Sequence record: MK327931.1
Length of the DNA stretch: 64,000 nucleotides
Reading direction: 5' to 3' (one strand)
Origin: Escherichia phage vB_EcoM_G17
The notes under the pieces are model-generated. The model saw only the letters and a program-made list of their open reading frames with translations. It was not told the DNA's origin and ran no database searches. The position numbers and the translations under genes are program-made. Within the stretch, counting starts at the first letter, position 1, and every line of letters begins with the position of its first letter. Of this stretch, positions 1 to 64,000 are shown piece by piece.

Positions 1-601
1 TACTAAGACATTGAATTTCAAAATGTTTTGCACCTTTGTCAAAATACTTGAATGCATCAATATCACCGACAATAAAACTATTCTTTAATGTAGTGAATAG
101 GTTCTCAGGAAACACGGTAATAGGTGACATTGATTTAAGAATGTATGTATCTTTGGCATTCTTAATGTACTCAATGAAGCAGTAGTTAACGTCAGGCTCG
201 ATTGAACGATCCGCGTTATGATACCAGTGTTTAAACTCACTGTACTCAGCAAACTTATGCTGGCGTAATGCGTTACAATCTTCACACAATGCAGTCATGT
301 TCTCTTTATCATTACCGCCCTGAAGACAGTCCAGTATGTTATGGTCTAACGTCATGCGTACAAGACGTTTCCCTTTAAGTACATAAGGTCTGAATTTATA
401 ACGTTCTTTAGTACTGTGCTTATGTAAAGTGAATACCACATTGGATTCACCACAACAATCACATTTAAAGCCATCACGTGACATTACATGAATGAGTTTG
501 CGTGTGTTCGGTCCAAACTCAGATTTAGTAATGTTATCCACAATTTCTGATGGTTGGTAATATTTTGAATTCCGTTGAATCAGTTCATCGATAGTGCTCA
601 T
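1..601 (-). CDS. HNH/HNN-type (homing) endonuclease; 3' end runs past window start
   Basis: Manual translation from ATG at 601 gives CDCCG zinc knuckle then LDHNILDCLQGGNDKENMTALCEDCN (DH..GG..N..LC..CN HNH motif); no stop before position 1. Confidence 0.6.
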   Translation of the reverse strand, partial: MSTIDELIQRNSKYYQPSEIVDNITKSEFGPNTRKLIHVMSRDGFKCDCCGESNVVFTLHKHSTKERYKFRPYVLKGKRLVRMTLDHNILDCLQGGNDKENMTALCEDCNALRQHKFAEYSEFKHWYHNADRSIEPDVNYCFIEYIKNAKDTYILKSMSPITVFPENLFTTLKNSFIVGDIDAFKYFDKGAKHFEIQCLS

Positions 602-832
602 TTACATTATTCCTTCTATGCAACAACCAAGAATTACTTTTTTAACTTCAACAACTCGTACCAAATAGAATCCATTTGAAAAGTTAAAACTATACATTTG
701 TACTAAGGCATCTGCTTCAGATTTCGCACGGATACATGATAGATAAATTTCACGTATATCATCATCCAACGATACTTGTTTCTCTGCATTGATGACAATA
801 GAACGAATCTCAAAACTAACACCATAACTCAT
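602..832 (-). CDS. hypothetical protein
   Basis: 76-aa ORF in track, tiles with neighbouring minus-strand genes. Confidence 0.4.
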   Translation of the reverse strand: MSYGVSFEIRSIVINAEKQVSLDDDIREIYLSCIRAKSEADALVQMYSFNFSNGFYLVRVVEVKKVILGCCIEGIM

Positions 833-1038
833 TGAGTTTGTCCTACAATAAGCTTTGTGTTAGTATTACTATTGTAACACCACATTTGTTCTTTATTAAC
901 TGTAATCCAAATATCTTTGTTTACTTGTTCGTATGTACTATCACGTACTGCTATGCATTGATTCATGGAATTCATTGGGGTTATTTGTATACCGGAATTA
1001 ACAGAGAAAGCGACTACTAAAAAGATTACTGAATTCAT
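829..1038 (-). CDS. hypothetical small protein with hydrophobic N-terminus
   Basis: 69-aa ORF; N-terminal hydrophobic stretch MNSVIFLVVAFSV. Confidence 0.35.
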   Translation of the reverse strand: MNSVIFLVVAFSVNSGIQITPMNSMNQCIAVRDSTYEQVNKDIWITVNKEQMWCYNSNTNTKLIVGQTQ

Positions 1039-1655
1039 TGGATATTCCTTAATGGTTAATCATCCATCTCTTCGAGATGTCTGTTCGCTTCTAATACTAC
1101 GTATTCTACGCGAATGATTAATAACTGTCAAGGACTTTTAATATTGACGGGATTTGAGGAAGGGATTTTTCTTCCCCCCACAAGGAGGGAAATTTGACGC
1201 TGATGGTATCAGAGCTATTGCATTGAAGATTACTCATAACGAGTGCGAAAGCGGGTCATCCTGTTTCTCTCTACTTCAGTTTCATATGACGGTCTACACT
1301 TTTAAACATAGTGTATCTTCATTAAGTATCTATGCAATCAAATACTTAATGTGAGTACTCAAATTTTGGACGCAACTTTCCTGTACAAAATTCGATAACT
1401 CTCCCTTAGATAATTCGTAAGGTGTTATCCTTATATGTCTATCAAGGAACCACCAGCTATCCTAACGTGGTTCTTTATACAGCCGCATTGCCGTGAGGGG
1501 TTCAAACTATGCCCACATCTAACGGGTTTCTTTTGCTGTTCGCACTGTCGGACTGCTCAACTGCCCTCTACGTTTTCGAGTGGATCAGGTACATGAATAT
1601 CATGCCAACAGAATTGTACAAGATAATTATATCACAAACTTTTACTTCATCCCAT

Positions 1656-1687
1656 AAAAAAAGGTTGGCATAAGCCAACCTTTTTTC
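1656..1687. terminator. bidirectional rho-independent terminator
   Basis: GGTTGGC-ATAA-GCCAACC hairpin flanked by A7 and T6 runs, immediately 3' of the sigma factor gene. Confidence 0.55.
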
Positions 1688-1688
1688 T

Positions 1689-2654
1689 TTAGAAATCTTC
1701 GTATTCGTACCCTTTTGCAAGTACTAGCTTCTTAAGCTTTTGCATAGCTTCACTGTACTTTCGATGTATTGATGAACGGGATTTAACATATTTTCCATTA
1801 TCATCAACAAAACCATTATCAGCAATCTCACGAAGCGTTTCAGGTTCATATTCACCTAGACCATGAACACGCTGGATAATCTCACGTTCTTTAGTACTCA
1901 ATTCGTTAGTCAGTTCATTGATAGCATAACGTAAAGGTGCACGAATACTATCAACATTGAGGTTAAAATCAGAAGCAGGTGAATGAATAATGTCACCTAG
2001 TGTACCATCGGTAACACCGTCTAATGGTGCATCCAGAGAAGTGTATTCGCTTTGAAATAACAAACAGTTATTAACATGCTGAATCTCAATCCCAGTACCC
2101 TCTGAGATTATTTCAGGAGTTGGGCGAACACCATGTTTACGCATATATTCCTGGCAGAATCTTTTTACTTTGATCTTATGAACACTCATATAACGTGGGA
2201 AGTGTACCATATAGTTAGCGTCAGAACTTTCGTTATAAACTGTCATGTAAATACTAGAAGAAGCATAGGTAATGAACTTCACATTCTTATTAAGATCAAA
2301 GGTTTTTAGTGCTCTCATGAACCCCTCAACACCATATGAAATCTTATCTTCAAATGGGATATAACAAGTACATTTACTTGCTACATCAATAATAAGTCCA
2401 TAATTGTAACGAACTAACAGTTCAGTGTTTTTCTTTACATTGATACCAGCTTGAATATCACGAATTAGATCTTCATTGGAAACATTTGGTGGTCGCTTAA
2501 GTGTAATATTATATTTGAAACTGCTTTGTACTTTACCTTCATTTTCATCTTTATCTTCAACGAAATCTAAGGCTTCTAGTGTGTTGACTTCTTCATTAGC
2601 AAAACATTCATCCAGAACTTCTTCGGCAATTGTATTTAAATCAAGCTTTTTCAC
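1689..2654 (-). CDS. sigma-70 family RNA polymerase sigma factor
   Basis: Region 2-like EDKISYGVEGFMRALKTFDLNKNVKFITYASSSIY and region 4-like EREIIQRVHGLGEYEPETLREIADNGF helix-turn-helix. Confidence 0.8.
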   Translation of the reverse strand: MKKLDLNTIAEEVLDECFANEEVNTLEALDFVEDKDENEGKVQSSFKYNITLKRPPNVSNEDLIRDIQAGINVKKNTELLVRYNYGLIIDVASKCTCYIPFEDKISYGVEGFMRALKTFDLNKNVKFITYASSSIYMTVYNESSDANYMVHFPRYMSVHKIKVKRFCQEYMRKHGVRPTPEIISEGTGIEIQHVNNCLLFQSEYTSLDAPLDGVTDGTLGDIIHSPASDFNLNVDSIRAPLRYAINELTNELSTKEREIIQRVHGLGEYEPETLREIADNGFVDDNGKYVKSRSSIHRKYSEAMQKLKKLVLAKGYEYEDF

Positions 2655-2675
2655 TTACATCTCCTAATGACGAAA

Positions 2676-3173
2676 TCAAAATCGATATACATTAATATTA
2701 TCATCTGTGAAGCAATCATGGTTATGCACATCCATGAAAGTACTAAACACTTTATCATATAAAGTTGTATGTTCTTCATGAATAGCAGCATCTAGCATGT
2801 ATTCTCCACCACTACCCATAAAGAAAGTGTAGTCTTCATGTAGATATTCAAGTTTTTTAATAAACTTTCCTTTAGTTAAAATCATATGAATAACATAATC
2901 TTTAGAAAGAAGCACACAATGGCAACTTAACTTTCTGTCAGGTATAACTGGTACTTTATTAATTAACCAATCCAGTACTTTATCAATTTCACTTACTGAC
3001 CCACTAGCACTGAATAAACGGTCATGTACATATAAAGTTTTTTGATTAACAACTCCATATTGATATTTTGGTCTTAGTGGGAAAAAACCAAATAAGTTTC
3101 GTGGTATAGTTGACGTAACTCTAGAATCGGTAATCAATAAATTTAATCGTTTATCAATATAAACAGTTGTCAT
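2676..3173 (-). CDS. hypothetical protein
   Basis: 165-aa ORF, minus-strand tiling. Confidence 0.5.
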   Translation of the reverse strand: MTTVYIDKRLNLLITDSRVTSTIPRNLFGFFPLRPKYQYGVVNQKTLYVHDRLFSASGSVSEIDKVLDWLINKVPVIPDRKLSCHCVLLSKDYVIHMILTKGKFIKKLEYLHEDYTFFMGSGGEYMLDAAIHEEHTTLYDKVFSTFMDVHNHDCFTDDNINVYRF

Positions 3174-3174
3174 A

Positions 3175-3594
3175 TTAAACCTTATCTAAGAATTTATCGT
3201 ATATATAAAATTCTTTATCGGTGAATACATTAATTCTAGTATCGAATCTTTGCATCGTGTTCATATACAATGAACTTTTTAAATAAAAATACAAAGCAAC
3301 AAATTCTGATATATGCATATTCTTTTTATTGTTACATAAATTCTTTAGCATTTTGATGCTATCAAATTCTTCTTTATCAAATCTGTACTGGTAAAAATTG
3401 TATCTATTGGAACGGCACTCATAGATACGAAGTGCCATTATATCAATACATTCTTTAGATTTACAGTACTTATTCAATACGTCATAATCACCCGTACATA
3501 ATGCTACAAAGATTTTATGTGCAAGCGTAGCTTTGCCCTCAATCGTATAATAGCCAAAGAATTTAATGATTAAGTACTGAATGAATGTAATCAT
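3175..3594 (-). CDS. hypothetical protein
   Basis: 139-aa ORF. Confidence 0.5.
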   Translation of the reverse strand: MITFIQYLIIKFFGYYTIEGKATLAHKIFVALCTGDYDVLNKYCKSKECIDIMALRIYECRSNRYNFYQYRFDKEEFDSIKMLKNLCNNKKNMHISEFVALYFYLKSSLYMNTMQRFDTRINVFTDKEFYIYDKFLDKV

Positions 3595-3599
3595 TTGAT

Positions 3600-3860
3600 T
3601 TAGAATTTCTCCGAAATTACTAGAGTGTCATCATAATCTTCTGCAATCTCATGAAGAACTTTTAAGTTACTTTCACCAGAAACGCTTTGTACTTCGTTCA
3701 AAAGATAGTTTAGATCAACTTTAGTTACTTTTTCTGAATCAAATACACAGAAAGTCAATTCAGCGTTTGGACAGATCTTCTTCAGATTATCAGCAACAAC
3801 TTGTTTGAAGTTGAAAGATGGGGAAGCAACCAGGTTAACTGCAACGAGAATAGATTTCAT
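3600..3860 (-). CDS. hypothetical protein
   Basis: 86-aa ORF. Confidence 0.45.
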   Translation of the reverse strand: MKSILVAVNLVASPSFNFKQVVADNLKKICPNAELTFCVFDSEKVTKVDLNYLLNEVQSVSGESNLKVLHEIAEDYDDTLVISEKF

Positions 3861-3934
3861 AATGTTTTCCTTTTTAGCTGATAATTAAATTAGGAGCACA
3901 TTGTACTCCATATTATTTGTTATGTAAAATACTT

Positions 3935-4186
3935 TTAGATACCAAGTGCAGTAGATAACTCTTTACGTTTGTTATATGAATCAGATTCAATCTTACTTTT
4001 CTTGTTGAAAAGGGATTCAATATCCTTATAGATTGCTTCGATAGATTTAGTTACTACCCATTCTGATTCTTGAAGCATACCTTGGAGTCGTGCGTACTCA
4101 ACTTTAATAGTACTGCGAAGTTCTTCACAAACTTCTTCATTCTTAATTAGTGCAGCACTAAGTTCTTTGACCTTATCGATGTTCAT
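3935..4186 (-). CDS. hypothetical protein
   Basis: 83-aa ORF. Confidence 0.45.
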   Translation of the reverse strand: MNIDKVKELSAALIKNEEVCEELRSTIKVEYARLQGMLQESEWVVTKSIEAIYKDIESLFNKKSKIESDSYNKRKELSTALGI

Positions 4187-4245
4187 AAGTTCCTTACTCT
4201 AATTTGTTTTTAACAAAATAATTATATATAACATACTAAATTATG

Positions 4246-4671
4246 TCAAGTATTTTTAGTACCTTCTTCTGCCATTTTTGTGATATACCAATTAAGTACT
4301 GATTTGTGTACCATAAAAAATGTGAATGCAAATATAGCAATAGCTGCTGATGTAACACTATTAGATAATGACCCAAGTTGGATGTTAGTACCTAAAATAA
4401 CAATAAATGGATACAACACAATTAATCTACTGTAAGGTTCGTCTCCAGTATCACGGAGAAATACAAGCCTTTCATGATCAGTATCCATTGTGACAATTGA
4501 ACAGAACATAAGTGCAGACATAAGAGCAATACCAATTTGTGCTACATTAGAAATTGTAAACCACAAAGGATTTAAACCATATGAAATATTATTTTCTGTA
4601 CAGTAGTAACCAAACGAATTGAATGCACAAACTAAAAATACAAAAATACAAATCTTATTATAACCTCTCAT
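4246..4671 (-). CDS. hypothetical integral membrane protein
   Basis: 141-aa ORF with several hydrophobic segments. Confidence 0.5.
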   Translation of the reverse strand: MRGYNKICIFVFLVCAFNSFGYYCTENNISYGLNPLWFTISNVAQIGIALMSALMFCSIVTMDTDHERLVFLRDTGDEPYSRLIVLYPFIVILGTNIQLGSLSNSVTSAAIAIFAFTFFMVHKSVLNWYITKMAEEGTKNT

Positions 4672-5090
4672 TTGTTTAGCTCCGTTAATTTTCGTTTAAC
4701 TTCTAGATCATGAAACTCATCTGCATATGAGTTTTGAACAGTTCTGATGTATTCCAACATAACAAACATAGTTCCACATACCCATAGATATGTATAGTAA
4801 TCAAATACAAATGCATATAACATACACGGTACTAAAATGAAAGTGTAAACAAAACTATATCGTGTAGTTCCAAATACTTTCAGATATAACAAACGTCTAT
4901 AATCACGGGCAAATGTATTGATGCACACTGAAAATGTAATTAATGTATACCATGAAATACCCTGAATTAAACCTGAAACATTTAAAAGTTTATGTTCATC
5001 GGAAAACCCCAGTGCATTTAGCACTGGAGCCATAACCCAACCAATAATACTAATAAGAAAAAGATATTTTGCATTACTTAGTGTGAACAT
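4668..5090 (-). CDS. hypothetical integral membrane protein
   Basis: 140-aa ORF with multiple hydrophobic helices; 4-nt overlap with downstream gene. Confidence 0.5.
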   Translation of the reverse strand: MFTLSNAKYLFLISIIGWVMAPVLNALGFSDEHKLLNVSGLIQGISWYTLITFSVCINTFARDYRRLLYLKVFGTTRYSFVYTFILVPCMLYAFVFDYYTYLWVCGTMFVMLEYIRTVQNSYADEFHDLEVKRKLTELNK

Positions 5091-5091
5091 A

Positions 5092-5550
5092 TTACTTTAG
5101 TCCCCATGCTTTTTTGATTGCATCAACAGAGTTTTGGTCCACTACTTCCTTTTTTTCTGATGTAGTTTGAAGTTTATTAATTACATATTCCTTTGCATCT
5201 TTTTCTATCATAAATTTACCATCAACCAACACACCAAAAACTTTAGAATTTCGGGCTGGATATGGATTAATTTCATCAAGAGTACGGACTTTCTTATCAA
5301 CTATAATGGCTTTGATGTAACCAGTTTCAAGTACTGTTGTAATCACAGTCATTTCAATTGCAACTGGTGAATCTTCCCAATACGCAATCCATTTAGTAAA
5401 GCTACGATCAGGTGAATCTTTTGTGCATTTTAATTTAATTGCACTATTAAAAATGTATTGTTTAAAATTGTCATCGACAACTTCACTAATACTAAAATAA
5501 CCTTCACGCTCTTCAACATTACGTTTGAAATTTGTAGCTAATACATCCAT
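5092..5550 (-). CDS. hypothetical protein
   Basis: 152-aa ORF. Confidence 0.5.
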   Translation of the reverse strand: MDVLATNFKRNVEEREGYFSISEVVDDNFKQYIFNSAIKLKCTKDSPDRSFTKWIAYWEDSPVAIEMTVITTVLETGYIKAIIVDKKVRTLDEINPYPARNSKVFGVLVDGKFMIEKDAKEYVINKLQTTSEKKEVVDQNSVDAIKKAWGLK

Positions 5551-5591
5551 TTTCCATCCCCCTTGGGTTACTTGGTGTGTTAATTATAATA

Positions 5592-6068
5592 CTAAGAATC
5601 TTTGTTGTCAAACTTTTCCCTCAAATATTTTTCTATTAATCTAATTTGTGTTGGTGGTAAGATAAAGTAATCGTACATAGATTTACTACCATGTATCGAA
5701 CAACCTACACTAATACTATAATCATATGGATATAAGTATATTGGGTCTTGTATATCAGGTATGAAAACTATTCTTGATATATTACCATTTCCTATTCTTA
5801 CTTGGACGTTATCATTATTATTAAGATAATTTCTTATACAGTACTCAATTATACCATTTACTTTAGAATCATAACCATAATTTTTATATTCAGGAAAAAT
5901 GAAATAGCGTTCATGGTATAGATATGAGCATAGTAACGCTGGGAAAAAATTCCAAAATCCTTCATGTTTTGCAATTGTTTGTGCATATTTAAAATGATTA
6001 GCATTACTAAAAATATTATACAGCACAAAATACACAAATGGACTTACCAACAACACTATTGTTAACAT
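5592..6068 (-). CDS. hypothetical membrane protein
   Basis: 158-aa ORF, N-terminal TM helix MLTIVLLVSPFVYFVLY. Confidence 0.5.
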   Translation of the reverse strand: MLTIVLLVSPFVYFVLYNIFSNANHFKYAQTIAKHEGFWNFFPALLCSYLYHERYFIFPEYKNYGYDSKVNGIIEYCIRNYLNNNDNVQVRIGNGNISRIVFIPDIQDPIYLYPYDYSISVGCSIHGSKSMYDYFILPPTQIRLIEKYLREKFDNKDS

Positions 6069-6529
6069 CAGAAGCCTCTGTATTTTTCATACACTTCAAC
6101 GCATTCCATGATTTTGTCATCGTCCATCATATCATAGCCTTGTAGAAATTCTTCTTTATCAACCTTCCCTGCCATCATGTCTGTGTCAGAAATTCTGGAG
6201 TCATAGAAGGAATACATATCTTTATAGTACTGGTTTTTGTGCTGCTCAATCTTTACTTTAGCATATCCAGCACAAAATGAAGGAGATTTAACAACTTCCC
6301 ATTTATGCTTCTTGATGGGTTTATCATTAGCATGTTTTTCTCTGTATGTCTGACGATAACGTTCACGCATTTCAGGCATGTATTCTTCAGCAGTACGTTT
6401 AGGGGGAGTTTTACCAGTCCCAATAGTTTTAATAGTTTGACGTTGTTCTTCTGCGTGTACTGGGGAAATAAAACATGATGTACCAAACAGTACTGCTACG
6501 ATAACCATAAAATTCTTAAACATAATCAA
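6068..6529 (-). CDS. hypothetical secreted protein
   Basis: 153-aa ORF with signal-peptide-like N-terminus MIMFKNFMVIVAVLFGTSCFISPVHA. Confidence 0.5.
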   Translation of the reverse strand: MIMFKNFMVIVAVLFGTSCFISPVHAEEQRQTIKTIGTGKTPPKRTAEEYMPEMRERYRQTYREKHANDKPIKKHKWEVVKSPSFCAGYAKVKIEQHKNQYYKDMYSFYDSRISDTDMMAGKVDKEEFLQGYDMMDDDKIMECVEVYEKYRGF

Positions 6530-6753
6530 ACCTCTTTTACAATAATATCGATTGATACTGGAATTGCAATTTCACTATTACATGAATATACATCAGCACA
6601 GTACTCAATATCTAGTACTTTATAATATTTCTCAAAACCACAAATGGTAAGATTCAACGTTGACCCAACTGCTGGGAGTTCAGGAAATGATAAGAACGCA
6701 ATTTTAGAATGAAATTCTTCATTGATATCTTGATATACAGTTGCAGTAATCAC
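6526..6753 (-). CDS. hypothetical protein
   Basis: 75-aa ORF overlapping neighbours by 4 nt. Confidence 0.4.
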   Translation of the reverse strand: MITATVYQDINEEFHSKIAFLSFPELPAVGSTLNLTICGFEKYYKVLDIEYCADVYSCNSEIAIPVSIDIIVKEV

Positions 6754-7334
6754 AATGGTAACTCCTGTAGTGGTTTCATAATACCGAGTACTGGGTGATT
6801 TTCAATCATTGGTCGCCCTGGTACACCAGTGAGGATAACTGGGATAGAACTAATATCTTTTACATAGTTGAATCCCTCAAACGTGAACTCTTGTTTTTTC
6901 TCATTATACAATACCCATAGTATTACGTCAGCTTTTTTCTGGATATTTTTTAACTGTCGAGTACTAACACATGGTCCAAAGTCAGTCCATGATTTATACT
7001 TGATACCTTTTACTTCAATACGAAGGTTGTTTACCTTAATATCACATTCACCGTCACGTGCTTCATTTTGGAATGCTGGATCGATATTAAGTTTAATACC
7101 AGTATTGTTTTCAATTTCATTAAAAAGTACTAAAGATGCGTGCTCACATACCATACCAACAAAATGACTATGTGCATGATTAAAACCATATGGCGATTTA
7201 CTGGCTGGAGCCAAAAGTTTATATCGTTCTGATTTTTCAATCGCTTTTGCCATGAAAGAATCAGCTTCATCTTTATATAACTTAACAGTCATTTTTCCAT
7301 TTTTCAGTACTAATCTATTATCAATAACATTCAT
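6750..7334 (-). CDS. hypothetical protein
   Basis: 194-aa ORF; weak PD-(D/E)xK-like D..ECDIKV..EVK pattern, not assigned. Confidence 0.5.
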   Translation of the reverse strand: MNVIDNRLVLKNGKMTVKLYKDEADSFMAKAIEKSERYKLLAPASKSPYGFNHAHSHFVGMVCEHASLVLFNEIENNTGIKLNIDPAFQNEARDGECDIKVNNLRIEVKGIKYKSWTDFGPCVSTRQLKNIQKKADVILWVLYNEKKQEFTFEGFNYVKDISSIPVILTGVPGRPMIENHPVLGIMKPLQELPL

Positions 7335-7450
7335 AAAAACACCTCATTATTCATTCACTACATGATAACACCAAATCATACACCAGTCAAGCTCATTTTT
7401 TGGATATGCATAATAAATACGTTATAATAATTATACCAATGGAGGGATAA

Positions 7451-8605
7451 ATGTCAAGGTCAATTGCTGCGGCTGGACGCTATAAGTTTGGTGAATGTGG
7501 TTATGTTGTTGATGGTGCAATCCTCAACGATGGAACTAGACTAAAAAATATTAGAATCTATCGCCAAAGAAGCCATAGATTATATGATTTAGTTGATCCC
7601 AGAACTAATATAATATATCGTAAAGTACAAATAACAACTAAAGATAATAAAGGTTATCTATTAAATTACAATAAAACTAATGACCAACTATTAAGTGAAA
7701 TTAATAAAAATTGTTTCTTTGTTCGTGGATATTCCGAAGAGCCACAAGAAACTGATACTGGATTTGTATATAAATTCATGCTACATAAAACAATTTTAGG
7801 TAGTTCACAAACCTTGTATCATATGTATACACCTGAATGTGGTATTATAGATCGTGATATAGATAATATTCTCATTTCACCAGTATTTGTTGGTAATGAC
7901 TCAATTAGTGGTAAATTATTCAACACTGGTTCAGAAATTGATACTAACGGTATGGTAATAACAATCGTATTACCAGACGGGACAGAATACTTTACTACCC
8001 AATTTGTTAATGATGCATTTACAATTCCAGTTGATGTTATCACACAATCAGGGAAAGGTACTGCTACGCTCACTTCTCCATATTATAACACTAAAGTGGT
8101 GGAATTTGATGTTCTTGAAAGTGGTGAGGATATTGATTTTGTTACATCAGTTCTTCTATCCCAATTTGAACCTGTTTCGGAAGGTGTATTTTCTGCGGTT
8201 GTTCCATTTGATGTTCATGATCGTGGACAGTACTTAGCACTTCAAGCATACAGTGGTGACTTATATCAAGTTGGTGTAGATCTTTCTGTAGACGCAGAAG
8301 GTAATATTACTGTGTATCAAACTGATAATTTACCTGTTTCTTTGAGTATAATCGGAAAAACACTGCATACTACTCCTTTCCATAAAGAATATACTTTAAG
8401 TGAGTGGGTTCTCGGTGAAGACTCTATGTACTCTATCTCAGTTCCAGTAACTGAACATGGTAAAGCACTACCACAAGTTCAATTATATTCTTCAGACAAT
8501 CATGTAGTTCATAGTGAAATACAAGTGGATGAAGATGATAATGTAATTCTTAAAGTAGTAGAACCGCTTGACTGCTCAGTCGTAATAGTTGGTTACAACG
8601 CATAA
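7451..8605 (+). CDS. hypothetical protein (plus-strand island)
   Basis: 384-aa ORF with GGA-rich RBS upstream and a terminator hairpin downstream. Confidence 0.55.
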   Translation: MSRSIAAAGRYKFGECGYVVDGAILNDGTRLKNIRIYRQRSHRLYDLVDPRTNIIYRKVQITTKDNKGYLLNYNKTNDQLLSEINKNCFFVRGYSEEPQETDTGFVYKFMLHKTILGSSQTLYHMYTPECGIIDRDIDNILISPVFVGNDSISGKLFNTGSEIDTNGMVITIVLPDGTEYFTTQFVNDAFTIPVDVITQSGKGTATLTSPYYNTKVVEFDVLESGEDIDFVTSVLLSQFEPVSEGVFSAVVPFDVHDRGQYLALQAYSGDLYQVGVDLSVDAEGNITVYQTDNLPVSLSIIGKTLHTTPFHKEYTLSEWVLGEDSMYSISVPVTEHGKALPQVQLYSSDNHVVHSEIQVDEDDNVILKVVEPLDCSVVIVGYNA

Positions 8606-8640
8606 TAAAAAAGCCACTACATTGTAGTGGCTTTAATTTT
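8605..8640. terminator. bidirectional rho-independent terminator
   Basis: AAGCCACTACA / TGTAGTGGCTT hairpin with flanking A and T runs between convergent genes. Confidence 0.55.
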
Positions 8641-8646
8641 ATCTAA

Positions 8647-9459
8647 TTATTTGAAATTGTCACGTAGAACTTCTTCAAGTGTTTTATCTGGATTGCTAAT
8701 GGCTACATTATAAATCAATTCTTTAAATGCAGTTAGTGCCTGCTCAGTTGCTTCTGGACCAAAGTTCTCACTAATGCTTTTAAACATACTTTGTGCACGT
8801 TCTGATTTGATACAACTAGTTACAAACTTGTCAATTTCATTACGAAGCTGCTTAGTTGTCATGTCACCAATGAGCATCTCACTAATTTCTTTTGGTTCAT
8901 CTGCACTTGTTCGGTCATTCGTAAAACCAAACACATCATCACCTGAGCCAAAGCTACGTTTTTCTTTTTTAGTTTCTTTTACTGGTTCTTCTTCAACTTC
9001 TTGTTCGTATTCTTTAGTAAAGAGATGAGATAGTACATCATCAAGATTTTTAACCATACCGTCAATACGAGATTCAGCATTCTTGGATACATGTTTGAAT
9101 GCTTGCTCTAGTGCTTTTTCTTGAATCTGGTCACGAACATTATTAACTACATTACGAAGTTTTTCATTACAGTTGTCTAAAATTTCTAATACTTCACCAG
9201 TTTTGATTTTTTCCAAAAGTACATCTAAATCAGATTTTACATGTTGTTTTTGACTTACTTCACCATTAAGAATTGAATTCAATTCTTTAGCACCTTCAAC
9301 TGCTTCTTCATGTGTTTTAAATTCAACTGGTACGTCAACACCATCCAGTACAATATTAAGCACTTTACCATCAACGTAGGCGTAGGAGTAAGATGCTTTT
9401 TTGAAAGAAATAGTTTTGAAGAAAATGTTGCTCATATTGATATACTCCTTAATGCCCAC
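8647..9459 (-). CDS. hypothetical protein
   Basis: 270-aa ORF, acidic, coiled-coil-like. Confidence 0.55.
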   Translation of the reverse strand: MGIKEYINMSNIFFKTISFKKASYSYAYVDGKVLNIVLDGVDVPVEFKTHEEAVEGAKELNSILNGEVSQKQHVKSDLDVLLEKIKTGEVLEILDNCNEKLRNVVNNVRDQIQEKALEQAFKHVSKNAESRIDGMVKNLDDVLSHLFTKEYEQEVEEEPVKETKKEKRSFGSGDDVFGFTNDRTSADEPKEISEMLIGDMTTKQLRNEIDKFVTSCIKSERAQSMFKSISENFGPEATEQALTAFKELIYNVAISNPDKTLEEVLRDNFK

Positions 9460-9790
9460 TAGCTGGGAAGGTTTTAAACATATAGTGACATTGTACTAAA
9501 TCATCGAACTTCAAGCCGAAGTCTTTAGTACCCATCAGTGTGTGGTAAAAATAATGCGAAATTGTATTAGTTTCAGCGTCTTTAATATAGATACCAAATT
9601 CGGTACAGCAAAACTGAACAACTTCATTATAACTTTCTAACTTGGAAATTACAAGTACTTGATCATAAGAATTTTTATCAAATCCAATGATGTACATTTC
9701 CTCTGTTTCTGGGTGTACAATCATCCCACCGCGAGAAATAATTTTCTCGAAGTTACTGCTCAAGTACTGAATTGTTGAACTTAAGTTCAT
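9449..9790 (-). CDS. hypothetical protein
   Basis: 113-aa ORF. Confidence 0.5.
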   Translation of the reverse strand: MNLSSTIQYLSSNFEKIISRGGMIVHPETEEMYIIGFDKNSYDQVLVISKLESYNEVVQFCCTEFGIYIKDAETNTISHYFYHTLMGTKDFGLKFDDLVQCHYMFKTFPASGH

Positions 9791-10003
9791 TTACAACTCC
9801 TTACGTATTACTCGTCCGGTAAGATGTTCATCTGTACAGAACTTCATTATAAATGCTTTTAGATGGAAGTCTTCTAAAATTCTATATGCTTGCTTTTTCA
9901 TAACGACTTCCTTCTTCTCCACATCAACAATTATATCATGTTTCTCGTGAAGTTCCTGGATCATTTGATATGAATTCAAACTTAGTACGCTCATAACCAC
10001 CAA
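9791..10003 (-). CDS. hypothetical protein (start uncertain)
   Basis: 70-aa ORF overlapping the upstream gene; true start probably an internal Met. Confidence 0.3.
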   Translation of the reverse strand: MVVMSVLSLNSYQMIQELHEKHDIIVDVEKKEVVMKKQAYRILEDFHLKAFIMKFCTDEHLTGRVIRKEL

Positions 10004-10310
10004 TGTCCTCCATCTCCCACAAAATTTGAACTGCCACTTCTAATTCGTGGTGAATTTGAAAATAACCATTACTTGCAGTATAGATGTAGCCATTTTTAGT
10101 AATTGCATAACCCCACTTTTTACTTTGAGAATGCATCTCACGTTTCAACCCATAAGGTGATGGTGGCTTCTTGACTGGTTCTGGTTCTCGGTTTTCGTTG
10201 TAAATCTCTTGTTCGATTCGCAACGCTTTATAATATGAGTATACATGAATCAGGCGACAAAGTACAATAGTAATGCAACAAATAATTGTAAATGTTATCA
10301 AGCTCATCAA
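9936..10310 (-). CDS. hypothetical membrane-anchored protein
   Basis: 124-aa ORF with N-terminal TM helix. Confidence 0.45.
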   Translation of the reverse strand: MMSLITFTIICCITIVLCRLIHVYSYYKALRIEQEIYNENREPEPVKKPPSPYGLKREMHSQSKKWGYAITKNGYIYTASNGYFQIHHELEVAVQILWEMEDIGGYERTKFEFISNDPGTSRET

Positions 10311-10726
10311 TTTGCCCTCTGCCTAGATACATATTCATTAATTGCATCTTCCAAATCATACCCTGACATTTTTACATTATCAATTGAAACATGATATTTT
10401 TTCAGCACTTTTTGTCCAGCAGTGTTCTCCCATATAGACCCATCAGGCTCAATATGAACTTTATGGTTCAGGATGAAATCGAACATTTCTTCTTTTGATA
10501 AGTTTGCTTTACGGGTTTCAATGTGATTAGTATTAAGTAATTCACGAGTATGTTTAATGCCATATTCAGTGTGCACACCAACACTACGATGCAAAACTTT
10601 TAACTGCTCGGAAGCAGTCTCTTCATCATAAACATGAATAGTTTCAGTACTATATAAAATATCCTGAATATTACCAGTACTTACTTCTGTCCAAGTGTCT
10701 TTGAAATGAATTTTGATTGTTTTCAT
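10307..10726 (-). CDS. hypothetical protein
   Basis: 139-aa ORF. Confidence 0.5.
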   Translation of the reverse strand: MKTIKIHFKDTWTEVSTGNIQDILYSTETIHVYDEETASEQLKVLHRSVGVHTEYGIKHTRELLNTNHIETRKANLSKEEMFDFILNHKVHIEPDGSIWENTAGQKVLKKYHVSIDNVKMSGYDLEDAINEYVSRQRAN

Positions 10727-10737
10727 GGAAGCTCGTA

Positions 10738-11184
10738 TTAGTTATATGCTGTGAATAGGTCAATGTTTTTATCATCTACACTGATTAATTTACCAGTTGA
10801 ACTAACAAACACAATATTACCACCAGGGGTGATTTGAACACGCTGGTTTACTGAATATTGATCACTAAGGTTATAATTAGCCCATTCAACTACATAACGC
10901 TGTTCAACACCGTTAGTATCATATAGATAAACGTGTGTAACGTCACGCATTTTTAAACGGTCTAACAGTGTAGAGTTGTCCATGAAATCCGATGGTGTAT
11001 TGCTGCGTAATGCAATACCGAACTCACCGATAACAGTACTAATTGTCAGACCGTTTGAAAAACGGCTACAAAGAGTCTTCTCATCAGCAATATGCATCCA
11101 TAAAACATTCTTTACATCAATATCAACAAATTCACAGTTTTCAAAAACCAAACCTACTTTGGAAACTTTACCATTAAATTGCAT
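10738..11184 (-). CDS. hypothetical protein
   Basis: 148-aa ORF. Confidence 0.5.
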   Translation of the reverse strand: MQFNGKVSKVGLVFENCEFVDIDVKNVLWMHIADEKTLCSRFSNGLTISTVIGEFGIALRSNTPSDFMDNSTLLDRLKMRDVTHVYLYDTNGVEQRYVVEWANYNLSDQYSVNQRVQITPGGNIVFVSSTGKLISVDDKNIDLFTAYN

Positions 11185-11629
11185 TAGTAACTCCTATTTT
11201 TTTATATTTTAAAATTAAATCACTCACTGCTTTCATTAGCTTATATGGAATAGCTAACTCTTGAACAGTACTTTCCATAAAATGTTCTTCTTCTGTATCA
11301 TAAAATGTTGAACTACAGTGTTCACAATCATCTATACTATCATAAAAAGAAGACGTAAGTTTATCAACAATGACAGTGATTTGTTTGTCAGTTTTGGTAC
11401 ATCCTACCTGAACGGTTAATCCAATATCATCAGCCTCTACACGAATTATAAACGAATTATTAGTATAGTTCAGCCAACAATCTTCACCAAAGTATACAAC
11501 ACTGTGTTTCTTCTGAAATGAAGTTGCGGTGTTAAGAACACCAATAACAACATCAACTGTTTTTTCATTTAAAATATTAGACATTTTTATTCCTGCTTCG
11601 TATGTTTCGTGAAATCTCAAATATTCCAT
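11174..11629 (-). CDS. EE-x-FFQ C-terminal-motif family paralog
   Basis: C-terminal DTEEEHFMESTVQEL motif shared with about 20 paralogs; annotated start likely too far upstream. Confidence 0.5.
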   Translation of the reverse strand: MEYLRFHETYEAGIKMSNILNEKTVDVVIGVLNTATSFQKKHSVVYFGEDCWLNYTNNSFIIRVEADDIGLTVQVGCTKTDKQITVIVDKLTSSFYDSIDDCEHCSSTFYDTEEEHFMESTVQELAIPYKLMKAVSDLILKYKKIGVTNAI

Positions 11630-11993
11630 TCAACTGCTCAACAGTTAAACCCTGTAAATCGTAAACTGTTGATAGTTGAAAGAACATCTCTGAATCTATA
11701 GTATCATGTTCAATTGGAAGACTCAAGAGGTCTTTATTAATAAAATAATCATATGTTCGAATTGTCAAAGAATCACCAAAGATATCAATGTAAAATTTCG
11801 GAACATTATGTAACGAAACATCTATTAATATGTTTTCAGCATATCTACAAGAAATTTTAGAATTATTTTTATAAGATTGGTATGAAAAATTATAAGGTTC
11901 ATCGACCAATGTGTATGATGAGGTATCACCTTCGGAAAATATTACACCACATTCAATAAGATGTGTTAACGACTTAGGTGGAATTTTTAACAT
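11577..11993 (-). CDS. EE-x-FFQ C-terminal-motif family paralog
   Basis: C-terminal SEMFFQLSTVYDLQGLTVEQL. Confidence 0.55.
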   Translation of the reverse strand: MLKIPPKSLTHLIECGVIFSEGDTSSYTLVDEPYNFSYQSYKNNSKISCRYAENILIDVSLHNVPKFYIDIFGDSLTIRTYDYFINKDLLSLPIEHDTIDSEMFFQLSTVYDLQGLTVEQLNGIFEISRNIRSRNKNV

Positions 11994-11994
11994 T

Positions 11995-12423
11995 TCACTT
12001 CCTATCCTTACTCATATTACTACGGATCACCCCACTAAGAAAACATATTTTCCTTAATGTATCATAACTGATATTTGTAAGATCATGTACAAAATTCAAC
12101 TGCAAGTACATTTCTTCAGTTAATTGATTAAATGTATCATCAACATGAATGTTAGTATGTTCCGTTATATCTATTTCTATATTATTTTCCCAAATATCAA
12201 TGTTAACAGCATAGTCTGATGTATGTCTGGATTGAACTGAAATAAAAATATTATTACTGTTGTATAATGTCTCGGTGTATCCATTCAAAAATGATCCAAC
12301 GACAACATCAAAAATGCCATCTCTAATTGGATTTTTTGTTTCAAACGTATCACTACAAACTTGACGGTATACAATGTCAACATACTTATCAATTAAAGTA
12401 AACAAATAACTCATTGCATTCAC
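11995..12423 (-). CDS. EE-x-FFQ C-terminal-motif family paralog
   Basis: C-terminal TEEMYLQLNFVHDLTNISYDTL. Confidence 0.55.
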   Translation of the reverse strand: MNAMSYLFTLIDKYVDIVYRQVCSDTFETKNPIRDGIFDVVVGSFLNGYTETLYNSNNIFISVQSRHTSDYAVNIDIWENNIEIDITEHTNIHVDDTFNQLTEEMYLQLNFVHDLTNISYDTLRKICFLSGVIRSNMSKDRK

Positions 12424-12431
12424 CTATATAA

Positions 12432-12459
12432 GAAAAAAGGCCGATTCATCGAATCAGCC
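12432..12459 (-). terminator. rho-independent terminator
   Basis: Minus strand GGCTGATTC-GATG-AATCGGCC hairpin followed by T6. Confidence 0.45.
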
Positions 12460-12648
12460 TTAAGTATAACACAGTAGAAGTTAAAAAGTCAACTTCTAAA
12501 TTACAGCATCCAAGAGGAATAAAAAGATACTGTTAGAGGGTAACGAATATAATGAATTTGAGGGTAATATCATTATACGTAAAAAAGTGATAGCTTCTAT
12601 ACATAAGGAGGAATCAGTACTGACTAGAAGCTATCGGGTTAAACGATT

Positions 12649-12933
12649 TCAGTACTGAGTGTTTAGTTTAGGATGAGTATTTCCATCTTCGATTTGTTTT
12701 AGAATCGAGTCACGAATTTCTACTGCCCCTTGATAACTATATTTATCTTTTGGGATCACCCATGTATATTCGCCATCAGTGGTTTTAAAATCAATACATG
12801 GATTATCCCTGTATTCAGATGCAATGATTGCAATAACATGTAATGAATTCAATGAATGATTTGTATAAGGATAATTGTTATTATCTCTGAACGTGAATGT
12901 TTTAAGTTCATCAGGTGCAACAATGAATTCCAT
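12649..12933 (-). CDS. hypothetical protein
   Basis: 94-aa ORF. Confidence 0.45.
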   Translation of the reverse strand: MEFIVAPDELKTFTFRDNNNYPYTNHSLNSLHVIAIIASEYRDNPCIDFKTTDGEYTWVIPKDKYSYQGAVEIRDSILKQIEDGNTHPKLNTQY

Positions 12934-13124
12934 TATTCATCCTCGTACTTCTTGAATGGTGGAACATCTACCTTGAAGTCTTTGCACATCTTAGTTGTAC
13001 GAACTTCAGTATTGTTGTGATAATTTTTCTTAAATTCATAAGAAACATAATTACGAATACCAGGTGTATGAATAATAGCAAGAACCAATGTACGACCAAA
13101 CAAGCATAATAAATTCCAGAACAT
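12933..13124 (-). CDS. hypothetical small membrane protein
   Basis: 63-aa ORF with hydrophobic N-terminus. Confidence 0.35.
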   Translation of the reverse strand: MFWNLLCLFGRTLVLAIIHTPGIRNYVSYEFKKNYHNNTEVRTTKMCKDFKVDVPPFKKYEDE

Positions 13125-13133
13125 ATGAATCTC

Positions 13134-13499
13134 CTAATTGTGGGTTTTAACCAAACGTGAGACAGCTAGTATAGCATTAACCTCATCCAATGTCAACCCA
13201 CCAATGTCATTAATCATTGAGTACTGAAATAGTGATTCTTCAGTGTAATGGTAATCATGAGAAGCAATAAAGATTGCTGGTTTAGAGGCATCCAAAATTA
13301 TCTTTGTCATTGTACTATATATATCAAATTGATATAATAGATTTTCACCTGTATATGCTACGTAGATATTATTTGAATAGGCTGGATGTACCATTGTAAA
13401 ACCATCATAACATAATATTTTTATGTTCGGATCGTCAAAATTGCCTGTATAAAGGTTATTACAAACATCTTGCATTATACGTACTATTAGACTAGTCAT
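13134..13499 (-). CDS. EE-x-FFQ C-terminal-motif family paralog
   Basis: C-terminal TEESLFQYSMINDIGGLTLDEV. Confidence 0.55.
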   Translation of the reverse strand: MTSLIVRIMQDVCNNLYTGNFDDPNIKILCYDGFTMVHPAYSNNIYVAYTGENLLYQFDIYSTMTKIILDASKPAIFIASHDYHYTEESLFQYSMINDIGGLTLDEVNAILAVSRLVKTHN

Positions 13500-13917
13500 T
13501 TAATGGATTTAGTACCTCTTCTGGAATCAACTTTTGAACTTTAAGTATAGCTTTAATGTCCTCAAATGTTAATCCTAATATGTCGTTAAGGAGGCAGTAC
13601 TGGAAGAATTTTTCTTCAGTATCAATATCGTTAACATTCAATTCAATTGATTCATCATCATAATCATAATCTTCATTATCACATTCATAACTTCTGAATA
13701 TAACTTTTTCAAAATACACATCAAATGAATAAAAATGATTATTGAATTCATAACCAAGAAAAATATTAAAACATTTACTCAAATCTGTGGTTTGATTCAA
13801 ATCTGGATCATAGCAAAATACTCTAACTTCACCAATATCTTCTAATTGTACATCATGCAGTGACCATGCGTTGTTTTTTAATACATAGTTCACCATTTTA
13901 ACAATGTTGTATGTCAT
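13492..13917 (-). CDS. EE-x-FFQ C-terminal-motif family paralog
   Basis: C-terminal TEEKFFQYCLLNDILGLTFEDI. Confidence 0.55.
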   Translation of the reverse strand: MTYNIVKMVNYVLKNNAWSLHDVQLEDIGEVRVFCYDPDLNQTTDLSKCFNIFLGYEFNNHFYSFDVYFEKVIFRSYECDNEDYDYDDESIELNVNDIDTEEKFFQYCLLNDILGLTFEDIKAILKVQKLIPEEVLNPLND

Positions 13918-13923
13918 AGTGTA

Positions 13924-14013
<90 letters not shown>

Positions 14014-14025
14014 AGAAGTAAGATA

Positions 14026-14126
<101 letters not shown>

Positions 14127-14178
14127 GCCAAGAGTCGGCATAGGTGCAGCACTACAAAGTTCTTCAAGCTGCTTGGTA

Positions 14179-14210
<32 letters not shown>

Positions 14211-14211
14211 T

Positions 14212-14268
<57 letters not shown>

Positions 14269-14270
14269 TA

Positions 14271-14398
<128 letters not shown>

Positions 14399-14417
14399 GC
14401 ATACTCGAAGTACCTCT

Positions 14418-14455
<38 letters not shown>

Positions 14456-14456
14456 A

Positions 14457-14821
<365 letters not shown>

Positions 14822-14830
14822 TAATACCCG

Positions 14831-15232
14831 CTAGTAGTTTAAGTCTGCGGCGTTGAATACACCAAGTGAAGTCTTACCACGTAGTTTAGGTGAAAGGACA
14901 TACTTTGTCAATTTCTTTTTACCGTACCAGCGATTGAATTCGTCTTCAGTGACATATGGGTTCTGGAAATCGTATTCGCGTTTCTTATGCAGTTCTTTAG
15001 CACGTTCTGCAATCTTGGTTCGTTGGTCTTCTGGAATGTCGAATGTATTGTTACGTTCACACCATTCGTGCTCTAATGCACCCTGAAGAAACTGTTCGGT
15101 TTCTTTGACTAGAGTGATTTTAGTCAAGCCTTTTTCGATGTTCATATAATCATCGACGTATCCATTCCAAATAACAATCTCTGGATTGCCGTCAATTTCT
15201 TGAAGCATTTTGATCAAGTCATTCTTTTTCAT
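14831..15232 (-). CDS. hypothetical protein
   Basis: 133-aa ORF. Confidence 0.5.
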   Translation of the reverse strand: MKKNDLIKMLQEIDGNPEIVIWNGYVDDYMNIEKGLTKITLVKETEQFLQGALEHEWCERNNTFDIPEDQRTKIAERAKELHKKREYDFQNPYVTEDEFNRWYGKKKLTKYVLSPKLRGKTSLGVFNAADLNY

Positions 15233-15240
15233 TTAAATTC

Positions 15241-15498
<258 letters not shown>

Positions 15499-15519
15499 TT
15501 ATACCTCTCATTGTTTATG

Positions 15520-15591
<72 letters not shown>

Positions 15592-15595
15592 TAAT

Positions 15596-16203
<608 letters not shown>

Positions 16204-16254
16204 ATAAACCTCACTATACGTAACTTACACCATATACGTCTGATTGTGGAATTC

Positions 16255-16279
16255 ATTATATCAGTACTGAACTATTTAG

Positions 16280-16283
<4 letters not shown>
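16255..16283 (-). promoter_or_regulatory. sigma-70-type promoter copy B (TTGACT-N17-TATAAT)
   Basis: Consensus -10, near-consensus -35, conserved 17-nt spacer; upstream of gene 15820..16203. Confidence 0.6.
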
Positions 16284-16693
<410 letters not shown>

Positions 16694-16702
16694 CTTTTTT
16701 TT

Positions 16703-16864
<162 letters not shown>

Positions 16865-16868
<4 letters not shown>

Positions 16869-17029
16869 AATCGTACCAGTAGTTCAATTAAGTACATTTC
16901 ATATGCTGGATCGTTGATAAGTTTATCATACAGATGTGGCTCTGAAATGAATTCCCAATGATACTTTAGCCATCTACCGATACCCGAATATCTAAAATTA
17001 ATGTCATTCATCCATTCTTCATGTGTCAT
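16865..17029 (-). CDS. MTHEEWM-family small protein (54 aa)
   Basis: Manual translation MTHEEWMNDINFRYSGIGRWLKYHWEFISEPHLYDKLINDPAYEMYLIELLVRL; tandem with next copy. Confidence 0.5.
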
Positions 17030-17190
17030 AATCGTACCATTATTTCAATAAAGAACCACGGATACACTTCATGATTCATAAGTTTATCGTATTCTGCTGG
17101 GTCTGATATGATTTCCCAATGATACTTTAGCCAACTACCGATACCCGAATATCTAAAATTAATGTCATTCATCCATTCTTCATGCGTCAT
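17026..17190 (-). CDS. MTHEEWM-family small protein (54 aa)
   Basis: Manual translation MTHEEWMNDINFRYSGIGSWLKYHWEIISDPAEYDKLMNHEVYPWFFIEIMVRL; about 75 percent identical to previous copy. Confidence 0.5.
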   Translation of the reverse strand: MTHEEWMNDINFRYSGIGSWLKYHWEIISDPAEYDKLMNHEVYPWFFIEIMVRL

Positions 17191-17213
17191 GGTTTTTAAC
17201 CTTTAATTAAAAT

Positions 17214-17290
17214 TGGCCGAGGTAGAGGGACTTGAACCCCCAACCTAGAGATTAGAATTCTCTTGCACTATCCAATTGTGCTATACCCCG
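17214..17290 (-). tRNA. tRNA-Arg (anticodon UCU)
   Basis: Acceptor CGGGGTA/TACCTCG plus G-CCA, D-arm GCACAATTGGATAGTGC, anticodon stem AGAGA/TCTCT with loop AUUCUAA, T-arm GGGGG-TTCAAGT-CCCTC. Confidence 0.7.
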
Positions 17291-17294
17291 TATT

Positions 17295-17410
<116 letters not shown>

Positions 17411-17443
17411 ATGTTATGTCCCATTATATAATGAATTAATGAT

Positions 17444-17770
17444 TTATGCAAGTGCTTTAGATACACCGACACCAATAATTCCAGTGATATCGATATGGAT
17501 ATTGGCAAGTTGATTACTATCATATGGGTTTGTTTCTGTAATAACCAATGTTGTATCATTGACTAAAACCACAGTACCTTTTACACGATAACCATGTAGT
17601 AGTACTTGAACCTCATCTTCAGGTTTTAATGATTGAATAACTTCAAATAAAGTTGTTTCCATTTTTTGTATTCCTTGTTTAGTTTTGATTATTTGACTTT
17701 CTAAATGCCAGTTCGCATATAAACCAGGGTTTTCTGGTATCCAAAACATATGACCTGAAAAGATTTTCAT
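17444..17770 (-). CDS. hypothetical protein (start uncertain)
   Basis: 108-aa ORF; 5' end overlaps 17679..17879 so an internal Met is the likely start. Confidence 0.4.
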   Translation of the reverse strand: MKIFSGHMFWIPENPGLYANWHLESQIIKTKQGIQKMETTLFEVIQSLKPEDEVQVLLHGYRVKGTVVLVNDTTLVITETNPYDSNQLANIHIDITGIIGVGVSKALA

Positions 17771-17862
17771 CTCTTAATATATCATAATGTACCTGACGAA
17801 TGCCATTCCCAAAGCAGTCATGTTCTTTATGCTGTTTGGACATCCATTCTTCGTGTGTCATT

Positions 17863-17879
<17 letters not shown>
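17679..17879 (-). CDS. MTHEEWM-family small protein
   Basis: Contains MTHEEWMSKQ...WFICELAFRK aligning with other family members. Confidence 0.5.
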
Positions 17880-18198
<319 letters not shown>

Positions 18199-18203
18199 TC
18201 TTA

Positions 18204-18398
18204 CTATTTTTTATCTCTAATAGCAAGCTCGTAGATGAACCAGTGGTTGGAATCTTCGTCCAAAACCAATGATTCGAACGTTTTTTTATCGTTCAAAACA
18301 TCATAATGGCCTTGGCGTATACCAAATCCAAAATGATCATGTTTATATTTTAGTGACTCTATCCATTCTTCATGTGTCATTTTATGTATCCAGTTCAA
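18204..18398 (-). CDS. MTHEEWM-family small protein
   Basis: MNWIHKMTHEEWIESLKYKHDHFGFGIRQGHYDVL...WFIYELAIRDKK. Confidence 0.5.
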   Translation of the reverse strand: MNWIHKMTHEEWIESLKYKHDHFGFGIRQGHYDVLNDKKTFESLVLDEDSNHWFIYELAIRDKK

Positions 18399-18458
18399 TT
18401 AAGTGTTTCATTTATTCTTCTGTAAAGAAAGCATTGCAATGGACAATGGAAAAGGTTA

Positions 18459-18638
18459 TTATATTTTTTTGTCTCTAACCGCAAGCTCATAGATGAACCA
18501 ACGATTTCCATTCTCATCTAGTACATATGATTCGAACTTATATTTGTCTCGTAAAATATCGAAATGACCATCAATAAATCCATTTCCAAACTGGTCATAA
18601 CGTTTTTTCATCATTGCCATCCATTCTTCATGTGTCAT
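18459..18638 (-). CDS. MTHEEWM-family small protein (59 aa)
   Basis: Manual translation MTHEEWMAMMKKRYDQFGNGFIDGHFDILRDKYKFESYVLDENGNRWFIYELAVRDKKI. Confidence 0.5.
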   Translation of the reverse strand: MTHEEWMAMMKKRYDQFGNGFIDGHFDILRDKYKFESYVLDENGNRWFIYELAVRDKKI

Positions 18639-18820
18639 CTCTTAATATCCATAACGGCTATACTAAAATATGTACCAAAATCATCACAATTGATAATGTT
18701 GTTATAGTACTCAATTGGGTTACGCAATGATATATACAATTCAAGCTTAAAATAGTATATATCTGCTGCATTTATATTATAGTGTAGATTAAACCACTCA
18801 TCAAATGTCTTAGGCTGCAT
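18635..18820 (-). CDS. hypothetical protein
   Basis: 61-aa ORF. Confidence 0.35.
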   Translation of the reverse strand: MQPKTFDEWFNLHYNINAADIYYFKLELYISLRNPIEYYNNIINCDDFGTYFSIAVMDIKR

Positions 18821-19214
18821 TATATTTATCTTTATAAAAATCCATGATTTTAGTCAACAGTACTGCAATCGTATAATCTAAATCAGGATAAAGTAAATTG
18901 TACTGAAATTCTTCCTCAACACTATAGTTAGTGGTACAGTACTGGTAATCTTTATAACCTATTGAAAAATAATTCGGATACAATGTACAACGAAAGCGAT
19001 AAGCTTCATCTGTCATATAATCATTGTATTCAACACAGAAGTATAGTGATTTTGAATTTAATTCGATAAGCTCAACGAATCCATCAGGTAATGAATGGTT
19101 ATAAATTACTGAATCTTCATTAAACCATTCATAGTATTTTTCCAAAAAATCACTAATGGATACATCCAGACTTTGTATAGGTGGAGTTATGATAATTTGA
19201 ACTTCTTTATTCAT
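18810..19214 (-). CDS. EE-x-FFQ C-terminal-motif family paralog (divergent)
   Basis: C-terminal SVEEEFQYNLLYPDLDYTIAVLL. Confidence 0.5.
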   Translation of the reverse strand: MNKEVQIIITPPIQSLDVSISDFLEKYYEWFNEDSVIYNHSLPDGFVELIELNSKSLYFCVEYNDYMTDEAYRFRCTLYPNYFSIGYKDYQYCTTNYSVEEEFQYNLLYPDLDYTIAVLLTKIMDFYKDKYNAA

Positions 19215-19714
19215 TTCGACCCCTTACTATATTTCACGTATGGGTTATCATACAGATCATAACTTTTTTGTGCACGTTCTTTTCGGCGTTCATACATGAT
19301 TCTATCATACTCTTTAGCTTTCTGATTTGCTTCATTATACAATTTTAAAATTAGCAAAAATGCATCAAGATCGGGATAGTTTGCCGGATTGATAGTACTC
19401 AGCATAAATCGTTCTTCTTCAGTTCTAGCTAAGTCAAATTCATACTTAATAGTTTTATACCCACTCCATTTATATATATGCGTTACTTTATTAGTAAGTA
19501 CATTATATTCAACGAAGTCAGTACTACCATCAAGTACACGAGTAATCTTAATAGATGTACCAATGACAATCTGCACAGAACTCATTTCTGAAGTTTTAAA
19601 GTAATAAATGTTATTACGGCGAAGATTAACTTCTCGATCTCCAATGCGAACATGCTTAATAACTTCCATTAATGGTTCTGGGACACCACGAATCGGCATG
19701 TTAGTATTCCTCAA
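19211..19714 (-). CDS. EE-x-FFQ C-terminal-motif family paralog (divergent)
   Basis: ARTEEERFMLSTINPANYPDLDAFLL. Confidence 0.5.
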   Translation of the reverse strand: MRNTNMPIRGVPEPLMEVIKHVRIGDREVNLRRNNIYYFKTSEMSSVQIVIGTSIKITRVLDGSTDFVEYNVLTNKVTHIYKWSGYKTIKYEFDLARTEEERFMLSTINPANYPDLDAFLLILKLYNEANQKAKEYDRIMYERRKERAQKSYDLYDNPYVKYSKGSK

Positions 19715-20270
19715 TAACGGTTAGGAATCTATCCCAACCAGTATAAGTGAAATGATCAAAGTATTGTTTTTCGCCACCTACCATATATACTTCAATTAAA
19801 CCGTGGTCGAAATAATTTTTTGGTTTTTTAACTTCAGTTACGATTGCTTTATGTCTGAAACCATTATAATCAGTATATGTTACAATATCGTGAATTTTGA
19901 TATTATCAGGTGTATAAGTGTTGGCGTTATTATTGAGAACATGAAGATGATGGTCTACGATTTCTTTACTGGAAATTACTCCAAATATGTTACCAGAAAA
20001 TACTTTATTACCATTACAGGTCAATGCCCAGCCATCACCAACTTCAATAGATTCAAATACATAATGTGTGCAAATTTTAGATACATCTGACGTATCCCAG
20101 TAATCACCATCAAGATTGGTGAATTTATAAACAGTTTTGAGTTTTTCGCCATCAAATGAAAGCAATGATACTCCGATAACAACCGTTCCGTCTTTAAGAA
20201 TAATATTAAATTTATTATTTGTATTAAAATATGCTTCTGACTCATATGTGTTGAATTTAATAAAGTTCAT
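19701..20270 (-). CDS. hypothetical protein
   Basis: 189-aa ORF. Confidence 0.5.
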   Translation of the reverse strand: MNFIKFNTYESEAYFNTNNKFNIILKDGTVVIGVSLLSFDGEKLKTVYKFTNLDGDYWDTSDVSKICTHYVFESIEVGDGWALTCNGNKVFSGNIFGVISSKEIVDHHLHVLNNNANTYTPDNIKIHDIVTYTDYNGFRHKAIVTEVKKPKNYFDHGLIEVYMVGGEKQYFDHFTYTGWDRFLTVIEEY

Positions 20271-20317
20271 ATGTTCTCCTTAGTAAGTCATAGTATTATA
20301 TCAGAGTTTCATTGCAC

Positions 20318-20710
20318 TTACCAGCATGTTTTCATAACTTCTGTGATGTAAATCATTTTATCTTTAAGTTCGTGAGGGATGCAAATTTCACCTGGGTTTA
20401 ACGTTGTGTTCTTTTGAAACTCATCTTCTTCGGAATCAGCCAGGTAAAATGGGTGTGTCACAAAGGTATCATCAACTGTACGCTTATTTGGTTTCATTAA
20501 TGCATCATGATTTATAAAATAATAGGCATCAATATCAGGACGGTAATACAAACAATCAACCTTGAAGTTCGGGTGTAACCATAAAGACAACGAATAGGTC
20601 ATTTGGTTACCAATTTGTCTTGGTCCAGTAGTAATTGTATTGATGTTATTTTTATCTTGCACCATTTCATAAATGAAATCTATCATTTCGTGTAGTTCTG
20701 ATTCAGTCAT
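20318..20710 (-). CDS. EE-x-FFQ C-terminal-motif family paralog (divergent)
   Basis: ADSEEDEFQKNTTLNPGEICIPHEL. Confidence 0.5.
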   Translation of the reverse strand: MTESELHEMIDFIYEMVQDKNNINTITTGPRQIGNQMTYSLSLWLHPNFKVDCLYYRPDIDAYYFINHDALMKPNKRTVDDTFVTHPFYLADSEEDEFQKNTTLNPGEICIPHELKDKMIYITEVMKTCW

Positions 20711-20720
20711 TTTATTTCCT

Positions 20721-20751
20721 TAAAAAAATACCCAGTACTTGACTGGGTATT
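20721..20751 (-). terminator. rho-independent terminator
   Basis: Minus strand AATACCCAGT-CAAG-TACTGGGTATT hairpin followed by T7. Confidence 0.5.
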
Positions 20752-20764
20752 TACAAAGTAACGT

Positions 20765-20914
20765 TTAATCAGATTTCTTTTCGTAATCTGTAAAAACAGT
20801 CAGGATTGTTGCACATAGTGAATCAACTACTGATGCACGTGTGTTATCAAGGTCTTTAGCTAGTGCTTGAATCTCTTGAAGTTTTACTACTAAGTCGATT
20901 TTTTGATTACTCAT
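20765..20914 (-). CDS. hypothetical small protein (49 aa)
   Basis: Manual ORF MSNQKIDLVVKLQEIQALAKDL... preceded by AGGAG RBS and followed by a terminator. Confidence 0.4.
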   Translation of the reverse strand: MSNQKIDLVVKLQEIQALAKDLDNTRASVVDSLCATILTVFTDYEKKSD

Positions 20915-20936
20915 TACTTCTCCTATTGGATGTTTT

Positions 20937-21227
20937 TTAGATATTAATTTTTATACCACTAAGGTCTAGAACTTTTTTATTAGATACTGTTTCTGATTCT
21001 AATTTAGTTTCTTTTACCTCAGTGTTAATATTTACGTCATCTTTGAGAATATCAGGGATAATACCATGTTGAATATCATCGTACATAGAAACAACGGTTT
21101 CGGCACAAGATAACATTTCACGAACTTTGTACTGATAACCCTGTGGTAACTCATTGATGATTTCCATAATATCTAGTAATTTAGTTTGGACATCAATAAG
21201 AATTTTTCTTGATTTTTCTGGTTCCAT
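20937..21227 (-). CDS. hypothetical protein
   Basis: 96-aa ORF. Confidence 0.45.
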   Translation of the reverse strand: MEPEKSRKILIDVQTKLLDIMEIINELPQGYQYKVREMLSCAETVVSMYDDIQHGIIPDILKDDVNINTEVKETKLESETVSNKKVLDLSGIKINI

Positions 21228-21733
21228 TACTCCAACTCCACAACATTACTTTTTTTGGATTTAATCACTGATGGTGGCTCATTAACGCTTGTTTGACCAC
21301 GAAGTGATTTTTCCAACGCAATGATGCGTTTTAAAGTTTTTATTGATGGTCGCTTCTTCGTCAACTCAGCTTTTGCTTCTGAATAATATTTTCTTACATA
21401 TCCATAGGCATAATATTTTGAACCAATGAAAATTTCAGCAACTACTGGATTTGAGTATTGTGTATCAATTCCATCTAGATCCGTGTCTACCGAGTAGAAT
21501 GAAATATTTGTATCACATGCTGAAATTTTAGCCACCAAAAGATTTGCATCGAACTTATCTAAAATTAGAGAAATTGTTTTTTCGGCATCAGCACTATATG
21601 GCATAGCAGACATTAAAAGTTGGAATGTCTTAAAGTACTTACTTCCACTAATCATGGTATTGAAAATCAATCCAATGGTGATTAATGCAAGTGTACCAAT
21701 ACACACAAACAAAAACCAATATTCAACACTCAT
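21227..21733 (-). CDS. hypothetical membrane-anchored protein
   Basis: 168-aa ORF with N-terminal TM helix FLFVCIGTLALITIGLIF. Confidence 0.5.
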   Translation of the reverse strand: MSVEYWFLFVCIGTLALITIGLIFNTMISGSKYFKTFQLLMSAMPYSADAEKTISLILDKFDANLLVAKISACDTNISFYSVDTDLDGIDTQYSNPVVAEIFIGSKYYAYGYVRKYYSEAKAELTKKRPSIKTLKRIIALEKSLRGQTSVNEPPSVIKSKKSNVVELE

Positions 21734-21798
21734 TTATAAATCCTCTTACTTTATATGATTAAAATGCCCCATCAAAAATGATGAGGCGGTAAGATAAA

Positions 21799-22008
21799 TT
21801 ACTTACGATTTGCTTTACGCAGTTCAGATAGTTCTTCTTGAAGACTTTTCTTCCATGCAATCAAGTGAGCAAAACGGATTGGCCTTGCACCAGTACCGTG
21901 GAATACTGCTAGAGCTTCTTCTGCTTGATGAATCTGGAATTGAATGTAGTTCACAGTGCGGTCGAAGTCGGTGATATCTAGTACTTGTGCGTTAGTTTCT
22001 TTAGCCAT
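21799..22008 (-). CDS. hypothetical protein
   Basis: 69-aa ORF. Confidence 0.4.
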   Translation of the reverse strand: MAKETNAQVLDITDFDRTVNYIQFQIHQAEEALAVFHGTGARPIRFAHLIAWKKSLQEELSELRKANRK

Positions 22009-22123
22009 TTTAATACCCTTTTATTTCTTTTTTATGAAAAACCCTCATCATTGAGGAATGGTTTGCATTTTAATATCTGCCGATAACAAACATTATATCA
22101 CAATATCTGTTCTTGTCCAATTT

Positions 22124-22483
22124 TTAATTATTAGAAAGAACAATTTTTGAAACTGGTAAATCTGTATTATTTACACGTTGTTCATTATATCCATTCTGTA
22201 CAAGAATGTCAATAACTTTAGACTTATCAATTGTAAATGATTCTAACATATCATATCGGTAATAACCAATAGTCTGACTGAACTCATATTTTCCTGGCTG
22301 TTGACGACAACACGTATTTGTTTCAGCCATAATCTTATTGATTAGGTAATATGTTTCAGTACTATCAATATTTGGAATATAGATCTTATCATCAAAATGA
22401 ATTACTTCATGTTTATTCATAGAGTGATTCAATCTCCGCTTTAAGAATGGAAATAATCTCTTTCTGAAGGCCAGTAATTTCAC
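22124..22483 (-). CDS. hypothetical protein
   Basis: 119-aa ORF. Confidence 0.45.
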   Translation of the reverse strand: MKLLAFRKRLFPFLKRRLNHSMNKHEVIHFDDKIYIPNIDSTETYYLINKIMAETNTCCRQQPGKYEFSQTIGYYRYDMLESFTIDKSKVIDILVQNGYNEQRVNNTDLPVSKIVLSNN

Positions 22484-22682
22484 TGTTCAAAGATGATAGT
22501 CGCTTCGATAATGCCATGAATTGCTTTGCATCTTCTTTAGAACGGTCATTTCGTACTTTATCAGAACTCCAGTTAGCATATGATTGCTCATCTTTCCTGT
22601 TAAGGATATCCCAGTCTAAACGTACTAGTTTACGTTCTTTCTTCAGTTCGCTTAAGCGAGATTTCATTTCTTCTTTAGTCAT
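22413..22682 (-). CDS. hypothetical coiled-coil protein (start uncertain)
   Basis: 89-aa ORF overlapping downstream gene. Confidence 0.4.
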   Translation of the reverse strand: MTKEEMKSRLSELKKERKLVRLDWDILNRKDEQSYANWSSDKVRNDRSKEDAKQFMALSKRLSSLNSEITGLQKEIISILKAEIESLYE

Positions 22683-22972
22683 TAAATTGTTCCTTTCATG
22701 AAGTCTGGAATAACGATTACGATAGGAGGATTATACTCTACATAACCATTTTTTGTCAATAGACTTTTAATATCTGAAATCACATTATCATGCTGTTCAA
22801 TATCTTTATCACAAAAGATTTCCAATTCTTTCTGAAACGGTTTTTTAACCGAGATGTTTTGAGTCAGTGTTTGGATTCTCTGTAACATATCAATTGGATC
22901 TGGACTGAACTCATTACCAACATAAAGAGTACCAGATGCATCTTTTTCTAGCAAGACTTCTAAAATTTTCAT
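22682..22972 (-). CDS. hypothetical protein
   Basis: 96-aa ORF. Confidence 0.45.
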   Translation of the reverse strand: MKILEVLLEKDASGTLYVGNEFSPDPIDMLQRIQTLTQNISVKKPFQKELEIFCDKDIEQHDNVISDIKSLLTKNGYVEYNPPIVIVIPDFMKGTI

Positions 22973-23805
22973 TTCGTATCCTTCAATTTACTAAAGTTTT
23001 CTCGTGTAAATCCAGGAACTGGAAAATATACATCACAGTCAACATCAGGATTCATAATTACCATGTCATTACATATTATATCACGAATTTTACTGCCGTC
23101 CACGATTTTTTGCATTAAATCATTCCATTTTTTACGAGAAATAACGAATGTACTAATTATACATAAATCATGTCCACGTTTTGAAATATATCCTAGTACT
23201 TCATTATCGTAAACAACACGTATGGTAACTTTTCCAATTGTAACCCCTCTTACTGGATTAATACTAGTATCTTCAAAAATTAATTCTAATTTAAGTTTAC
23301 CATTCGAAATAAGTGATGAAGTATATTTAGAAACCATTTTATCAATTTCTTGAGTTAAATCATCTCTACCTAGATATTCAAATACAGAATAAGTTAATTC
23401 GTCTGCACCTAACTGTTGGATAGTTGGAAGCTGTGCAACCATATCTAAAGATACAGGTTCGATATATATTCTTTCAATATCAGAAGATTGTACAAATAGA
23501 CAACCATCAGGTGTCGTATCTCTAACAATTTCGGCATAATATGTATAAAGATAAAAAACATTAGACTCGGATGAGTCAGTTTCTACCCAAATCTCAGATT
23601 GTTTCATTTCATCTTTATGAAGAATTCGTTGAGTAAATCCTATGTAAAAACCAAGATATAAATCATCATCAGTTTCAAACGGATTAAACATCAAATACGG
23701 ATATTTGTCAAGGTACTCATTGAACTTACGCTGTACATCTCTATCACAATCCATGATATACTTTCGGAATTCAGAAATGATTATTTTTTCTAATGACATA
23801 ATCAA
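22969..23805 (-). CDS. hypothetical protein
   Basis: 278-aa ORF. Confidence 0.55.
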   Translation of the reverse strand: MIMSLEKIIISEFRKYIMDCDRDVQRKFNEYLDKYPYLMFNPFETDDDLYLGFYIGFTQRILHKDEMKQSEIWVETDSSESNVFYLYTYYAEIVRDTTPDGCLFVQSSDIERIYIEPVSLDMVAQLPTIQQLGADELTYSVFEYLGRDDLTQEIDKMVSKYTSSLISNGKLKLELIFEDTSINPVRGVTIGKVTIRVVYDNEVLGYISKRGHDLCIISTFVISRKKWNDLMQKIVDGSKIRDIICNDMVIMNPDVDCDVYFPVPGFTRENFSKLKDTK

Positions 23806-23999
23806 TCCTCAAGATGCATGTAGTACATAAACATCGCCAACCATATAAAAAACCCGAAACAACGAAGTAAAATATCAATTGTTGGATCTGTCCCACCATT
23901 AACTTGGTAAACGATTACTGGGATTAAAGCAATAGTAATAGACACAGCACATAAGATGAATGCAACAAACACCTCAAACATAAACTTAATCGTTTCCAT
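23802..23999 (-). CDS. hypothetical small membrane protein
   Basis: 65-aa ORF with two hydrophobic helices. Confidence 0.45.
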   Translation of the reverse strand: METIKFMFEVFVAFILCAVSITIALIPVIVYQVNGGTDPTIDILLRCFGFFIWLAMFMYYMHLED

Positions 24000-24558
24000 T
24001 ATTATCCTTCAATGTGTAGTGTAGTACATCTAAAAAGTTATACATTGATTCATTACGCATAACCTTGATTGTTAAATTACGACAACCCAACATACGTTTG
24101 AGGCGACGCTTCACCGCAGTTAAATCATGTGTACTATTCGTATACAGACCATTAACCTGACCTGGAACAGTTGGCACATGAAGAATGTAATCATAATTCA
24201 TTAGTAAGCGTTGATTATATTTCTTTAATGCTTGCTTGTATTCTGAAATATTTTCAAAGAATGTACAATAACGGTCGTAACGATTCATTTTATTCAAAAT
24301 TGAAATACGAAAAGCGTTACCACTATTCCAATCATCTTCAGTTGGGTTTGGGTTGATATGTGCCATGTTAGCTGTACTGTACCCACCACTTGTGAAAACT
24401 TCAGAATATCCATTCTCAAAAACATACAATGTTGCTTTGTGGCCTCGGAATTCTTTACGGTACTTTGACAGTACTTGAATGTGATTACGCTTGGACTTGT
24501 ACATCTCGTAACCTTCATAATCTGAACTGAATTCACAAATTTTATCAACACCAGCCAT
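23986..24558 (-). CDS. hypothetical protein
   Basis: 190-aa ORF. Confidence 0.5.
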   Translation of the reverse strand: MAGVDKICEFSSDYEGYEMYKSKRNHIQVLSKYRKEFRGHKATLYVFENGYSEVFTSGGYSTANMAHINPNPTEDDWNSGNAFRISILNKMNRYDRYCTFFENISEYKQALKKYNQRLLMNYDYILHVPTVPGQVNGLYTNSTHDLTAVKRRLKRMLGCRNLTIKVMRNESMYNFLDVLHYTLKDNNGND

Positions 24559-24758
24559 TTCGTATATCCTCGTTTAATTAATATAGGAGTATTATATATA
24601 CTCCATTTTCATGTGTCAAGCTTTATAATACGGAAGACTTTTTACTAAAGATTCAGACGTATTATTTTTTACCCATGTACTACCGTTATCATTAGATACG
24701 TATCCAGTACCATTAATAAATTTACGCATAATACCAGTAAAAATATTAGTATACACCA

Positions 24759-24956
24759 TTACTCAGTATCCTTTGGTTTAGAATGTAAACCATACTTTTC
24801 ATCATAACGATCATAGGTAGTACCATTAGTACTAGCTTTGATGCTTTCAGTACGATTGATTGGTTCAATCTTAACACCACGATAACCAATCTCTTCTTTA
24901 AATTGTTCCCATGATTCACGTAAACTCATTTTAGCCCCTTTTGTTATTTCATACAC
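24759..24956 (-). CDS. hypothetical protein
   Basis: 65-aa ORF. Confidence 0.35.
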   Translation of the reverse strand: MYEITKGAKMSLRESWEQFKEEIGYRGVKIEPINRTESIKASTNGTTYDRYDEKYGLHSKPKDTE

Positions 24957-25089
24957 TCACGTAGGTCAATCTTTTCTACTGACCCACCGAGCACTAGATA
25001 GTGAAAATTAGAATCTTTGTTTGCCATATTCAAAAGATCTGCTTTCTGTTGAAGCGTAAAGCGTGAAGTACTGTTACGTACTGGCATAG

Positions 25090-25533
25090 TTACTCCTTAA
25101 AGTAGATATCACGAATTTGTTTAATCATCTCTAACTCTTGAAGTCCTATCATACCAAAGTCTTCTTGTATTGTCAACTGCTGAAAGTACATTTCCTCTAA
25201 ATTATCATAAGGAATATCCACTAATGATAAAGGAACACGTTCACCACGGTATAGCAGATCTTCAACTAAAAGTTTTAAAATCATGATAGAAAATGAATCT
25301 TTTTGGATATGAAATTTGTAAAATGTCTGGTTAGTACTGAACATTGTATTTGATGGATTGAAACCCATTTCAACAAATACTGTATCTTTATCATTATGTG
25401 TGACATATGTACATCTTGAATTCGCAAGAACTTTAGATTTTGGGAAATAAAAATCACCCATCAACTTCTGTCGTTTCCAATCCTCGTATACAACTGGATG
25501 CTTAACCTTCTTCAATTGGTGCAGTACTGTCAT
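25090..25533 (-). CDS. EE-x-FFQ C-terminal-motif family paralog
   Basis: C-terminal NLEEMYFQQLTIQEDFGMIGLQEL. Confidence 0.55.
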   Translation of the reverse strand: MTVLHQLKKVKHPVVYEDWKRQKLMGDFYFPKSKVLANSRCTYVTHNDKDTVFVEMGFNPSNTMFSTNQTFYKFHIQKDSFSIMILKLLVEDLLYRGERVPLSLVDIPYDNLEEMYFQQLTIQEDFGMIGLQELEMIKQIRDIYFKE

Positions 25534-25913
25534 AGTTTTTTCCAGTCCAATGAATCGAAATCGATTTGCTCAGGATTATCAACAGCGACAACTCGTGCAT
25601 TATGAAGAGTTTCAAAGTAGCCGTTCCACGGTGTTCGTAATGGAACTGTCACATCGCCAACTTTAACCAAGAATGAATATTCTGGTGATATTGGGTCAAA
25701 CCACTCTTTTTGTTTAGCATTTTCAACGATAGTTTCGTGTTCTTTAGTATAGCAATTATCTTGCTTCATATAAAACACCCAATGCTCTTTTAGGCACTGT
25801 AAAGCAGCAACTGCTTCCTCTTTAGAAGACCATTGAATATCAATTGTATTAAGAACGTCATAACAATTTTCAGTGTCCCCTGTAGTATAATGTACTTCAA
25901 TGCTGTATTTCAT
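25530..25913 (-). CDS. hypothetical protein
   Basis: 127-aa ORF. Confidence 0.5.
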   Translation of the reverse strand: MKYSIEVHYTTGDTENCYDVLNTIDIQWSSKEEAVAALQCLKEHWVFYMKQDNCYTKEHETIVENAKQKEWFDPISPEYSFLVKVGDVTVPLRTPWNGYFETLHNARVVAVDNPEQIDFDSLDWKKL

Positions 25914-26368
25914 TAATCATCGCCTTTTAGTAATTTACAAATTTCAATCATATGATAATAACATGTATTCCAAAATTGTCCATTAGTACTTCCAACATCA
26001 TGCACAGTACTTTGCTGGAACACATATTCATCGTTGAACATCATTTTAATATCATCAATGTAAAATTCTGGTTTTGAATCATTATTGTATTCAATACTCG
26101 TTTCACCATCTGGATCAAGTGAAATTGATGATATGTCGTGAATTCCTCTCGGATTTGTTGGATAAATTCTCAACGTAAGAGGATAGAAGTCTGGATCGGT
26201 TTCATAGGTATATTCGATTATGTAATAACCATCACCAGTAATTGATTGATATTTAAATGTAGTTTCAATTGAATTTGAGATGTTATATCCCAGTTTCTTT
26301 ATCTCATGTAGATGTGATAATATTTTATGTAAAGATCCTAAAACATGAATCAAATTATCAATTTTCAT
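25913..26368 (-). CDS. EE-x-FFQ C-terminal-motif family paralog
   Basis: C-terminal FNDEYVFQQSTVHDVGS. Confidence 0.55.
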   Translation of the reverse strand: MKIDNLIHVLGSLHKILSHLHEIKKLGYNISNSIETTFKYQSITGDGYYIIEYTYETDPDFYPLTLRIYPTNPRGIHDISSISLDPDGETSIEYNNDSKPEFYIDDIKMMFNDEYVFQQSTVHDVGSTNGQFWNTCYYHMIEICKLLKGDD

Positions 26369-26907
26369 TTACGATCCTTTGAAAAGTTCAGTTTAAAAGT
26401 TTTACCAAATTCCATTGTAGCTTTACCCAGATTGTTAATATTTTCTTTCAACATTTCTTGCATCTTCCTAATACTTTCAATCCAGGCTTCTTCTTCGATA
26501 CGAAGAATTGGTCGCAATCGTTCCTGAATATCGTTAAAACGTGTATTGAGTTCAACCAATGATTCATATGTGAAATCTTTCATATCGATAATAGTACTTC
26601 TTTGAAAGAATTCTTCTTCAGACAAATTACTTAAAATGATTTTATCACGACCAATAGATAATGTCAATTCATCATCTTTATTTTTTTTAATTACAATACT
26701 AATAGGTGTTTTTAATGTAATACAAATATCATGATTATTAAATGTTTCAGTTTGGTTTGACATTCTGAATTGAAGTTTCCCAGATAAAGCATGTACTGGT
26801 GATGGTTTCTTTTTACCAGTAATAACATCTTCCCATGAATCGAGAATATTATTAATAATTTTAACATAAGGAATTGGCATATATGCACCTATGAAAAATC
26901 CACGCAA
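26365..26907 (-). CDS. EE-x-FFQ motif family paralog with C-terminal extension
   Basis: LSEEEFFQRSTIIDMKDFTYESL followed by about 50 extra residues. Confidence 0.55.
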   Translation of the reverse strand: MRGFFIGAYMPIPYVKIINNILDSWEDVITGKKKPSPVHALSGKLQFRMSNQTETFNNHDICITLKTPISIVIKKNKDDELTLSIGRDKIILSNLSEEEFFQRSTIIDMKDFTYESLVELNTRFNDIQERLRPILRIEEEAWIESIRKMQEMLKENINNLGKATMEFGKTFKLNFSKDRK

Positions 26908-26922
26908 TGCGTGGATTTGTAA

Positions 26923-27453
26923 TTATTCAAGTATAGTAATTTCAATTAAACGAATTTCGATAAACTCGTTTTCAGTTTCCCATGACGTGCCAAATTTCTT
27001 TTCAAGTTCAGATTTCACATCACTTTTAAATTTTCCCATAGTATTAGGAATAATTTGTTTGGTTAATTTGTCGTAACCACAATAAAACATAGGTTTCTCC
27101 CTTCGAGATATTAGCTGAACAAAATCTTTTGGATATGCAGGTATGTTATGCATCACTTCATGAATACACTCAGTACTTGAATCTTGTACTTTGTACATTA
27201 CATTAAGTTTACCTCTGAAATTTGCGGTCATATCAACAATAGTTCCTTTACCCGATTTAAGTAAAGTTCCATTCTTTGAATGAGAGCAATAAAATACCTC
27301 ATCACCAATATTAGGATAATACAAATTAAATTCTAATTCAGATTTTACAGCCAGCCGTTTGAAACTTTCTGTACGTTTTATATAAGTTTGGTATTTGTTT
27401 ATGTTCAAAAGAATATCTCTCTTAGTAAATGTGATATAACTGGCATAGTCCAT
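26923..27453 (-). CDS. hypothetical protein
   Basis: 176-aa ORF directly downstream of the methyltransferase. Confidence 0.5.
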   Translation of the reverse strand: MDYASYITFTKRDILLNINKYQTYIKRTESFKRLAVKSELEFNLYYPNIGDEVFYCSHSKNGTLLKSGKGTIVDMTANFRGKLNVMYKVQDSSTECIHEVMHNIPAYPKDFVQLISRREKPMFYCGYDKLTKQIIPNTMGKFKSDVKSELEKKFGTSWETENEFIEIRLIEITILE

Positions 27454-28265
27454 CCATTCCCAAGCATTTTGTATGCTTGTGTCTTACTAGACACTTTAAA
27501 GAAATCTTCAGGAACACCCTGTAATTTACAACATTCTACTACACTTAAGTGTCTATAGTCAATATTTCTTTTGCCATTCTCTAATAGATATTGACGACTG
27601 ATCACTGGGTCACGAAACACCAATTGTCGTCTGGATTTATTAAAGTACTGGTTACAATCACCACCTTTAAAATAGTTAGCATCTATACAGTACGAAGCGG
27701 TTCTGTCAGTGTACCAACCATCTTCAATAATATCTTGAAGTTTAGGTGCATTGGATAATGCAGGTGGTATAAAAAGCTTATCAGTACTGTACCAGTAATA
27801 TCTCTGCCTGAAGTGAGGCGTATAATGCTGGGAGTTTATCAGTACTGGCGTGATTCCTAAAATACTATTAATGTATTCTTTGAAATCTTCCTTCATTTTA
27901 ACATTTTCAAACAGAAATTTCAAGTTAGGATTGAGACTTTTGATATGATCAAAAATTTCAACCATTACTAAAAATAACTGCCCACGTATATCATTTAAAC
28001 CACCCTGTTTACCTGCAACTGACCAGGCTTGACATGGGAAACCACCCATTAATAAATCTATTTTATCCCACTCAATATCCCATTCTCTCCACTTAGTTAC
28101 ATCACCCAATTGGATAATATCAGGAAAGTTAGCTTGAGATTCAGCTATTGCGTACTTGTCAATTTCGGATGAATAATATTTTTCAACTGGGATACCAGCA
28201 TCTTGCAATGCCATATATCCCACACTCATTCCATTAAAAAGAGAAAGTACTCGGATAGGTTTCAT
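27405..28265 (-). CDS. DNA (cytosine-5)-methyltransferase
   Basis: C5-MTase motifs: LFNGMSVG (I), GGFPCQAWSVAGKQ (IV, PCQ), FLFENVKM (VI, ENV), RQRYYW (VIII), GNGWTMPVISHLL (X). Confidence 0.8.
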   Translation of the reverse strand: MKPIRVLSLFNGMSVGYMALQDAGIPVEKYYSSEIDKYAIAESQANFPDIIQLGDVTKWREWDIEWDKIDLLMGGFPCQAWSVAGKQGGLNDIRGQLFLVMVEIFDHIKSLNPNLKFLFENVKMKEDFKEYINSILGITPVLINSQHYTPHFRQRYYWYSTDKLFIPPALSNAPKLQDIIEDGWYTDRTASYCIDANYFKGGDCNQYFNKSRRQLVFRDPVISRQYLLENGKRNIDYRHLSVVECCKLQGVPEDFFKVSSKTQAYKMLGNGWTMPVISHLLREIFF

Positions 28266-28317
28266 ATAAAATCCTTTTTATATTGTTAAGGTACTATAAT
28301 ATATTATAGCATCTTAT

Positions 28318-28608
28318 TTAGAAATCTTCCAAACTTTTTTCATCACACCATCGTGATGTACAGATGATTGCAGATGCCAGAATTGAAGCACTTGCACGTC
28401 CTCCACCAAGTAAGTACTGGCTAATTACACCAATCATATTGAACACTTTATCATACTCGGTTAGTTGTTCAAAACCTTTCTTCCAATGCTGATATTCTTC
28501 TTCTGTGACATTAAACTCACCATCAAGTTCCTTTAAAATCTTTTTAAGCACAGCACTATGTTCACTCATCATCATCTCCATATCGTTCGTCATAAAAATC
28601 ATCATCAC
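28318..28608 (-). CDS. hypothetical protein
   Basis: 96-aa ORF. Confidence 0.45.
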   Translation of the reverse strand: MMMIFMTNDMEMMMSEHSAVLKKILKELDGEFNVTEEEYQHWKKGFEQLTEYDKVFNMIGVISQYLLGGGRASASILASAIICTSRWCDEKSLEDF

Positions 28609-28647
28609 GATCTAATGGTTCTTTTGGCTTTTCAGACATATATTTCC

Positions 28648-28908
28648 TCACATGGTAAAGGTATTATCACCATCCATATCTTCATCAGTTGCTTCAGCTA
28701 ATGTCTTGATTGTAAGTAATCCACGCTTCACGTACAACATGAAGACCTTTTCATAATTACCAAACATAATCTCAGGTGACATGTAATTCTCTGTTACAAT
28801 GACGATTGGACGGCCCTGTGAAAGCATACGAAACATAGTACGATATTTGTCAAATGTACGAAATTCATCCATGTTCATCATGTGGCGTTTACGAACTACT
28901 TTAGTCAT
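28648..28908 (-). CDS. hypothetical protein
   Basis: 86-aa ORF. Confidence 0.45.
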   Translation of the reverse strand: MTKVVRKRHMMNMDEFRTFDKYRTMFRMLSQGRPIVIVTENYMSPEIMFGNYEKVFMLYVKRGLLTIKTLAEATDEDMDGDNTFTM

Positions 28909-28922
28909 CTTATTACCTTTAG

Positions 28923-29363
28923 TTAATTGAACTCTACTTCTGGATAATGATTATAGAACATCTCACGAACTGCGTCAAGATGTTCTTGAAATTGTTTTAT
29001 ATCTTCTAATGATGGTGCATCAATAACAGTACTAAGTTGAAACAACGATTCTTCTGTGTTATATAGTGACATATCAAATGAGTTATTGTTGTCATCAGTT
29101 ATGATATTATCACAAATTTCGTAAGTGTCAATACAAACATCATCAAGTGTTGTATTATCATATACAGTGTATACGAATACAAAAATAAAAGAAGAATGTT
29201 CTTTACCATAACGCGGTGGGTCATATGTCACATAGCATTTGTGGTCAAATGTATCGAGTTCCATAGACACCACCCCAGCTTCACGATATTCATTAGTTTC
29301 ACTGGTAAGATCCGGTATTGATGTTATCGAAAGTAAGTGGAGAAATTTACTTGGATTTAGCAT
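28923..29363 (-). CDS. EE-x-FFQ C-terminal-motif family paralog
   Basis: YNTEESLFQLSTVIDAPSLEDI. Confidence 0.55.
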   Translation of the reverse strand: MLNPSKFLHLLSITSIPDLTSETNEYREAGVVSMELDTFDHKCYVTYDPPRYGKEHSSFIFVFVYTVYDNTTLDDVCIDTYEICDNIITDDNNNSFDMSLYNTEESLFQLSTVIDAPSLEDIKQFQEHLDAVREMFYNHYPEVEFN

Positions 29364-29818
29364 TTCACCACCATTGGATTTTGCGACTGTATATTAAAAA
29401 GGGATAATACAAAAGTACTCAATTTTTCGAAACAATCTACTAATACATTTAACTCATCATAACTAACACCAATTTCACGAATAAGCGATTGTTGAAAGAA
29501 TCCTTCTTCGGTTAACGTTAAACTACTAACCTCAGTTATGTTATAATAACTGTGGGATGTTGTGGTTGATATTAGTTGTATTGCAATCGTATCTGATGTT
29601 GTGTTGTACAGATATAAATATTTTGTTTTTCTTTCCAATGGATCTATACATGAAAGATCGATCATGTCATAGGTTTTTCCAATAAAAATATTACAATCAT
29701 CTGACAATTCACAACAAATGCGTATATGTTCTTTCGGGTCATGAACACGTTGTGTGTCAAATTCACATGACATTGCAATTTCAAAATGATTTTTTATTTC
29801 GTCAACATTCATCTGCAC
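29357..29818 (-). CDS. EE-x-FFQ C-terminal-motif family paralog
   Basis: LTEEGFFQQSLIREIGVSYDEL. Confidence 0.55.
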   Translation of the reverse strand: MQMNVDEIKNHFEIAMSCEFDTQRVHDPKEHIRICCELSDDCNIFIGKTYDMIDLSCIDPLERKTKYLYLYNTTSDTIAIQLISTTTSHSYYNITEVSSLTLTEEGFFQQSLIREIGVSYDELNVLVDCFEKLSTFVLSLFNIQSQNPMVVKC

Positions 29819-30186
29819 CCACCATTAATTCTTATATTTGTATAGTTTAATGCTTTTTTAATAATACCAATTTCTGTAATTCCTATTACATTTTTCTCAA
29901 TCAATGACAATTGGAATAGTTCCTCTTCGGAAATATCAATACTGTGGATTCTTGTACAATAATCGTTGAAGTCATATACATATCGTATTGTATAGTCGTT
30001 TATAGAAACTGATACAATTGCAATCCCATCATGGATGTAAGTTAGTTCATTTGAGTATCTATTAAAAATTAACCTATCTGGTGAACCTATTGGTAGTTGA
30101 AATGTATTTCTAGTATCTTGAACAATAACAAAATCATCATCTATATTTCTACTCAGAACACCCAAAATATCATATATAGTAGTCAT
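29809..30186 (-). CDS. EE-x-FFQ C-terminal-motif family paralog
   Basis: ISEEELFQLSLIEKNVIGITEI. Confidence 0.55.
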   Translation of the reverse strand: MTTIYDILGVLSRNIDDDFVIVQDTRNTFQLPIGSPDRLIFNRYSNELTYIHDGIAIVSVSINDYTIRYVYDFNDYCTRIHSIDISEEELFQLSLIEKNVIGITEIGIIKKALNYTNIRINGGCR

Positions 30187-30187
30187 G

Positions 30188-30592
30188 TTATTCTTTACCT
30201 TCAGCAGTTCTGATAATTTTCATAACTTCTCTGGATAGTGCGTATATTTTTTTATAGTACTCAAATGTAACTGAACCAAAATCATTAATAGTACTAGCCA
30301 TGAAGAACGATTCTTCTGTATATAGTTCATTTGACAAAGCAACCAGTTCTTGGTGAAATTTTGCGTCCTTCCAATAACGAAATTCAAAAACAAATTGTCC
30401 GTCATGACCGACTCTACAACATTCAGAACGATCACTGTCTACACAGCTAAACACAATATCCCTTTCAGAGTCGTACCAGATATTTCCAATATTTGTTTCA
30501 ATAACAGCATAATCAATTTTTTTAGAATTTGGAATTAAACCTTTTTTCACCAGCACTAAACTGGTATTATCAATATCTAGTAAACTTACCAT
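30188..30592 (-). CDS. EE-x-FFQ C-terminal-motif family paralog
   Basis: YTEESFFMASTINDFGSVTFEY. Confidence 0.55.
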   Translation of the reverse strand: MVSLLDIDNTSLVLVKKGLIPNSKKIDYAVIETNIGNIWYDSERDIVFSCVDSDRSECCRVGHDGQFVFEFRYWKDAKFHQELVALSNELYTEESFFMASTINDFGSVTFEYYKKIYALSREVMKIIRTAEGKE

Positions 30593-30593
30593 A

Positions 30594-31004
30594 TCAATTC
30601 CCCATTACTAAAGTGTTTTTAATCTCCAACAATTCACTATACATATTCTTCAATTGTAATATATCTTCAAAAGTAATACCACCAAGATCATCAACTAATG
30701 AACGTTGGAATAAAGATTCACTTGTTTGTAATGTATCTAAATCGGTGATTTTTAATAAAGAACTTGGATTAAGTGTTTCGACTAGTAGTATGTTTTTGTA
30801 TGGTACATATGTGATCTTGATGTTCTTTTTATAATTAATCTTATAAAATCGCATAATTGACGATTCATCACTTAGTTGGATAATTGGGTCGTCTTGATCA
30901 TTAGACCACCATACAGTACTAGTCATATGATTGACGTGGTGGTTCAATTCTGATATGTCCAAATCTAAAAAATATTTTAGTTCATTGTGTAAATCTAAAC
31001 TCAT
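30594..31004 (-). CDS. EE-x-FFQ C-terminal-motif family paralog
   Basis: QTSESLFQRSLVDDLGGITFEDI. Confidence 0.55.
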   Translation of the reverse strand: MSLDLHNELKYFLDLDISELNHHVNHMTSTVWWSNDQDDPIIQLSDESSIMRFYKINYKKNIKITYVPYKNILLVETLNPSSLLKITDLDTLQTSESLFQRSLVDDLGGITFEDILQLKNMYSELLEIKNTLVMGN

Positions 31005-31059
31005 AAATTTATCCTCAATGCAGCATCATCATGTATTGTAGGATAAACCCACAATAATG

Positions 31060-31455
31060 TCAAGATGTGAAATAATTATACCAGTAATATAGTTCTTTTA
31101 ATTCTTCAGTACTGAACAATACTTCTTCTATTGTAGATTGTTGAAAGTGATATTCATCATTTAGATACATAGAAATATTACTATATACTTTCCTATTGTA
31201 TTGACATAAAAAAGAAGTTTTTTGATTAATGTATTCCGTAAATGTTAATTTATCTAACTCAATATCGAATGATAATTTAATAATATGACTATTATCATTT
31301 ACATACATTAGTTTCTTTGAAAAATGATCAATTGTAATATATTCTTTATGAGAGAACTGAAATATATTATTAAATTTATTACCATTTGTGCTTCTAAATT
31401 TTTCAAGGTAATAAGAAAGTGGTTTAATTATTGAAGTTCCAATATTGTTCTTCAT
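31060..31455 (-). CDS. EE-x-FFQ C-terminal-motif family paralog
   Basis: LNDEYHFQQSTIEEVLFSTEEL. Confidence 0.55.
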   Translation of the reverse strand: MKNNIGTSIIKPLSYYLEKFRSTNGNKFNNIFQFSHKEYITIDHFSKKLMYVNDNSHIIKLSFDIELDKLTFTEYINQKTSFLCQYNRKVYSNISMYLNDEYHFQQSTIEEVLFSTEELKELYYWYNYFTS

Positions 31456-31474
31456 ATATCCTCAATTTTAGATA

Positions 31475-31500
31475 AGAAAAATGCCCCGAAGATCGGGGCA
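31475..31500 (-). terminator. rho-independent terminator
   Basis: Minus strand GCCCCGA-TCT-TCGGGGC hairpin followed by a T-run, downstream of 31619..32170. Confidence 0.45.
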
Positions 31501-31618
31501 GTACTAAAATGATTTTGTACCAAAAGGGGAATAAGAACAAAATGAAAATATAATAACGCATCATTATTATGATGTAAGGGAGGAAAGTAACATGATATGT
31601 TAACCATTTCTGGTATAT

Positions 31619-32170
31619 TTATTTATCATTTAATTCTTTAAGTTGGGTTTGTATATCTTTAGTTATATTTCGAATTTTCTTAAAGCAATAAACACTATCG
31701 TCCAATTCGATTTTAAGTTCATGTGTAAATGCATACAGAAGTTCAGCAAATACTAAATCTTGACGCATCCAGTTTCCATCTTTATATAAAGTCATTACAC
31801 AATATGGGCATTCACTATTAGAAGTTTGCTTTCCAATAAAAACACTTTGAATTGATTCATGCTTAAAGCCAATAAAACTTTCATTTATTTTTTTAATTTC
31901 AGTACTGATATCGAATTTAGCACTGGTGTTGATTGCAAAAATTTTATTCCCACTTTCATCAGTATTGATATTGAGTTCAATATCACTACCTAGTTTACGT
32001 ACTGCTAGAGTATAAAGAAGTAATTCATACATGTCGTAACTTGTTACATTACCATTTGGTGCAATTACATCAACACTAACACCGTGCATTTTTACTTCTG
32101 TATTAAATCCATCTTTATCAGAAAGAAAATCAGTGATTTGCTTTGTAAGGATTTTAATTTGGTCTATCAT
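31619..32170 (-). CDS. hypothetical protein
   Basis: 183-aa ORF. Confidence 0.5.
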   Translation of the reverse strand: MIDQIKILTKQITDFLSDKDGFNTEVKMHGVSVDVIAPNGNVTSYDMYELLLYTLAVRKLGSDIELNINTDESGNKIFAINTSAKFDISTEIKKINESFIGFKHESIQSVFIGKQTSNSECPYCVMTLYKDGNWMRQDLVFAELLYAFTHELKIELDDSVYCFKKIRNITKDIQTQLKELNDK

Positions 32171-32223
32171 ATTTCATTTCCTTATGTGATAAAAGCCTCC
32201 ATAATGGAGGCTTTTGTATTTAC

Positions 32224-32805
32224 TTAGAGAGATTCTTCGTATTCAGCAACAATCTCAACCATTTCATTAATGAACTTGATGTGAGAATGTGTCACTGTAC
32301 GGAAGTCGTAAACAAGTGACTGTTGGAAAAATACATCTTCATCAAGAGAACCATCAAAGTTCAAATCAATGTTTTCATCGTCATTGCTTGGTGCAACTTT
32401 AATATTCAGAAGATTTTCATCAATGAACTTGATGTGAGAATGTGTCACTGTACGGAAGTCGTAAACAAGTGACTGTTGGAAAAATACATCTTCATCAAGA
32501 GAACCATCAAAGTTCAAATCAATGTTTTCATCGTCATTGCTTGGTGCAACTTTAATATTCAGAAGATTTTCATCAACTGCAAGTTTTACAACACAACCCA
32601 GTGCAATGGCAAGAACATATGCTGGTTTCTTAGCTTTTTCATTACGGAATGGTGCACGTAGAGCACAAAAAGTACTGCTAATCTCATCATTTGGTTCTTT
32701 GTATTTAACATTGACCATTAGTTCTTCGATTTTGACGCTCTCAATAACACGACCAGTTTCTGGAGCGAAGAAAGAATGTTCACGGATAGTTTGTTCGATA
32801 TTCAT
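32224..32805 (-). CDS. EE-x-FFQ motif family paralog carrying an internal 51-aa tandem duplication
   Basis: Motif LDEDVFFQQSLVYDFRTVTHSHIKFI occurs twice because of a perfect 153-bp direct repeat. Confidence 0.55.
   Translation of the reverse strand: MNIEQTIREHSFFAPETGRVIESVKIEELMVNVKYKEPNDEISSTFCALRAPFRNEKAKKPAYVLAIALGCVVKLAVDENLLNIKVAPSNDDENIDLNFDGSLDEDVFFQQSLVYDFRTVTHSHIKFIDENLLNIKVAPSNDDENIDLNFDGSLDEDVFFQQSLVYDFRTVTHSHIKFINEMVEIVAEYEESL
32271..32576. repeat. perfect 2 x 153-bp tandem direct repeat, in frame within a CDS
   Basis: Identical sequence read at about 32271..32423 and 32424..32576 (repeat phase arbitrary). Confidence 0.85.
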
Positions 32806-32808
32806 ATA

Positions 32809-33003
32809 TTATTCCTTATTTAGATTGCTAAAAATACGAAGATTGCGGTTTGCTTTAAACTGTTTCAAATCACCAAATCTATCATCAACGATGAAAGTTG
32901 CTGATTTCTTTGACTGACATATTGTACAAATCAACATACCTTGTATTGTATACTCAGTTGAGCAATTTGTACAGTACTTTTTTTCATAAAGTTCAGTACT
33001 CAT
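32809..33003 (-). CDS. hypothetical zinc-ribbon protein
   Basis: 64-aa ORF with CTNC...CTIC pairs. Confidence 0.4.
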   Translation of the reverse strand: MSTELYEKKYCTNCSTEYTIQGMLICTICQSKKSATFIVDDRFGDLKQFKANRNLRIFSNLNKE

Positions 33004-33335
33004 AAAACCTTCACATCAGTACGTTTTTCTCTTTGTTCTTTTTTAACCTCATCAGTTCTAGTATCTTCTAATTGTAACACAACTTCTTTTAGAATGTCAA
33101 CATCAATTGTTGCTTCTACATATTGATAGTCGTTTACACCAAAAACATACTTTACTGCAACCCATACACGGTTATACCATTTTAAAAAAGGATTTAAACG
33201 CATACTTATCAGACATTGACCAAGTTTATCATCTCCATATTCCTCTGTCAAGTCAAATTGTGCAATGTGAACGCAATGCTCCATTTTATCGCCACAAGAA
33301 CAACGTAAAATATACTCTTTACTATCTTCACTCAT
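33000..33335 (-). CDS. hypothetical protein
   Basis: 111-aa ORF. Confidence 0.45.
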   Translation of the reverse strand: MSEDSKEYILRCSCGDKMEHCVHIAQFDLTEEYGDDKLGQCLISMRLNPFLKWYNRVWVAVKYVFGVNDYQYVEATIDVDILKEVVLQLEDTRTDEVKKEQREKRTDVKVL

Positions 33336-33754
33336 ACTGGATAAGCCTTTAAAAATTGTTTAAGAACTCCAAACTTAGATGAATCGTAATCGTATTGATA
33401 GTTAAGCTCTCGCTTATCATTCATACGATACACCATATGAAAATTTGGATAACCAATTCTAACAGGTTTTTTAGGATTAGCAAGTAAAATTGCCCATTCT
33501 TTTACTGGAAATACGTTTTCAGTCAGCATTTTGATATTTGTTTCAAAATACTTCATGGCTTGCTTTCCGTGTTTGTAATCTTCTTCACTAATCTCTTGAC
33601 AATCAATTCTATGTGTTTCGGTATCTAACACCCATTGTTGATCTTCGGTATATAAATCAATTACATCATCAATAGTATAACTATCAGGTAAATCATAAAA
33701 TACCCAATGAGATAAACCAGAACTTACACCAATTCGAATTTTAAAGAACTTCAT
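33332..33754 (-). CDS. hypothetical protein
   Basis: 140-aa ORF. Confidence 0.5.
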   Translation of the reverse strand: MKFFKIRIGVSSGLSHWVFYDLPDSYTIDDVIDLYTEDQQWVLDTETHRIDCQEISEEDYKHGKQAMKYFETNIKMLTENVFPVKEWAILLANPKKPVRIGYPNFHMVYRMNDKRELNYQYDYDSSKFGVLKQFLKAYPV

Positions 33755-33987
33755 TCTTTATCACCTTTTACATAATTATAACACACGACACAGTGAATTA
33801 CAAGAAGAATTATTTCCACAATGTTAAGAGACAATACATGACTCTGCGGTGTGAAAAGTGCCAATAACAACATTATAGCAGGTATTGTGAATATTTTCCA
33901 AGTTTTTTTCATTTTATTCCTTTGTATATGCATATGGTAAAAATAAAACCTCTGCATTAGGAATGCATTGTGCCAATCCTTCAACAA
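33751..33987 (-). CDS. hypothetical small membrane protein
   Basis: 78-aa ORF with two hydrophobic helices. Confidence 0.45.
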   Translation of the reverse strand: MLKDWHNAFLMQRFYFYHMHIQRNKMKKTWKIFTIPAIMLLLALFTPQSHVLSLNIVEIILLVIHCVVCYNYVKGDKE

Positions 33988-34400
33988 TAGATTTGTTTTA
34001 TTACATTGCCAAACTTAGTAATTTTATGTCTAAATACTTTTTTATCAACGACAATCCAGTACATGTCCATTTTAACAGTACTGTTATCAGATGGTGTTAG
34101 TAAAGTATCGATGTCATATGTATCAAAGATTTGTCGTTCATATAATCTCCTAATAAAATATTCTCGATTCTCTCTTATATACCCAGATACACAGTTAGTT
34201 GTGGCTTGGTTAGTGAATGAAATCTCACTATTGGACACGCCATTTGCATCACACAAAGGACATATTCCCATGTACTTGGGGGTCGGGTAGGTGTCCAATT
34301 TGTATTTTTCATTACACACCATGTACTGCTGTGGCAATACATCTAATATTATTTCATATTCTTCATCAAACACCTTGAAGCATACCCAACATTTACCCAT
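33981..34400 (-). CDS. hypothetical Cys-rich (zinc-finger-like) protein
   Basis: 139-aa ORF with CWVC, CNEK, CPLC and CVSG cysteine clusters. Confidence 0.45.
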   Translation of the reverse strand: MGKCWVCFKVFDEEYEIILDVLPQQYMVCNEKYKLDTYPTPKYMGICPLCDANGVSNSEISFTNQATTNCVSGYIRENREYFIRRLYERQIFDTYDIDTLLTPSDNSTVKMDMYWIVVDKKVFRHKITKFGNVIKQIYC

Positions 34401-34626
34401 TATAGTTTTCCTTTAACACCGTTCTTATATATTCGAATGTTTTAACAAACCAATCATGTTCGTCGGATACATCTACAACTTTACCACCATATACATAGTA
34501 ATGGTAAAAAGGTAACTTGCTTTTTCTTAATCTTTCGGCTAACTCTGGATTTTGAATTATCTTAGCACAAATAGCATCTTGAATAATAGAAATACAATCA
34601 TCCGTCATTTCAATTCGATCATGCAT
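34393..34626 (-). CDS. hypothetical protein
   Basis: 77-aa ORF. Confidence 0.4.
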   Translation of the reverse strand: MHDRIEMTDDCISIIQDAICAKIIQNPELAERLRKSKLPFYHYYVYGGKVVDVSDEHDWFVKTFEYIRTVLKENYNG

Positions 34627-34883
34627 ATATTGTTAGCGGCTGCTTTTGCTGCTGCACCAGATACTTTTCTAAGGTCATCATGTTTTTGCCCAGTTAAAAA
34701 CCAAAAGTAAAATGTTTCAACTGAAGGGAACCAACCATATGGTTCAAGTGTGAAGCTATGTGAAGAAAAGTTAGATAGATCTCTACCTAACTTAGTTCTA
34801 GCTTTACTATAAATGTTAATGTGTCGGTATCCATCATCAGTAGGGTCAATAAAGTCAAATGACTCTTCTGGAAACTCAAACAT
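34605..34883 (-). CDS. hypothetical protein
   Basis: 92-aa ORF. Confidence 0.4.
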   Translation of the reverse strand: MFEFPEESFDFIDPTDDGYRHINIYSKARTKLGRDLSNFSSHSFTLEPYGWFPSVETFYFWFLTGQKHDDLRKVSGAAAKAAANNICMIELK

Positions 34884-34885
34884 AA

Positions 34886-35122
34886 TTATTCTTCTTCTCC
34901 TGAAGGAGTTCCACGTAGTTTGTCAAAATCAACCCAAATACCATGCTGATTTTTAAATCTACATTTCTCATAGTACCAGCTATAGTCAGTTTCAACACCT
35001 TGTGATATAGATCTAACACTACAATCATACATATTATATAAATGATCCCTGACAATATACGTATTAATCAGAATAACAAACAATACAATAATACCACAGA
35101 CTTTAGGATGATCCATAATCAA
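34886..35122 (-). CDS. hypothetical small membrane protein
   Basis: 78-aa ORF with N-terminal TM helix. Confidence 0.45.
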   Translation of the reverse strand: MIMDHPKVCGIIVLFVILINTYIVRDHLYNMYDCSVRSISQGVETDYSWYYEKCRFKNQHGIWVDFDKLRGTPSGEEE

Positions 35123-35240
35123 ATCTAGAACGGAACTCGTTTCAGTACTGTCAATTTACTACGACCGATGGCAACAGCTTTCAGTACTGCTAATGATACC
35201 AGTAATGAAATAACAAGAACACTCAAATAAATTAGCATAA

Positions 35241-35821
35241 TTAGACTCCTACACCAAAACGTAAAAGGATGTTATTAACAAACACAAAATCAAATGGAGA
35301 CTTTGGTTCAGATACCGAGTACTGAAAAGTTTCAGCGGAGAAACTTTCCCTATTGTGCCATGTTGATGAATCGATTAGTAATTGTTTATCACCAATTGAC
35401 GTTGAATGTAATGGAAAGTGTGCTGATGAATTTATGGAATACGCATTTAGTTTTCCTTGTTCATCTAATGTGATACTAAGATAATATTTTTTCTCAATAT
35501 CAGGAATAAGTTCTTTTGTATACGAATAGATTGAATCAACCCATTCATCATGTACATTTTCTGCACCAATCAGGTGTCCGAATGATAAATTACGTTTAAC
35601 TGGCTTTGATCCTGGTCGAGTTAGAATGAATTGTTTTGTTAAGTAAAAATTATTATGTTTACTTCAATATTAACATTTTTAAAATTCACAACTTTATCAT
35701 ATACATTTCGAAAAACTGTTATATCCCAAGTACTAATTTCATCCATAATACTTATCACCAGTTCTTCTAGTTCTTGGATAAATGGCAAATCATCCTGATG
35801 AAATCTAGTCATGGTTTTCAT
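35241..35821 (-). pseudogene. gene split by a frameshift (60-aa N-terminal ORF plus about 130-codon start-less ORF)
   Basis: Manual translation finds an open frame 35241..about 35650 with no ATG/GTG/TTG start, abutting ORF 35639..35821 in another frame next to an A/T homopolymer run. Confidence 0.4.
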
Positions 35822-36404
35822 ATACCTTTTTCAAATTCATAATTTCTAGAATGCTGTATTCTTTATCACCAATCAAATCTTCAGTGAATGCAGTGGGGTC
35901 GGCATCGCTATACAACTTACCATTGATGATAACACAACCATTACTAAGATACAATGCACTCATGATCTGTTGTCCTTCTTTCACATTTTGTGCTAGACCT
36001 GTATTTGTTACTACAAATCCATTTGTTGCTAATGATGATGTTAGTTCTGACCATTCAACTGATATTAAGTCGCGATAGTCCTTAGATACTTTTATATTCA
36101 CAATACAAGCAACTCGTTTAATAGGTGGAGTGCTAATCGTGTACATTTGTGGTTGTTGGTAATTAGAGTTGTATGTTTGTGGTGTTTTAACAGCAGTTCC
36201 TGAATTTTGAGTTGATTTGGTAATTACTGGTTCTACACTGGGGACTATTGTTCTTAGTGATATAATACGTCCAGTTTCATCCAATTTAAGGACTAAACGA
36301 TGAGTTTCATCCTCAGAGTAATAGGGAAACAAGCCACCGGAATTCATATTTTGAAGCATTTTAATTAATTCATAAGTATTTTTTAAAAACATAGTACACC
36401 CCAT
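35805..36404 (-). CDS. hypothetical protein
   Basis: 199-aa ORF. Confidence 0.5.
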   Translation of the reverse strand: MGCTMFLKNTYELIKMLQNMNSGGLFPYYSEDETHRLVLKLDETGRIISLRTIVPSVEPVITKSTQNSGTAVKTPQTYNSNYQQPQMYTISTPPIKRVACIVNIKVSKDYRDLISVEWSELTSSLATNGFVVTNTGLAQNVKEGQQIMSALYLSNGCVIINGKLYSDADPTAFTEDLIGDKEYSILEIMNLKKVYENHD

Positions 36405-36430
36405 AGAAAAGGGGAGTACAAAGTACTCCC
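36399..36430 (-). terminator. putative rho-independent terminator
   Basis: Minus strand GGGAGTAC-TTT-GTACTCCC hairpin followed by a T-rich tract. Confidence 0.4.
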
Positions 36431-36439
36431 AACATTTAA

Positions 36440-36994
36440 TTATAGTTTAATTGATTCTTGAATACCAGTATCCATTGCTTTCTTGGTACGTGTATCAGAT
36501 ACTACTGTACAAAGGTGTTCAATATTTTCACTTGGAAACGTATTCGAATCAAGAATTTTGGAATTCCAGAAGCCTTTGCGGAACTTAGCATAATCAGTAC
36601 ACTGGTCAATTTTCATTTTCTGAAGATTGTTGAACTTTGTACGTCCTGCTTCAATTGTCACCATCAATTCCTGATAAATTTTAGGATCAAGATTTGGAAC
36701 CTGTTGTTGAATCTGTGACATTACAAACTTCTGGTCAACACCTTCACGCCCTTTAAAGTATGACTCAATCGTTTCTTTCAACGCATTTTTGTACTTATCT
36801 GCTACTTGAACCTTATCTTGAATAGTAAGAGTATAATTGCTAAGTTGACTTTCAGATGCATCATAGTACTTTTTAATGTTTCCTTCAAACTCAACTGCAC
36901 GATCATGTGCACCAACATACATACTAATAGAACCAAACACCATTAGTACAATAACTACCAAAATACCAATTAACGCAAGGAGTTTACCATTCAT
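36440..36994 (-). CDS. hypothetical membrane-anchored protein
   Basis: 184-aa ORF with N-terminal TM helix LLALIGILVVIVLMVFGSI. Confidence 0.5.
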   Translation of the reverse strand: MNGKLLALIGILVVIVLMVFGSISMYVGAHDRAVEFEGNIKKYYDASESQLSNYTLTIQDKVQVADKYKNALKETIESYFKGREGVDQKFVMSQIQQQVPNLDPKIYQELMVTIEAGRTKFNNLQKMKIDQCTDYAKFRKGFWNSKILDSNTFPSENIEHLCTVVSDTRTKKAMDTGIQESIKL

Positions 36995-38085
36995 AAATCG
37001 TTATCCCTCATATAAAGGCCAATGAAAATAGACAGAATCAACAAAACAATGGAAGCACCGATAAGAACATCTTTTCTAGGTTCCATTTTTACTGACAAGT
37101 ACTCAAACTCTTTATTAGAGAGTCTCTCAAACTGTGTGTCAATATTATGTACTTCTTTAACTAGTAAGTCAAGAGTTAATTTTTCATTTAATGCATCAAT
37201 ACGCATCTTTGCATGTAACTCTTCATTCTTCATTCCTTGTGCAAATGATGTACTGTAAAATTTGACAACGTTACCATCATTGTCAATACCAAAGAACATA
37301 ATAACATCATTCTTCTTACCACCACGCCACGATGCAAGGGTAGCATCAACAAAATCCACATCTTTGTAATCATAAACTAGTACTTGGATGTTTACCTGCT
37401 TTCGTGCACCCATCGTTTTTAGCTCATTACGAAGGTATTCATCGTAACCATCAACGTTGTAATTTGTAGTGTTAATTACGTGATGTGTTTTGTAATAATC
37501 AACTACACTTGGGTATTCTGGAATAGTACTAAGATACTTTTCATCATACATGTTGTGTAGTTCTTCAGGACTAAACAATGAGTTCTTATCAGCAAATAGA
37601 TAGTTGATATATGAACTCTCTGCGGCGGCATAGTCACCAATCATAACTTGCTGCCAACGTGGTGGTGTCATTGTACCTTGACGGTTCACACGTTCAATCT
37701 CAAACTCACCTACTGTACTTTTCACATACCAATCAACTTCATATGAGTAATCAAAAACCTTATATGATTCACACTCACGATGTGATTTACCTTTACTATC
37801 ATATCGCGTATGGCACTTCTCATGCCATGTATAGTGCTTACATGAACTAGATTGTGTGCAATATTCTTTGTGGCTGTATTTTGAAGTTACTTGACCATTC
37901 AGAATCTCAACATCATAAAGCTGGCTATAGTTGATTGCGTATGAAATACCAAGAACAAGAGCCGCACCAACCAGACAACAAGCAATATGAATCAATAGTT
38001 CTTTAGTACTGATATGCTTATCGTACATGTATTTCATAACGAATACAACGATAAGAGCAGGTATTAACAGAATAATGAAATTCAT
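36991..38085 (-). CDS. hypothetical membrane protein (N- and C-terminal TM helices, Cys/His-rich central region)
   Basis: 364-aa ORF. Confidence 0.55.
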   Translation of the reverse strand: MNFIILLIPALIVVFVMKYMYDKHISTKELLIHIACCLVGAALVLGISYAINYSQLYDVEILNGQVTSKYSHKEYCTQSSSCKHYTWHEKCHTRYDSKGKSHRECESYKVFDYSYEVDWYVKSTVGEFEIERVNRQGTMTPPRWQQVMIGDYAAAESSYINYLFADKNSLFSPEELHNMYDEKYLSTIPEYPSVVDYYKTHHVINTTNYNVDGYDEYLRNELKTMGARKQVNIQVLVYDYKDVDFVDATLASWRGGKKNDVIMFFGIDNDGNVVKFYSTSFAQGMKNEELHAKMRIDALNEKLTLDLLVKEVHNIDTQFERLSNKEFEYLSVKMEPRKDVLIGASIVLLILSIFIGLYMRDNDL

Positions 38086-38088
38086 GTA

Positions 38089-38778
38089 TTAATCCATTTT
38101 AAGCTTGTTTAGACAGAATGAAATCTGGATTGCTTCACGTGCTGCATCAAACAGTGGGTGATGTAACTCCAACCCATTAATCCCACACGTATTTGCATAT
38201 GTGATAAATTTATCCAACTGTACCGAAACGATTTCATCCATTTCAATACGAGCTTCTTCATTCAATAAACGTTTCAATGTGCGTGCATTTTCAGGTGCAT
38301 CATACTTCCACAACTCACCAGCGTTCATTAGTTTTAAATGGTTTGCTTGTAAAATACTACAATCGAAGTTACATCCGTTGCCCCAGACTGAATGAGGAAC
38401 TTCTTCACCATAATCATTGTAACGTAATTCTTTCCAGAAATCAACAATACTACTGTATGCAAAAAATCGTCGTGATTGACCATTCGGTCCATACAGTTCA
38501 GGTGCTTTGAGTTTCATAGTACTGGCAACTTCAGAATATGCATTAGAGTATTCTTTCTGACATGTATTCATCCAAAAATCCATTGCACCTGCGTCTGATT
38601 TTAAACCAGCAGCAACTTGATCCTGGTATGGTAATTTAATATATAAGAACTGACGAATGTCATTTTCAGGTTTACTTGGAACTACTACTGCTGCGTAATT
38701 TGGGATAATAATATCATAACCGGAAAGTTCAGGTGTTCCAAGAGCTTCAATATCAACACTAATATGACGACGTTTCAT
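38089..38778 (-). CDS. dexA: DEDDh-family 3'-5' exonuclease (DexA-like)
   Basis: Exo I motif ISVDIEALG, C-terminal HHPLFDA (Exo III H-x4-D); about 229 aa, close to T4 DexA size and near a dda-like gene. Confidence 0.6.
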   Translation of the reverse strand: MKRRHISVDIEALGTPELSGYDIIIPNYAAVVVPSKPENDIRQFLYIKLPYQDQVAAGLKSDAGAMDFWMNTCQKEYSNAYSEVASTMKLKAPELYGPNGQSRRFFAYSSIVDFWKELRYNDYGEEVPHSVWGNGCNFDCSILQANHLKLMNAGELWKYDAPENARTLKRLLNEEARIEMDEIVSVQLDKFITYANTCGINGLELHHPLFDAAREAIQISFCLNKLKMD

Positions 38779-38857
38779 AAGTTAGTTCCTTATCTGTACA
38801 TTAAAAAGAGTGCGTTTTCAATAAGATTATATTAAAAACGCACTCATATGTCAACTA

Positions 38858-39994
38858 TTACTTGTTAGCTTTTTCGGCAATTTCACGAAGAGTGTCTTCC
38901 AGTTCATAGGAAAGTTGTGCAATTTCCTGTTTAGCACGTTCACGTTCCAATTTGCCTTTTTTCTCTTCTTCAATAACTGCTTCAATACTGTCAATCATCG
39001 TTTTATGTACATTACGCAAGGTTTTAATATCCACAATACCACGGTTGTTTGCCTTTGCTGCGTCCAACATATTTGCTGCAACCATTTTAGAGTTAGTTTC
39101 CAAAAGACGGTTTGTCTCATTATCAATTAGATTGCCTAGTTCATTATCCTTACGTTGACGCTCGGAAATTAACTGTTCAGCCAATTGAGACTTCCATGCT
39201 GGAATAACAACAGATTTTAAATCTTCAAACTTAGAAACAGTGTTCAAGTTTACTTTTTTCATACTCATCAAACGTGGACCACTTAGCTCGCACATCATGA
39301 TAAGACGACGAATCTTATCTTCTTGTTTAGAAAGTGCTTCACAAATCATCTTTTGCTCTTGAATAGCAAAAGAGTCTACATTTTTGTCTGCTTGCATTTC
39401 TAATAATAATGCATCTTGTGTTTTAGTTACTTCTTCTAAACCAACTAATGTATCACGTAATTCAAACAAATATTCTTTGTTTTCATTATATGCTTTATCA
39501 AGCCATTCACATTCTCCGTGCTGGCGATTAATACCAGTTTGAAGAGTTTTCATAATTTCGTCAATTTGCTCTTTACTGTTTTTGTACTGATCACCTACTT
39601 TCTGTTGAGCATTAACAAAGAATTTCTTAATACGACCAACAATTGATTTATCTTCTTGAAGACTGTCAATATCAACTGCACGAGTCAACGTAAGAATTGT
39701 GGTGATTGATTTACCAAACTCGGTATTGTCATCCGTTACATTAACTTTAGACATAATTTCATCAGCCAAACGCCCAACAGCAGCACCAGCAGTTGTACCA
39801 ACAGTATTGATGTTTTGAACTGTTAGAGACATAGTATTTCCCTTAACATCTTTCAGTACTGGTAGTGATTTTGTAGTTTGGTTAAAAATATCACTTGCAT
39901 CAATTGTATGACCTTTAGACGCAGTTTTAGTAGTGCGTTTTGCTGATTTAGCTGCGGTGGATGCTTTTTTAGGATTGATTTCTTTCTCGGACAT
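38858..39994 (-). CDS. hypothetical coiled-coil protein
   Basis: 378-aa ORF with basic N-terminus and long helical, charged body. Confidence 0.5.
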   Translation of the reverse strand: MSEKEINPKKASTAAKSAKRTTKTASKGHTIDASDIFNQTTKSLPVLKDVKGNTMSLTVQNINTVGTTAGAAVGRLADEIMSKVNVTDDNTEFGKSITTILTLTRAVDIDSLQEDKSIVGRIKKFFVNAQQKVGDQYKNSKEQIDEIMKTLQTGINRQHGECEWLDKAYNENKEYLFELRDTLVGLEEVTKTQDALLLEMQADKNVDSFAIQEQKMICEALSKQEDKIRRLIMMCELSGPRLMSMKKVNLNTVSKFEDLKSVVIPAWKSQLAEQLISERQRKDNELGNLIDNETNRLLETNSKMVAANMLDAAKANNRGIVDIKTLRNVHKTMIDSIEAVIEEEKKGKLERERAKQEIAQLSYELEDTLREIAEKANK

Positions 39995-40067
39995 TTAGTA
40001 TTCCTCGTTTAATTTAATATGATGTGCTGCTCTGTGATAAACATTATACGGGCAGCACGTATGATAG

Positions 40068-41207
40068 TCAAGTATTTTTTAACTCTTTGTTACCATATGC
40101 CAGATTACGAATAATTTCTACAGTACTCTCATCCACAGCTTTACCTGTCTGTGATTGTAAACGATTGATAATCAAAGGAATAGTAATAGTTTGAAGATCT
40201 ACCATACGATTCATATCAACTTGATATTGCTTACTTGTTGCAATAATGCTCGTTTCAGTCATGGAGGTGGTGATTCCCATTTTCATAATACGTTCTAATG
40301 TTAATTCATATTCAAACGCATCATCCACACAACGTAGTGCGTATTCACAACCCAACTTACCATATTCAAGTTCATTTTTGATTTCATTAACTTCGTTTCT
40401 AAGTTCTGAAAACATCGTACTAAGACCACTAAACTTATTAGTGTCATACTTAACTGCTTCATTTAGTGCTTTCATCACTTTTGGCAAATCTGATGGTTGC
40501 ACTTTGATATCAGTTTTACCAAACAATTTCTGTGTAAAGGTCGGCTTCAATGGGAACAACGTCTCCAACGCAACAGTAAGGTTATTCATAAGCATTCTAA
40601 TATAATCACTATGCTGTTGTAATGCTGAGTTAAGATCCAATTGACGTTCTGAAATTTGTTGAATCTTAGTTCCAATTTCTTGTGCACAAACTGGTAAGTT
40701 TACAAACCAGTCTAGTACTTTTACTGAATTCTTTTCAATAGTACTAGGGAATTCAACCCATCTTTCAATGTCATCAATTCTGCTATCGTCTGGGTTGATA
40801 GGTTTTTTCTTAAGAACAATAGGTGCAGGTACATCTGGTGATGTTTGTACCAAGTCTAAACGTGGTTTGGCACGACCTTCTTTCCATTCACGATATTCAC
40901 GCTCTAATGGCGGTACTGGCATGTTAGGATCAATTCTAATATTACTAAAATGAATTTTATCCTTCATTAAATCAAGAACTTTCAGACGTTTATTATCAAA
41001 ATAGATTTCATCTAATGACAGAGTTTTTACATCAAATAACGGATTACCCAGCGAGTCATAGGTGCGACGTACAATTACATTGTAAATGTATTTTTTGTTT
41101 GATGAACGGTCATATTGTTTCAATAAAGAGTTCAGTACATAATTATAGTTAAATTCTTGAATCTCAACTTCTTTGCCATTTTCAATGAAAAAATATTTAC
41201 CTTTCAT
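40068..41207 (-). CDS. hypothetical protein
   Basis: 379-aa ORF. Confidence 0.55.
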   Translation of the reverse strand: MKGKYFFIENGKEVEIQEFNYNYVLNSLLKQYDRSSNKKYIYNVIVRRTYDSLGNPLFDVKTLSLDEIYFDNKRLKVLDLMKDKIHFSNIRIDPNMPVPPLEREYREWKEGRAKPRLDLVQTSPDVPAPIVLKKKPINPDDSRIDDIERWVEFPSTIEKNSVKVLDWFVNLPVCAQEIGTKIQQISERQLDLNSALQQHSDYIRMLMNNLTVALETLFPLKPTFTQKLFGKTDIKVQPSDLPKVMKALNEAVKYDTNKFSGLSTMFSELRNEVNEIKNELEYGKLGCEYALRCVDDAFEYELTLERIMKMGITTSMTETSIIATSKQYQVDMNRMVDLQTITIPLIINRLQSQTGKAVDESTVEIIRNLAYGNKELKNT

Positions 41208-41303
41208 TATAAAACCTCATAATCAATTAAAATTTACGCTATGGTGATATTGTACATACTTCGACTACACATGTCAACACCTGAAAAGAAAAAAGGACGC
41301 ACC

Positions 41304-42122
41304 TTAGTGCATCCTTTTGTTACTTTTATCCTTGTACCATACAAATGTCTTGACAGGTGGATATTTTTCATTCTTTGGTGGTTCAGGCATGTCGTATACA
41401 GTTGCATTTCTAAACTTAAGAATGTATGTGTCCATTAAACGGATTATACAATAGTTTAAACATTTTTGTGCTCTTTCTTTCCAAAAATGTTTATATGGTT
41501 CTGGACAACCAAGATAATCAAGTTTATACATACTCATAGCAACTTGCATAAATCTTTGGGCCGAGAATTTTCGCTTATCAATCTTACTTGCTCTGTGTTG
41601 GTCACATGTCCAACTTGATACACCAGGCAAGTGACAAAACAAATCAAAACTAACCATACTATCAAAGTATTTGTTATGACCATGTAACTCACCATAAAAT
41701 ACAGCTTCTGACACAGTATCATATAATGAGAAATTTGAATGTATATGTTCATTATCAAAAATACTTTTTAAATCTTTATAAGTTTCTGGAACAGGTGGCT
41801 CAGGTAATACTTCACCGAATACTTCAACACACCATATCTTCCATAAACCTTTTGTAAATTTATTTTCTAATTCTCTATCACTATCAATATAAAAAGTTTT
41901 TTCATTTATGAAAACTTTTCTAGCCATGTATGCTTTAAAAATTGCATCTGGATCAATGTCTTCACGATTTACATCATCCCAGCCTTTACCAATTCTTGAA
42001 ATTTCAAATCTACGCATATACATACGACATGCTAAATCTTTAGTAAGGCTGCGACGATACTTTTCATCCTGATGTAATTTGGTTGTTTCGTGAAGAGATT
42101 TAAGCATATTTAAAATTCTCAT
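41304..42122 (-). CDS. hypothetical protein
   Basis: 272-aa ORF. Confidence 0.55.
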   Translation of the reverse strand: MRILNMLKSLHETTKLHQDEKYRRSLTKDLACRMYMRRFEISRIGKGWDDVNREDIDPDAIFKAYMARKVFINEKTFYIDSDRELENKFTKGLWKIWCVEVFGEVLPEPPVPETYKDLKSIFDNEHIHSNFSLYDTVSEAVFYGELHGHNKYFDSMVSFDLFCHLPGVSSWTCDQHRASKIDKRKFSAQRFMQVAMSMYKLDYLGCPEPYKHFWKERAQKCLNYCIIRLMDTYILKFRNATVYDMPEPPKNEKYPPVKTFVWYKDKSNKRMH

Positions 42123-42799
42123 CGCAACACCAAATATTTCCCGTTTCTTCCAATTACATATTGATCACCACTTCGTAGTACTGTATAGCTTTCCCCTAGT
42201 ATGGAACTAAGACGCGAAGTGTCTAATTGTGTATCATTCTTTAATAACTTTTTCACATATGTTTCTGAAACAAAACCGCTTCCAGTACTGTAATGTAATT
42301 TACCATATGCTGTTTTTAATGTCAACATGTTTCCTTCTTTGATTACTGAAACACCAGCATAATCAAGGAACTCACTAATTGAACTAGGAATACCCAAATC
42401 AATTCTCTGCTGTATTTCTTCAAAATCAACATCGATTGGGTCATTAACACCATATAGTTGTATTTTCCAACCTGGGTCTGGACAAATATTTTCAATAGTT
42501 TTAATTAAACGTAAAAGTTTTTCAGGGAATTCAGCATTTCGTTCCATTTCAACATAAACTTGATATCGACCATCTAAATTTGGTGTTTCTGCTGCTTCTG
42601 TATCAGCTACATCAATAGGTGATTTTTCAATAAAAGAAGATAAATCATATGCTGCATCAAAATTGTTAAGTACCTGAAACATAATAACAATATTACTATC
42701 TTCAATTTTAGGAGTATATTCATCAACACTAATGATAGGATGAATCAAATCTTTGAGAACTTGCGGACGTAAGCCTTGTTCATTTAATTTCTTTTTCAT
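42119..42799 (-). CDS. hypothetical protein
   Basis: 226-aa ORF. Confidence 0.55.
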   Translation of the reverse strand: MKKKLNEQGLRPQVLKDLIHPIISVDEYTPKIEDSNIVIMFQVLNNFDAAYDLSSFIEKSPIDVADTEAAETPNLDGRYQVYVEMERNAEFPEKLLRLIKTIENICPDPGWKIQLYGVNDPIDVDFEEIQQRIDLGIPSSISEFLDYAGVSVIKEGNMLTLKTAYGKLHYSTGSGFVSETYVKKLLKNDTQLDTSRLSSILGESYTVLRSGDQYVIGRNGKYLVLR

Positions 42800-43362
42800 T
42801 ACATTCCACCTTCTTGTGTCTCATCCGTTACTTCTACATCTAAATCCACATCATCACCAGTTACAGGTTCTTCAATATTCTCAGGAGAATTCATTGGATT
42901 ACTATTGAATTCTGCTGCCATTAGTTTATATTCATCAAAACTTTCTGGATTAATCAAGTTTCGTGGAATCTGCACTCTAACCAATAGTACTGGTATTCTT
43001 TCATTTTTTGGTATACGTACCGATCCTGATTGTGTCGCAACACTTTTCATATCAGCTTGTCGATTAGGTTCTTTGATAGGAGTTATTTCATAATCAGCTT
43101 TAACATATACTTTAGTACCATGCTTCTCCAAAATAGAGAATGCTGTCGGATCAGGGAAGTTTTCACGATAGTATTTAAAAGTTACAGTACACCAATACTT
43201 ACTTACAATTGGCCCCTCTACCAACTCACCCTCAATAATTCCTTTATACGCATATAAATCATTATCATCGAAATATTTCTCTACAGCAAGAAGTATATCT
43301 AACATACCACTGTTATCATACAACTGCTGAATAGCATTATCTGTATAATCTAAATCGTCCAT
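42799..43362 (-). CDS. hypothetical protein
   Basis: 187-aa ORF. Confidence 0.55.
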   Translation of the reverse strand: MDDLDYTDNAIQQLYDNSGMLDILLAVEKYFDDNDLYAYKGIIEGELVEGPIVSKYWCTVTFKYYRENFPDPTAFSILEKHGTKVYVKADYEITPIKEPNRQADMKSVATQSGSVRIPKNERIPVLLVRVQIPRNLINPESFDEYKLMAAEFNSNPMNSPENIEEPVTGDDVDLDVEVTDETQEGGM

Positions 43363-43420
43363 ATTTTATATTATCCTTAAAAACTAGCACATATAATACT
43401 ATTTACTACTTTTAAAATAC

Positions 43421-43446
43421 AACAAAAGGGGTTTGAATCAAACCCC
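43421..43446 (-). terminator. putative rho-independent terminator
   Basis: GGGGTTTGA-(TTC)-AAACCCC hairpin followed by a T-rich tract on minus strand. Confidence 0.4.
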
Positions 43447-43458
43447 AATTTAAAAGTT

Positions 43459-44103
43459 TTATTTGTAATATTTACCTAGTACTGAATAAATTTTCAATCT
43501 AAGATCTGTCCAGTTCTCAATGTATTCAAAATTACCAGTGTTCTTATACATTGAATTATGAGAACATCCCATCATAACTGACGGAATGCCAAGTCCCATT
43601 GCAGTTTCAATATTATTGATATAATCATCAATCATAAGTTTTACATCATATCTAGACTGTAAATCCTCTAGTGCTTGTTTCTTTGATTCATTCATTTCGA
43701 TAATAATAATCTCATCAAAACAGTTTTCACCAAATTCACGCATTAGGTTTACATTACGTAAAACTTCACCATAACCTTTTTTACCACATTTCGTTAGTAC
43801 TACAAATTTTTCTTTATGAAAACGATCACGTAGCTCTTGTACAATATCAACTGTATTTGGTTCGACTGGTTTTAACAACCCAAACAAATATGATTGTTGG
43901 TTGAATTGTTCAAGAATTTTTTTAACTTCTTGTTGGGGGACACCCAACCAATCGGATAAATCATATTCTAATGGGTATGGTGTTGATGGTGTGATATTAT
44001 AAGTTTGTTTTACAAACTCAGAAAGCATACCCATATGGTCCAATAGAACTTCATCACAATCAAAAACTATACAACGTGGTTTCATTACATGTTCCCCGAA
44101 CAA
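43459..44103 (-). CDS. HAD-superfamily phosphatase, likely 5'(3')-deoxyribonucleotidase
   Basis: N-terminal HAD motif I IVFDCDEVLLD (DxD nucleophile). Confidence 0.55.
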   Translation of the reverse strand: MFGEHVMKPRCIVFDCDEVLLDHMGMLSEFVKQTYNITPSTPYPLEYDLSDWLGVPQQEVKKILEQFNQQSYLFGLLKPVEPNTVDIVQELRDRFHKEKFVVLTKCGKKGYGEVLRNVNLMREFGENCFDEIIIIEMNESKKQALEDLQSRYDVKLMIDDYINNIETAMGLGIPSVMMGCSHNSMYKNTGNFEYIENWTDLRLKIYSVLGKYYK

Positions 44104-45074
44104 ATTAGGTCAATCTCACACAGTAAAGCACTAAGATTCATTTCACGGTCTGATACTGTTGCTTGCTTAACAACTGCATCACGAATTTTAACTTTAATCT
44201 TCATCAGTGTGATTTCATCAGTACTGAACATTTCAGCATTTCTGTACAAGTAAGAGAAAAATGCATCCATCTCATCATCAGGGATATTTTGTACAATTTG
44301 TTCACGCATTTGGCGAATGTTGCCTGCCTTTAATGCTTCAACAATTGCAGTACGATACCCTGCTGAATTTTCAATACTATCTTCAAGTTTTACTAGCTTA
44401 CCATCAACAACTGAACTTTGCAATACGTTTAGTGTTTTACGGAAATCAGGATAGGAAGCATTGATGTACTTTTGAACTTGTTCAACACTATCATCACTAC
44501 TCAAATCAACACCTTCTGCTAGAAGAATATTATAAATTCGAGTCATGAATTGTTCCATATCATGCTTTTCGATTGTAATAACTTGAACACGAGAAATGAT
44601 AGGTTTTTGAATTTTATGTGGTTCGTTACTTGTTAAAATAAAGCGAGCATTTTCATGATAGTCTTCCATTACACGTTTCAAACTACCTTGTGCTTTGTGG
44701 TTCATCTGCTCCATTTCTTCAAGAACAAAAATACGATATCTACCAAAACATGATAGCTTTGCTGCGGCATCGATTTTGTCACGAACAGCATCAATGCCTT
44801 CATCGGACATGTTAAGCGTGGTCACATCACTTGGATCAAGGTGTCCATTTTGAACTAGTCCATTAATTAGTACTTTGATCGCAGATGTTTTACCAGTTCC
44901 TGCTGGGCCAAAAAACCCAATATGTGGAATGTCACCAGTCTTAATCCATTCTTCCATTTTCTGGCGTAGTGCATCGTTTTTTGATACATAATCTTCCATT
45001 GATTGTGGGCGATATTTTTCAGTCCATAGTGTGGTCATTTGTATTTCCTTATGTGTACGTGTTATAGAATCCAA
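44085..45074 (-). CDS. sliding-clamp loader ATPase subunit (RFC-like, T4 gp44-like)
   Basis: RFC box LWTEKYRP, Walker A GPAGTGKTS, Walker B/DEAD-like LEEMEQM, sensor-1 ISRVQ. Confidence 0.8.
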   Translation of the reverse strand: MDSITRTHKEIQMTTLWTEKYRPQSMEDYVSKNDALRQKMEEWIKTGDIPHIGFFGPAGTGKTSAIKVLINGLVQNGHLDPSDVTTLNMSDEGIDAVRDKIDAAAKLSCFGRYRIFVLEEMEQMNHKAQGSLKRVMEDYHENARFILTSNEPHKIQKPIISRVQVITIEKHDMEQFMTRIYNILLAEGVDLSSDDSVEQVQKYINASYPDFRKTLNVLQSSVVDGKLVKLEDSIENSAGYRTAIVEALKAGNIRQMREQIVQNIPDDEMDAFFSYLYRNAEMFSTDEITLMKIKVKIRDAVVKQATVSDREMNLSALLCEIDLICSGNM

Positions 45075-45334
45075 TCGGCTGAATTATATAATAAAGCCGT
45101 GAAAAGTTCTTCTGTCATTTCCAATTGATTTAATAAAAAATTAAAAGAATTTGCCTTATTTTTAATCCCAGTACTTTCAGCTTGGGCTGATGCAACTAAT
45201 AAAACTTTAAACATATCATGTGAAACTTCATATACATATTTGGTATTTTTTCTATCTTCAAACATGAATCTTCCGTTTTTAGATACTAATGTTACATCCT
45301 TGAAACTAAATTTTCCATCATCAGTTATCATCAA
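45062..45334 (-). CDS. hypothetical protein (possible clamp-loader small subunit by position only)
   Basis: 90-aa ORF immediately downstream of the clamp loader ATPase. Confidence 0.35.
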   Translation of the reverse strand: MMITDDGKFSFKDVTLVSKNGRFMFEDRKNTKYVYEVSHDMFKVLLVASAQAESTGIKNKANSFNFLLNQLEMTEELFTALLYNSADWIL

Positions 45335-45387
45335 AATCTGTCCAAATAAAAAGCCCAGATATTCATCCGAGCTTTAATTATATTTTA

Positions 45388-45714
45388 TTAACGACCAAAG
45401 GTTAGCATTTTAGTTCGTGGATCTTCATCTGAAACTAAACTAACTGCGGCTGGATAATCAACCAAGTTTAATTCAATACCATCAACTTCAATAGTTCTTG
45501 ACCATCGACCATGATCAATTAAAATCCATTGACCTTCTTTAATATCAGTAATGTCTTCGCCTACAGAATAAACTTTTGCCCAGCGAGAACGAATACCTCT
45601 AATTTTACCGTCATCGTTTGTTAAAACGATACCACCTGCTGTTTTGCGTTCACCATGTTCCAGTTCAGTTACCAGTACTTTACCTTTACATGCAGTCATT
45701 ACTTTATTAGTCAT
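45388..45714 (-). CDS. GroES-like co-chaperonin (T4 gp31 analog)
   Basis: KGKVLVTELEHGERKTAGGIVLT matches the GroES N-terminal signature; about 108 aa. Confidence 0.7.
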   Translation of the reverse strand: MTNKVMTACKGKVLVTELEHGERKTAGGIVLTNDDGKIRGIRSRWAKVYSVGEDITDIKEGQWILIDHGRWSRTIEVDGIELNLVDYPAAVSLVSDEDPRTKMLTFGR

Positions 45715-45722
45715 TTAATATA

Positions 45723-46067
45723 TTACTCCTGATCTTTGGTTCTAGCTCGACGTGGTGCTTTCTTCTCTTCAGAAACCTCAGCTTCTTGTTCTTCGGGCTT
45801 AACTTCAAAACTCTCATCATCCCATACTTCATCCGTACCATGTTCAGTACTATGAAGTTGATGTTCAGGGATATAATCAGGAATTTGCATTTCTCGTTCT
45901 TTTTCTTGAATCAACTCTTCACGAGTTTTAATAATTGTTCCACCTGAACCGATTTTATCACCACGTGCGTTTAAATTAGCATTACCTAATGCTACCTGAT
46001 GTTGATTTTGGTACTTGAGCATATCCATGTCAATTGTTGTACCACGATAAGTTGTATGTTTAGACAT
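45723..46067 (-). CDS. hypothetical protein
   Basis: 114-aa ORF, acidic C-terminus. Confidence 0.45.
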   Translation of the reverse strand: MSKHTTYRGTTIDMDMLKYQNQHQVALGNANLNARGDKIGSGGTIIKTREELIQEKEREMQIPDYIPEHQLHSTEHGTDEVWDDESFEVKPEEQEAEVSEEKKAPRRARTKDQE

Positions 46068-46130
46068 ATCAAAATCCTTTTATTGTATGTGTGATATAAG
46101 CCTACAATAAACATTATATCACATGTTTTT

Positions 46131-46649
46131 CTACCATTTCAAAAATTCGTTAACATCAAGTTCATACTTCAATGAATCTACCATATGTAGTCCAATCAAA
46201 AACAAACAGTATGATGCAACAGAGCTTCCACGACCTAGACCCCAAAAGATCTCATTTTCTTCCATATAATCAACAAGCCATATCATACATCTTAGTAGCT
46301 TTGTCATATTATAATATTCATATAAATCAAGTTCATACTCAACACGTTTTCGTGCTTCATCGGATGTGCATTTTTGTAAGAAAAAGTCACGCAGATTTAT
46401 ATTGTCGTATACTGGATCATATCGCCACAGTTCATGATTTTTATCATGCTCAATTGTATAATCCAGCATACGTTGTTCTAAGCCAAATTTTTTACAGTTA
46501 TCATTGAATTTCAACCTTTCAGGTTCATCAATTTCCTGCAATTGTAAGTACTGGATATCTGCACCGCAATTGATTGCATAAACAACTGCGTTAAGATTAC
46601 ATTTCACATCACCATTGGGACTTATAAATCTGTTTCCTTGTACTTTCAT
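46131..46649 (-). CDS. hypothetical protein with DnaE (Pol III alpha)-like segment
   Basis: C-terminal RVEYELDLYEYY...WGLGRGSSVASYCLFLIGL...LKYELDVNEFL resembles the DnaE region around the GPGRGSAAGS motif (recalled from memory, not searched). Confidence 0.4.
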   Translation of the reverse strand: MKVQGNRFISPNGDVKCNLNAVVYAINCGADIQYLQLQEIDEPERLKFNDNCKKFGLEQRMLDYTIEHDKNHELWRYDPVYDNINLRDFFLQKCTSDEARKRVEYELDLYEYYNMTKLLRCMIWLVDYMEENEIFWGLGRGSSVASYCLFLIGLHMVDSLKYELDVNEFLKW

Positions 46650-46920
46650 TTTTCTTCTTCTGGGCCTCTTCGTTGTCAGTTAGATATGAATCCATATCGA
46701 AGATACATGGATCTTCTTCGTCATAAACAGTTTTTTCTTTTTGTCCTTGGCGAAGTTCTAGTTCAGCATAACATTGATTTAAGACAGTTTGCATATTACC
46801 AATAATCATGTCGCTTAGGCCAGCAGCACGAGCAGAAGTTAAACGCATTGACTGTTCATTAATTTTTAACTGTAGTTCTTTTTCCGTCATTCCAGACGGG
46901 TCAAAAAACGGATTAAACAT
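46609..46920 (-). CDS. hypothetical protein
   Basis: 103-aa ORF. Confidence 0.4.
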   Translation of the reverse strand: MFNPFFDPSGMTEKELQLKINEQSMRLTSARAAGLSDMIIGNMQTVLNQCYAELELRQGQKEKTVYDEEDPCIFDMDSYLTDNEEAQKKKNESTRKQIYKSQW

Positions 46921-46921
46921 A

Positions 46922-49342
46922 TTAACCTCCTATGTTATTGTTTTGCAATGTAATCAAAAATGTATCTGAAACATAATTCACTGATTCATGCGAAAAGTAT
47001 CCGAATTCAACCGATGTGATTTCGAACTCTACACCTACCATTGTACCATGTTCATTGTTCTGAAGTAAAGTGTTGAAAAATGCTTCACCTTTGCCTGGTT
47101 GACAATATGCAACTGGAATGATAGGCATGAATTTTTTCTGTATACCATCTTCAATGTATGGGTGATTCATAAATCTTGGGACCGTATCAAGCATTTCATC
47201 ACTGATACTTGGTATCGCATCAACGTATAGACCACGATTTTGTAAATCGGTTGGGTCTTTTACTAAGTTGGTTGTGTCTTCACCAATAGCCTGAAAAATA
47301 TTTTGTCGTAAACCAAATAATTCACCAAGCTGACCGTTGTCGATTTGAGTATATTGACGTGGATTTTTGGATACAGATACTAAAGAACCTTCAGGTAAAA
47401 CCTCTCTATATAATAGATCATATTGTAAGTTACCTTGATTGTCAAGTGCTGATATTATTTTATAATTACCCATTACCATTTTAAATTTTCCATTTGGAAT
47501 AGTAGTTCCATTTGGGTTAATTATACTATTTCTCAATACTTTCTTGATATCAGAAAGGTTAGTATATGGATACGTTTGACTTAGGAAGTTTTCTTTCAAT
47601 AACATCTTCGGTATTTTCTGAAGACCATATCTATTGTCAGATTGTCGGAAAAATAGTTGATTAGTGAATGATGAAGTACTTATACATTTAAACCATTCTC
47701 TCTCAAATGCAACCGAAGGTAATACATGTGCACTCAAATAATTCTGTCCGAATCCTCTTACAATCTTAAGGTTAAATATTTTTCTTGCTTCACCACCTTC
47801 AGTACTAAATGCTTTAACATAAAACGATAATTTAATATCATCATTTTCACTAAAATCAATACTTTTGGCATATGCAGTTCCTACAAGATATCCATCTGGT
47901 GTCAAATCTATCCCATACTTTCTAATGTCATCACCACCATCTAAAACATACGAAACTTGATTAGAGCTATCAGTTTCAATTTTAGGATATATACTGTCTC
48001 CAAAATATTCACCAACATGTATGGTTCCTAAATCACTATCAGTAATAAAGTTTATATTATTACCTTCTTCTGCGTTTATCAAAACCCTGAACATTTTTTG
48101 CATACCAATGATATTATCACCAAGAGTAGAGTCATAATATCCTAAATCAATCCAATCACTACTATCATAAACGGGCTTAATTGTTCCATTATCGTATTCA
48201 CCACTAATTACGTATGGATACACAACATTATCTTTTAATTGATATAAATGATTGGGTAGTGGTTTTTCTGAAATAGAATATATAGTATCTATGTCTTCAG
48301 GACAAACCCACATTTGATATGCTTTATATCGTTGATTGATAGCAAACCTTTCACTTTCTTCGGTGTATGTACTTAATATATCAACAATCTCAACTTTAAA
48401 ATATGCATCACAAGCATCTGAGTCATATAAAAATGTTTGCAATAATTGCCCATTTGGGTTGAACACCATTCCAGTGTCAATTAAATTACCATTTCTATTT
48501 TGAATATTAACTTTTACTTCTTTGTTTATACCAGAAATAGGCCATGTTGATTGTGCTGGCTTGAATACTGCGAAATCATTCGTAATATGTTTATCTGGAA
48601 CTTCAGAAATATCCATGTCAATCAAACGATATGCTGGAAAAAAGACACGAGGTGTAATATCAGTAGTCATGTCAGTACCCAAAATGAAAGGTCGTCTTCT
48701 TCCAAATCCTTGAACGAACAATGTACTGTTGGAGCCATACTCAACATCACCAATACAATAAAGCTTTTTGTCATCACCAATCTCAACTCCGGGTGTAACC
48801 CAAACTTCTTGACTATCATATGTTATTGATGTATCAGTTAATCCTAGAACACCACTTGGTGAAATATTTCCAAAATACATAACATTTACTGCTTGTAAAT
48901 AAAAATTTATAATTTCTGTATTATTATAGGTTCCATCATTTTTACAATGAATTTTTATAAAATAAACATCTTCACTATTAGTACTTGCAGATAAGTTAAA
49001 TTCATTTTTGCTGATTTTACACTTATGCTTACCATTTACTAATTTATTACCAGTTGTACCATCTGAAATAGGAACAAAAGTATTTTCGTCATTACCAACA
49101 TAAAAAGTATAATGTGGTTCTGGATCAAATACAGCACCTGAACTATCCAAGCATTGTATGTTAAGAATCATTTCTAAGTATTCATCTTCATTTAATACAT
49201 AGCTATCATCCGTTGTGCTTTCTTTATTGATACTCAAACGCACAAGAATGTCTTGTCCTTCTTGTATATATCGAGCATCGGCTTTTATATCCCATCGTGG
49301 GGTAAAAGTTGTCATTATAATTCTCCATAGCCAAGCTGCCAT
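46922..49342 (-). CDS. hypothetical large protein (806 aa)
   Basis: Long uninterrupted ORF; Asn/Gly/Tyr-rich, no recognisable catalytic motif. Confidence 0.6.
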   Translation of the reverse strand: MAAWLWRIIMTTFTPRWDIKADARYIQEGQDILVRLSINKESTTDDSYVLNEDEYLEMILNIQCLDSSGAVFDPEPHYTFYVGNDENTFVPISDGTTGNKLVNGKHKCKISKNEFNLSASTNSEDVYFIKIHCKNDGTYNNTEIINFYLQAVNVMYFGNISPSGVLGLTDTSITYDSQEVWVTPGVEIGDDKKLYCIGDVEYGSNSTLFVQGFGRRRPFILGTDMTTDITPRVFFPAYRLIDMDISEVPDKHITNDFAVFKPAQSTWPISGINKEVKVNIQNRNGNLIDTGMVFNPNGQLLQTFLYDSDACDAYFKVEIVDILSTYTEESERFAINQRYKAYQMWVCPEDIDTIYSISEKPLPNHLYQLKDNVVYPYVISGEYDNGTIKPVYDSSDWIDLGYYDSTLGDNIIGMQKMFRVLINAEEGNNINFITDSDLGTIHVGEYFGDSIYPKIETDSSNQVSYVLDGGDDIRKYGIDLTPDGYLVGTAYAKSIDFSENDDIKLSFYVKAFSTEGGEARKIFNLKIVRGFGQNYLSAHVLPSVAFEREWFKCISTSSFTNQLFFRQSDNRYGLQKIPKMLLKENFLSQTYPYTNLSDIKKVLRNSIINPNGTTIPNGKFKMVMGNYKIISALDNQGNLQYDLLYREVLPEGSLVSVSKNPRQYTQIDNGQLGELFGLRQNIFQAIGEDTTNLVKDPTDLQNRGLYVDAIPSISDEMLDTVPRFMNHPYIEDGIQKKFMPIIPVAYCQPGKGEAFFNTLLQNNEHGTMVGVEFEITSVEFGYFSHESVNYVSDTFLITLQNNNIGG

Positions 49343-49402
49343 TATCTATAGATTATTTATATAAAGGACAAGGAAGACCCATAAGGTCTTCCATTAAATA
49401 TA

Positions 49403-50815
49403 TCAATTGTCTGATTTAGGAGTAAAGTCAATCTTTCTTAGTTCTTTTAGTTCAGATTTATAAATGTCCCAAATTAAGTCATGATTAGATAACAGTTCAT
49501 TGTACTTATCCATCAAATCAAGATTATCTTGAATATCTTGTAGTACTGATTGATAATTATCTTGCGTCCAGCGATATGAAGGGAAGTTTACAATGCTTTG
49601 AATATTCTCTTCCGTTGCTTCAATTTCGGTATTTAACGATTTAACGAATTCAACCATTTCAGCACGGTTTGCAAATCCTTTTACCTTAGCAATCATATCA
49701 TTATCGAAACATTCTTTAATTAGAATTTTATAACGAACTTCAGCAGCACAATCATCAAGTTTCTTTTCATAACGCTTGATGTAATATTTGAAACGGAAAT
49801 CAACGAAGTCTTTAATCAAATCCATCGTAGTATCGTAAACTTTCACTTTGCCATTTTCACCTAGAACAGTTAAATGTTGAGTCATTTTTTTGTTAATGCC
49901 AAAATACTCAATAACATCCATCTCTGTCCATTTAGCTGACGTTCCACGTGGAAGTTTAATGGTAATATCAATTACATCAGTACTATCATTGTCATAATCA
50001 CGAATCTCACCATCATCACTCATTTTGATTAGTTTTTCGATGAATTTCTCAATACTGTAATTAGGTGGTAAGCCTGTTACTTTAACAGTGCTTGCATCAA
50101 TAACCTCAGCTTTACCATAGAATTCATACTTATTTTCATCAAGCTTAGTCACAACATCACTTGCACCACATGAAACATAATATGGGGTCATTTCTTTTAG
50201 TGGTTTTTTATCAATAGCACGAATGCAATTATCAATAATATCTTCAATTTTATGTGGTAGAATTGTACTCTTATAACCAACTGACATACTATCATTACCA
50301 AACAATGATAATGGAATAATAGGCAAGAAATGAACAGGTTCATATGTTGTCCCGTCATAGTTCTCTTTCATTGGTATAATATCAGCATCACGCAAAACAA
50401 GCATCTCAGTACTCTTATTCTTTTTAACATAAGTGTAACGAGCAGATGCTGGCGTACTGTTTACTTGTGTACCAAAACCACCACGTTTTCCAATAAGAGG
50501 ATAGTTGTTAGCTACTGGAGATGCTAGATTTTGAAGTGTTCCTGATGCTGACGTGTCCCCATGAAGATAGATACCATCACTAATCATTTTTCCAGCACAT
50601 GATACTGTTTTAATTTCCCCACTAATTTTAGATAATGTGAAGATTGCTTTACGTTGTGAACTCTTTAGACCATCAATTCCAGGAATAGCACGGTCTAGTG
50701 TATACATCGAATATTCTAGTGATGTTGTATTCACATAATCAGAACTGTTATAATCTAGTAGAGTTAGTGTTTGGTTATCGATATTATTATTTTCTGTTTT
50801 TTTACTTTTAGCCAT
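49403..50815 (-). CDS. type II DNA topoisomerase, GyrA-like subunit (T4 gp52-like)
   Basis: SSQRKAIFTL...GDTSASGTLQNLASPVANNYPLIGKRGGFGT resembles the GyrA/ParC breakage-reunion region; 470 aa; adjacent to GyrB-like gene. Confidence 0.75.
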   Translation of the reverse strand: MAKSKKTENNNIDNQTLTLLDYNSSDYVNTTSLEYSMYTLDRAIPGIDGLKSSQRKAIFTLSKISGEIKTVSCAGKMISDGIYLHGDTSASGTLQNLASPVANNYPLIGKRGGFGTQVNSTPASARYTYVKKNKSTEMLVLRDADIIPMKENYDGTTYEPVHFLPIIPLSLFGNDSMSVGYKSTILPHKIEDIIDNCIRAIDKKPLKEMTPYYVSCGASDVVTKLDENKYEFYGKAEVIDASTVKVTGLPPNYSIEKFIEKLIKMSDDGEIRDYDNDSTDVIDITIKLPRGTSAKWTEMDVIEYFGINKKMTQHLTVLGENGKVKVYDTTMDLIKDFVDFRFKYYIKRYEKKLDDCAAEVRYKILIKECFDNDMIAKVKGFANRAEMVEFVKSLNTEIEATEENIQSIVNFPSYRWTQDNYQSVLQDIQDNLDLMDKYNELLSNHDLIWDIYKSELKELRKIDFTPKSDN

Positions 50816-50865
50816 TCCATTGTCTCTTGGTAAAAGGGGAACACCATGTTCCCCATTAGTCTATA

Positions 50866-52830
50866 TTATTCCATCCAGTTCTTACGATCATCTGCACGTT
50901 TCTTGTTGAAAATCAAATCAAGAGTTTCTCCAAGACGTCCATCATCGGTGATCGCTACTGCAACACTATTAGTGAATGCATCACGGAAGTTTGCTTTTTC
51001 TAAAGTTCCTAAACCTTTTGCACGCGTTGCTTTCCAGCCTTTCCAATCATCTGGGTTATATTCATGCACATTATGACCATAGTAGTATTTTGATTCTTTA
51101 CCTTTCTCAAGAATGATAAATGGTGTTTTGAATACATACACAAATGGATTTTCTGGGTCTTGAAACAATTCAGGCCAGAATTTAAATAAGAAGTTACACA
51201 CTAGAGCACCAATGTTCTTCCCATCTTCATCTTCATCAGCACAGATGTAAAGCTTACCATAGTTTAGTTCAGAACGTTCTGCTTTAACACCTGGAACTAA
51301 GTTGATACTAGCCATTATATCATGTAAAGCCATTGAATCCATTAATTCTTTGGTTTTCTCAGTACCACTGACGTTCATAATTTTCCCACGCAATGGTAGA
51401 ATACCATGAATACTTGGTATACGAGCACTAGCCATGTTGGAAATTGCAGAGTCACCTTCTGCAATCAATAGAATACACTGTGAACGGTCTGTTCCAGTAC
51501 TATCCAATAGTTTTGCAACTTTACCTTTTAGAAGTTTCTTTGCTAGGCGACGATCTTCTTCTGCATCTTTCTTATTTGTACGGGCAGCACAACGTTCGAA
51601 GATTTCATCAACCCATTCTTTGTTCTTCTTAACTAATTCATCAAACCATTCGGTACTCATAGCTTGTTGAATTGGACGGATTACGTTTTCATTAGTTAGT
51701 TTAGATTTAATCTGTGAGTTGAATGAAGGTGCTTTCATAGTTGTGACATTATAAATCAACAAACCTTCTTCAATATCAGAACGATTAGGTTTCATCCTAC
51801 GTTTCTTAGATTCTTTCTCTAGTGCAGTTCCTACACCGAGTGAGAAGAATTTCTTGAATGTATCAAGATGTGTACCACCATCAAATGCAGGAGCATTGTT
51901 AACCAACCCATGCATATGGAAATTCGTGTTCATGCCAGCTACTGCATTAGGAACAATATAAAAAGTACTGTTAAAATTGAATGAATCATCTTTAACATTC
52001 AACTGCATTAATTTAGATGCATTGAAGAGTGCTTTTTCAGTGTTTCCTTTAATAGCAATACGTTTCCCGTTCAGAAAGATTTTATAAGTTGGGTTAGCTG
52101 CTGCCATTTCTTTAAGAATACTATAAAGTAATTCGGTTGGTAGTTTTCTGTTTGGAAAAACTTCTTTACTCAAAGTAAAACGAATTGTTGTTCCAGTTTT
52201 ATCGGTTTGTACCTTTCTAATAGTAGGTTCGTGTACATGAAGCTCAGGGAACATAATAGTTCCTTCCTCAAACTTCTGATTGAACTTATAAAACCCATCA
52301 TAACCATCATTACTACTTTGTGTTTTATACGGACGACCTTGGCGATGAATTTCTAACTCTGCCTTAGAACTGACAATCATTGCAACAGAACCACCTAAAC
52401 CATTCTGACCAATCGTTTCATCACGTTTTGAATCGTCAAAGTTACGGCCTGTTTTTGTTTCAGTCATTACCATAGTACACAAGTTTTTCTGATACTCTGG
52501 AACATAATCAATTGGAATACCACGTCCATTGTCACTAATTTCAAATGATAGTTCTTCTTCATTGAAATCAACTTTCAAAACAGGTTCTTTGGTTCCAGCT
52601 TTTTTAAATTCATCTAAGCTGTTATCAATAATTTCACGTGTAGCAGTAAGAATTGCAGGAACCCATTCTACGTTCTTAACCTCATAACCTGATTCGCCAA
52701 AAATCAGTACTTGACTTTCATGCACTGAACGAGAACCAAGATACATCTCGGTACGCAAACGAGCATGTTGATAATCATTTAGTCGTTGAACATCATGTTC
52801 CTGTAGAACAGCACTTTCTTTCTTAGCCAT
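50866..52830 (-). CDS. type II DNA topoisomerase, GyrB-like ATPase/Toprim subunit (T4 gp39-like)
   Basis: GHKL ATPase elements (EIIDNSLDE, ISDNGRGIP, GLGGSVA) and Toprim LLIAEGDSA. Confidence 0.8.
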   Translation of the reverse strand: MAKKESAVLQEHDVQRLNDYQHARLRTEMYLGSRSVHESQVLIFGESGYEVKNVEWVPAILTATREIIDNSLDEFKKAGTKEPVLKVDFNEEELSFEISDNGRGIPIDYVPEYQKNLCTMVMTETKTGRNFDDSKRDETIGQNGLGGSVAMIVSSKAELEIHRQGRPYKTQSSNDGYDGFYKFNQKFEEGTIMFPELHVHEPTIRKVQTDKTGTTIRFTLSKEVFPNRKLPTELLYSILKEMAAANPTYKIFLNGKRIAIKGNTEKALFNASKLMQLNVKDDSFNFNSTFYIVPNAVAGMNTNFHMHGLVNNAPAFDGGTHLDTFKKFFSLGVGTALEKESKKRRMKPNRSDIEEGLLIYNVTTMKAPSFNSQIKSKLTNENVIRPIQQAMSTEWFDELVKKNKEWVDEIFERCAARTNKKDAEEDRRLAKKLLKGKVAKLLDSTGTDRSQCILLIAEGDSAISNMASARIPSIHGILPLRGKIMNVSGTEKTKELMDSMALHDIMASINLVPGVKAERSELNYGKLYICADEDEDGKNIGALVCNFLFKFWPELFQDPENPFVYVFKTPFIILEKGKESKYYYGHNVHEYNPDDWKGWKATRAKGLGTLEKANFRDAFTNSVAVAITDDGRLGETLDLIFNKKRADDRKNWME

Positions 52831-52892
52831 TTGAATTCCTTATCATGTCTCTTTGTCATAAAACATTGTATCACCAATGTTTTGTTTGTCTC

Positions 52893-52926
52893 AAAAAAAA
52901 ATATCGGAACAATTTGTCCCGATATA
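52893..52926 (-). terminator. putative rho-independent terminator
   Basis: Imperfect hairpin ATATCGGAAC..GTCCCGATAT followed on minus strand by T9. Confidence 0.4.
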
Positions 52927-52929
52927 TTA

Positions 52930-53720
52930 TTATTTTACTAACATAAGTTGAAGTTCGGCACTTGGACTTGATTCATCATCACTCCAGTACTTATGAACCT
53001 TATCTGGACTCGCCTTTGCAAGTACTTCACCACCACCAACAATATAAACTTGATGGGAACCAATTAAACGGGTCCAGAATTTAATTGCATCATCAGTATG
53101 CAGACTATCACTCAGAACTTTAATACCATGTGATATCATATCCATAAAAATATTATAAATTATACCTTTAGTTCCAGTTTTAGATGCAGTTGCGGCAATT
53201 TCAAAAACGTTTTGAACACCAAGTACTGCATCATTGGATAAATGCCCACTAACTATAGCAAGCTGTTTACCAGACTTATCGTAAGCGATAAATCCAGTAC
53301 CGTTTTTGTTCATATATACATCATAGTCTTTATGTTCTGCGAACTTAACCATGTTGTGCTTACCTGTCATTTCGGCAGTTTTATCGACAAACTCGTCTCG
53401 GTCTTGACCTTGAAAACTATCGAAACGTTGTGGCATTTCATCCAACTTATCTTTGTCGTCTTCACATGAATCCATTATATCACAAGTTCTGTCGTCTGTA
53501 TCAGCTAATTCTGCATCTTGTACAATATCGACTAAACTACGCATACTTGCTTCTTTTACTTTATTAGGAAGTTTAGAACTTTTTTTAAGATTTCCTTCCT
53601 TTTCATCAGCGGCATTCCATTCTTTAGCAGCACTTTGCGAAATTCCAGCTTTCTTTGCAAATTCTGGATTGTGTGCGGCGGCTGCGAAGAATTTAGCCTG
53701 ACTTTTACTCTTACTTGGCA

Positions 53721-53721
<1 letters not shown>
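52930..53721 (-). CDS. hypothetical protein
   Basis: 263-aa ORF. Confidence 0.55.
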
Positions 53722-55864
<2,143 letters not shown>

Positions 55865-55898
55865 ATATATCTAATCTTGGAGTTTTTAAGTCTATATT

Positions 55899-56961
<1,063 letters not shown>

Positions 56962-57030
56962 GTAATAAAAGCTCCAATATGATTTTAATGTTTTGTTCGA
57001 TAGTAATTATAGGATAGAACATTAGTTCTG

Positions 57031-57225
57031 TCAAGCACTATCATTGTGTTTTTTAATTGCTTCACAGATTGCTTGAACTTGAACAAGATAAGTTTTTGCA
57101 AATTCTGCTTGGGTTCGCACACGGGGGTTCGGTGCGTCTTTGATCATAAGTTCTAGGTCATAAACTACCTTATCAAAAACTCCCTTGTCTTCAATAATAC
57201 GATCATAAAATGTTTTGTCAGTCAT
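57031..57225 (-). CDS. hypothetical protein
   Basis: 64-aa ORF. Confidence 0.4.
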   Translation of the reverse strand: MTDKTFYDRIIEDKGVFDKVVYDLELMIKDAPNPRVRTQAEFAKTYLVQVQAICEAIKKHNDSA

Positions 57226-57248
57226 GTCAAGAACTCCATGTTATAAAA

Positions 57249-57839
57249 TTATAATTTAACGTAAGATACTACAGATGCATCAGAAACAGAAGGAACATTA
57301 AGATACACGTTCTCATACTCAATAAAATCAACAGTACTCGTAGTAAGAGCATTCTTGATACGTTGTATGGTTTTTTGTACAGTAATTTCTTCATTTTCTA
57401 GTGCATTAGTGCCATTACCTTTCAATGAATCATTGATTAGTGTTTGGATAATCTCAGCAGCTTTTGCTGTTTTCATATCTTCAGTAGTTAGTGCTGCTTG
57501 TTCTGCAACACTCAAAGTACTAAGAAAAGGTTGATAACTAATATATCCAACGGTGATTGTTGCACCAGTTGGAATCGTTTTTGCAGTTCCTGGTGTAGCA
57601 AATTCAACATTGCTATAAACTGGTACTGAATAAGTTGAAAGCAAACGAGAAAGTTGTAGGTAACGCAAAAGTGCAATTGACTTATCAATAGTTTGCTGGT
57701 CAGTCGGTGCGGTTGTTGGGGAAGATGAATCATAATCACCATACATATAATATGGGATATTATCTAGGTTCGTCCCTGCAACTTCAATTTTAAATACTTG
57801 TAGTAAATTGTTCATTGTATATTCTTCTCCATAATACAA
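57249..57839 (-). CDS. hypothetical protein
   Basis: 196-aa ORF. Confidence 0.5.
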   Translation of the reverse strand: MYYGEEYTMNNLLQVFKIEVAGTNLDNIPYYMYGDYDSSSPTTAPTDQQTIDKSIALLRYLQLSRLLSTYSVPVYSNVEFATPGTAKTIPTGATITVGYISYQPFLSTLSVAEQAALTTEDMKTAKAAEIIQTLINDSLKGNGTNALENEEITVQKTIQRIKNALTTSTVDFIEYENVYLNVPSVSDASVVSYVKL

Positions 57840-57898
57840 AACACTTTTGATTATTTATTATTAAAAATCAAAAATATTTACGTATAACATTTAGTCTT

Positions 57899-59242
57899 TT
57901 AGAATCGTGCATTTTGTCTCAACATAACACTATAACGTGGACGTGTCATGGCAGTGTATAAAATTCTACACTTAGTATCATTTGTACCAATACGTTCAAT
58001 AAAATCAGTATCAAACCAAATGTTATCAAAAGTACTTCCTTGCGATTTATGAACAGTTGTTGCGTAAGGATAATTGATAATATGCAATTTATTCTTTATT
58101 ACATAGTAATCCTGCCACATATATGGTTTCTTTGTCAATGGATTTATTTCTTTTTTCTCAATATCCTTAACAAGTTTATCTAGTTTTTCGTCCATTGCAA
58201 TTCTTGTTTCTGGTCCTACGCCTAAAATATAACTACCATTAGGTAAACGGAATTGCCAACAATCTATTCCCATGAAACTTTCACGTTTCACTTCAGGACA
58301 TTGTATAATTTGTTGTACTACATATGGACTATTCTCAGTTATGCTTTCAAAAACAATTGGTTCACCTTTAGTAAATTCATCTGGTACTTCAAATAGTTGA
58401 CTTCTAATGTAAATATTAGCCAAATTAACTCGATAGTTAGTATATGCTAAGATTTTATTTTCATTTACGAAATCAAATATTTTTTTAGATGAACCCTTGT
58501 TTTCCATAATAAATTCACGATAAACATCTAAAAATAAATCTTCATCATCAATAGGTGTAATAGTGCTTAAACCATATGTCTGATGCATAATATCAAATGG
58601 ATTTTTACTAGTTCCAATACACTCTCGAATAGCAGTTGCAACTGCCAAAATCGGATTATCCAATGCTTGACGTAAAACCTCAGTTAACTCATATTGAACA
58701 GGTACATCAAACGTAGGAGACAATTTAGTCTCTCCCATTGTACCTTCGGACTCAACTGGGGGCAATTGACAACGATCACCAATGAATAAAACTGCTCGAC
58801 GGACACGCCACAATTGATCCTGAATATGTTGGAATAATTCTTCTGAAATCATACTACACTCATCAACAATAAGAATGTCAACGTTAGTATTACTAACTTT
58901 ACTTTGGGGATCATGTTTCAGTACTTGACGATTCTTTTCATATACTAATTTTAGTCCTAAAAAAGAGTGTATTGTACTAACTTGTGCATCTTCCTTAGTA
59001 AGACCAGCATTATTGATTAGCATATTACGAATAACAGCATTGGCTTTATGTGTAGGTGAAGTTACTGCAATATTATAGTTTTTACATAGTGCTTTTACAA
59101 TCTCAGCAGTAGTGAATGTTTTTCCAGTTCCTGCTGGGGCAGACAAAACCGAAATGGTCTTACCTGCATAGTTGTAAACACGATCTATAAAATCATCAAA
59201 GATTTCTTGTTGCTTATCCGTAAGCTTAATTTTACTCATCAT
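57899..59242 (-). CDS. dda: SF1 DNA helicase, Dda/RecD-like
   Basis: Walker A SAPAGTGKTF, Walker B ILIVDECSM, C-terminal TTVHKSQGSTFD motif; 447 aa. Confidence 0.8.
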   Translation of the reverse strand: MMSKIKLTDKQQEIFDDFIDRVYNYAGKTISVLSAPAGTGKTFTTAEIVKALCKNYNIAVTSPTHKANAVIRNMLINNAGLTKEDAQVSTIHSFLGLKLVYEKNRQVLKHDPQSKVSNTNVDILIVDECSMISEELFQHIQDQLWRVRRAVLFIGDRCQLPPVESEGTMGETKLSPTFDVPVQYELTEVLRQALDNPILAVATAIRECIGTSKNPFDIMHQTYGLSTITPIDDEDLFLDVYREFIMENKGSSKKIFDFVNENKILAYTNYRVNLANIYIRSQLFEVPDEFTKGEPIVFESITENSPYVVQQIIQCPEVKRESFMGIDCWQFRLPNGSYILGVGPETRIAMDEKLDKLVKDIEKKEINPLTKKPYMWQDYYVIKNKLHIINYPYATTVHKSQGSTFDNIWFDTDFIERIGTNDTKCRILYTAMTRPRYSVMLRQNARF

Positions 59243-59269
59243 TCCCTCGACTGATTTTTACATTTCAAG

Positions 59270-60572
<1,303 letters not shown>

Positions 60573-60657
60573 ATTACTTCTTTCTCCATATAAACTATGT
60601 AAAACGTAAAATTGGGTAAATACTTTATAAAAATAACAATAAGATTGGAGATTAACA

Positions 60658-62060
<1,403 letters not shown>

Positions 62061-62063
62061 AAT

Positions 62064-62095
62064 AAAAGGAGCAACATTTTGTTGCTCCTTTTTTA

Positions 62096-62096
<1 letters not shown>
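62064..62096. terminator. bidirectional rho-independent terminator
   Basis: AAGGAGCAAC-ATTTT-GTTGCTCCTT hairpin followed by T6, between convergent genes. Confidence 0.6.
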
Positions 62097-63571
<1,475 letters not shown>

Positions 63572-63709
63572 CTAGTGCCATCACTTAAGATTATACCATT
63601 ATCACAAACATCAATCACAGTACCCGTTACCTTTACACCACCAGTAAGATAAAAATCATATATAACGTTAGCATCTATTGTAAAAATATCTTTCATATAT
63701 TATACCCAT

Positions 63710-63734
63710 AAGAAAAGGGATTCATAGAATCCCT
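63710..63734 (-). terminator. putative rho-independent terminator
   Basis: AGGGATTC-ATA-GAATCCCT hairpin followed by a T-rich tract on minus strand. Confidence 0.4.
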
Positions 63735-63746
63735 GTTAGTTTGAAT

Positions 63747-64000
63747 TTATAGTTTGAATGGTGTGAATGTATCTACTTGGATATCATTCACAATACCACC
63801 AATGATATAAGAACTTATTTCAGTTTCTTGTGGTGCAACTTGTACTGAACCACCACTAACCCAATGCTCAGTCCAAGGTAGTGGGTTACTCTTAGATACG
63901 GTATATGGACATTTAATTCCTAGTGCAGTCATACGCTTAGAACCAATCCAACGAACATATTGTTTTAGGATTTCTGCATTCAGCCCAATGATTGAACCAT
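63747..64000 (-). CDS. hypothetical protein (5' end beyond window end)
   Basis: Frame of the 61-aa track ORF stays open to position 64000 (GSIIGLNAEILKQYVRWIGSKRMTALGIK...). Confidence 0.45.
   Translation of the reverse strand, partial: GSIIGLNAEILKQYVRWIGSKRMTALGIKCPYTVSKSNPLPWTEHWVSGGSVQVAPQETEISSYIIGGIVNDIQVDTFTPFKL

What the first reader, a model, noticed from the sequence alone, without database searches (positions are those of the whole stretch)
1040..1657. ORF-free, relatively GC-rich 600-bp region between the HNH endonuclease and the sigma factor gene
This stretch has no convincing ORF on either strand and looks more GC-rich than the surrounding coding DNA by eye (e.g. GCCGCATTGCCGTGAGGGGTTCAAACTATGCCCAC). 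It lies upstream of an HNH endonuclease gene. It could encode a structured non-coding RNA or be a remnant of mobile DNA acquired with the endonuclease.
Basis: seen in the sequence. Interest (0 to 1): 0.4.

Follow-up and report, generated by a model that had tools for sequence, protein, structure and literature searches.

The report
New large structured RNA gene family
The ORF-free, GC-richer gap holds a gene for a roughly 475-nt, heavily pseudoknotted non-coding RNA that is present in 3-5 diverged copies in every RaK2-like jumbo phage examined, matches no Rfam family, and was not found in the literature I searched.

Summary
Window 1040-1657 has no conserved ORF and is 39% GC against 33% for the window. 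Only the tRNA cluster is as GC-rich.

The window is Escherichia phage Sharanji (Asteriusvirus, 350 kb). The gap contains an independent transcription unit on the minus strand:
- the sigma gene's terminator (1686-1657);
- a conserved TGGGAT-N17-TGnTATAAT promoter (1654-1626), the same type as the one before the tRNA cluster;
- a ~475-nt RNA (about 1619-1146).

In 33 distinct homologues, 85 base pairs in 17 helices, including three pseudoknots, are 96% paired, and 62 pairs show compensatory changes. G·U outnumbers A·C 151:21, which fixes the strand. Variability shows no codon periodicity.

Sharanji carries four diverged paralogues in unrelated gene contexts. Homologues occur in RaK2-like jumbo phages and related metagenomic contigs. 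Rfam 15, ARAGORN and literature searches give no match.

My reading is a new class of large "ornate" phage RNA that acts in trans. Its biochemical role is not established. It is not a remnant of mobile DNA brought in with the HNH gene.

The parts
1657..1686 (.). Bidirectional intrinsic terminator ending the sigma-factor gene (A7-GGTTGGC-ATAA-GCCAACC-T6).
   Evidence: Read directly from the sequence. In cmscan, terminator-bearing sRNA models align only here. UE-S1's depositors annotate a terminator at the same place. The simple terminator scan did not list it.
1626..1654 (-). Promoter of the RNA: -35-like TGGGAT (1654-1649), 17-nt spacer ending in TG (1634-1633), -10 TATAAT (1631-1626). This is an extended -10 promoter.
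   Evidence: TGnTATAAT is invariant or nearly invariant in 33 homologues. A TGAAAC/TGGGAC box lies 17 nt upstream in the wider alignment. The same promoter type sits directly upstream of the tRNA cluster at 17423-17395. That it functions as a promoter is inferred.
1146..1619 (-). The RNA gene (paralogue A): about 475 nt from the inferred start (~1619) to the end of the last conserved motif (CCCGUCAA, 1146). The true 3' end is unknown.
   Evidence: nhmmer profile match 1643-1128 on the minus strand, E = 1e-128. Alignment A1. Covariation statistics. G·U asymmetry 151:21.
1542..1611 (-). 5' domain. PK1: the 5' strand 1611-1607 pairs with the loop 1548-1545 of hairpin P3 (1556-1554/1544-1542). P2 hairpin: 1588-1578/1568-1561.
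   Evidence: Helices 1, 3, 4 and 5. In PK1 all 5 pairs show changes on both sides. P3's middle pair occurs as U-A 14, A-U 12 and C-G 7.
1418..1539 (-). P4 (1539-1535/1483-1479) encloses P5 (1525-1522/1494-1491) and the invariant ACGGCAAUGCGGC block. Then P6 (1473-1468/1452-1447), the invariant GAUAGACAUAUAAGG, and P7 (1433-1429/1422-1418).
   Evidence: Helices 6-9. In P6 all 6 pairs are compensatory. P7 is only weakly supported (80% paired). Invariant columns are listed.
1320..1401 (-). P8 (1401-1399/1355-1353) closes the central module (AUUUUGUACAGGAAAGUUGCGUCCAAAAUUUG). The long hairpin P9 follows (1351-1340/1331-1320).
   Evidence: Helices 10 and 11; 9 of P9's 10 pairs are compensatory. Module variants are shown.
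1217..1338 (-). PK2: the P9 loop 1338-1332 (AUUGCAU) pairs with 1223-1217 (AUGCAAU). This is a 7-bp long-range or kissing interaction whose sequence differs between paralogues.
   Evidence: Helix 12: 99.1% paired, 6 of 7 pairs compensatory. First detected without prior assumption.
1224..1290 (-). 3' domain. The H-type pseudoknot PK3 (1290-1286/1259-1255) interlocks with P10 (1278-1274/1228-1224), P11 (1271-1267/1251-1247) and P12 (1244-1242/1234-1232). It contains the invariant GACCGU and ACCCGC.
   Evidence: Helices 13-16, 99-100% paired. Sharanji A carries a double compensatory change in PK3 (GUCAU/AUGAC where others have GUUGY/RCAAC).
1146..1192 (-). Invariant 3' module: the G6 hairpin P13 (1186-1183/1178-1174 plus an outer stem) followed by ...CUCAAAUCCCGUCAA.
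   Evidence: Helix 17, where the only variation is C-G to U-G, so it is read on this strand. The module occurs only with the four RNA copies in about 304 kb of Sharanji. The window has a single G6 run on the minus strand and none on the plus strand.
1103..1131 (-). Separate sigma-70-type promoter (TTGACA-17-TAGAAT, 11 of 12 matches) for the downstream genes gp181-gp179. It lies outside the conserved element.
   Evidence: Promoter scan. Conservation in distant homologues stops at about 1140.
1689..2654 (-). Upstream neighbour: the phage sigma-70-family factor (gp182). It is not part of the element.
   Evidence: Pfam Sigma70 regions 2, 3 and 4; region 3 passes the curated cut-off, regions 2 and 4 are marginally below it. 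Annotated as a sigma factor in the record.

Best explanation
Window 1146-1619 (minus strand) is a stand-alone gene for a large, highly structured non-coding RNA. It is paralogue A of four in phage Sharanji.

Shown:
- The sigma gene ends at its own terminator.
- A conserved extended -10 promoter follows, of the same type as the tRNA-cluster promoter.
- The sequence downstream is conserved as a set of at least 17 helices, including three pseudoknots, separated by invariant unpaired blocks.
- The helices change by compensatory substitutions.
- The G·U bias shows that selection acts on the minus-strand transcript.
- The family is dispersed in 3-5 diverged copies per genome, in unrelated gene contexts, across the RaK2-like jumbo phages examined.

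Inferred:
- The host RNA polymerase transcribes it as a stable RNA that acts in trans, not as a leader of the neighbouring genes.
- The compact fold presents its invariant single-stranded motifs (ACGGCAAUGCGGC, GAUAGACAUAUAAGG, and the repeated CCGU/CGUC(A/C)AA sites) as a binding or catalytic surface.
- The paralogue-specific 7-bp loop-to-strand pairing (PK2) either locks the fold or joins copies of the same RNA into oligomers. The latter is the way the phage-associated ornate RNAs GOLLD and ROOL assemble.

The most likely working mode is therefore a scaffold or assembly RNA (RNP or RNA-only complex) used during infection. Its biochemical activity is not established.
For: Identity and spread:
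- The window is phage Sharanji.
- The core is about 70% identical in distant genera while lying in unannotated gaps, with 3-5 places per genome.
- Sharanji has four copies, in four unrelated contexts; no neighbouring proteins are shared.
- Further members come from IMG/VR, metagenome contigs and one genome-collection contig. In that divergent contig, the RNA is the only stretch alignable to RaK2-like phages at the DNA level.

Structure:
- RNAalifold predicts 57 pairs, 35 of them compensatory.
- For the curated structure of 85 pairs, 96.3% of cells are paired, against 77.4% in shuffles and 36-45% when the partners are slid.
- 62 pairs and 456 cells change on both sides, against 127 cells in shuffles and 45-71 when slid; 0 of 500 shuffles reach the observed values.

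Strand: 151 G·U/U·G cells against 21 A·C/C·A cells.

Promoter: TGnTATAAT is invariant or nearly so, and the same promoter type precedes the tRNA cluster.

Not coding: no conserved open frame and no 3-nt periodicity in variability.

Canonical terminators follow the core in about 10 of 33 members.

GC content matches only the tRNA cluster.
Against: - There is no transcript evidence for any member. No transcriptome of these phages was found.
- The single-sequence folding energy is unremarkable (z = -1.45; the opposite strand gives -1.33).
- The 3' end of the window copy is undefined because no terminator is present. In other members the invariant 3' module lies after a terminator, which a simple 'one stable RNA' picture does not explain.
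- The alignment was built and the helices chosen on the same data, so some pair counts are optimistic. P7 and P8 are weak.
- The trans-acting scaffold or assembly function is inferred by analogy only. No partner protein, ligand or catalytic activity is indicated by any result.
Confidence: 0.7

Rival explanations
1. Pre-primer RNA of a replication origin, as in ColE1 RNA II or T4 oriF/oriG. Each of the four dispersed, co-oriented units would be transcribed from its strong promoter. The folded RNA and its G6 hairpin would promote a persistent RNA-DNA hybrid near the 3' module, which would prime leading-strand synthesis.
For: - Four copies are spread around the 350-kb genome (about 81, 192, 270 and 327 kb), all on the same strand, including copy C, which is antisense to its neighbours.
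- The size (about 500 nt) and the promoter-driven, folded transcript resemble ColE1 RNA II (my own knowledge).
- The invariant G6 run is almost unique in the genome.
- The invariant 3' module lies beyond a terminator in many members, as if the RNA-to-DNA transition region mattered.
Against: - About 85 invariant, mostly unpaired nucleotides and three covarying pseudoknots across genera and paralogues are far more constraint than known primer RNAs show.
- No AT-rich unwinding element or iteron array was noted next to the copies.
- Co-orientation of four units is expected fairly often by chance, because most genes are on that strand.
- None of the replication genes annotated in the Sharanji record (helicase, polymerases) lies next to any copy, and no such gene is annotated next to the GAP32 or 7t3 copies either.
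Confidence: 0.1
2. A catalytic RNA: a new large ribozyme, or a very divergent, ORF-less relative of group I or RNase P-type RNAs that the Rfam models miss.
For: - Multiple pseudoknots surround invariant junction nucleotides, and the size falls in the ribozyme range.
- There is a local resemblance of ACAGNNCAACCCGCUU to the RNase P ACAGAACCCGGCUUA region. This comparison is from my memory and was not tested.
- The phage carries many tRNA genes and RNA-repair genes.
Against: - There is no hit to Intron_gpI, group II, RNase P, tmRNA or any other of the 4227 Rfam families, even at E <= 10 with relaxed filters.
- The element does not interrupt a gene. Its flanks have their own stop codon, terminator and promoter.
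- Four diverged paralogues are unusual for a housekeeping ribozyme.
Confidence: 0.1
3. A cis-acting leader or riboswitch-like attenuator that controls the genes downstream (gp181-gp179, including the HNH protein).
For: It lies upstream of and co-directional with gp181-gp179. Some members have a terminator after the structured domain.
Against: - The downstream genes differ for every paralogue and between genera.
- Copy C is antisense to its neighbours.
- In the window, a separate near-consensus promoter lies between the element and gp181.
- At about 450 nt with three pseudoknots, it is far larger than known riboswitch aptamers.
Confidence: 0.03
4. A DNA-level element (recombination, packaging or protein-binding sites), or decayed coding or mobile DNA carried in with the HNH gene.
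For: The repeated CGTCA motifs, and the AUCnnCGUCAAR repeat flanking the terminator and G6 hairpin, could be protein-binding sites on DNA. An HNH-like gene lies about 450 bp away.
Against: - The compensatory changes preserve pairing. The 151:21 G·U to A·C asymmetry is not expected for duplex DNA sites.
- There is no frame conservation or codon periodicity.
- The element is retained where the HNH flank is not alignable and in three HNH-free contexts.
- It is more conserved than the neighbouring genes (99.2-99.7% against 97-99.5% among close relatives).
Confidence: 0.03

Closest known systems
GOLLD and ROOL RNAs (large 'ornate' RNAs, often in phages or prophages; Rfam families; cryo-EM nanocages in PMC12286853)
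   Same: All are several hundred nucleotides long, with many helices and pseudoknots and highly conserved junctions. They are encoded by phages as independent genes, and their function is unknown. The covarying loop-to-strand pairing found here (PK2) could be intermolecular, which is how those RNAs oligomerise.
   Different: There is no sequence or structure match to either Rfam model. This family is restricted to RaK2-like jumbo phages of Gram-negative hosts, comes in 3-5 diverged paralogues per genome, and is not adjacent to tRNA genes. Oligomerisation is untested.
OLE RNA
   Same: A large (~600 nt), intricately folded non-coding RNA with extensive invariant positions, thought to work as an RNP.
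   Different: OLE is a single-copy bacterial gene in extremophilic Firmicutes, next to the genes of its protein partners. Here no conserved neighbouring protein exists and there is no Rfam match.
ColE1 RNA II and T4 origin transcripts (primer RNAs)
   Same: A promoter-driven, folded transcript of about 500 nt. A G-run is important in RNA II. Multiple dispersed loci would suit a large phage genome.
   Different: This family has much deeper sequence and tertiary-structure conservation. No origin features have been shown and no experimental link to replication exists.
phi29 pRNA
   Same: A phage-encoded structural RNA whose covarying loop-loop complementarity turned out to be intermolecular and to drive ring formation.
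   Different: pRNA is about 120-174 nt, single-copy, and lies next to the genome end. There is no similarity in sequence or fold, and a role in packaging is untested here.
HEARO / IscB omega RNA (HNH endonuclease-associated RNA)
   Same: A large structured RNA found near an HNH-type nuclease gene.
   Different: There is no Rfam HEARO match. gp179 is 262 aa, matches HNH only weakly and gave no RuvC match. It is separated from the RNA by two genes and a promoter. Three paralogues are not next to gp179, and none of their immediate neighbours is annotated as a nuclease in the Sharanji record.
lncRNAs of the related jumbo phage PA5oct (PMC7318152)
   Same: Four ORF-free regions of 236-619 nt in a distant relative of the RaK2 group are shown by RNA-seq to be transcribed, two of them very highly.
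   Different: nhmmer finds no similarity between this family and PA5oct ncRNA002 or ncRNA004. ncRNA001 and ncRNA003 were not tested.

Membership tests
Group I intron | Match to the conserved P3-P8 core (Rfam RF00028) | tested here: not met
   No hit at the gathering score or at E <= 10 with relaxed filters, in the window copy or in 9 homologous loci.
Group I intron | Interrupts a host gene whose exons join into one reading frame | tested here: not met
   The upstream gene ends with a stop codon and a terminator. The element has its own promoter, and the downstream gene has its own promoter and start codon.
tmRNA | tRNA-like domain plus a tag-peptide reading frame | tested here: not met
   ARAGORN finds only 7 tRNAs elsewhere in the window. 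There is no Rfam tmRNA hit.
RNase P RNA | Match to the bacterial or archaeal RNase P covariance models (P4 core, CR-I to CR-V) | tested here: not met
   No RNase P family appears among the hits at E <= 10. The local ACAG..ACCCGCUU resemblance is from my memory only.
GOLLD / ROOL / OLE ornate RNAs | Match to the family covariance model | tested here: not met
   None of these families appears in the cmscan output.
GOLLD / ROOL / OLE ornate RNAs | Homo-oligomeric RNA-only assembly | not testable with these tools
   PK2 covaries. Whether it forms within one molecule or between molecules cannot be decided from sequence.
HEARO / IscB omega RNA | Adjacent IscB-type protein (RuvC plus HNH, about 400-500 aa) and an RNA matching RF02033 | tested here: not met
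   gp179 is 262 aa with sub-threshold HNH hits only and no RuvC match. It is not adjacent to the RNA. There is no Rfam hit.
Riboswitch / cis-regulatory leader | Constant association with, and location in the 5' UTR of, a functionally related downstream gene | tested here: not met
   The downstream genes are unrelated among paralogues and genera. An intervening promoter lies at 1131-1103.
Structured non-coding RNA gene (generic) | Conserved secondary structure supported by compensatory substitutions beyond controls | tested here: met
   96.3% of cells are paired. 62 of 85 pairs and 456 cells change on both sides. 0 of 500 shuffles reach this, and the slid controls give 36-45% paired.
Structured non-coding RNA gene (generic) | Own promoter and strand-specific selection | tested here: met
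   TGnTATAAT is invariant or nearly so in 33 members. G·U to A·C is 151:21. Promoter activity itself was not tested.
Structured non-coding RNA gene (generic) | A detectable discrete transcript | not testable with these tools
   No transcriptome of an Asteriusvirus or other carrier was found.
ColE1 RNA II-type primer / origin | Replication initiates at the 3' end of the transcript (R-loop, RNase H processing) | not testable with these tools
   The only evidence is circumstantial: dispersed co-oriented copies and the G6 run.

The most novel reading that the evidence does not exclude
The RaK2-like jumbo phages carry a previously unrecognised class of large RNA machine. A set of 3-5 paralogous ~0.5-kb RNAs would each fold through three pseudoknots and assemble, through their paralogue-specific kissing sequence, into RNA-only or RNP complexes, or act as a new ribozyme, with an essential role in the infection cycle of these phages.
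Probability: 0.3. Interest if true: 0.9.

Novelty: categorically new. Interest (0 to 1): 0.78.

Why it matters
Large, intricately folded bacterial and phage RNAs are rare. Only about a dozen classes are known (OLE, GOLLD, ROOL, raiA, HEARO and a few others). Each has opened new biology, including omega RNAs as nuclease guides and RNA nanocages.

This family has four features that make it worth pursuing:
- It has very strong comparative support.
- It has an unusual genomic pattern: several ancient paralogues per genome, conserved across the genera of a jumbo-phage clade that includes phage-therapy candidates such as 121Q, PBECO4 and RaK2.
- It is directly testable in an E. coli K-12 host.
- In at least one comparison between distant members of the clade, it is the only DNA that still aligns, which suggests a core function.

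There is also a practical consequence. Current annotations either leave these loci empty or fill them with spurious small ORFs (for example 7t3, Kaldavass and Hallingskeid).

Tried and rejected
- Rfam at gathering score on the whole window, and at E <= 10 on the region and on 9 homologous loci, gave only tRNAs elsewhere and terminator-like noise.
- ARAGORN found no tmRNA or tRNA in the gap.
- A search for a second copy inside the 64-kb window, with blastn and an nhmmer profile, found none. The other three copies lie elsewhere in the genome.
- The first 50 kb of the genome and 38 kb around the GAP32 copy hold no nearby paralogue.
- Single-sequence folding is not informative; z is about -1.4 on both strands.
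- Coding or pseudogene reading: rejected.
- A shared neighbouring protein as candidate partner: none found.
- Homology to the PA5oct RNA-seq-defined lncRNAs 002 and 004: none by nhmmer.
- Six literature searches plus a term search within the Sharanji paper found no description of this RNA.
- The RNAalifold long-range pairs that tie the 3' module to the core (GAC/GUC and GGGA/UCNC) do not covary, so I did not adopt them.
- The central-module stem has alternative registers and I could not settle it.
- I did not build a covariance model.

Full report
**What is there.** The window is 100% identical to Escherichia phage Sharanji (OR545507.1, Asteriusvirus, 350 kb). Window position 1 is record position 79778. 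Genes in this part run on the minus strand:
- the sigma-70-family factor gp182 at 1689-2654, supported by Pfam region 3 above the curated cut-off and regions 2 and 4 just below it;
- the gap;
- gp181 (829-1038) and gp180 (602-832);
- gp179, called 'HNH endonuclease' in related records but matching Pfam HNH only below the cut-off.

The gap has only short, unconserved ORFs. It is 39.3% GC against 32.9% for the window (z = 2.5). The only equally GC-rich stretches in the 64 kb are over the tRNA cluster.

**Conservation.** blastn with the gap alone shows that window ~1140-1590 is 99.2-99.7% identical in close relatives. That is slightly higher than the flanking genes, which are 97-99.5% identical. 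The same stretch is still about 70% identical in other genera: GAP32, CBB, Serratia BF, Yersinia fHe-Yen9, Erwinia SNUABM phages, Salmonella Munch and 7t3, and Xanthomonas XbC2. In almost all of them it lies in unannotated DNA, with 3-5 matching places per genome.

The gene context differs between groups:
- In GAP32 the element lies between gp504 and gp503, about 5 kb from the sigma gene.
- In 7t3 it lies between baseplate and endonuclease VII genes, on the opposite strand to them.

Relatives whose alignment to the window starts only at about 860 (H21/H22) keep the element at 99.2% identity (H48/H49). It is therefore not tied to the HNH-like gene.

**A multi-copy family.** An nhmmer profile finds exactly one copy in the window (1643-1128, minus strand). 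It finds three more in the rest of the Sharanji genome:
- record ~191,717-192,264 (between baseplate genes and gp365, antisense to them);
- record ~270,438-271,035 (between gp442 and gp443);
- record ~326,504-327,062 (between gp544 and gp543).

All four are on the record's minus strand. Two stretches of the record, 50,001-76,777 and 346,987-350,079, were not scanned. The paralogues are only about 60-70% identical to one another, and their neighbouring proteins are unrelated. Two different copies on the same contig were also seen for GAP32, Yen9-04 and an IMG/VR contig.

Further members came from IMG/VR, from metagenome contigs including a 349-kb soil contig, and from one contig in the bacterial-genome collection. 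In that last contig, the RNA is the only part alignable to RaK2-like phages at the DNA level. With divergent queries, 70 phage records match. All are RaK2-like jumbo phages, including RaK2, K64-1 and Muenster.

**It is an RNA, on the minus strand.** I aligned 33 distinct members in the putative RNA sense (A1). The alignment shows invariant blocks separated by variable hairpins. The main blocks are UGnUAUAAU, GAAACCCGU, ACGGCAAUGCGGC, GAUAGACAUAUAAGG, UAAGGGAG, GACCGU, ACCCGCUU, CGUCA, GGGGGGAUG and AAAUCnCGUCA.

RNAalifold predicts 57 pairs, 35 of them with compensatory changes. An unbiased scan for stacked, covarying column pairs added long-range helices.

The curated structure has 85 pairs in 17 helices, including three pseudoknots. 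Its statistics are:

| Measure | Observed | Column shuffles | 3' partners slid 1-3 columns |
|---|---|---|---|
| Cells paired | 96.3% | 77.4% | 36-45% |
| Cells changed on both sides | 456 | 127 | 45-71 |

62 of the 85 pairs show changes on both sides, and 0 of 500 shuffles reach any observed measure.

The three pseudoknots are:
- **PK1:** the 5' strand pairs with the loop of hairpin P3.
- **PK2:** the 7-nt loop of the long hairpin P9 pairs with a strand about 110 nt downstream (99% paired, 6 of 7 pairs compensatory). Its sequence differs between paralogues. In Sharanji, A has AUUGCAU/AUGCAAU, C has AUUGUAU/AUACAAU, D has AUCGAAU/AUUCGAU and B has UCAUAU/AUAUGA.
- **PK3:** an H-type knot interlocked with P10 and P11. 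Sharanji A carries a double compensatory change (GUCAU/AUGAC where others have GUUGY/RCAAC).

Within the pairs there are 151 G·U/U·G cells but only 21 A·C/C·A cells, so selection acts on the minus-strand transcript. Variability shows no codon periodicity, and open frames are short and not conserved in position or strand. Single-sequence folding energy is not informative.

**Transcription signals.** Directly after the sigma gene's terminator (1686-1657) lies the promoter:
- TGGGAT (1654-1649);
- a 17-nt spacer ending in TG;
- TATAAT (1631-1626).

The TGnTATAAT element is invariant or nearly so in all members. A TGAAAC/TGGGAC box sits 17 nt upstream in most. The same promoter type lies directly upstream of the tRNA cluster at 17423-17395.

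The inferred start is about 1619, and the last conserved motif ends at 1146. About ten members, including Sharanji C and D, carry a canonical hairpin-plus-U-run terminator after the core motif ...AUCAnCGUCAR. The window copy has none, so its 3' end is unknown. A separate near-consensus sigma-70 promoter at 1131-1103 serves gp181. This argues that the element is not that gene's leader.

**Unexplained features.**
- The invariant 3' module (a 10-bp hairpin with a G6 run, then CAAC-AAAUCnCGUCAR) lies after the inserted terminator where one exists. Its hairpin nevertheless varies only by C-G to U-G, which is RNA-type variation on this strand. The module occurs nowhere else in about 304 kb of the genome, and G6 runs are almost absent elsewhere.
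- A ~30-nt module (UUUGUACAAUAUAGAUCCGUCCAAAAUUUG) sits in the centre of most members. In others it lies inside the P12 loop, or in both places.
- Copy-B members have a terminator-like hairpin right after the -10 box.

**Comparison with known families.** Rfam 15 (4227 families) gives no match at the gathering score, and none at E <= 10 with relaxed filters, for the window copy or for nine homologous loci representing other paralogues and genera. ARAGORN finds no tmRNA. The defining features of group I introns, tmRNA, RNase P RNA, HEARO/omega RNA, riboswitch leaders and the ornate RNAs GOLLD, ROOL and OLE were each tested and not met as memberships (see the membership table).

The literature searches and the Sharanji genome paper do not mention the element. 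The related phage PA5oct has four RNA-seq-defined lncRNAs (PMC7318152). The two I compared (ncRNA002 and ncRNA004) are not homologous by nhmmer.

**Interpretation.** Four results are established:
- an independent, promoter-equipped locus on the minus strand;
- a conserved, pseudoknotted RNA fold;
- an ancient multi-copy family;
- restriction to RaK2-like jumbo phages.

The rest is inference: a stable, trans-acting RNA whose invariant single-stranded blocks form a binding or catalytic surface, and whose PK2 either locks the fold or mediates paralogue-specific self-association, as in GOLLD, ROOL and phi29 pRNA.

The rivals are:
- a ColE1-RNA-II-like origin primer, which has some circumstantial appeal from the four dispersed, co-oriented copies and the G-run;
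- a new ribozyme;
- a cis-acting leader;
- a DNA-level or decayed coding or mobile element.

The last two are largely excluded by the data.

**Verdict.** The element is a well-supported member of a previously undescribed family of large structured phage RNAs. Its function remains to be determined experimentally.

Noticed in passing
window 13934-18176 (minus strand): A cluster of 7 tRNA genes (Thr, Asn, Met, Ser, Arg, Ser, Gly). Three are unusually long (87-92 nt), among them a tRNA-Ser with anticodon ACT and a 90-nt 'tRNA-Met'. A promoter of the same TGGGAC-N17-TGnTATAAT type as the RNA's lies at 17423-17395.
   Followed up: partly
window 1103-1131 (minus strand) and 1065-1079: A near-consensus sigma-70 promoter (TTGACA-17-TAGAAT) sits immediately after the conserved element. 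A small hairpin (CATCTCGAAGAGATG) lies just upstream of the gp181 ribosome-binding site.
   Followed up: partly
L003 (Sharanji record) 34817-40487, outside the window: Several unusually long unannotated gaps (34817-36711, 36902-38423, 39094-39669, 39878-40487) precede a run of seven or eight similar ~1.15-kb plus-strand genes (gp106-gp113). They contain no copy of this RNA.
   Followed up: no
L210 19935-19975 (Sharanji copy B) and equivalent positions in GAP32_B, Yen904_B, L173, TH47: A terminator-like hairpin plus a U7 run lies directly after the -10 box of the copy-B promoter. The RNA's own transcript would therefore begin with, or be attenuated by, this hairpin.
   Followed up: no
L011 (7t3), L014 (Kaldavass), L015 (Hallingskeid), L004 17480-17593 (GAP32_503A): Depositors have annotated strings of 30-55-aa 'hypothetical proteins' across the RNA element. 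The covariation and the lack of frame conservation suggest these are spurious gene calls.
   Followed up: partly
window 1-601 / L002 2813-3601 (gp179): The protein called 'HNH endonuclease' in related records reaches only 17 bits against Pfam HNH and HNH_5, below the curated cut-offs, so the name is weakly founded.
   Followed up: partly
L453 6365-7064: One divergent member was found in a contig of the bacterial/archaeal genome collection. Its record title was not retrieved. Apart from three short unannotated phage records that match its left part, only the RNA element aligns to known phages (the RaK2-like group). The contig is probably a phage contig binned into a MAG.
   Followed up: partly
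L001 2972-3129 (UE-S1 record): UE-S1's depositors annotated a 'repeat_region' inside the element. This probably reflects the paralogous copies, but no interpretation is given in the record.
   Followed up: no

What the first reader, a model, noticed from the sequence alone, without database searches (positions are those of the whole stretch)
1689..2654. Phage-encoded full-length sigma-70 family sigma factor
The 321-aa protein has clear region 2 and region 4 signatures, unlike the short T4 gp55-type late sigma. It implies a transcription programme that replaces host sigma specificity; the repeated TTGACT/TATAAT promoters elsewhere are host-type, so this factor probably serves a different (middle or late) promoter class that could be found by motif discovery.
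Basis: partly seen in the sequence, partly recalled or inferred. Interest (0 to 1): 0.45.

Follow-up and report, generated by a model that had tools for sequence, protein, structure and literature searches.

The report
Jumbo-phage RpoD-like sigma factor gene
This is a real sigma factor gene of a 350-kb E. coli jumbo phage that is already annotated and discussed in the literature; sequence comparison suggests it is made early and redirects the host RNA polymerase to a phage-specific "middle" promoter class, but nobody has tested this.

Summary
The ORF at 1689-2654 (minus strand, 321 aa, AGGAG-N6-GTG start) is a genuine sigma-70-family protein with sigma2, sigma3, a 3.2 linker and sigma4. The window is 100% identical here to Escherichia phage Sharanji, where the gene is annotated rpoD (gp182). 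Published work calls it a hallmark of RNAP-less "group 2" jumbo phages, so the finding is already known.

It is not a housekeeping-type sigma. It lacks regions 1.1 and 1.2. The melting tryptophans W433/W434 are never aromatic in any ortholog. The -35-reading residues are replaced. A conserved 9-10-residue insertion sits inside the sigma4 helix-turn-helix.

De novo motif discovery on the whole genome gives three promoter classes:
- A: host-type TTGACA-TATAAT (early; also drives this gene).
- B: TG(G/A)GACAA-N13-TGnTATAAT (replication genes, tRNAs, the gp55-like late sigma gene).
- C: T4-late-like ATAAATA (structural genes).

The class B box differs between phage genera and tracks the sigma4 helix residues, not the host. 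Best model: a cascade from host sigma70 to gp182 to the gp55-like sigma. This is inferred, not shown.

Side finding: a four-copy, strongly covarying ~450-nt structured RNA, absent from Rfam, each copy behind a class B promoter. One copy abuts this gene.

The parts
1689..2654 (-). RpoD-like sigma factor gene (Sharanji gp182, 321 aa). Acidic, disordered N-terminus 1-55; sigma2 about residues 60-150; sigma3 about 154-200; 3.2 linker about 205-235; sigma4 about 232-313, with a 9-10-residue insertion (about residues 280-292) in the HTH.
2661..2665 (-). Shine-Dalgarno AGGAG, 6 nt before the GTG start
   Evidence: read directly from the sequence
4221..4249 (-). Class A (host sigma70-type) promoter, TTGACA-N17-TATAAT (12/12), with an A-rich upstream element. 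Heads the unit gp186-gp185-gp184-gp183-sigma.
3900..3928 (-). Second, weaker host-type promoter, TTTACA-N17-TACAAT (10/12), between gp186 and gp185
2676..4186 (-). Four small genes of unknown function packed directly upstream of the sigma gene on the same strand: gp183 2676-3173, gp184 3175-3594, gp185 3600-3860, gp186 3935-4186
1656..1680 (-). Intrinsic terminator after the sigma gene: GGTTGGC-TTAT-GCCAACC followed by T7
   Evidence: read directly; not called by the simple scan, probably because the flanking A-run extends the stem
1626..1654 (-). Class-B-like promoter TGGGATGA-N13-TGTGATATAAT pointing into the structured RNA gene. The ortholog in vB_Ec-M-J has a perfect TGGGACAA box.
1165..1620 (-). 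Copy 1 of a four-copy, ~450-nt structured non-coding RNA family transcribed from class B promoters (side finding)
17395..17423 (-). Class B promoter TGGGACAT-N13-TGATATAAT upstream of tRNA-Ser(tga)/tRNA-Arg; a candidate target of the sigma
22092..22120 (-). Class B promoter TTGGACAAG...TGATATAAT upstream of gp236; a candidate target
52865..52892 (-). Class-B-like site GAGACAAAC...TGATACAAT in the replication-gene region of the window

Best explanation
gp182 is a sigma-70-family initiation factor with group-3-like architecture (sigma2-sigma3-sigma4, no region 1.1).

Proposed sequence of events:
1. Host sigma70 holoenzyme transcribes it early, from perfect host-type promoters.
2. The protein binds host core RNA polymerase. 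The phage has no polymerase of its own.
3. It directs the core to the phage's class B 'middle' promoters, TG(G/A)GACAA-N13-TGnTATAAT. Its remodelled sigma4 helix-turn-helix reads the non-host -35 box. Its conserved sigma2 pockets read the TATAAT -10.
4. Class B promoters sit in front of replication, recombination and nucleotide-metabolism genes, tRNAs, a four-copy structured RNA, and the gene for the gp55-like late sigma. That sigma in turn serves the T4-late-type ATAAATA promoters of structural genes.

The programme is therefore a three-tier cascade: host sigma70, then gp182, then the gp55-like sigma.

Shown here: sigma identity, residue replacements, the three motif classes and where they lie, and co-variation of the box with sigma4.

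Inferred: binding to core, the assignment of class B to gp182, and the timing.
For: 1. Sigma identity and domains.

2. The phage clade lacks its own RNAP and depends on the host enzyme (literature).

3. Early expression: TTGACA-N17-TATAAT (12/12) at 4249-4221 and TTTACA-N17-TACAAT at 3928-3900 head the five-gene block that ends with the sigma gene and its terminator.

4. Promoter-reading residues differ from sigma70 in every ortholog. W433/W434 become S/T/A/V. E585, R586, R588 and Q589 are replaced. A conserved GF.D..GK insertion sits in the 4.2 HTH. Pocket and core residues N383, L386, D403, F419 and Y430 are kept.

5. Class B is real:
- GGGACA-N15-18-TATAAT occurs 12 times against 0.7 expected.
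- There are 24 sites, all on the gene strand.
- 20 of the 24 fall in the 7.3% of the genome that is non-coding (P=1.6e-19).
- They lie in front of recA, the polA-like gene, the sbcCD operon, the thyA operon, clpP and tRNAs.

6. The box is clade-specific and mutually exclusive between clades, while the -10 part and the spacing are constant:
- Sharanji, vB_Ec-M-J, 7t3 and EJP2: TG(G/A)GACA.
- RaK2: CTGAACA.
- CBB and XbC2: TG(A/G)AACG.

7. The box type tracks the residues at sigma70 positions 584/588/589:
- R/H/R goes with GGGACA in three lineages whose sigmas are only 36-44% identical. This includes 7t3, whose sigma is overall closer to CBB's.
- R/H/Y goes with the RaK2 box.
- K/S/R goes with the box of CBB and of XbC2, which infect different host genera.

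8. Only three recurrent promoter classes exist, for three sigmas. Class C equals the T4 late motif, and gp368 is gp55-like (phrog_12791 2.4e-154, phrog_234 8e-18). gp368 sits 58 nt behind a class B site, as its orthologs do.

9. No MotA or gp33 homolog was found, and no supported AsiA homolog.
Against: - No experiment exists for any member of this clade.
- Class B has an extended -10 (TGnTATAAT) and 4/6 matches to TTGACA in Sharanji. Host sigma70 could therefore plausibly use these promoters unaided.
- The -10 part is invariant across clades, although the sigma residues that would read -12 and the TG motif (positions 437, 440, 441, 455, 458) vary between clades. H455/E458 are mostly not conserved. 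An invariant host sigma70 reading the -10 would explain that more simply.
- The co-variation rests on about four independent lineages and few sites in some of them (EJP2 has 1-2). An unidentified co-evolving activator would give the same pattern.
- About 85% of the phage genes have no known function, so failing to find MotA/AsiA-like factors is weak evidence.
Confidence: 0.55

Rival explanations
1. Class B promoters are used by host sigma70 holoenzyme through their extended -10. The clade-specific box is bound by an unidentified phage activator, analogous to T4 MotA/AsiA sigma appropriation. gp182 would then have another, unidentified target set or an accessory role.
For: - TGnTATAAT is an optimal sigma70 extended -10 and is invariant across phage clades, like the host sigma.
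- The gp182 residues equivalent to the TG-reading H455/E458 are not conserved.
- T4, a distant relative with the same late system, uses exactly this architecture for middle promoters (established knowledge).
- CBB and XbC2 carry a small HTH regulator just upstream of their sigma gene.
Against: - No MotA or gp33 homolog was found. The only AsiA-like hit (gp456, E=0.008) is unsupported by Pfam or PHROGs.
- The box sits at the canonical -35 position (16-17 bp spacer), not at the MotA-box position, and keeps the A-C of TTGACA.
- The box type tracks the sigma4 helix residues of gp182 orthologs.
- No other recurrent motif is left for gp182 to read.
Confidence: 0.2
2. gp182 is a general substitute for sigma70. 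It keeps phage transcription going from both class A and class B promoters while the host sigma is inactivated or out-competed, without a distinct promoter specificity.
For: - The best profile matches are to RpoD and RpoS.
- Classes A and B share the same -10 and spacing, and the A-C of the -35.
- The A(-11) and T(-7) pocket residues are conserved.
Against: - Four of the five -35-contacting residues of sigma70 are replaced, and the HTH carries an insertion, in all orthologs. Unchanged TTGACA recognition is therefore unlikely.
- The -35 boxes of classes A and B are sharply distinct, and the two classes are placed in different parts of the genome.
Confidence: 0.12
3. gp182 is the late sigma for structural genes.
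For: Full-length phage sigmas serve late genes in some other phages (established knowledge, for example phiEco32 gp36).
Against: - Structural genes carry a T4-late-type (T)ATAAATA motif with no -35 element.
- The phage encodes a gp55-family late sigma.
- TATAAATA is strongly depleted genome-wide, 15 observed against 68 expected, as expected for a functional signal.
Confidence: 0.03
4. gp182 is mainly an inhibitor. It occupies host core RNAP as a decoy or anti-host factor rather than directing productive initiation.
For: - It lacks the melting tryptophans.
- It has an acidic, disordered N-terminus: 14 D/E against 7 K/R in residues 1-55, pLDDT below 50.
Against: - sigma3, the 3.2 finger motif (SLD.P...D..TLGD.I) and a full sigma4 DNA-reading helix are conserved down to 31% identity across the clade. 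A pure decoy would not need them.
- Alternative sigmas generally lack these tryptophans and are still active (established knowledge: Koo et al. 2009, Genes Dev).
Confidence: 0.05

Closest known systems
RpoD-like sigma factors of RaK2-like / 'group 2' jumbo phages (121Q gp167, PBECO4, RaK2_00244, GAP32, CBB_513; PHROG 351)
   Same: It is one of them. It is 99-100% identical to the 121Q/PBECO4/phAPEC6 proteins and 31-60% identical to the RaK2, Munch, CBB and XbC2 proteins. Length, domain order, neighbourhood and the sigma4 insertion are the same. The literature already calls it a hallmark of RNAP-less group 2 jumbo phages.
   Different: Nothing distinguishes it from the family. What is added here is the residue-level description and the link between box type and helix residues.
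E. coli sigma70 (RpoD) and sigmaS (RpoS), group 1/2 sigmas
   Same: - Best sequence and fold matches.
- sigma2, sigma3, the 3.2 linker and sigma4 are all present.
- N383, L386, D403, G408, F419 and Y430 are conserved.
   Different: - About 25% identity.
- No region 1.1, region 1.2 or non-conserved region.
- W433/W434 are lost.
- Q437, T440, H455, E458, E585, R586, R588 and Q589 are replaced.
- There is a 9-10-residue insertion in the 4.2 HTH.
- Scores are far below all equivalog cutoffs.
Bacillus phage SPO1 gp28 (middle sigma) followed by gp33/34 (late): a phage sigma cascade
   Same: Same proposed logic. Host primary sigma transcribes early genes, including a phage sigma, which then redirects host core to middle promoters. 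Those in turn lead to the late factor (established knowledge; SPO1 switch summarised in PMC13401047).
   Different: Homology to gp28 was not tested here. The host is Gram-negative, the late factor is T4 gp55-like rather than gp33/34, and nothing has been shown experimentally.
T4 transcription programme (AsiA/MotA middle, gp55/gp33/gp45 late)
   Same: - The late promoter motif (TATAAATA-like) and a gp55-family sigma are shared.
- Middle promoters keep a sigma70-like -10, often with TGn, plus a non-host upstream box.
   Different: - No MotA, gp33 or supported AsiA homolog.
- The box lies at the true -35 position.
- The phage carries a complete sigma, which T4 lacks.
Coliphage phiEco32 gp36
   Same: A coliphage-encoded sigma-70-family protein that redirects E. 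coli core RNAP to phage middle/late promoters (established knowledge: Savalia 2008, Pavlova 2012; the latter is cited).
   Different: Relatedness was not tested here. phiEco32 is a small podophage with a single phage sigma and an additional RNAP inhibitor.

Membership tests
Sigma-70 family (TIGR02937 superfamily; Pfam Sigma70_r2/r3/r4) | sigma2 domain (regions 2.1-2.4: core binding, -10 recognition) | tested here: met
   - Pfam r2 E=7e-5 (23.0 bits, 1 bit under the gathering cutoff).
- TIGR02937 is above its cutoff.
- Aligns to sigma70 residues 373-460 with N383, D403, G408, F419, T429, Y430 and A431 conserved.
- The AF2 model of this domain has pLDDT about 85.
Sigma-70 family (TIGR02937 superfamily; Pfam Sigma70_r2/r3/r4) | sigma4 domain with the region 4.2 helix-turn-helix | tested here: met
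   - Pfam r4 E=3e-5 (23.8 vs 24.1); only the first half of the model matches, because of the insertion.
- The alignment recovers the recognition helix SRSSIHRKYSEAMQKLKK after a 9-10-residue insertion.
- AF2 pLDDT about 85.
Sigma-70 family (TIGR02937 superfamily; Pfam Sigma70_r2/r3/r4) | Binds core RNA polymerase and confers promoter-specific initiation | not testable with these tools
   Requires biochemistry. The only support is indirect: conserved 2.2 and 3.2 motifs, and fold matches to holoenzyme-bound sigmas.
Group 1 (primary, RpoD) sigma factors | Regions 1.1 and 1.2 present | tested here: not met
   No PF03979 or PF00140 match. The N-terminal 55 residues are acidic and predicted disordered.
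Group 1 (primary, RpoD) sigma factors | Conserved promoter-melting aromatics (Y425, Y430, W433, W434) and -10/-35 reading residues | tested here: not met
   Only Y430 is kept. W433/W434 become S/S, Y425 becomes V, and Q437, T440, E585, R586, R588 and Q589 are replaced, in all orthologs.
Group 1 (primary, RpoD) sigma factors | Reaches the curated RpoD equivalog score | tested here: not met
   TIGR02393 scores 88 bits against a cutoff of 354; NF004208 scores 64 against 555.
Group 2 (RpoS-like) sigma factors | Near-identity of the DNA-recognition regions 2.4 and 4.2 with the primary sigma | tested here: not met
   TIGR02394 scores 70.5 bits against 378.7. Residue replacements are as above.
Group 3 sigma factors (SigB/F/G, FliA/WhiG) | sigma2-sigma3-sigma4 architecture without region 1.1, and divergent promoter specificity | tested here: inconclusive
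   The architecture fits. But the group 3 profiles score lower than the RpoD profiles and stay below their cutoffs: SigBFG 56 vs 234, FliA 55 vs 190. It resembles group 3 in design without being a member of a named group 3 subfamily.
T4 gp55-type minimal late sigma (PHROG 234 / 12791) | Short sigma2-only protein matching the gp55 family profile | tested here: not met
   gp182 matches only phrog_351 and has sigma3 and sigma4. The gp55-type protein of this phage is a different gene, gp368.
RaK2-like jumbo phage RpoD-like sigma (PHROG 351 subgroup) | Full-length similarity to the clade's proteins, with the shared sigma4 insertion and loss of W433/W434 | tested here: met
   - PHROG 351 at 2.6e-60.
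- 72 phage records cover at least 80% of the protein.
- The insertion and the non-aromatic 433/434 are present in all orthologs aligned.

The most novel reading that the evidence does not exclude
gp182 orthologs are dedicated middle-gene sigmas. Their insertion-bearing sigma4 domain reads an extended, clade-specific -35 box, giving a simple residue-to-base code: R/H/R with GGGACA, R/H/Y with TGAACA, K/S/R with G(A/G)AACG. This would form a three-tier sigma cascade (host sigma70, then the RpoD-like sigma, then the gp55-like sigma) in phages of Gram-negative bacteria. The same sigma would also drive a previously undescribed four-copy ~450-nt structured RNA family.
Probability: 0.45. Interest if true: 0.6.

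Novelty: already known. Interest (0 to 1): 0.35.

Why it matters
The gene itself is ordinary for this phage clade and already annotated. What could matter is that these 350-kb phages carry no RNA polymerase, so their whole temporal programme must run through sigma replacement on the host enzyme, and nobody has mapped which sigma reads what.

The analysis here turns that into a concrete, cheap experiment. There are three promoter classes with defined consensus sequences. There is also a predicted sigma4-to-box code that differs between phage genera, so it can be tested by helix swaps.

If confirmed, it would supply orthogonal sigma/promoter pairs that work with E. coli core RNAP, which are useful for synthetic biology. 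It would also give a second, Gram-negative example of an SPO1-style phage sigma cascade.

The class B promoters led to a covarying multi-copy RNA that is absent from Rfam. That RNA may be the more novel object in this stretch.

Tried and rejected
1. The CBB paper's -35 motif, TGAAACG, searched in the window: 0 sites paired with TATAAT, and 15 occurrences alone against 8.2 expected. Explanation: Sharanji uses a different box.

2. gp346, the gene behind the class B site at 174 kb, as the gp55-like sigma: PHROG of unknown function, no Pfam match. Rejected. The real gp55-like gene is gp368.

3. T4 MotA, gp33 and DsbA as probes: no significant hits. T4 AsiA: a weak hit to gp456 (phmmer E=0.008, tblastn E=0.055), with no support from Pfam or PHROGs. 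Treated as not found.

4. Neighbouring genes gp183-gp189 and gp180-gp181: no informative family. gp183 has only a weak HslV-like PHROG match, 1.3e-6.

5. Rfam on the conserved non-coding stretch, copy 1 and the CBB copy: nothing meaningful.

6. Single-sequence folding of RNA copy 1: z = -1.6, not informative on its own. Covariation was needed.

7. Relation of that RNA to the RNA-seq-verified ncRNA001/002 of PA5oct: none by nhmmer.

8. A fourth promoter class in the 124 gaps lacking A, B or C: none; only terminator T-runs and ribosome-binding sites.

9. A base-by-base mapping of helix residues onto box positions, using known sigma70 contacts: only partly consistent. RaK2 keeps H588 but changes box position 3, so no code is claimed beyond the correlation of residue sets with box types.

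10. Literature searches for experiments on this sigma: none found.

11. Not run, as unnecessary for the verdict: the exhaustive 1.84-billion-protein profile search and a second structure prediction.
Full report
OBSERVATION.

- The start is credible. AGGAG lies 6 nt upstream, and an in-frame ATG-TAA immediately before it rules out a longer N-terminus.
- Orthologs begin with the same MKKLDLN.

IDENTITY OF THE GENOME.

The first 8 kb of the window is 100% identical to Escherichia phage Sharanji (OR545507.1; 350,079 bp; Asteriusvirus). It is 98-99% identical to 121Q, PBECO4, phAPEC6 and others.
- The gene is Sharanji_gp182, annotated 'rpoD, RNA polymerase sigma factor'.
- Over its full length the window matches the record in two blocks, 100% and 99.98% identical. 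The window carries about 160 extra bases at ~32.4 kb: record 112039-112200 is present twice.

WHAT IS ALREADY KNOWN.

- The Sharanji paper names this protein and suggests it associates with host RNAP (PMC11895373).
- Iyer et al. 2021 define 'group 2' jumbo phages by three things: absence of an RNAP, a minimal sigma, and an RpoD-like sigma (PMC7824862).
- A 2026 review repeats that such sigmas 'likely' direct host RNAP to phage promoters.
- The paper on the relative CBB predicted three promoter types. One is RpoD-like early promoters, in the region that contains the sigma gene. One is a divergent type with -35 TGAAACG in front of DNA-synthesis genes and of a gp55-like gene. One is a T4-late-like ATAAATA (PMC5259590).
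- I found no experiment on any member of this sigma family.

IS IT A SIGMA FACTOR? Yes.

- Pfam finds Sigma70_r3 above threshold, and r2 and r4 within one bit of threshold.
- NCBIfam's sigma-70 superfamily model passes. The best-scoring models are RpoD_Cterm, cyanobacterial RpoD, SigB and RpoS, all far below their equivalog cutoffs. The group 3 and ECF models score lower.
- PHROG 351 matches at 2.6e-60.
- phmmer against the PDB matches 58 sigma chains, led by RpoD at 5e-17.
- An AlphaFold model built on 24 homologs is confident for sigma2 (residues ~60-150), sigma3 (~154-200) and sigma4 (~232-313). It is disordered in the acidic N-terminus and the 3.2 linker.
- Foldseek returns only sigma factors, with sigmaS and sigmaA first.

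WHAT KIND OF SIGMA?

I aligned it with E. coli RpoD and RpoS, taken from the MG1655 genome, and with orthologs down to 31% identity.

Kept:
- the core-binding 2.2 pattern (D403, G408, G411);
- N383, L386, F419 and Y430, residues that line the A(-11) and T(-7) pockets in sigma70 (established knowledge: Feklistov and Darst 2011);
- the 3.2 finger motif.

Lost or changed in every ortholog:
- regions 1.1 and 1.2;
- W433/W434, which become S, T, A or V;
- Y425, T440 and E458;
- four of the five -35-contacting residues (E585, R586, R588, Q589).

Added: a conserved 9-10-residue insertion (consensus GF.D..GK) sits between the two helices of the region 4.2 helix-turn-helix. It is modelled with pLDDT about 85 as a small hairpin.

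Loss of the melting tryptophans is typical of alternative sigmas. It goes with a need for near-consensus promoters (established knowledge: Koo et al. 2009).

So this is a clade-specific branch of the sigma-70 family. Its sequence is nearest to groups 1/2. Its design is group-3-like. It is not a housekeeping-type factor.

Outside the jumbo-phage clade the nearest proteins are cellular sigmas at about 25-35% identity. Within phages, 72 records carry a full-length ortholog.

PROMOTER CLASSES.

I assembled the Sharanji genome, called genes by a greedy ORF method, and looked for strand-specific k-mers in the 240 upstream gaps. Three classes emerge.

Class A: AAAAGTAC-TTGCA(a/t) or TTGACA, then N16-17, then TATAAT.
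- 55 sites, 53 of them on the main coding strand.
- 30 of them lie in the first 50 kb, in front of tiny genes.
- This is the host sigma70 consensus with an A-rich upstream element.

Class B: (a/g)TG(G/A)GACAA, then N13, then TG(A/C)TATAAT.
- GGGACA-N15-18-TATAAT occurs 12 times against 0.7 expected.
- There are 24 sites, all on the gene strand. Twenty of them lie in the 7.3% of the genome that is non-coding (P=1.6e-19).
- They are typically 12-90 nt before a start codon.
- Downstream genes include recA, the polA-like 5'-3' exonuclease, the sbcCD operon, the thyA operon, clpP, the helicase neighbourhood and a PD-(D/E)XK nuclease.
- In the window, they precede the tRNA-Ser/Arg pair (17395-17423) and gp236 (~22092).

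Class C: (T)ATAAATA.
- It lies 25-70 nt upstream of the genes for the major capsid protein, portal, sheath, prohead protease, baseplate proteins and the RCC1-like paralog array.
- The exact T4 motif TATAAATA is strongly depleted genome-wide, 15 observed against 68 expected.

No fourth class is left in the 124 gaps that lack A, B and C.

THE SECOND SIGMA.

A T4 gp55 probe pointed weakly to gp368. PHROGs confirm it: 'sigma factor for late transcription' at 2.4e-154, and the T4 gp55 family at 8e-18.
- Its gene (genome 196052-196891, outside the window) lies 58 nt behind a class B promoter.
- The orthologs in RaK2, CBB and XbC2 are arranged the same way.

HOW THE SIGMA GENE IS EXPRESSED.

It is the last gene of a tight block, gp186-gp185-gp184-gp183-gp182.
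- The block is preceded by TTGACA-N17-TATAAT (12/12) at 4249-4221 and by TTTACA-N17-TACAAT at 3928-3900.
- It is followed by a hairpin plus T7 terminator at 1680-1656.
- It therefore looks like an early, host-transcribed gene. This agrees with the CBB authors' placement of their ortholog.

WHO READS CLASS B?

I fetched polB plus or minus 20 kb from RaK2, CBB, XbC2 and 7t3, and the sigma locus plus or minus 20 kb from EJP2.

All have promoters of class B architecture at orthologous positions, but the box differs:
- Sharanji, vB_Ec-M-J, 7t3 and EJP2: TG(G/A)GACA.
- RaK2: CTGAACA.
- CBB and XbC2: TG(A/G)AACG.
Box types are mutually exclusive between clades, and no site lies on the opposite strand. 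TTGACA promoters occur in the early regions sampled; EJP2 has 10.

Primary sigma region 4.2 and the TTGACA consensus are conserved among these proteobacterial hosts (established knowledge, not tested here). A box that changes between phage genera should therefore be read by a phage protein.

The residues of the gp182 orthologs at sigma70 positions 584/585/586/588/589 are:

| Phage | Residues | Box |
|---|---|---|
| Sharanji, vB_Ec-M-J | RSSHR | TG(G/A)GACA |
| 7t3, Munch | RTSHR | TG(G/A)GACA |
| EJP2 | RCTHR | TG(G/A)GACA |
| RaK2 | RGTHY | CTGAACA |
| CBB, XbC2 | KATSR | TG(A/G)AACG |

The three R..HR lineages share the GGGACA-type box although their sigmas are only 36-44% identical. 7t3 is overall closer to CBB (45%) than to Sharanji (38%), yet it has Sharanji's helix type and Sharanji's box. 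XbC2 has CBB's helix and CBB's box although its host is Xanthomonas rather than Pectobacterium.

The differences fall where expected from sigma70 contacts:
- The upstream end of the box changes with position 589.
- The downstream end changes with position 584.
The mapping is not one-to-one, though. RaK2 keeps H588 but changes the third base, so I claim a correlation, not a code.

MECHANISM PROPOSED.

Host sigma70 holoenzyme fires class A promoters and makes gp182. gp182 then takes over host core and fires class B promoters. Those express replication functions, tRNAs, a structured RNA family and the gp55-like sigma. The gp55-like sigma fires class C late promoters.

What is shown: the identity of the protein, the residue changes, the three motif classes and their positions, and the co-variation.

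What is inferred: core binding, the assignment of class B to gp182, and the timing. I put this at about 0.55.

RIVALS.

The main rival is host sigma70 using the extended -10 of class B, with an unknown activator bound to the box, as in T4 AsiA/MotA.

In its favour:
- TGnTATAAT is invariant across clades, while the gp182 residues that would read -12 and the TG motif vary.
- H455/E458 are not conserved.

Against it:
- No MotA or gp33 homolog was found, and the AsiA hit is unsupported.
- The box sits at the canonical -35 position.
- The box tracks the helix residues.
- Nothing else is left for gp182 to read.

A general sigma70 substitute, a late sigma and a pure decoy are less likely, for the reasons given under the rival explanations.

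SIDE FINDING.

The 650-nt 'empty' gap just downstream of the sigma gene is nearly 100% identical between Sharanji and vB_Ec-M-J, although the two sigmas are only 60% identical. It turns out to be one copy of a multi-copy element.
- There are 254 places in 61 phage records, 3-5 per genome.
- Sharanji has exactly four copies, at genome 81.4, 192.2, 271.0 and 327.0 kb. They are 67-72% identical to one another.
- Each copy lies directly behind a class B promoter.
- Several copies end in a hairpin plus T-run.
- No ORF is conserved between copies.
- RNAalifold predicts 82 pairs, 44 of them with compensatory changes.
- The pair count gives 96.3% of cells paired against 78.9% in shuffles. The covariation score is 0.506, against 0.179 in shuffles (0 of 500 reach the observed value) and at most 0.099 in slid registers.
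- Rfam 15 has no match for two copies.
- The ncRNAs reported for PA5oct are unrelated.

This is a genuine structured RNA gene family of unknown function. Ideas not tested: a ribozyme or RNP scaffold; or an origin transcript, like the middle-promoter R-loops of T4 oriF/oriG.

VERDICT.

The finding is correct and its interpretation is reasonable. But the gene is already annotated and discussed in print, so as a discovery it is 'already known'.

Its residual interest lies in three things: the untested mechanism, the specific sigma4-to-box prediction that this analysis makes testable, and the unexpected RNA family next door.

Noticed in passing
window 1165-1620 (minus strand); paralogs at L015:26509-26979, L012:41816-42264, L014:20608-20982: A four-copy, ~450-nt structured non-coding RNA family.
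- It is present 3-5 times in every genome of the RaK2/121Q/CBB clade (254 places in 61 records).
- Each Sharanji copy lies behind a class B promoter, and some copies have an intrinsic terminator.
- 82 predicted pairs in 15 helices, 44 of them covarying; 0 of 500 shuffles reach the observed covariation.
- No Rfam match and no conserved ORF.
- Function unknown.
   Followed up: partly
L012:46052-46891 (Sharanji genome 196052-196891, outside the window): A second phage sigma: gp368 is a T4 gp55-family late sigma (phrog_12791 2.4e-154; phrog_234 8e-18), annotated only as 'hypothetical protein' in the Sharanji record. It lies 58 nt behind a class B promoter and is followed by the sbcD/sbcC-like (gp47/gp46) genes, as in RaK2, CBB and XbC2.
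   Followed up: yes
whole Sharanji genome (L009-L015); in the window for example 29613-29620 (+), 49354-49361 (-), 60907-60914 (+): The T4 late-promoter octamer TATAAATA is about 4.5-fold depleted genome-wide: 15 observed against 68 expected from a first-order Markov model. ATAAATA is concentrated in non-coding DNA (32 of 53 occurrences in 7% of the genome) upstream of structural genes. This suggests selection against spurious late promoters.
   Followed up: partly
window ~32260-32423: The window carries about 160 extra bases relative to the deposited Sharanji record. Record 112039-112200 is present twice (tandem duplication or assembly difference), within gp261/gp262-type small genes. The rest of the window is 99.98-100% identical to the record.
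   Followed up: partly
L010:9560-9632, 10980-11048, 12260-12328 (Sharanji genome ~59.6, 61.0 and 62.3 kb); also L024:39470-39510 and 40200-40240 in EJP2: A repeated composite element, AAAGGGTTGACTTCGGTCAGCCCTTTTTGCTATAAT. It is a GC-rich terminator hairpin whose 5' arm contains TTGACT. That TTGACT sits exactly 17 nt from a TATAAT, so a terminator and a host-type promoter are fused into one 36-nt unit.
   Followed up: no
window 13934-18176: Seven tRNA genes. Two are unusually long: tRNA-Met at 90 nt and a tRNA-Ser with the rare anticodon ACT at 92 nt. At least the tRNA-Ser(tga)/tRNA-Arg pair is preceded by a class B promoter rather than a host-type one.
   Followed up: no
window 2676-3173 (gp183): The gene immediately upstream of, and probably co-transcribed with, the sigma gene has a weak match to an HslV-family peptidase PHROG (1.3e-6). 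It has no Pfam match. The other genes of the block have no recognisable function.
   Followed up: partly
class A promoters genome-wide, for example window 4221-4260, and L009 16-35 kb: The palindrome-like word AGTACT / CAGTACTG recurs in class A promoters, both in the upstream element (AAAAGTACTTGCA) and in the spacer just before the -10 (…CAGTACTGTATAAT). The transcribed start region is also conserved (TTTTACATC). Both may be binding sites for a further regulator. Unexplained.
   Followed up: no

What the first reader, a model, noticed from the sequence alone, without database searches (positions are those of the whole stretch)
26923..28265. Orphan-looking C5-cytosine DNA methyltransferase
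All key C5-MTase motifs are present (PCQ, ENV, QRY, GNG..P), but the short target-recognition region and the lack of a recognisable restriction endonuclease partner suggest an anti-restriction or epigenetic role. The downstream 176-aa ORF (26923..27453) is unassigned and could be a partner. A link to the enriched AGTACT-containing palindrome is speculative.
Basis: partly seen in the sequence, partly recalled or inferred. Interest (0 to 1): 0.45.

Follow-up and report, generated by a model that had tools for sequence, protein, structure and literature searches.

The report
Orphan cytosine methylase of jumbo phage
This is a real, intact DNA cytosine-5 methyltransferase of a 350-kb E. coli jumbo phage, with no restriction enzyme beside it; it is already annotated in GenBank, and its target sequence is still unknown.

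Summary
The window is Escherichia phage Sharanji (Asteriusvirus; 121Q/PBECO4 group). ORF 27405..28265 (-) is gp251, which GenBank annotates as 'modification methylase HaeIII' and the Sharanji paper mentions.

**The methylase.** It is an intact 286-aa C5-cytosine methyltransferase. All motifs are present, the model is confident (pLDDT 92.7), and dN/dS is about 0.05. Its closest solved relatives are the compact DNMT3A/B/C catalytic domains. The 'HaeIII' label is automatic name transfer; relatives are variously labelled HpaII, SPRI or DNMT2.

**Orphan status.** None of the ten neighbouring proteins scanned, five on each side, matches a nuclease or defence family.

**The downstream ORF.** It is really 161 aa: a TTG start at 27408 overlaps the methylase stop as TTGA. 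It lies beside or near the methylase in every relative where the upstream DNA could be read. It evolves fast and shows no nuclease signature. Its fold could not be modelled.

**The AGTACT link.** The enrichment is real: 918 copies against about 120-190 expected in a 99%-identical genome. It is shared by RaK2-like phages, which also lack GCGC entirely. Nothing ties it to this enzyme. Phages phi92 and ICP1 carry homologous methylases without the enrichment, and the cytosine of GTACT shows no excess of C-to-T change.

**Verdict.** An ordinary, already-known gene. The target motif needs an experiment.

The parts
28303..28332 (-). Sigma-70-like promoter candidate (TTGGAA, 18 nt, TG-TATAAT) 38 nt upstream of the methylase start codon.
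   Evidence: 10 of 12 consensus matches, with an extended -10 TG. The region has no more promoter-like sites than shuffled sequence (14 against 15.5), so this is a consensus match only, not evidence of function.
27405..28265 (-). C5-cytosine DNA methyltransferase, 286 aa (Sharanji gp251, WNN14532.1). Catalytic Cys78 is at 28034..28032, ENV at 27908..27900 and GNG at 27461..27453.
   Evidence: PF00145 E 4e-38; AF2 pLDDT 92.7; DNMT3A TM-score 0.80; dN/dS about 0.05.
26923..27408 (-). Conserved 161-aa protein of unknown function (annotated as 176 aa, 26923..27453; phrog_28599). The TTG start overlaps the methylase TGA as TTGA. It has an N-terminal helix, a beta-rich segment at residues 24-104, and a C-terminal alpha/beta part.
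26896..26918 (-). Terminator-like hairpin (10-bp stem, 5 G-C pairs, 3-nt loop) followed by a T run, starting 5 nt after the stop of the 161-aa ORF.
   Evidence: hairpin found. (RNA fold -14.7 kcal/mol, z -3.3). (sequence AAATCCACGCATTGCGTGGATTTTTCAT on the minus strand).

Best explanation
This is an orphan phage DNA cytosine-5 methyltransferase.

Shown:
- The protein has the complete SAM-dependent C5-methyltransferase machinery and a confident DNMT3-like compact fold.
- The machinery comprises the SAM pocket (motifs I-III), catalytic Cys78 in the PCQ motif, Glu120 in ENV, Arg153/Arg155 in motif VIII, and motifs IX and X.
- It is under strong purifying selection.
- It has no restriction enzyme next to it.

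Inferred:
- It is transcribed with the 161-aa ORF as a two-gene unit, from a host-type promoter to a hairpin terminator.
- It flips out and methylates cytosines in one short sequence motif on phage DNA. This shields those sites from host restriction enzymes.
- The rest of the genome protects itself by having lost restriction sites altogether.
- The motif is unknown and cannot be read from the sequence.
- The 161-aa partner is most likely a fast-evolving accessory or counter-defence protein, not a nuclease.
For: Family and motifs:
- PF00145, TIGR00675 and phrog_116 all match.
- All catalytic motifs are invariant across 38 homologues.

Structure:
- AF2 model with pLDDT 92.7 and pTM 0.90.
- Foldseek top hits are DNMT3A/3B/3C catalytic domains: TM 0.74-0.80, 24-28% identity, E 1e-24 to 1e-20.
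- phmmer against the PDB puts DNMT3C/3B (full length) at E 2e-23. M.HhaI aligns over the N-terminal half only (residues 4-124) and M.HaeIII over residues 6-204, both at about 1e-17.

Selection:
- dN/dS is 0.05-0.11 against three relatives whose synonymous sites are 42-69% changed.

Orphan status:
- The ten neighbouring proteins have no Pfam hit at E <= 0.01 apart from one sub-threshold MutS_IV match, and no PADLOC hit.
- Only 2 weak hits in 72,556 plasmids against 252 phage records, so the family is essentially phage-borne.

Genome context:
- The genome relies heavily on site avoidance. In a 99%-identical genome GCGC occurs 0 times in 350 kb and 23 palindromic hexamers are absent. A protective methylase covering a site that remains would fit this.
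- Promoter-like site and terminator hairpin bracket the two genes.
- The authors of the phAPEC6 and Sharanji papers propose the same role.
Against: - No methylation data exist for any phage of this group (literature searches).
- phi92-like phages carry a 51%-identical homologue, yet were reported as exceptionally susceptible to the restriction systems tested (PMC8594841). Such enzymes therefore give at best narrow protection.
- Sharanji was propagated on E. coli K-12 MG1655. That strain is McrBC-positive and McrBC cuts purine-5mC DNA (my own knowledge, not tested here). Dense methylation in a purine-C context would be costly unless it is countered.
- A test for C-to-T hotspots between diverged genomes found no motif with an excess of transitions. 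This result is weak, because synonymous sites are saturated.
Confidence: 0.6

Rival explanations
1. The methylase writes an epigenetic self-mark on the over-represented AGTACT/CAGTACTG palindrome, and the 161-aa protein reads or regulates that mark.
For: - AGTACT is the most over-represented hexamer. In the window there are 130 copies against 16-29 expected. In 350 kb of a 99%-identical genome there are 918 against 119-187, and CAGTACTG occurs 204 times against 3-11.
- The excess survives synonymous-codon shuffling (109 against 31.5 +/- 4.7) and appears in all three reading frames.
- Sites are conserved between diverged genomes: the C of GTACT shows transitions at 3.4% against 11.7% for all C.
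- RaK2, GAP32 and metagenomic relatives all keep both the methylase and the enrichment.
Against: - The co-occurrence cannot be separated from shared ancestry.
- phi92 (methylase 51% identical) has 0 AGTACT in 50 kb, and ICP1 (45% identical) has 6 against 15 expected.
- The transition/transversion ratio at GTAC (2.77) and GTACT (2.39) is not above the overall 2.65.
- A-5mC-T would be a McrBC substrate (my own knowledge), yet the phage grows on MG1655.
- M.ScaI is, to my knowledge, an N4-cytosine enzyme, so there is no precedent for C5 methylation of this site.
Confidence: 0.07
2. The methylase and the 161-aa ORF form a cryptic restriction-modification or toxin-antitoxin-like pair, with the small protein as the nuclease.
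For: - The gene pair is tight and conserved: the TTGA overlap here, gaps of 1-15 nt in relatives, and linkage in L005, L006, L008, L009 and L011.
- The pair shares one promoter-to-terminator unit.
- Some type II nucleases are about this small (PvuII is about 157 aa, from my own knowledge).
Against: - No Pfam, PADLOC, NCBIfam or PDB match to any nuclease.
- Only D36, E84, D95 and D113 are invariant acidic residues. There is no conserved lysine or histidine that would make a PD-(D/E)xK or HNH site.
- The small protein diverges much faster than the methylase: 71%, 43% and 35% identity where the methylase is 95%, 87% and 80%.
- RaK2 keeps the methylase without it. GAP32 keeps only the beta-rich module in a different protein.
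Confidence: 0.05
3. Host-directed methylation. The enzyme targets a motif that the phage has purged from its own genome (for example GCGC). It therefore marks host DNA only, for shut-off or for destruction by methyl-dependent nucleases.
For: - GCGC is absent from 350 kb (0 against 159-293 expected) and from the RaK2, GAP32 and metagenomic segments examined.
- The methylase appears to be expressed early from a host-type promoter.
Against: - Total avoidance is explained more simply by restriction pressure or by a phage nuclease.
- M.HhaI (GCGC) aligns only over the N-terminal catalytic half, not over the target-recognition region.
- No methyl-dependent nuclease is recognisable nearby.
Confidence: 0.05
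4. First step of a hypermodification pathway: 5mC is oxidised by a TET-like dioxygenase and then decorated, as in the phage C5-methyltransferase/TET clusters.
For: Such phage pathways exist and use short-motif (GpC) C5-methyltransferases (PMC8256090; bioRxiv 2023.12.21.572611).
Against: - No TET/JBP, glycosyltransferase or other tailoring enzyme among the ten neighbouring proteins scanned.
- None is annotated in the 49 kb of the record inspected.
Confidence: 0.03
5. An RNA (tRNA) cytosine methyltransferase like DNMT2, acting on the phage's many tRNAs.
For: - One relative is labelled DNMT2 by an annotator.
- The window carries a tRNA cluster.
- DNMT2 chains are detectable hits (E 4e-10 to 1e-6).
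Against: - DNMT2 scores far below DNMT3 (2e-23) and M.HhaI/M.HaeIII (about 1e-17), and aligns only over the N-terminal half.
- The annotator labels are inconsistent (HaeIII, HpaII, SPRI, DNMT2), so none can be trusted.
Confidence: 0.03

Closest known systems
Mammalian DNMT3A/3B/3C catalytic domain
   Same: - Best match by both sequence and fold: E 2e-23, TM about 0.80, 24-28% identity.
- Same size (about 285 aa).
- Same motif I variant (LSLF-x-G-x-[S/A]).
- A comparably short target-recognition loop. Lys200 aligns with the position of DNMT3A Arg836 / DNMT3B Lys777.
   Different: - No PWWP or ADD regulatory domains and no DNMT3L-type partner.
- Prokaryotic-virus context.
- CpG specificity and tetramer formation are untested. 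It is a structural cousin, not a family member.
Prototype bacterial type II C5-methyltransferases M.HhaI (GCGC) and M.HaeIII (GGCC)
   Same: - Same ten-motif architecture and chemistry.
- The N-terminal half aligns at about 1e-17.
- The motif IX-X segment (SS-K-T-Q-A-Y-K-M-L-G-N-G) follows the bacterial pattern.
   Different: - No cognate endonuclease.
- The M.HhaI target-recognition region does not align.
- The 'HaeIII' gene name in GenBank is automatic transfer. GGCC is itself depleted in the genome (117 against 265 expected from dinucleotide content), which would be unexpected if GGCC were protected.
Uncharacterised orphan C5-methyltransferases of other lytic phages: phi92 gp043, Vibrio phage ICP1, RaK2 ORF194, GAP32_390
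   Same: - True homologues over the full length: 45-76% identity, with the same conserved CIDANY-KGG...RRQ target-recognition segment.
- All lie among small early-type genes with no endonuclease.
   Different: - phi92 and ICP1 carry a 30-50-residue insertion in the variable region.
- They lack the 161-aa neighbour and the AGTACT/GCGC genome signature.
- None has a known specificity.
Phage and viral short-motif orphan C5-methyltransferases: M.CviPI (GpC), M.SssI (CpG), and the TET-associated phage methyltransferases (GpC[C/T])
   Same: Virus- or mobile-element-borne enzymes with no nuclease partner. They show that very short recognition motifs occur in such compact enzymes (PMC8256090).
   Different: - No TET or glycosyltransferase neighbours here.

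Membership tests
C5-cytosine DNA methyltransferase (Pfam PF00145 / TIGR00675) | Profile match above the curated cutoff. | tested here: met
   PF00145 scores 132 bits against a cutoff of 22. TIGR00675 scores 120 bits against a cutoff of 100.65.
C5-cytosine DNA methyltransferase (Pfam PF00145 / TIGR00675) | Catalytic Pro-Cys (motif IV), Glu-Asn-Val (motif VI), Arg-x-Arg (motif VIII) and Gly-Asn-Gly (motif X), in canonical order. | tested here: met
   P77-C78, E120-N121-V122, R153/R155 and G269-N270-G271 are all invariant in 38 homologues.
C5-cytosine DNA methyltransferase (Pfam PF00145 / TIGR00675) | Rossmann-like methyltransferase fold with a small target-recognition domain. | tested here: met
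   AF2 pLDDT 92.7. TM 0.74-0.80 to DNMT3 catalytic domains.
C5-cytosine DNA methyltransferase (Pfam PF00145 / TIGR00675) | SAM-dependent transfer of a methyl group to C5 of cytosine in DNA. | not testable with these tools
   This needs an enzyme assay or methylome sequencing. No such data were found in the literature.
Type II restriction-modification system | A cognate restriction endonuclease gene next to the methylase. | tested here: not met
   Ten neighbouring proteins scanned. Pfam gives no hit at E <= 0.01 apart from one sub-threshold MutS_IV match, and PADLOC gives none. The 161-aa ORF also has no PDB sequence match, and the fold search on its low-confidence model found nothing.
Dcm (EcoKDcm, CCWGG) subfamily NF007772 | Profile score above the cutoff. 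| tested here: not met
   21.4 bits against a cutoff of 710.
M.HaeIII-type (GGCC) methylase, as named in GenBank | Target-recognition domain homologous to that of M.HaeIII, and GGCC specificity. | tested here: inconclusive
   M.HaeIII aligns over residues 6-204 at 1.8e-17, weaker than DNMT3. Relatives carry conflicting automatic names: HpaII, SPRI, DNMT2. GGCC is depleted in the genome. Specificity is untestable here.
Eukaryotic DNMT3 family | Catalytic domain joined to PWWP and ADD chromatin-reading domains, with CpG specificity. | tested here: not met
   The protein is the 286-aa catalytic domain alone. CpG specificity was not tested.
DNMT2 / tRNA C38 methyltransferase | Best similarity to DNMT2 over the full length. 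| tested here: not met
   DNMT2 chains score E 4e-10 to 1e-6 over the N-terminal half only, against 2e-23 for DNMT3.
Phage C5-methyltransferase/TET hypermodification cluster | An adjacent TET/JBP dioxygenase and tailoring enzymes. | tested here: not met
   No such family among the ten neighbouring proteins scanned. None is annotated in 49 kb of the record.

The most novel reading that the evidence does not exclude

- The mark would sit on the selectively maintained CAGTACTG/AGTACT palindrome, which has about 900 copies per genome.
- It would let RaK2-like jumbo phages tell their own DNA from host DNA, rather than simply blocking one host restriction enzyme.
- The evidence does not exclude this, because the enrichment and the methylase ortholog co-occur in every RaK2-like phage examined.
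- Three results speak against it: the phi92/ICP1 counter-examples, the normal transition/transversion ratio at GTAC, and the McrBC argument.
Probability: 0.07. Interest if true: 0.65.

Novelty: already known. Interest (0 to 1): 0.2.

Why it matters
The gene itself adds little. Orphan methylases are common in phages, and this one is already annotated and cited as a presumed anti-restriction factor.

What would matter is its target motif. This phage lineage shows extreme sequence engineering: no GCGC at all, 23 palindromic hexamers missing, and one palindrome enriched five- to eight-fold and conserved. Knowing which sites the enzyme methylates would show how avoidance, methylation and that unexplained palindrome fit together.

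The enzyme is also a minimal, DNMT3-like catalytic domain. If its motif turns out to be short, it could be of practical use.

Tried and rejected
1. **Inferring the target from mutation hotspots.**
   - I aligned 296 kb of phage ECO103 4-12-1 with TH47 (85% identity), and the window with ECO103 (98.8% identity). I then tabulated C/T differences by sequence context.
   - The top contexts (TGAC, GACG, CTCA and others) are synonymous third-codon positions.
   - No palindromic 4-mer has a convincing excess of transitions over transversions. CTAG, at 6.2, rests on 11 transversions.
   - Rejected as uninformative. The one solid by-product is that GTACT sites are conserved.
2. **Fold of the 161-aa protein.**
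   - AF2 with only 5 sequences gave pLDDT 48.6. Foldseek on that model gave nothing below E 0.07 and TM at most 0.26.
   - Profile searches of the PDB and Pfam gave only noise.
3. **Looking for restriction-modification relatives on plasmids.** Only 2 weak hits, so specificity could not be borrowed from a known system.
4. **Using gene names as a guide to specificity.** Rejected, because the automatic labels conflict: HaeIII, HpaII, SPRI, DNMT2.
5. **Using Salmonella phage SD-1_S14 as a natural methylase knockout.** There the gene is split into 60-aa and 163-aa ORFs. That 310-kb record has 677 mostly short features and may simply be error-rich, so I did not rely on it.
6. **Literature searches** for methylation data on Asteriusvirus, for the CAGTACTG motif and for GCGC avoidance in RaK2 found nothing relevant.
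Full report
**Origin of the window.** Window positions 26365-28908 are 100% identical to Escherichia phage Sharanji (OR545507.1, 350,079 bp, genus Asteriusvirus). They are 99-99.9% identical to 121Q, PBECO4, phAPEC6, slurp01 and others. Window coordinate 1 corresponds to record position 79778.

The finding's larger ORF is Sharanji gp251 (WNN14532.1), annotated 'haeIIIM, modification methylase HaeIII'. In 121Q it is gp91, 'DNA-cytosine-methyltransferase'. The Sharanji paper lists it among possible genome-protection genes, and the phAPEC6 paper notes a C5-cytosine methyltransferase 'suggesting protective DNA methylation'. The gene is therefore already known as an annotation. No paper I could find reports methylation data or a target motif.

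**Check of the observation.** ORF 27405..28265 on the minus strand encodes 286 aa.
- It matches Pfam PF00145 (E 4e-38), TIGR00675 (120 bits, cutoff 100.65), phrog_116 (E 1e-60) and PADLOC type II methyltransferase profiles.
- The canonical motifs are present in order:
  - motif I, V6-LSLFNGMSVG-16
  - motif II, S33-E34
  - motif IV, G74-G-F-P77-C78-Q79
  - motif VI, E120-N-V122
  - motif VIII, R153-Q-R155
  - motif IX, R238...E244...Q249-G-V-P252
  - motif X, G269-N-G-W-T-M-P275
- All of these are invariant in an alignment of 38 homologues of 49-87% identity.
- About 78 residues separate motifs VIII and IX. That is short for a bacterial enzyme and close to DNMT3.
- An AlphaFold2 model built on that alignment is confident (pLDDT 92.7, pTM 0.90).
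- Its best matches among solved structures are DNMT3A, 3B and 3C catalytic domains (TM 0.74-0.80, 24-28% identity, E down to 2e-24).
- By sequence, DNMT3B and 3C also come first and align over the full length (E 2e-23). M.HhaI aligns over residues 4-124 only and M.HaeIII over residues 6-204, both at about 1e-17. DNMT2 is far weaker.
- The gene is under strong purifying selection: dN/dS is 0.05-0.11 against relatives whose synonymous sites are 42-69% changed.

**Orphan status.** Five proteins on each side were scanned.
- Pfam gives no hit at E <= 0.01 apart from one sub-threshold MutS_IV match. PADLOC gives no hit at all.
- Eight of the surrounding genes are tandem paralogues of one unknown family sharing a (T/S)EE-x-F-FQ-x-S-(T/L)-I motif. 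The methylase cassette sits inside that array.
- The family is essentially phage-borne: 252 phage records but only 2 weak plasmid hits.
- Homologues occur in RaK2 (64%), GAP32 (75%), Erwinia phage Kaldavass (76%), phi92-like phages (51%), Vibrio phage ICP1 (45%), and many Bacteroides, Vibrio and Cellulophaga phages.
- Automatic names given to these proteins (HaeIII, HpaII, SPRI, DNMT2) contradict each other. They carry no information about specificity.

**The downstream ORF.** It is annotated as 176 aa with a 49-nt overlap into the methylase. Its real start is almost certainly the TTG at 27408..27406, which overlaps the methylase stop codon as TTGA and follows AAGAGAG at a normal Shine-Dalgarno distance.

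Evidence for the shorter start:
- The orthologue P0124 is 161 aa and begins at that position.
- In L006 the equivalent codon is ATG, and the upstream frame hits a stop.
- In L005 the ORF starts at an ATG 12 nt after the methylase stop, behind AGAGG.
- Distant tblastn hits begin at residue 16-20.

Distribution and linkage:
- The protein family is tiny: 4 clusters in 5.8 billion proteins, and 11 hits (one of them a spurious repeat) in a full HMMER scan of 1.84 billion representatives.
- In every relative where the upstream DNA could be read, it lies directly after the methylase (L005, L006, L007, L008, L009) or two genes downstream of it (L011).
- One 2-kb contig shows a DUF559-like gene upstream instead.
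- GAP32 has, in the same position, a 189-aa protein that shares only the central beta-rich module (hhalign probability 94%, E 1e-7).
- RaK2 has no detectable counterpart.

Evolution and fold:
- The protein changes fast. It is 71%, 43% and 35% identical where the methylase is 95%, 87% and 80% identical, and its dN/dS is 0.2-0.4.
- It has no Pfam, NCBIfam, PADLOC or PDB sequence match.
- Its few invariant residues (D36, V38, G47, G55, E84, D95, D113, G140) form no known nuclease motif.
- Its AF2 model is unreliable (pLDDT 48.6), so the fold search was uninformative.
- The question 'is it a nuclease?' therefore stays formally open, but nothing supports it.

Transcription unit: a promoter-like site (28332..28303) and a terminator-like hairpin (26896..26918; -14.7 kcal/mol, z -3.3) bracket the two genes. 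The promoter is a consensus match only.

**The AGTACT palindrome.** The enrichment is real and large.
- In the window, AGTACT occurs 130 times against 16-29 expected. It is the top hexamer, followed by its own extensions CAGTAC and GTACTG.
- Sites are dispersed, about one per 500 bp. Their only flanking preference is C at -1 and G at +6.
- They occur in all three reading frames and between genes. They exceed synonymous-codon shuffles by about 16 standard deviations (109 against 31.5 +/- 4.7).
- In 350 kb of the 99%-identical phage ECO103 4-12-1, AGTACT occurs 918 times (expected 119-187) and CAGTACTG 204 times (expected 3-11). GCGC occurs 0 times (expected 159-293), and 23 palindromic hexamers are absent.
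- Both signatures recur in RaK2, GAP32 and three metagenomic relatives.

Nothing links this to the methylase.
- phi92 and ICP1, which carry full-length homologues, have 0 and 6 AGTACT in 50 kb and normal GCGC counts.
- Between ECO103 and TH47, the cytosine of GTACT is about 3.5 times less polymorphic than the average cytosine, and its transition/transversion ratio is ordinary. That shows selection keeping the sites, not 5mC-driven decay.
- A-5mC-T would also be a substrate for McrBC (my own knowledge), which is present in the MG1655 host on which Sharanji is grown.

The co-occurrence within RaK2-like phages cannot be separated from common descent.

**Mechanism.**

Shown: a complete, conserved, well-folded C5-methyltransferase with no nuclease partner, in a genome that otherwise defends itself by purging restriction sites.

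Inferred:
- Early co-expression with the 161-aa protein.
- Methylation of one short motif on replicating phage DNA.
- Protection of that motif from host restriction enzymes.

The target cannot be deduced here. The attempt to read it from C-to-T hotspots failed, because codon-position effects dominate at 85% identity and there are too few differences at 99%. BASEL data show that phi92-like phages with a homologous enzyme remain very sensitive to the restriction systems tested. Any protection is therefore narrow.

**Verdict.**
- The partner ORF is a conserved but non-nuclease-looking neighbour with a mis-annotated start.
- The AGTACT link is unsupported.
- The gene is already annotated and discussed, so its novelty is nil and its interest is low.
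- The more intriguing material lies beside the finding: the absolute absence of GCGC, the conserved CAGTACTG excess across RaK2-like phages, and an intein that interrupts the orthologous methylase exactly before its catalytic cysteine in some relatives.

Noticed in passing
whole window; loci L014-L020 (OR844650.1, 350 kb): GCGC is completely absent: 0 in the 64-kb window and 0 in 350 kb of a 99%-identical genome, against 159-293 expected. Genome-wide, 23 palindromic hexamers are missing (CCATGG, GGTACC, CTGCAG, GCATGC, GGATCC and others). GATC, CCGG and GGCC are about 2-fold depleted. RaK2, GAP32 and the metagenomic relatives also have 0 GCGC; phi92 and ICP1 do not.
   Followed up: partly
whole window (130 sites, for example 27172, 27644, 27783, 27841 and 28246 inside the two ORFs); L014-L020: AGTACT, extended to CAGTACTG, is the most over-represented word.
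- It is 5-8-fold over expectation, and the 8-mer 18-60-fold.
- It occurs in all reading frames and exceeds codon shuffles.
- It is conserved between genomes that are 85% identical.
- It is shared by RaK2, GAP32 and metagenomic relatives.
- Its density is 2-3 times higher at 300-330 kb of OR844650.1.
- No function is known, and no paper on it was found.
   Followed up: partly
L002 1541-3421 (-) (phage UE-S1); TH47 MT446416.1 about 175.4-177.5 kb; L011 51-1946: In some relatives the orthologous methylase carries a roughly 340-aa intein (Hint plus LAGLIDADG homing endonuclease). It is inserted as GGFP | CF(P/T)(A/E)GT...VVHN | CQ(A/S)WS, so the catalytic cysteine of the PCQ motif is the +1 extein residue. 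The window's allele is the intein-free homing site.
   Followed up: partly
window 25913-26880 and 28923-31455 (-): Eight tandem genes of 125-171 aa flank the methylase cassette. They are paralogues (13-29% identity) sharing an invariant E..F..S within a (T/S)EE-x-F-FQ-x-S-(T/L)-I-x-D motif. They have no Pfam or PADLOC match.
   Followed up: partly
window 27409-27453 (-): The first 15 codons of the annotated 176-aa ORF (also in PHROG 28599) are probably not translated. The real start is TTG 27408, giving 161 aa. Many GenBank relatives carry the same long call.
   Followed up: yes
L010 3-1049 (-): In one 2-kb metagenomic contig, the homologue of the 161-aa protein is preceded by a divergent 349-aa gene instead of a methylase. 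That gene has a borderline DUF559 (Vsr-like endonuclease fold) match of 20.2 bits against a cutoff of 20.6.
   Followed up: no
L023 (Salmonella phage SD-1_S14, OR699183.1): Here the methylase gene is split into 60-aa and 163-aa ORFs with about 180 nt missing, and the downstream ORF is also shortened. This is either a natural loss or an error-rich assembly (310 kb, 677 features).
   Followed up: no
window 1689-2654 (-) and 13934-18176 (-): The GenBank record annotates an RpoD-like sigma factor gene. It also annotates a cluster of eight tRNA genes (Thr, Asn, Met, Ser, Arg, Ser, Gly and a Ser(act)) interleaved with very small ORFs.
   Followed up: no

What the first reader, a model, noticed from the sequence alone, without database searches (positions are those of the whole stretch)
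32271..32576. Perfect 153-bp in-frame tandem duplication inside an EE-x-FFQ family gene
Two identical 153-bp units duplicate 51 aa, including the conserved FFQQSLVYDF motif, within gene 32224..32805. Perfect identity implies a very recent duplication (or an assembly artefact) and shows the motif module is actively amplified, which fits a rapidly evolving family.
Basis: seen in the sequence. Interest (0 to 1): 0.55.

Follow-up and report, generated by a model that had tools for sequence, protein, structure and literature searches.

The report
One-off tandem duplication in phage gene
A 153-base stretch inside a small gene of unknown function in the giant E. coli phage G17 is present twice in a row; every related phage has it once. 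It is most likely an ordinary recent copying slip, or possibly a sequencing artefact, and not a sign of an actively amplifying protein module.

Summary
Window 32271-32576 is two identical 153-bp units. They lie in frame in the minus-strand gene 32224-32805 (193 aa) and double a 51-aa acidic segment that carries FFQQSLVYDF.

The window is Escherichia phage vB_EcoM_G17 (Asteriusvirus). The 193-aa product is exactly QBO61715.1 (G17_00226). All 46 phage records with a homologue, and all 12 homologue clusters among 5.8 billion proteins, carry one unit (142-147 aa). The junction occurs in no other collection searched. Phage Sharanji is identical to the window over 63.8 kb except for this duplication and six 1-nt T-run deletions.

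In the single-copy parent the duplicated segment is bounded by an 8/9 direct repeat, TTTCAT(T/C)AA. The chance frequency is about 6e-4, which points to slippage or unequal recombination.

The six deletions lie 1.4-3.1 kb away and frameshift five conserved genes. They look like consensus errors, so an artefact remains a serious rival (about 0.3).

The "EE-x-FFQ" family is real: at least 10 strong paralogues in the window and 134 representative clusters. None of them has two modules, so "module actively amplified" is not supported. The family's function is unknown. Interest is low.

The parts
32224..32805 (-). Gene G17_00226 (193 aa, hypothetical protein). It is the orthologue of 121Q gene 80 and Sharanji gp261, which are 142 aa. 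The product is acidic: pI 4.4, against 4.6 for the single-copy form.
   Evidence: ORF list. Exact sequence match to QBO61715.1 of Escherichia phage vB_EcoM_G17. Annotated orthologues. PHROG 23322, unknown function, E=1e-112. pI.
32424..32576 (-). 153-bp unit, promoter-proximal copy. It encodes about residues 78-128, DENLLNIKVAPSNDDENIDLNFDGSLDEDVFFQQSLVYDFRTVTHSHIKFI (codon phase 32422-32574).
32271..32423 (-). 153-bp unit, distal copy, identical to the first. It encodes about residues 129-179 and runs on into the native C-terminal helix NEMVEIVAEYEESL.
32262..32270 (.). Boundary microhomology TTTCATTAA, on the left flank of the duplicated block. The partner TTTCATCAA is at 32415-32423 (the new junction) and at 32568-32576 (the right end). 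In the single-copy parent the two 9-mers lie exactly 153 nt apart.
   Evidence: Alignment to 121Q. Repeat list within the parent gene and chance frequency of 5.9e-4 per position for >=8/9 matches at period 153.
32415..32423 (.). New junction (TTTCATCAA|TGAAC). On the coding strand it reads ...HIKFI|DENLL...
   Evidence: The junction 25-mer or 35-mer is absent from IMG/VR, JGI metagenomes and GTDB genomes.
32189..32217 (.). Palindromic GC-rich hairpin with T-tracts, terminator-like in both directions. It starts 7 nt downstream of the gene's stop codon.
   Evidence: sequence
32812..32817 (-). Shine-Dalgarno-like AAGGAA, 6 nt upstream of the ATG, inside the end of the upstream gene (32809-33003).
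   Evidence: Read from the sequence.
34000..35661 (.). Cluster of six 1-nt deletions in short T-runs (window about 34000, 34015, 34133, 34632, 35158, 35661), relative to Sharanji and all other relatives. They frameshift five consecutive genes, the homologues of Sharanji gp266-gp270. They bear on how reliable this stretch of the record is.
   Evidence: The frameshifted products equal G17_00231, G17_00232 and G17_00233, each found on one contig only, while the intact forms are found on hundreds.
28923..31455 (-). Six adjacent paralogues of the same family (28923-29363, 29357-29812, 29809-30186, 30188-30592, 30594-31004, 31060-31455). Each has one C-terminal EE-x-FFQ-x-S module.
25913..26880 (-). 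Two further paralogues (25913-26368, 26365-26880).
11577..11993 (-). A further strong paralogue. Weaker members are at 11174-11629, 11995-12414, 13134-13499, 13492-13917, 16280-16633, 19211-19699 and 25090-25533.

Best explanation
This is a genuine, very recent, private in-frame tandem duplication in the sequenced stock of phage vB_EcoM_G17.

How it formed: the ancestral gene (142 aa, as in 121Q gene 80 and Sharanji gp261) carries two imperfect 9-nt direct repeats exactly 153 nt apart, TTTCATTAA and TTTCATCAA on the + strand (TT(A/G)ATGAAA on the coding strand). Slipped-strand mispairing during replication, or unequal recombination between sister or concatemeric genomes at these repeats, copied the intervening 153 nt head to tail.

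What it produces: a 193-aa protein. An extra 51-aa acidic segment is inserted ahead of the native module. That segment comprises an acidic loop, the FFQQSLVYDF helix and the first turns of the C-terminal helix. The second copy keeps its normal C-terminal context.

What is shown: the structure of the repeat, the single-copy state everywhere else, and the microhomology at the boundaries.

What is inferred: the slippage mechanism, the event happening in vivo, and tolerance of the insertion. Nothing indicates selection for the duplication.

The gene is one of at least 10-17 small, mostly acidic paralogues in a co-directional array of small genes. I infer, without having tested it, that they are early host-directed accessory proteins. 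In that reading the shared C-terminal module docks onto a common partner or mediates oligomerisation, and the variable N-terminal part gives specificity.
For: - Perfect 2 x 153 nt, in frame.
- The parent allele with one copy is present in Sharanji, which is identical to the window in all other respects around the site, in 121Q and in 19 further records at >=99% identity.
- All 46 phage records with a homologue are single-copy by tblastn.
- All 12 homologue clusters are 142-147 aa, and the identical single-copy protein is seen on 111 contigs.
- The boundaries coincide with an 8/9 direct repeat whose chance frequency at this spacing is 5.9e-4 per position. An arbitrary assembly mis-join would not be expected to land there.
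- In frame has a prior of only 1/3.
- The 193-aa product is in GenBank as QBO61715.1, from a genome assembled at 203.6x coverage.
- The gene has its own RBS and a terminator-like hairpin, so it looks expressed.
Against: - Only one record carries the duplication. No reads could be inspected.
- The same record has six 1-nt T-run deletions 1.4-3.1 kb away. They break five genes that are intact in every relative.
- The window differs from Sharanji by 7 indels and 0 substitutions in 63.8 kb. That pattern is typical of sequence error, so this stretch of the record is demonstrably unreliable.
- If the duplication and the errors are independent, their closeness is a coincidence with a probability of about 0.05-0.1.
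- The AlphaFold models are of low confidence (mean pLDDT 60.7 for the single-copy form, 50.2 for the duplicated form). Tolerance of the insertion is therefore not demonstrated.
Confidence: 0.6

Rival explanations
1. Sequencing or assembly artefact of the G17 GenBank record. The stretch 32.2-35.7 kb was poorly resolved, for example a low-coverage or contig-end region of a long-read assembly, or a manual join made when the contig was circularised and re-linearised. On this view both the 153-bp duplication and the six homopolymer deletions are errors, and the real phage has the 142-aa gene.
For: - All seven differences from the otherwise identical Sharanji record fall within 3.4 kb of a 64-kb window. 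All are indels, none is a substitution, and six are 1-nt homopolymer deletions.
- The deletions frameshift five consecutive genes that are intact in every relative and on hundreds of contigs.
- The paper says the genomes were sequenced by PacBio RSII/HGAP3 or by MiSeq/SPAdes and were manually linearised and rearranged.
- The duplication is seen in no other public sequence.
- The last four deletions are spaced about 500 nt apart (499, 526, 503). This could reflect chunk-wise consensus calling; that link is from memory and untested.
Against: - The duplication endpoints sit on an 8/9 microhomology (chance about 6e-4). Mis-joins and graph artefacts do not predict this: de Bruijn artefacts need exact k-mers of >=21 nt and give k-sized repeats.
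- The unit is in frame.
- There is no error between 32577 and 33999, so the duplication is not embedded in the error cluster.
- Mean coverage was 203.6x.
Confidence: 0.3
2. One error-prone break-repair episode produced everything. On this view a double-strand break in this region was repaired by recombination-dependent (break-induced-like) synthesis. That synthesis switched template at a microhomology, giving the duplication, and left strand-biased -1 frameshifts in homopolymer runs. All seven changes would then be real and have a single origin.
For: - Seven indels cluster within 3.4 kb, against none in the other 60 kb.
- All six deletions are in T-runs of the same strand, although the region has 59 T-runs and 49 A-runs of >=3 nt (p about 0.03).
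- The duplication has a microhomology junction.
- From established knowledge: break-induced replication, and DinB-dependent break repair in E. coli, give -1 homopolymer frameshifts and microhomology-mediated duplications.
Against: - It requires five conserved genes to be knocked out at once in a viable, plaque-purified phage.
- There are no accompanying substitutions.
- No such footprint has been documented in these phages. Sequence error explains the deletions more simply.
Confidence: 0.06
3. Adaptive or programmed amplification of the FFQ module. On this view the module is a unit that the family expands to gain avidity or new specificity, and this duplication is a selected example.
For: - The duplicated unit includes the family's only conserved motif, and the frame is kept.
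- The family is a large lineage-specific expansion.
Against: - None of about 17 paralogues in the window and none of 134 representative family clusters has two modules. The multi-stretch hits P0022 and P0085 are unrelated repeat proteins, and P0059, P0102 and P0146 have a single motif.
- Orthologue length is conserved at 142-147 aa.
- The unit boundaries follow a DNA microhomology and not a domain boundary: they cut the predicted C-terminal helix after its first seven residues.
Confidence: 0.04

Closest known systems
Spontaneous tandem duplications at short direct repeats (slipped-strand mispairing or illegitimate recombination), as classically described for phage T4 rII duplications and bacterial genes (from established knowledge)
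   Same: A head-to-tail copy with no spacer. A single-copy parent allele is found in relatives. A short imperfect direct repeat lies exactly at both ends of the duplicated segment. The two copies are perfectly identical, as expected for a recent and unstable event.
   Different: It is only 153 nt and intragenic, and it was seen once in a database record. The T4 duplications were mostly kb-sized and were selected genetically. No reversion or selection data exist for this one.
Residual indel errors and end-join duplications in long-read (PacBio RSII/HGAP) phage assemblies (from established knowledge)
   Same: The difference from the nearest genome consists of indels only. There are 1-nt homopolymer deletions that break conserved ORFs, and the anomalies are clustered locally.
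   Different: A perfect 153-nt duplication bounded by microhomology is not a typical product of such errors. The technology used for G17 is not stated for that phage.
Gene 'accordion' amplification in large DNA viruses (poxvirus K3L; from established knowledge)
   Same: A recent tandem copy-number gain in a large dsDNA virus, within an accessory gene that may be host-directed.
   Different: Accordions amplify whole genes under demonstrated selection. Here part of one gene is doubled, with no evidence of selection and no copy-number variation among isolates.
PHROG 23322 and related PHROGs 27549, 17453, 21500, 24321, 24941, 24510 (all 'unknown function')
   Same: The protein matches PHROG 23322 over its whole single-copy length (E=1e-112), and its module matches the sister PHROGs.
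   Different: The profile is 142 positions long and is matched in two stretches because of the extra 51 aa. No function is attached to any of these families.

Membership tests
Microhomology-mediated (slippage-type) tandem duplication | Two adjacent direct copies with no intervening sequence | tested here: met
   The 153-nt units are identical, at 32271-32423 and 32424-32576.
Microhomology-mediated (slippage-type) tandem duplication | The single-copy ancestral allele exists in close relatives | tested here: met
   Sharanji, 121Q and 19 further records at >=99% identity have one copy. All 46 phage records with a homologue and all 12 protein clusters are single-copy.
Microhomology-mediated (slippage-type) tandem duplication | A short direct repeat in the parent at both ends of the duplicated segment, beyond chance | tested here: met
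   TTTCATTAA and TTTCATCAA lie 153 nt apart. The genome-wide frequency of >=8/9 matches at this period is 5.9e-4.
Microhomology-mediated (slippage-type) tandem duplication | The duplication is present in the DNA molecules (reads or PCR) | not testable with these tools
   No reads are available. The 193-aa product is recorded only from the one NCBI G17 record.
Assembly or consensus artefact | Other evident sequence errors in the immediate neighbourhood | tested here: met
   Six 1-nt T-run deletions at 34000-35661 frameshift five conserved genes.
Assembly or consensus artefact | Repeat length or boundaries explained by the assembler (k-mer-sized overlap, arbitrary join point) | tested here: not met
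   153 nt is not a k-mer size that was used (55). The boundaries lie on a microhomology.
Assembly or consensus artefact | The junction is absent from the raw reads | not testable with these tools
EE-x-FFQ-x-S C-terminal-module paralogue family (PHROG 23322 and relatives) | A C-terminal module EE-x-(F/L)F-Q-x-S-(T/L)-(V/I)-x-D followed by an amphipathic helix, in a protein of about 110-220 aa | tested here: met
   A local HMM scores 63 and 47 bits for the two copies; paralogues score 59-74 bits. Nearly invariant E, E, F, Q and S across 134 representatives. PHROG hits.
   127 of 134 representatives have exactly one core motif and none has a true second module. Every paralogue in the window has one module. 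Orthologues are 142-147 aa.

The most novel reading that the evidence does not exclude
The duplication and the six same-strand -1 homopolymer deletions are all real and are the footprint of a single error-prone, recombination-dependent (break-induced-like) repair tract in a jumbo phage genome. On this reading a microhomology template switch produced the duplication, and a trail of frameshifts followed along about 3 kb of newly synthesised DNA. It would be a natural example in a phage of the mutation clusters known from break repair in E. coli and yeast.
Probability: 0.06. Interest if true: 0.55.

Novelty: new member of a known kind. Interest (0 to 1): 0.15.

Why it matters
Taken at face value it is one more example of a slippage-type tandem duplication, in a hypothetical gene of one phage isolate, and it has little wider consequence.

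Its practical value is as a quality flag. The G17 record (MK327931) carries, within 3.4 kb, a private duplication and six frameshifting deletions, so G17_00226 and G17_00231 to G17_00233 should not be taken as natural protein variants without re-sequencing. The remaining affected genes of the gp266-gp270 stretch fall under the same caution, although their G17 locus tags were not looked up.

It also shows that the EE-x-FFQ family is a sizeable, undescribed family of small acidic jumbo-phage proteins with a fixed one-module architecture. That family is the more interesting target for experiments.

Tried and rejected
- Search for the duplication elsewhere. I searched for the junction in IMG/VR, JGI metagenomes and GTDB genomes. 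I searched for the region in complete E. coli genomes and in plasmids. I ran tblastn against 50,697 phage records and did exact-product look-ups. Nothing outside the G17 record turned up.
- Function by sequence. Pfam, NCBIfam and the PDB gave no significant hit. PHROGs gave only 'unknown function' families. A profile search with the short module in the word-indexed database returned only four fragments.
- Function by structure. The AlphaFold models were of low confidence. Foldseek against BFVD found only orthologues, including the 193-aa G17 entry A0A482GHD2. Foldseek against the PDB found nothing (best E=0.03, TM<=0.23, XLF; not credible).
- Module amplification in the family. This was tested and rejected.
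- A beta-clamp-binding motif. Q-x-S-(L/T)-(V/I) faintly recalls QL[SD]LF, but this is a resemblance from memory only. The preferred residues differ and the segment is predicted to be helical, so I did not pursue it.
- CMSTMSU's split gene. I checked it as a possible second 193-aa form. It is a frameshifted single copy.
- Collapse of a true duplication in Sharanji's short-read assembly (2x151-nt reads, k<=55). This cannot be excluded for Sharanji alone. It would not change the single-copy state of the other relatives.

Full report
**1. The observation**

Window 32271-32423 and 32424-32576 are identical. The period-153 identity run is 155 nt long (32269-32423), so the repeated block is 32269-32576. 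Tandem Repeats Finder reports 32262-32576, period 153, 2.1 copies, 99% matches. It is the only perfect tandem repeat in the 64 kb.

The block lies in the minus-strand ORF 32224-32805 (193 aa). Since 153 = 3 x 51, the frame is kept. Residues 78-128 (DENLLNIKVAPSNDDENIDLNFDGSLDEDVFFQQSLVYDFRTVTHSHIKFI) recur as residues 129-179.

**2. Where the window comes from**

- The first 32,423 nt of the window are 100.000% identical to Escherichia phage Sharanji OR545507.1 from position 79778. This places the window in the genus Asteriusvirus, the 121Q/PBECO4-like jumbo coliphages.
- The Sharanji record has a 142-aa gene (gp261) at this site.
- Exact-sequence look-ups identify the window's own proteins as those of Escherichia phage vB_EcoM_G17. 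The 193-aa product is QBO61715.1 (G17_00226), and two neighbouring unusual ORFs are G17_00231 and G17_00233.
- G17 (MK327931) is 370,817 bp including a 20,649-bp terminal repeat. It has 203.6x coverage, came from pig manure in Hameln in 2016, and is held as DSM 103244 (Korf et al. 2019, PMC6563267).
- The paper states that the genomes were sequenced either on PacBio RSII (HGAP3) or on MiSeq (SPAdes, k=55), but not which was used for G17.
- G17 itself is not in the phage collection I could search, which is why only relatives were hit.

**3. The duplication is private to this record**

- In 21 records at >=99% identity the matched span is 153 nt shorter than the query, and the junction splits into two pieces.
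- The alignment to 121Q shows a clean 153-nt gap.
- tblastn finds a homologue in 46 phage records from Escherichia, Salmonella, Klebsiella and Erwinia phages. All are single-copy.
- Among 5.8 billion proteins, the 12 homologue clusters are 142-147 aa, with no indel in the module. The identical single-copy protein is recorded on 111 contigs. The 193-aa form occurs on one contig, that of G17.
- The junction sequence is absent from IMG/VR, JGI metagenomes and GTDB genomes.

**4. How it arose**

In the single-copy parent, the segment that became duplicated is bounded by TTTCATTAA on one side and ends with TTTCATCAA, exactly 153 nt apart. The new junction reads TTTCATCAA|TGAAC.

Across the parental 64 kb, only 5.9e-4 of positions show >=8/9 matches at a spacing of 153 nt. 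The endpoints are therefore not arbitrary. This is the signature of slipped-strand mispairing or unequal recombination at a short direct repeat, a well-known route to tandem duplications. A de Bruijn-graph artefact would need exact repeats of k-mer length. A mis-trimmed contig join would have arbitrary ends.

**5. Why an artefact is still a serious rival**

- After the duplication, the window differs from Sharanji only by six 1-nt deletions, all in short T-runs. They are at about 34000, 34015, 34133, 34632, 35158 and 35661.
- Every relative has the longer runs: their matched spans are 1907-1908 nt for the 1901-nt query.
- The deletions frameshift five consecutive genes, the homologues of Sharanji gp266-gp270. 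The resulting odd products exist only in the G17 record, whereas the intact forms are found on hundreds of contigs.
- The total difference is thus seven indels and no substitution in 63.8 kb, all within 3.4 kb. Indel-only, homopolymer-only differences are what consensus errors look like, so this stretch of the record is unreliable.
- All six deletions are on the same strand (p about 0.03, given 59 T-runs against 49 A-runs). The last four are about 500 nt apart. I cannot explain these two details with confidence.

Weighing the evidence:

- The microhomology and the in-frame length favour a real event.
- The closeness to evident errors favours an artefact.
- I put a real, ordinary slippage duplication at about 0.6 and an artefact at about 0.3.
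- About 0.06 goes to the reading that all seven changes are real and stem from one error-prone repair tract.
- About 0.04 goes to adaptive module amplification.

**6. The gene and its family**

The gene has a Shine-Dalgarno-like AAGGAA 6 nt upstream of its ATG, and a palindromic terminator-like hairpin (32189-32217) just after its stop codon.

- Ten ORFs in the window match a module HMM at 59-106 bits, and about seven more match weakly. All are on the minus strand between 11 and 33 kb, are 110-170 aa long, and carry the module once, at the C-terminus.
- A profile of the module finds 136 representative clusters among 1.84 billion proteins. Two of them (P0022, P0085) are unrelated repeat proteins.
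- The other 134 have a median length of 140 aa. The motif lies about 41 residues from the C-terminus. E, E, F, Q and S are nearly invariant.
- None has a genuine second module.
- Most window paralogues are acidic, with pI 4.1-5.

There is no Pfam, NCBIfam or PDB match, and the PHROGs hit are all "unknown function".

The AlphaFold models are weak: mean pLDDT 60.7 for the 142-aa form and 50.2 for the 193-aa form. Only an N-terminal helix plus three strands (residues 1-50) and the C-terminal helix are reasonably confident. The duplicated segment is mostly low-confidence. The fold searches gave nothing credible beyond orthologues.

Function is therefore inferred only from context. These are small acidic proteins in a long co-directional array of small genes, which is typical of early, host-directed accessory genes. 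I propose that the shared C-terminal module is a common docking or oligomerisation element. This has not been tested.

**7. Verdict on the interpretation**

- "Very recent duplication or assembly artefact" is right.
- "Shows the motif module is actively amplified" is not supported. The family expanded by whole-gene duplication, and module number is fixed at one everywhere else.
- The unit boundaries follow a DNA microhomology and cut the predicted C-terminal helix. They do not follow a domain boundary.

**8. Novelty and interest**

The event is a new instance of a well-known kind of mutation, or else an error, in a hypothetical gene of one deposited genome. It has not been discussed in the papers that mention G17. 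Interest is low (0.15).

The useful by-products are:

- a quality warning for about 3.4 kb of MK327931;
- the near-identity of Sharanji and G17;
- the delineation of an undescribed family of small acidic jumbo-phage proteins.

Noticed in passing
window 34000-35661: Six 1-nt deletions in short T-runs relative to Sharanji and all other relatives. They frameshift five consecutive conserved genes. The products match G17_00231, G17_00232 and G17_00233, each recorded only once. All six are on the same strand, and the last four are about 500 nt apart. They are probably consensus errors in the G17 record.
   Followed up: yes
whole window (1-64000) against OR545507.1 79778-143630: Phage Sharanji (chicken faeces, India) and this G17 window (pig manure, Germany, 2016) are identical at every aligned base over 63.8 kb; they differ only by seven indels. 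Other Asteriusvirus isolates differ by 1-3%. The Sharanji laboratory bought another phage (Goslar) from DSMZ, which also holds G17 (PMC11895373). A common origin is possible but untested.
   Followed up: partly
window 11174-32805, minus strand: An undescribed family of small, mostly acidic proteins with a C-terminal EE-x-FFQ-x-S-(T/L)-(V/I)-x-D module. There are at least 10 strong and about 7 weak paralogues in this window and 134 representative clusters in 1.84 billion proteins. No Pfam, NCBIfam or PDB relative was found.
   Followed up: partly
window 16704-17190: Three tandem genes of 54 aa each (period about 161 nt, 84% identity between copies), also present in Sharanji (gp218-gp220). This is an older whole-gene tandem multiplication.
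   Followed up: no
L004 (CMSTMSU MH494197.1 215743-216169): In phage CMSTMSU (an UNVERIFIED_ORG record) the orthologue of this gene is annotated as two overlapping ORFs and aligns in two pieces. This suggests a frameshift, and so another low-quality record at this locus.
   Followed up: partly
window 13934-18176: A cluster of seven tRNA genes (Thr, Asn, Met, Ser x2, Arg, Gly, as annotated in Sharanji) is interspersed with small ORFs, some of them weak members of the same family.
   Followed up: no
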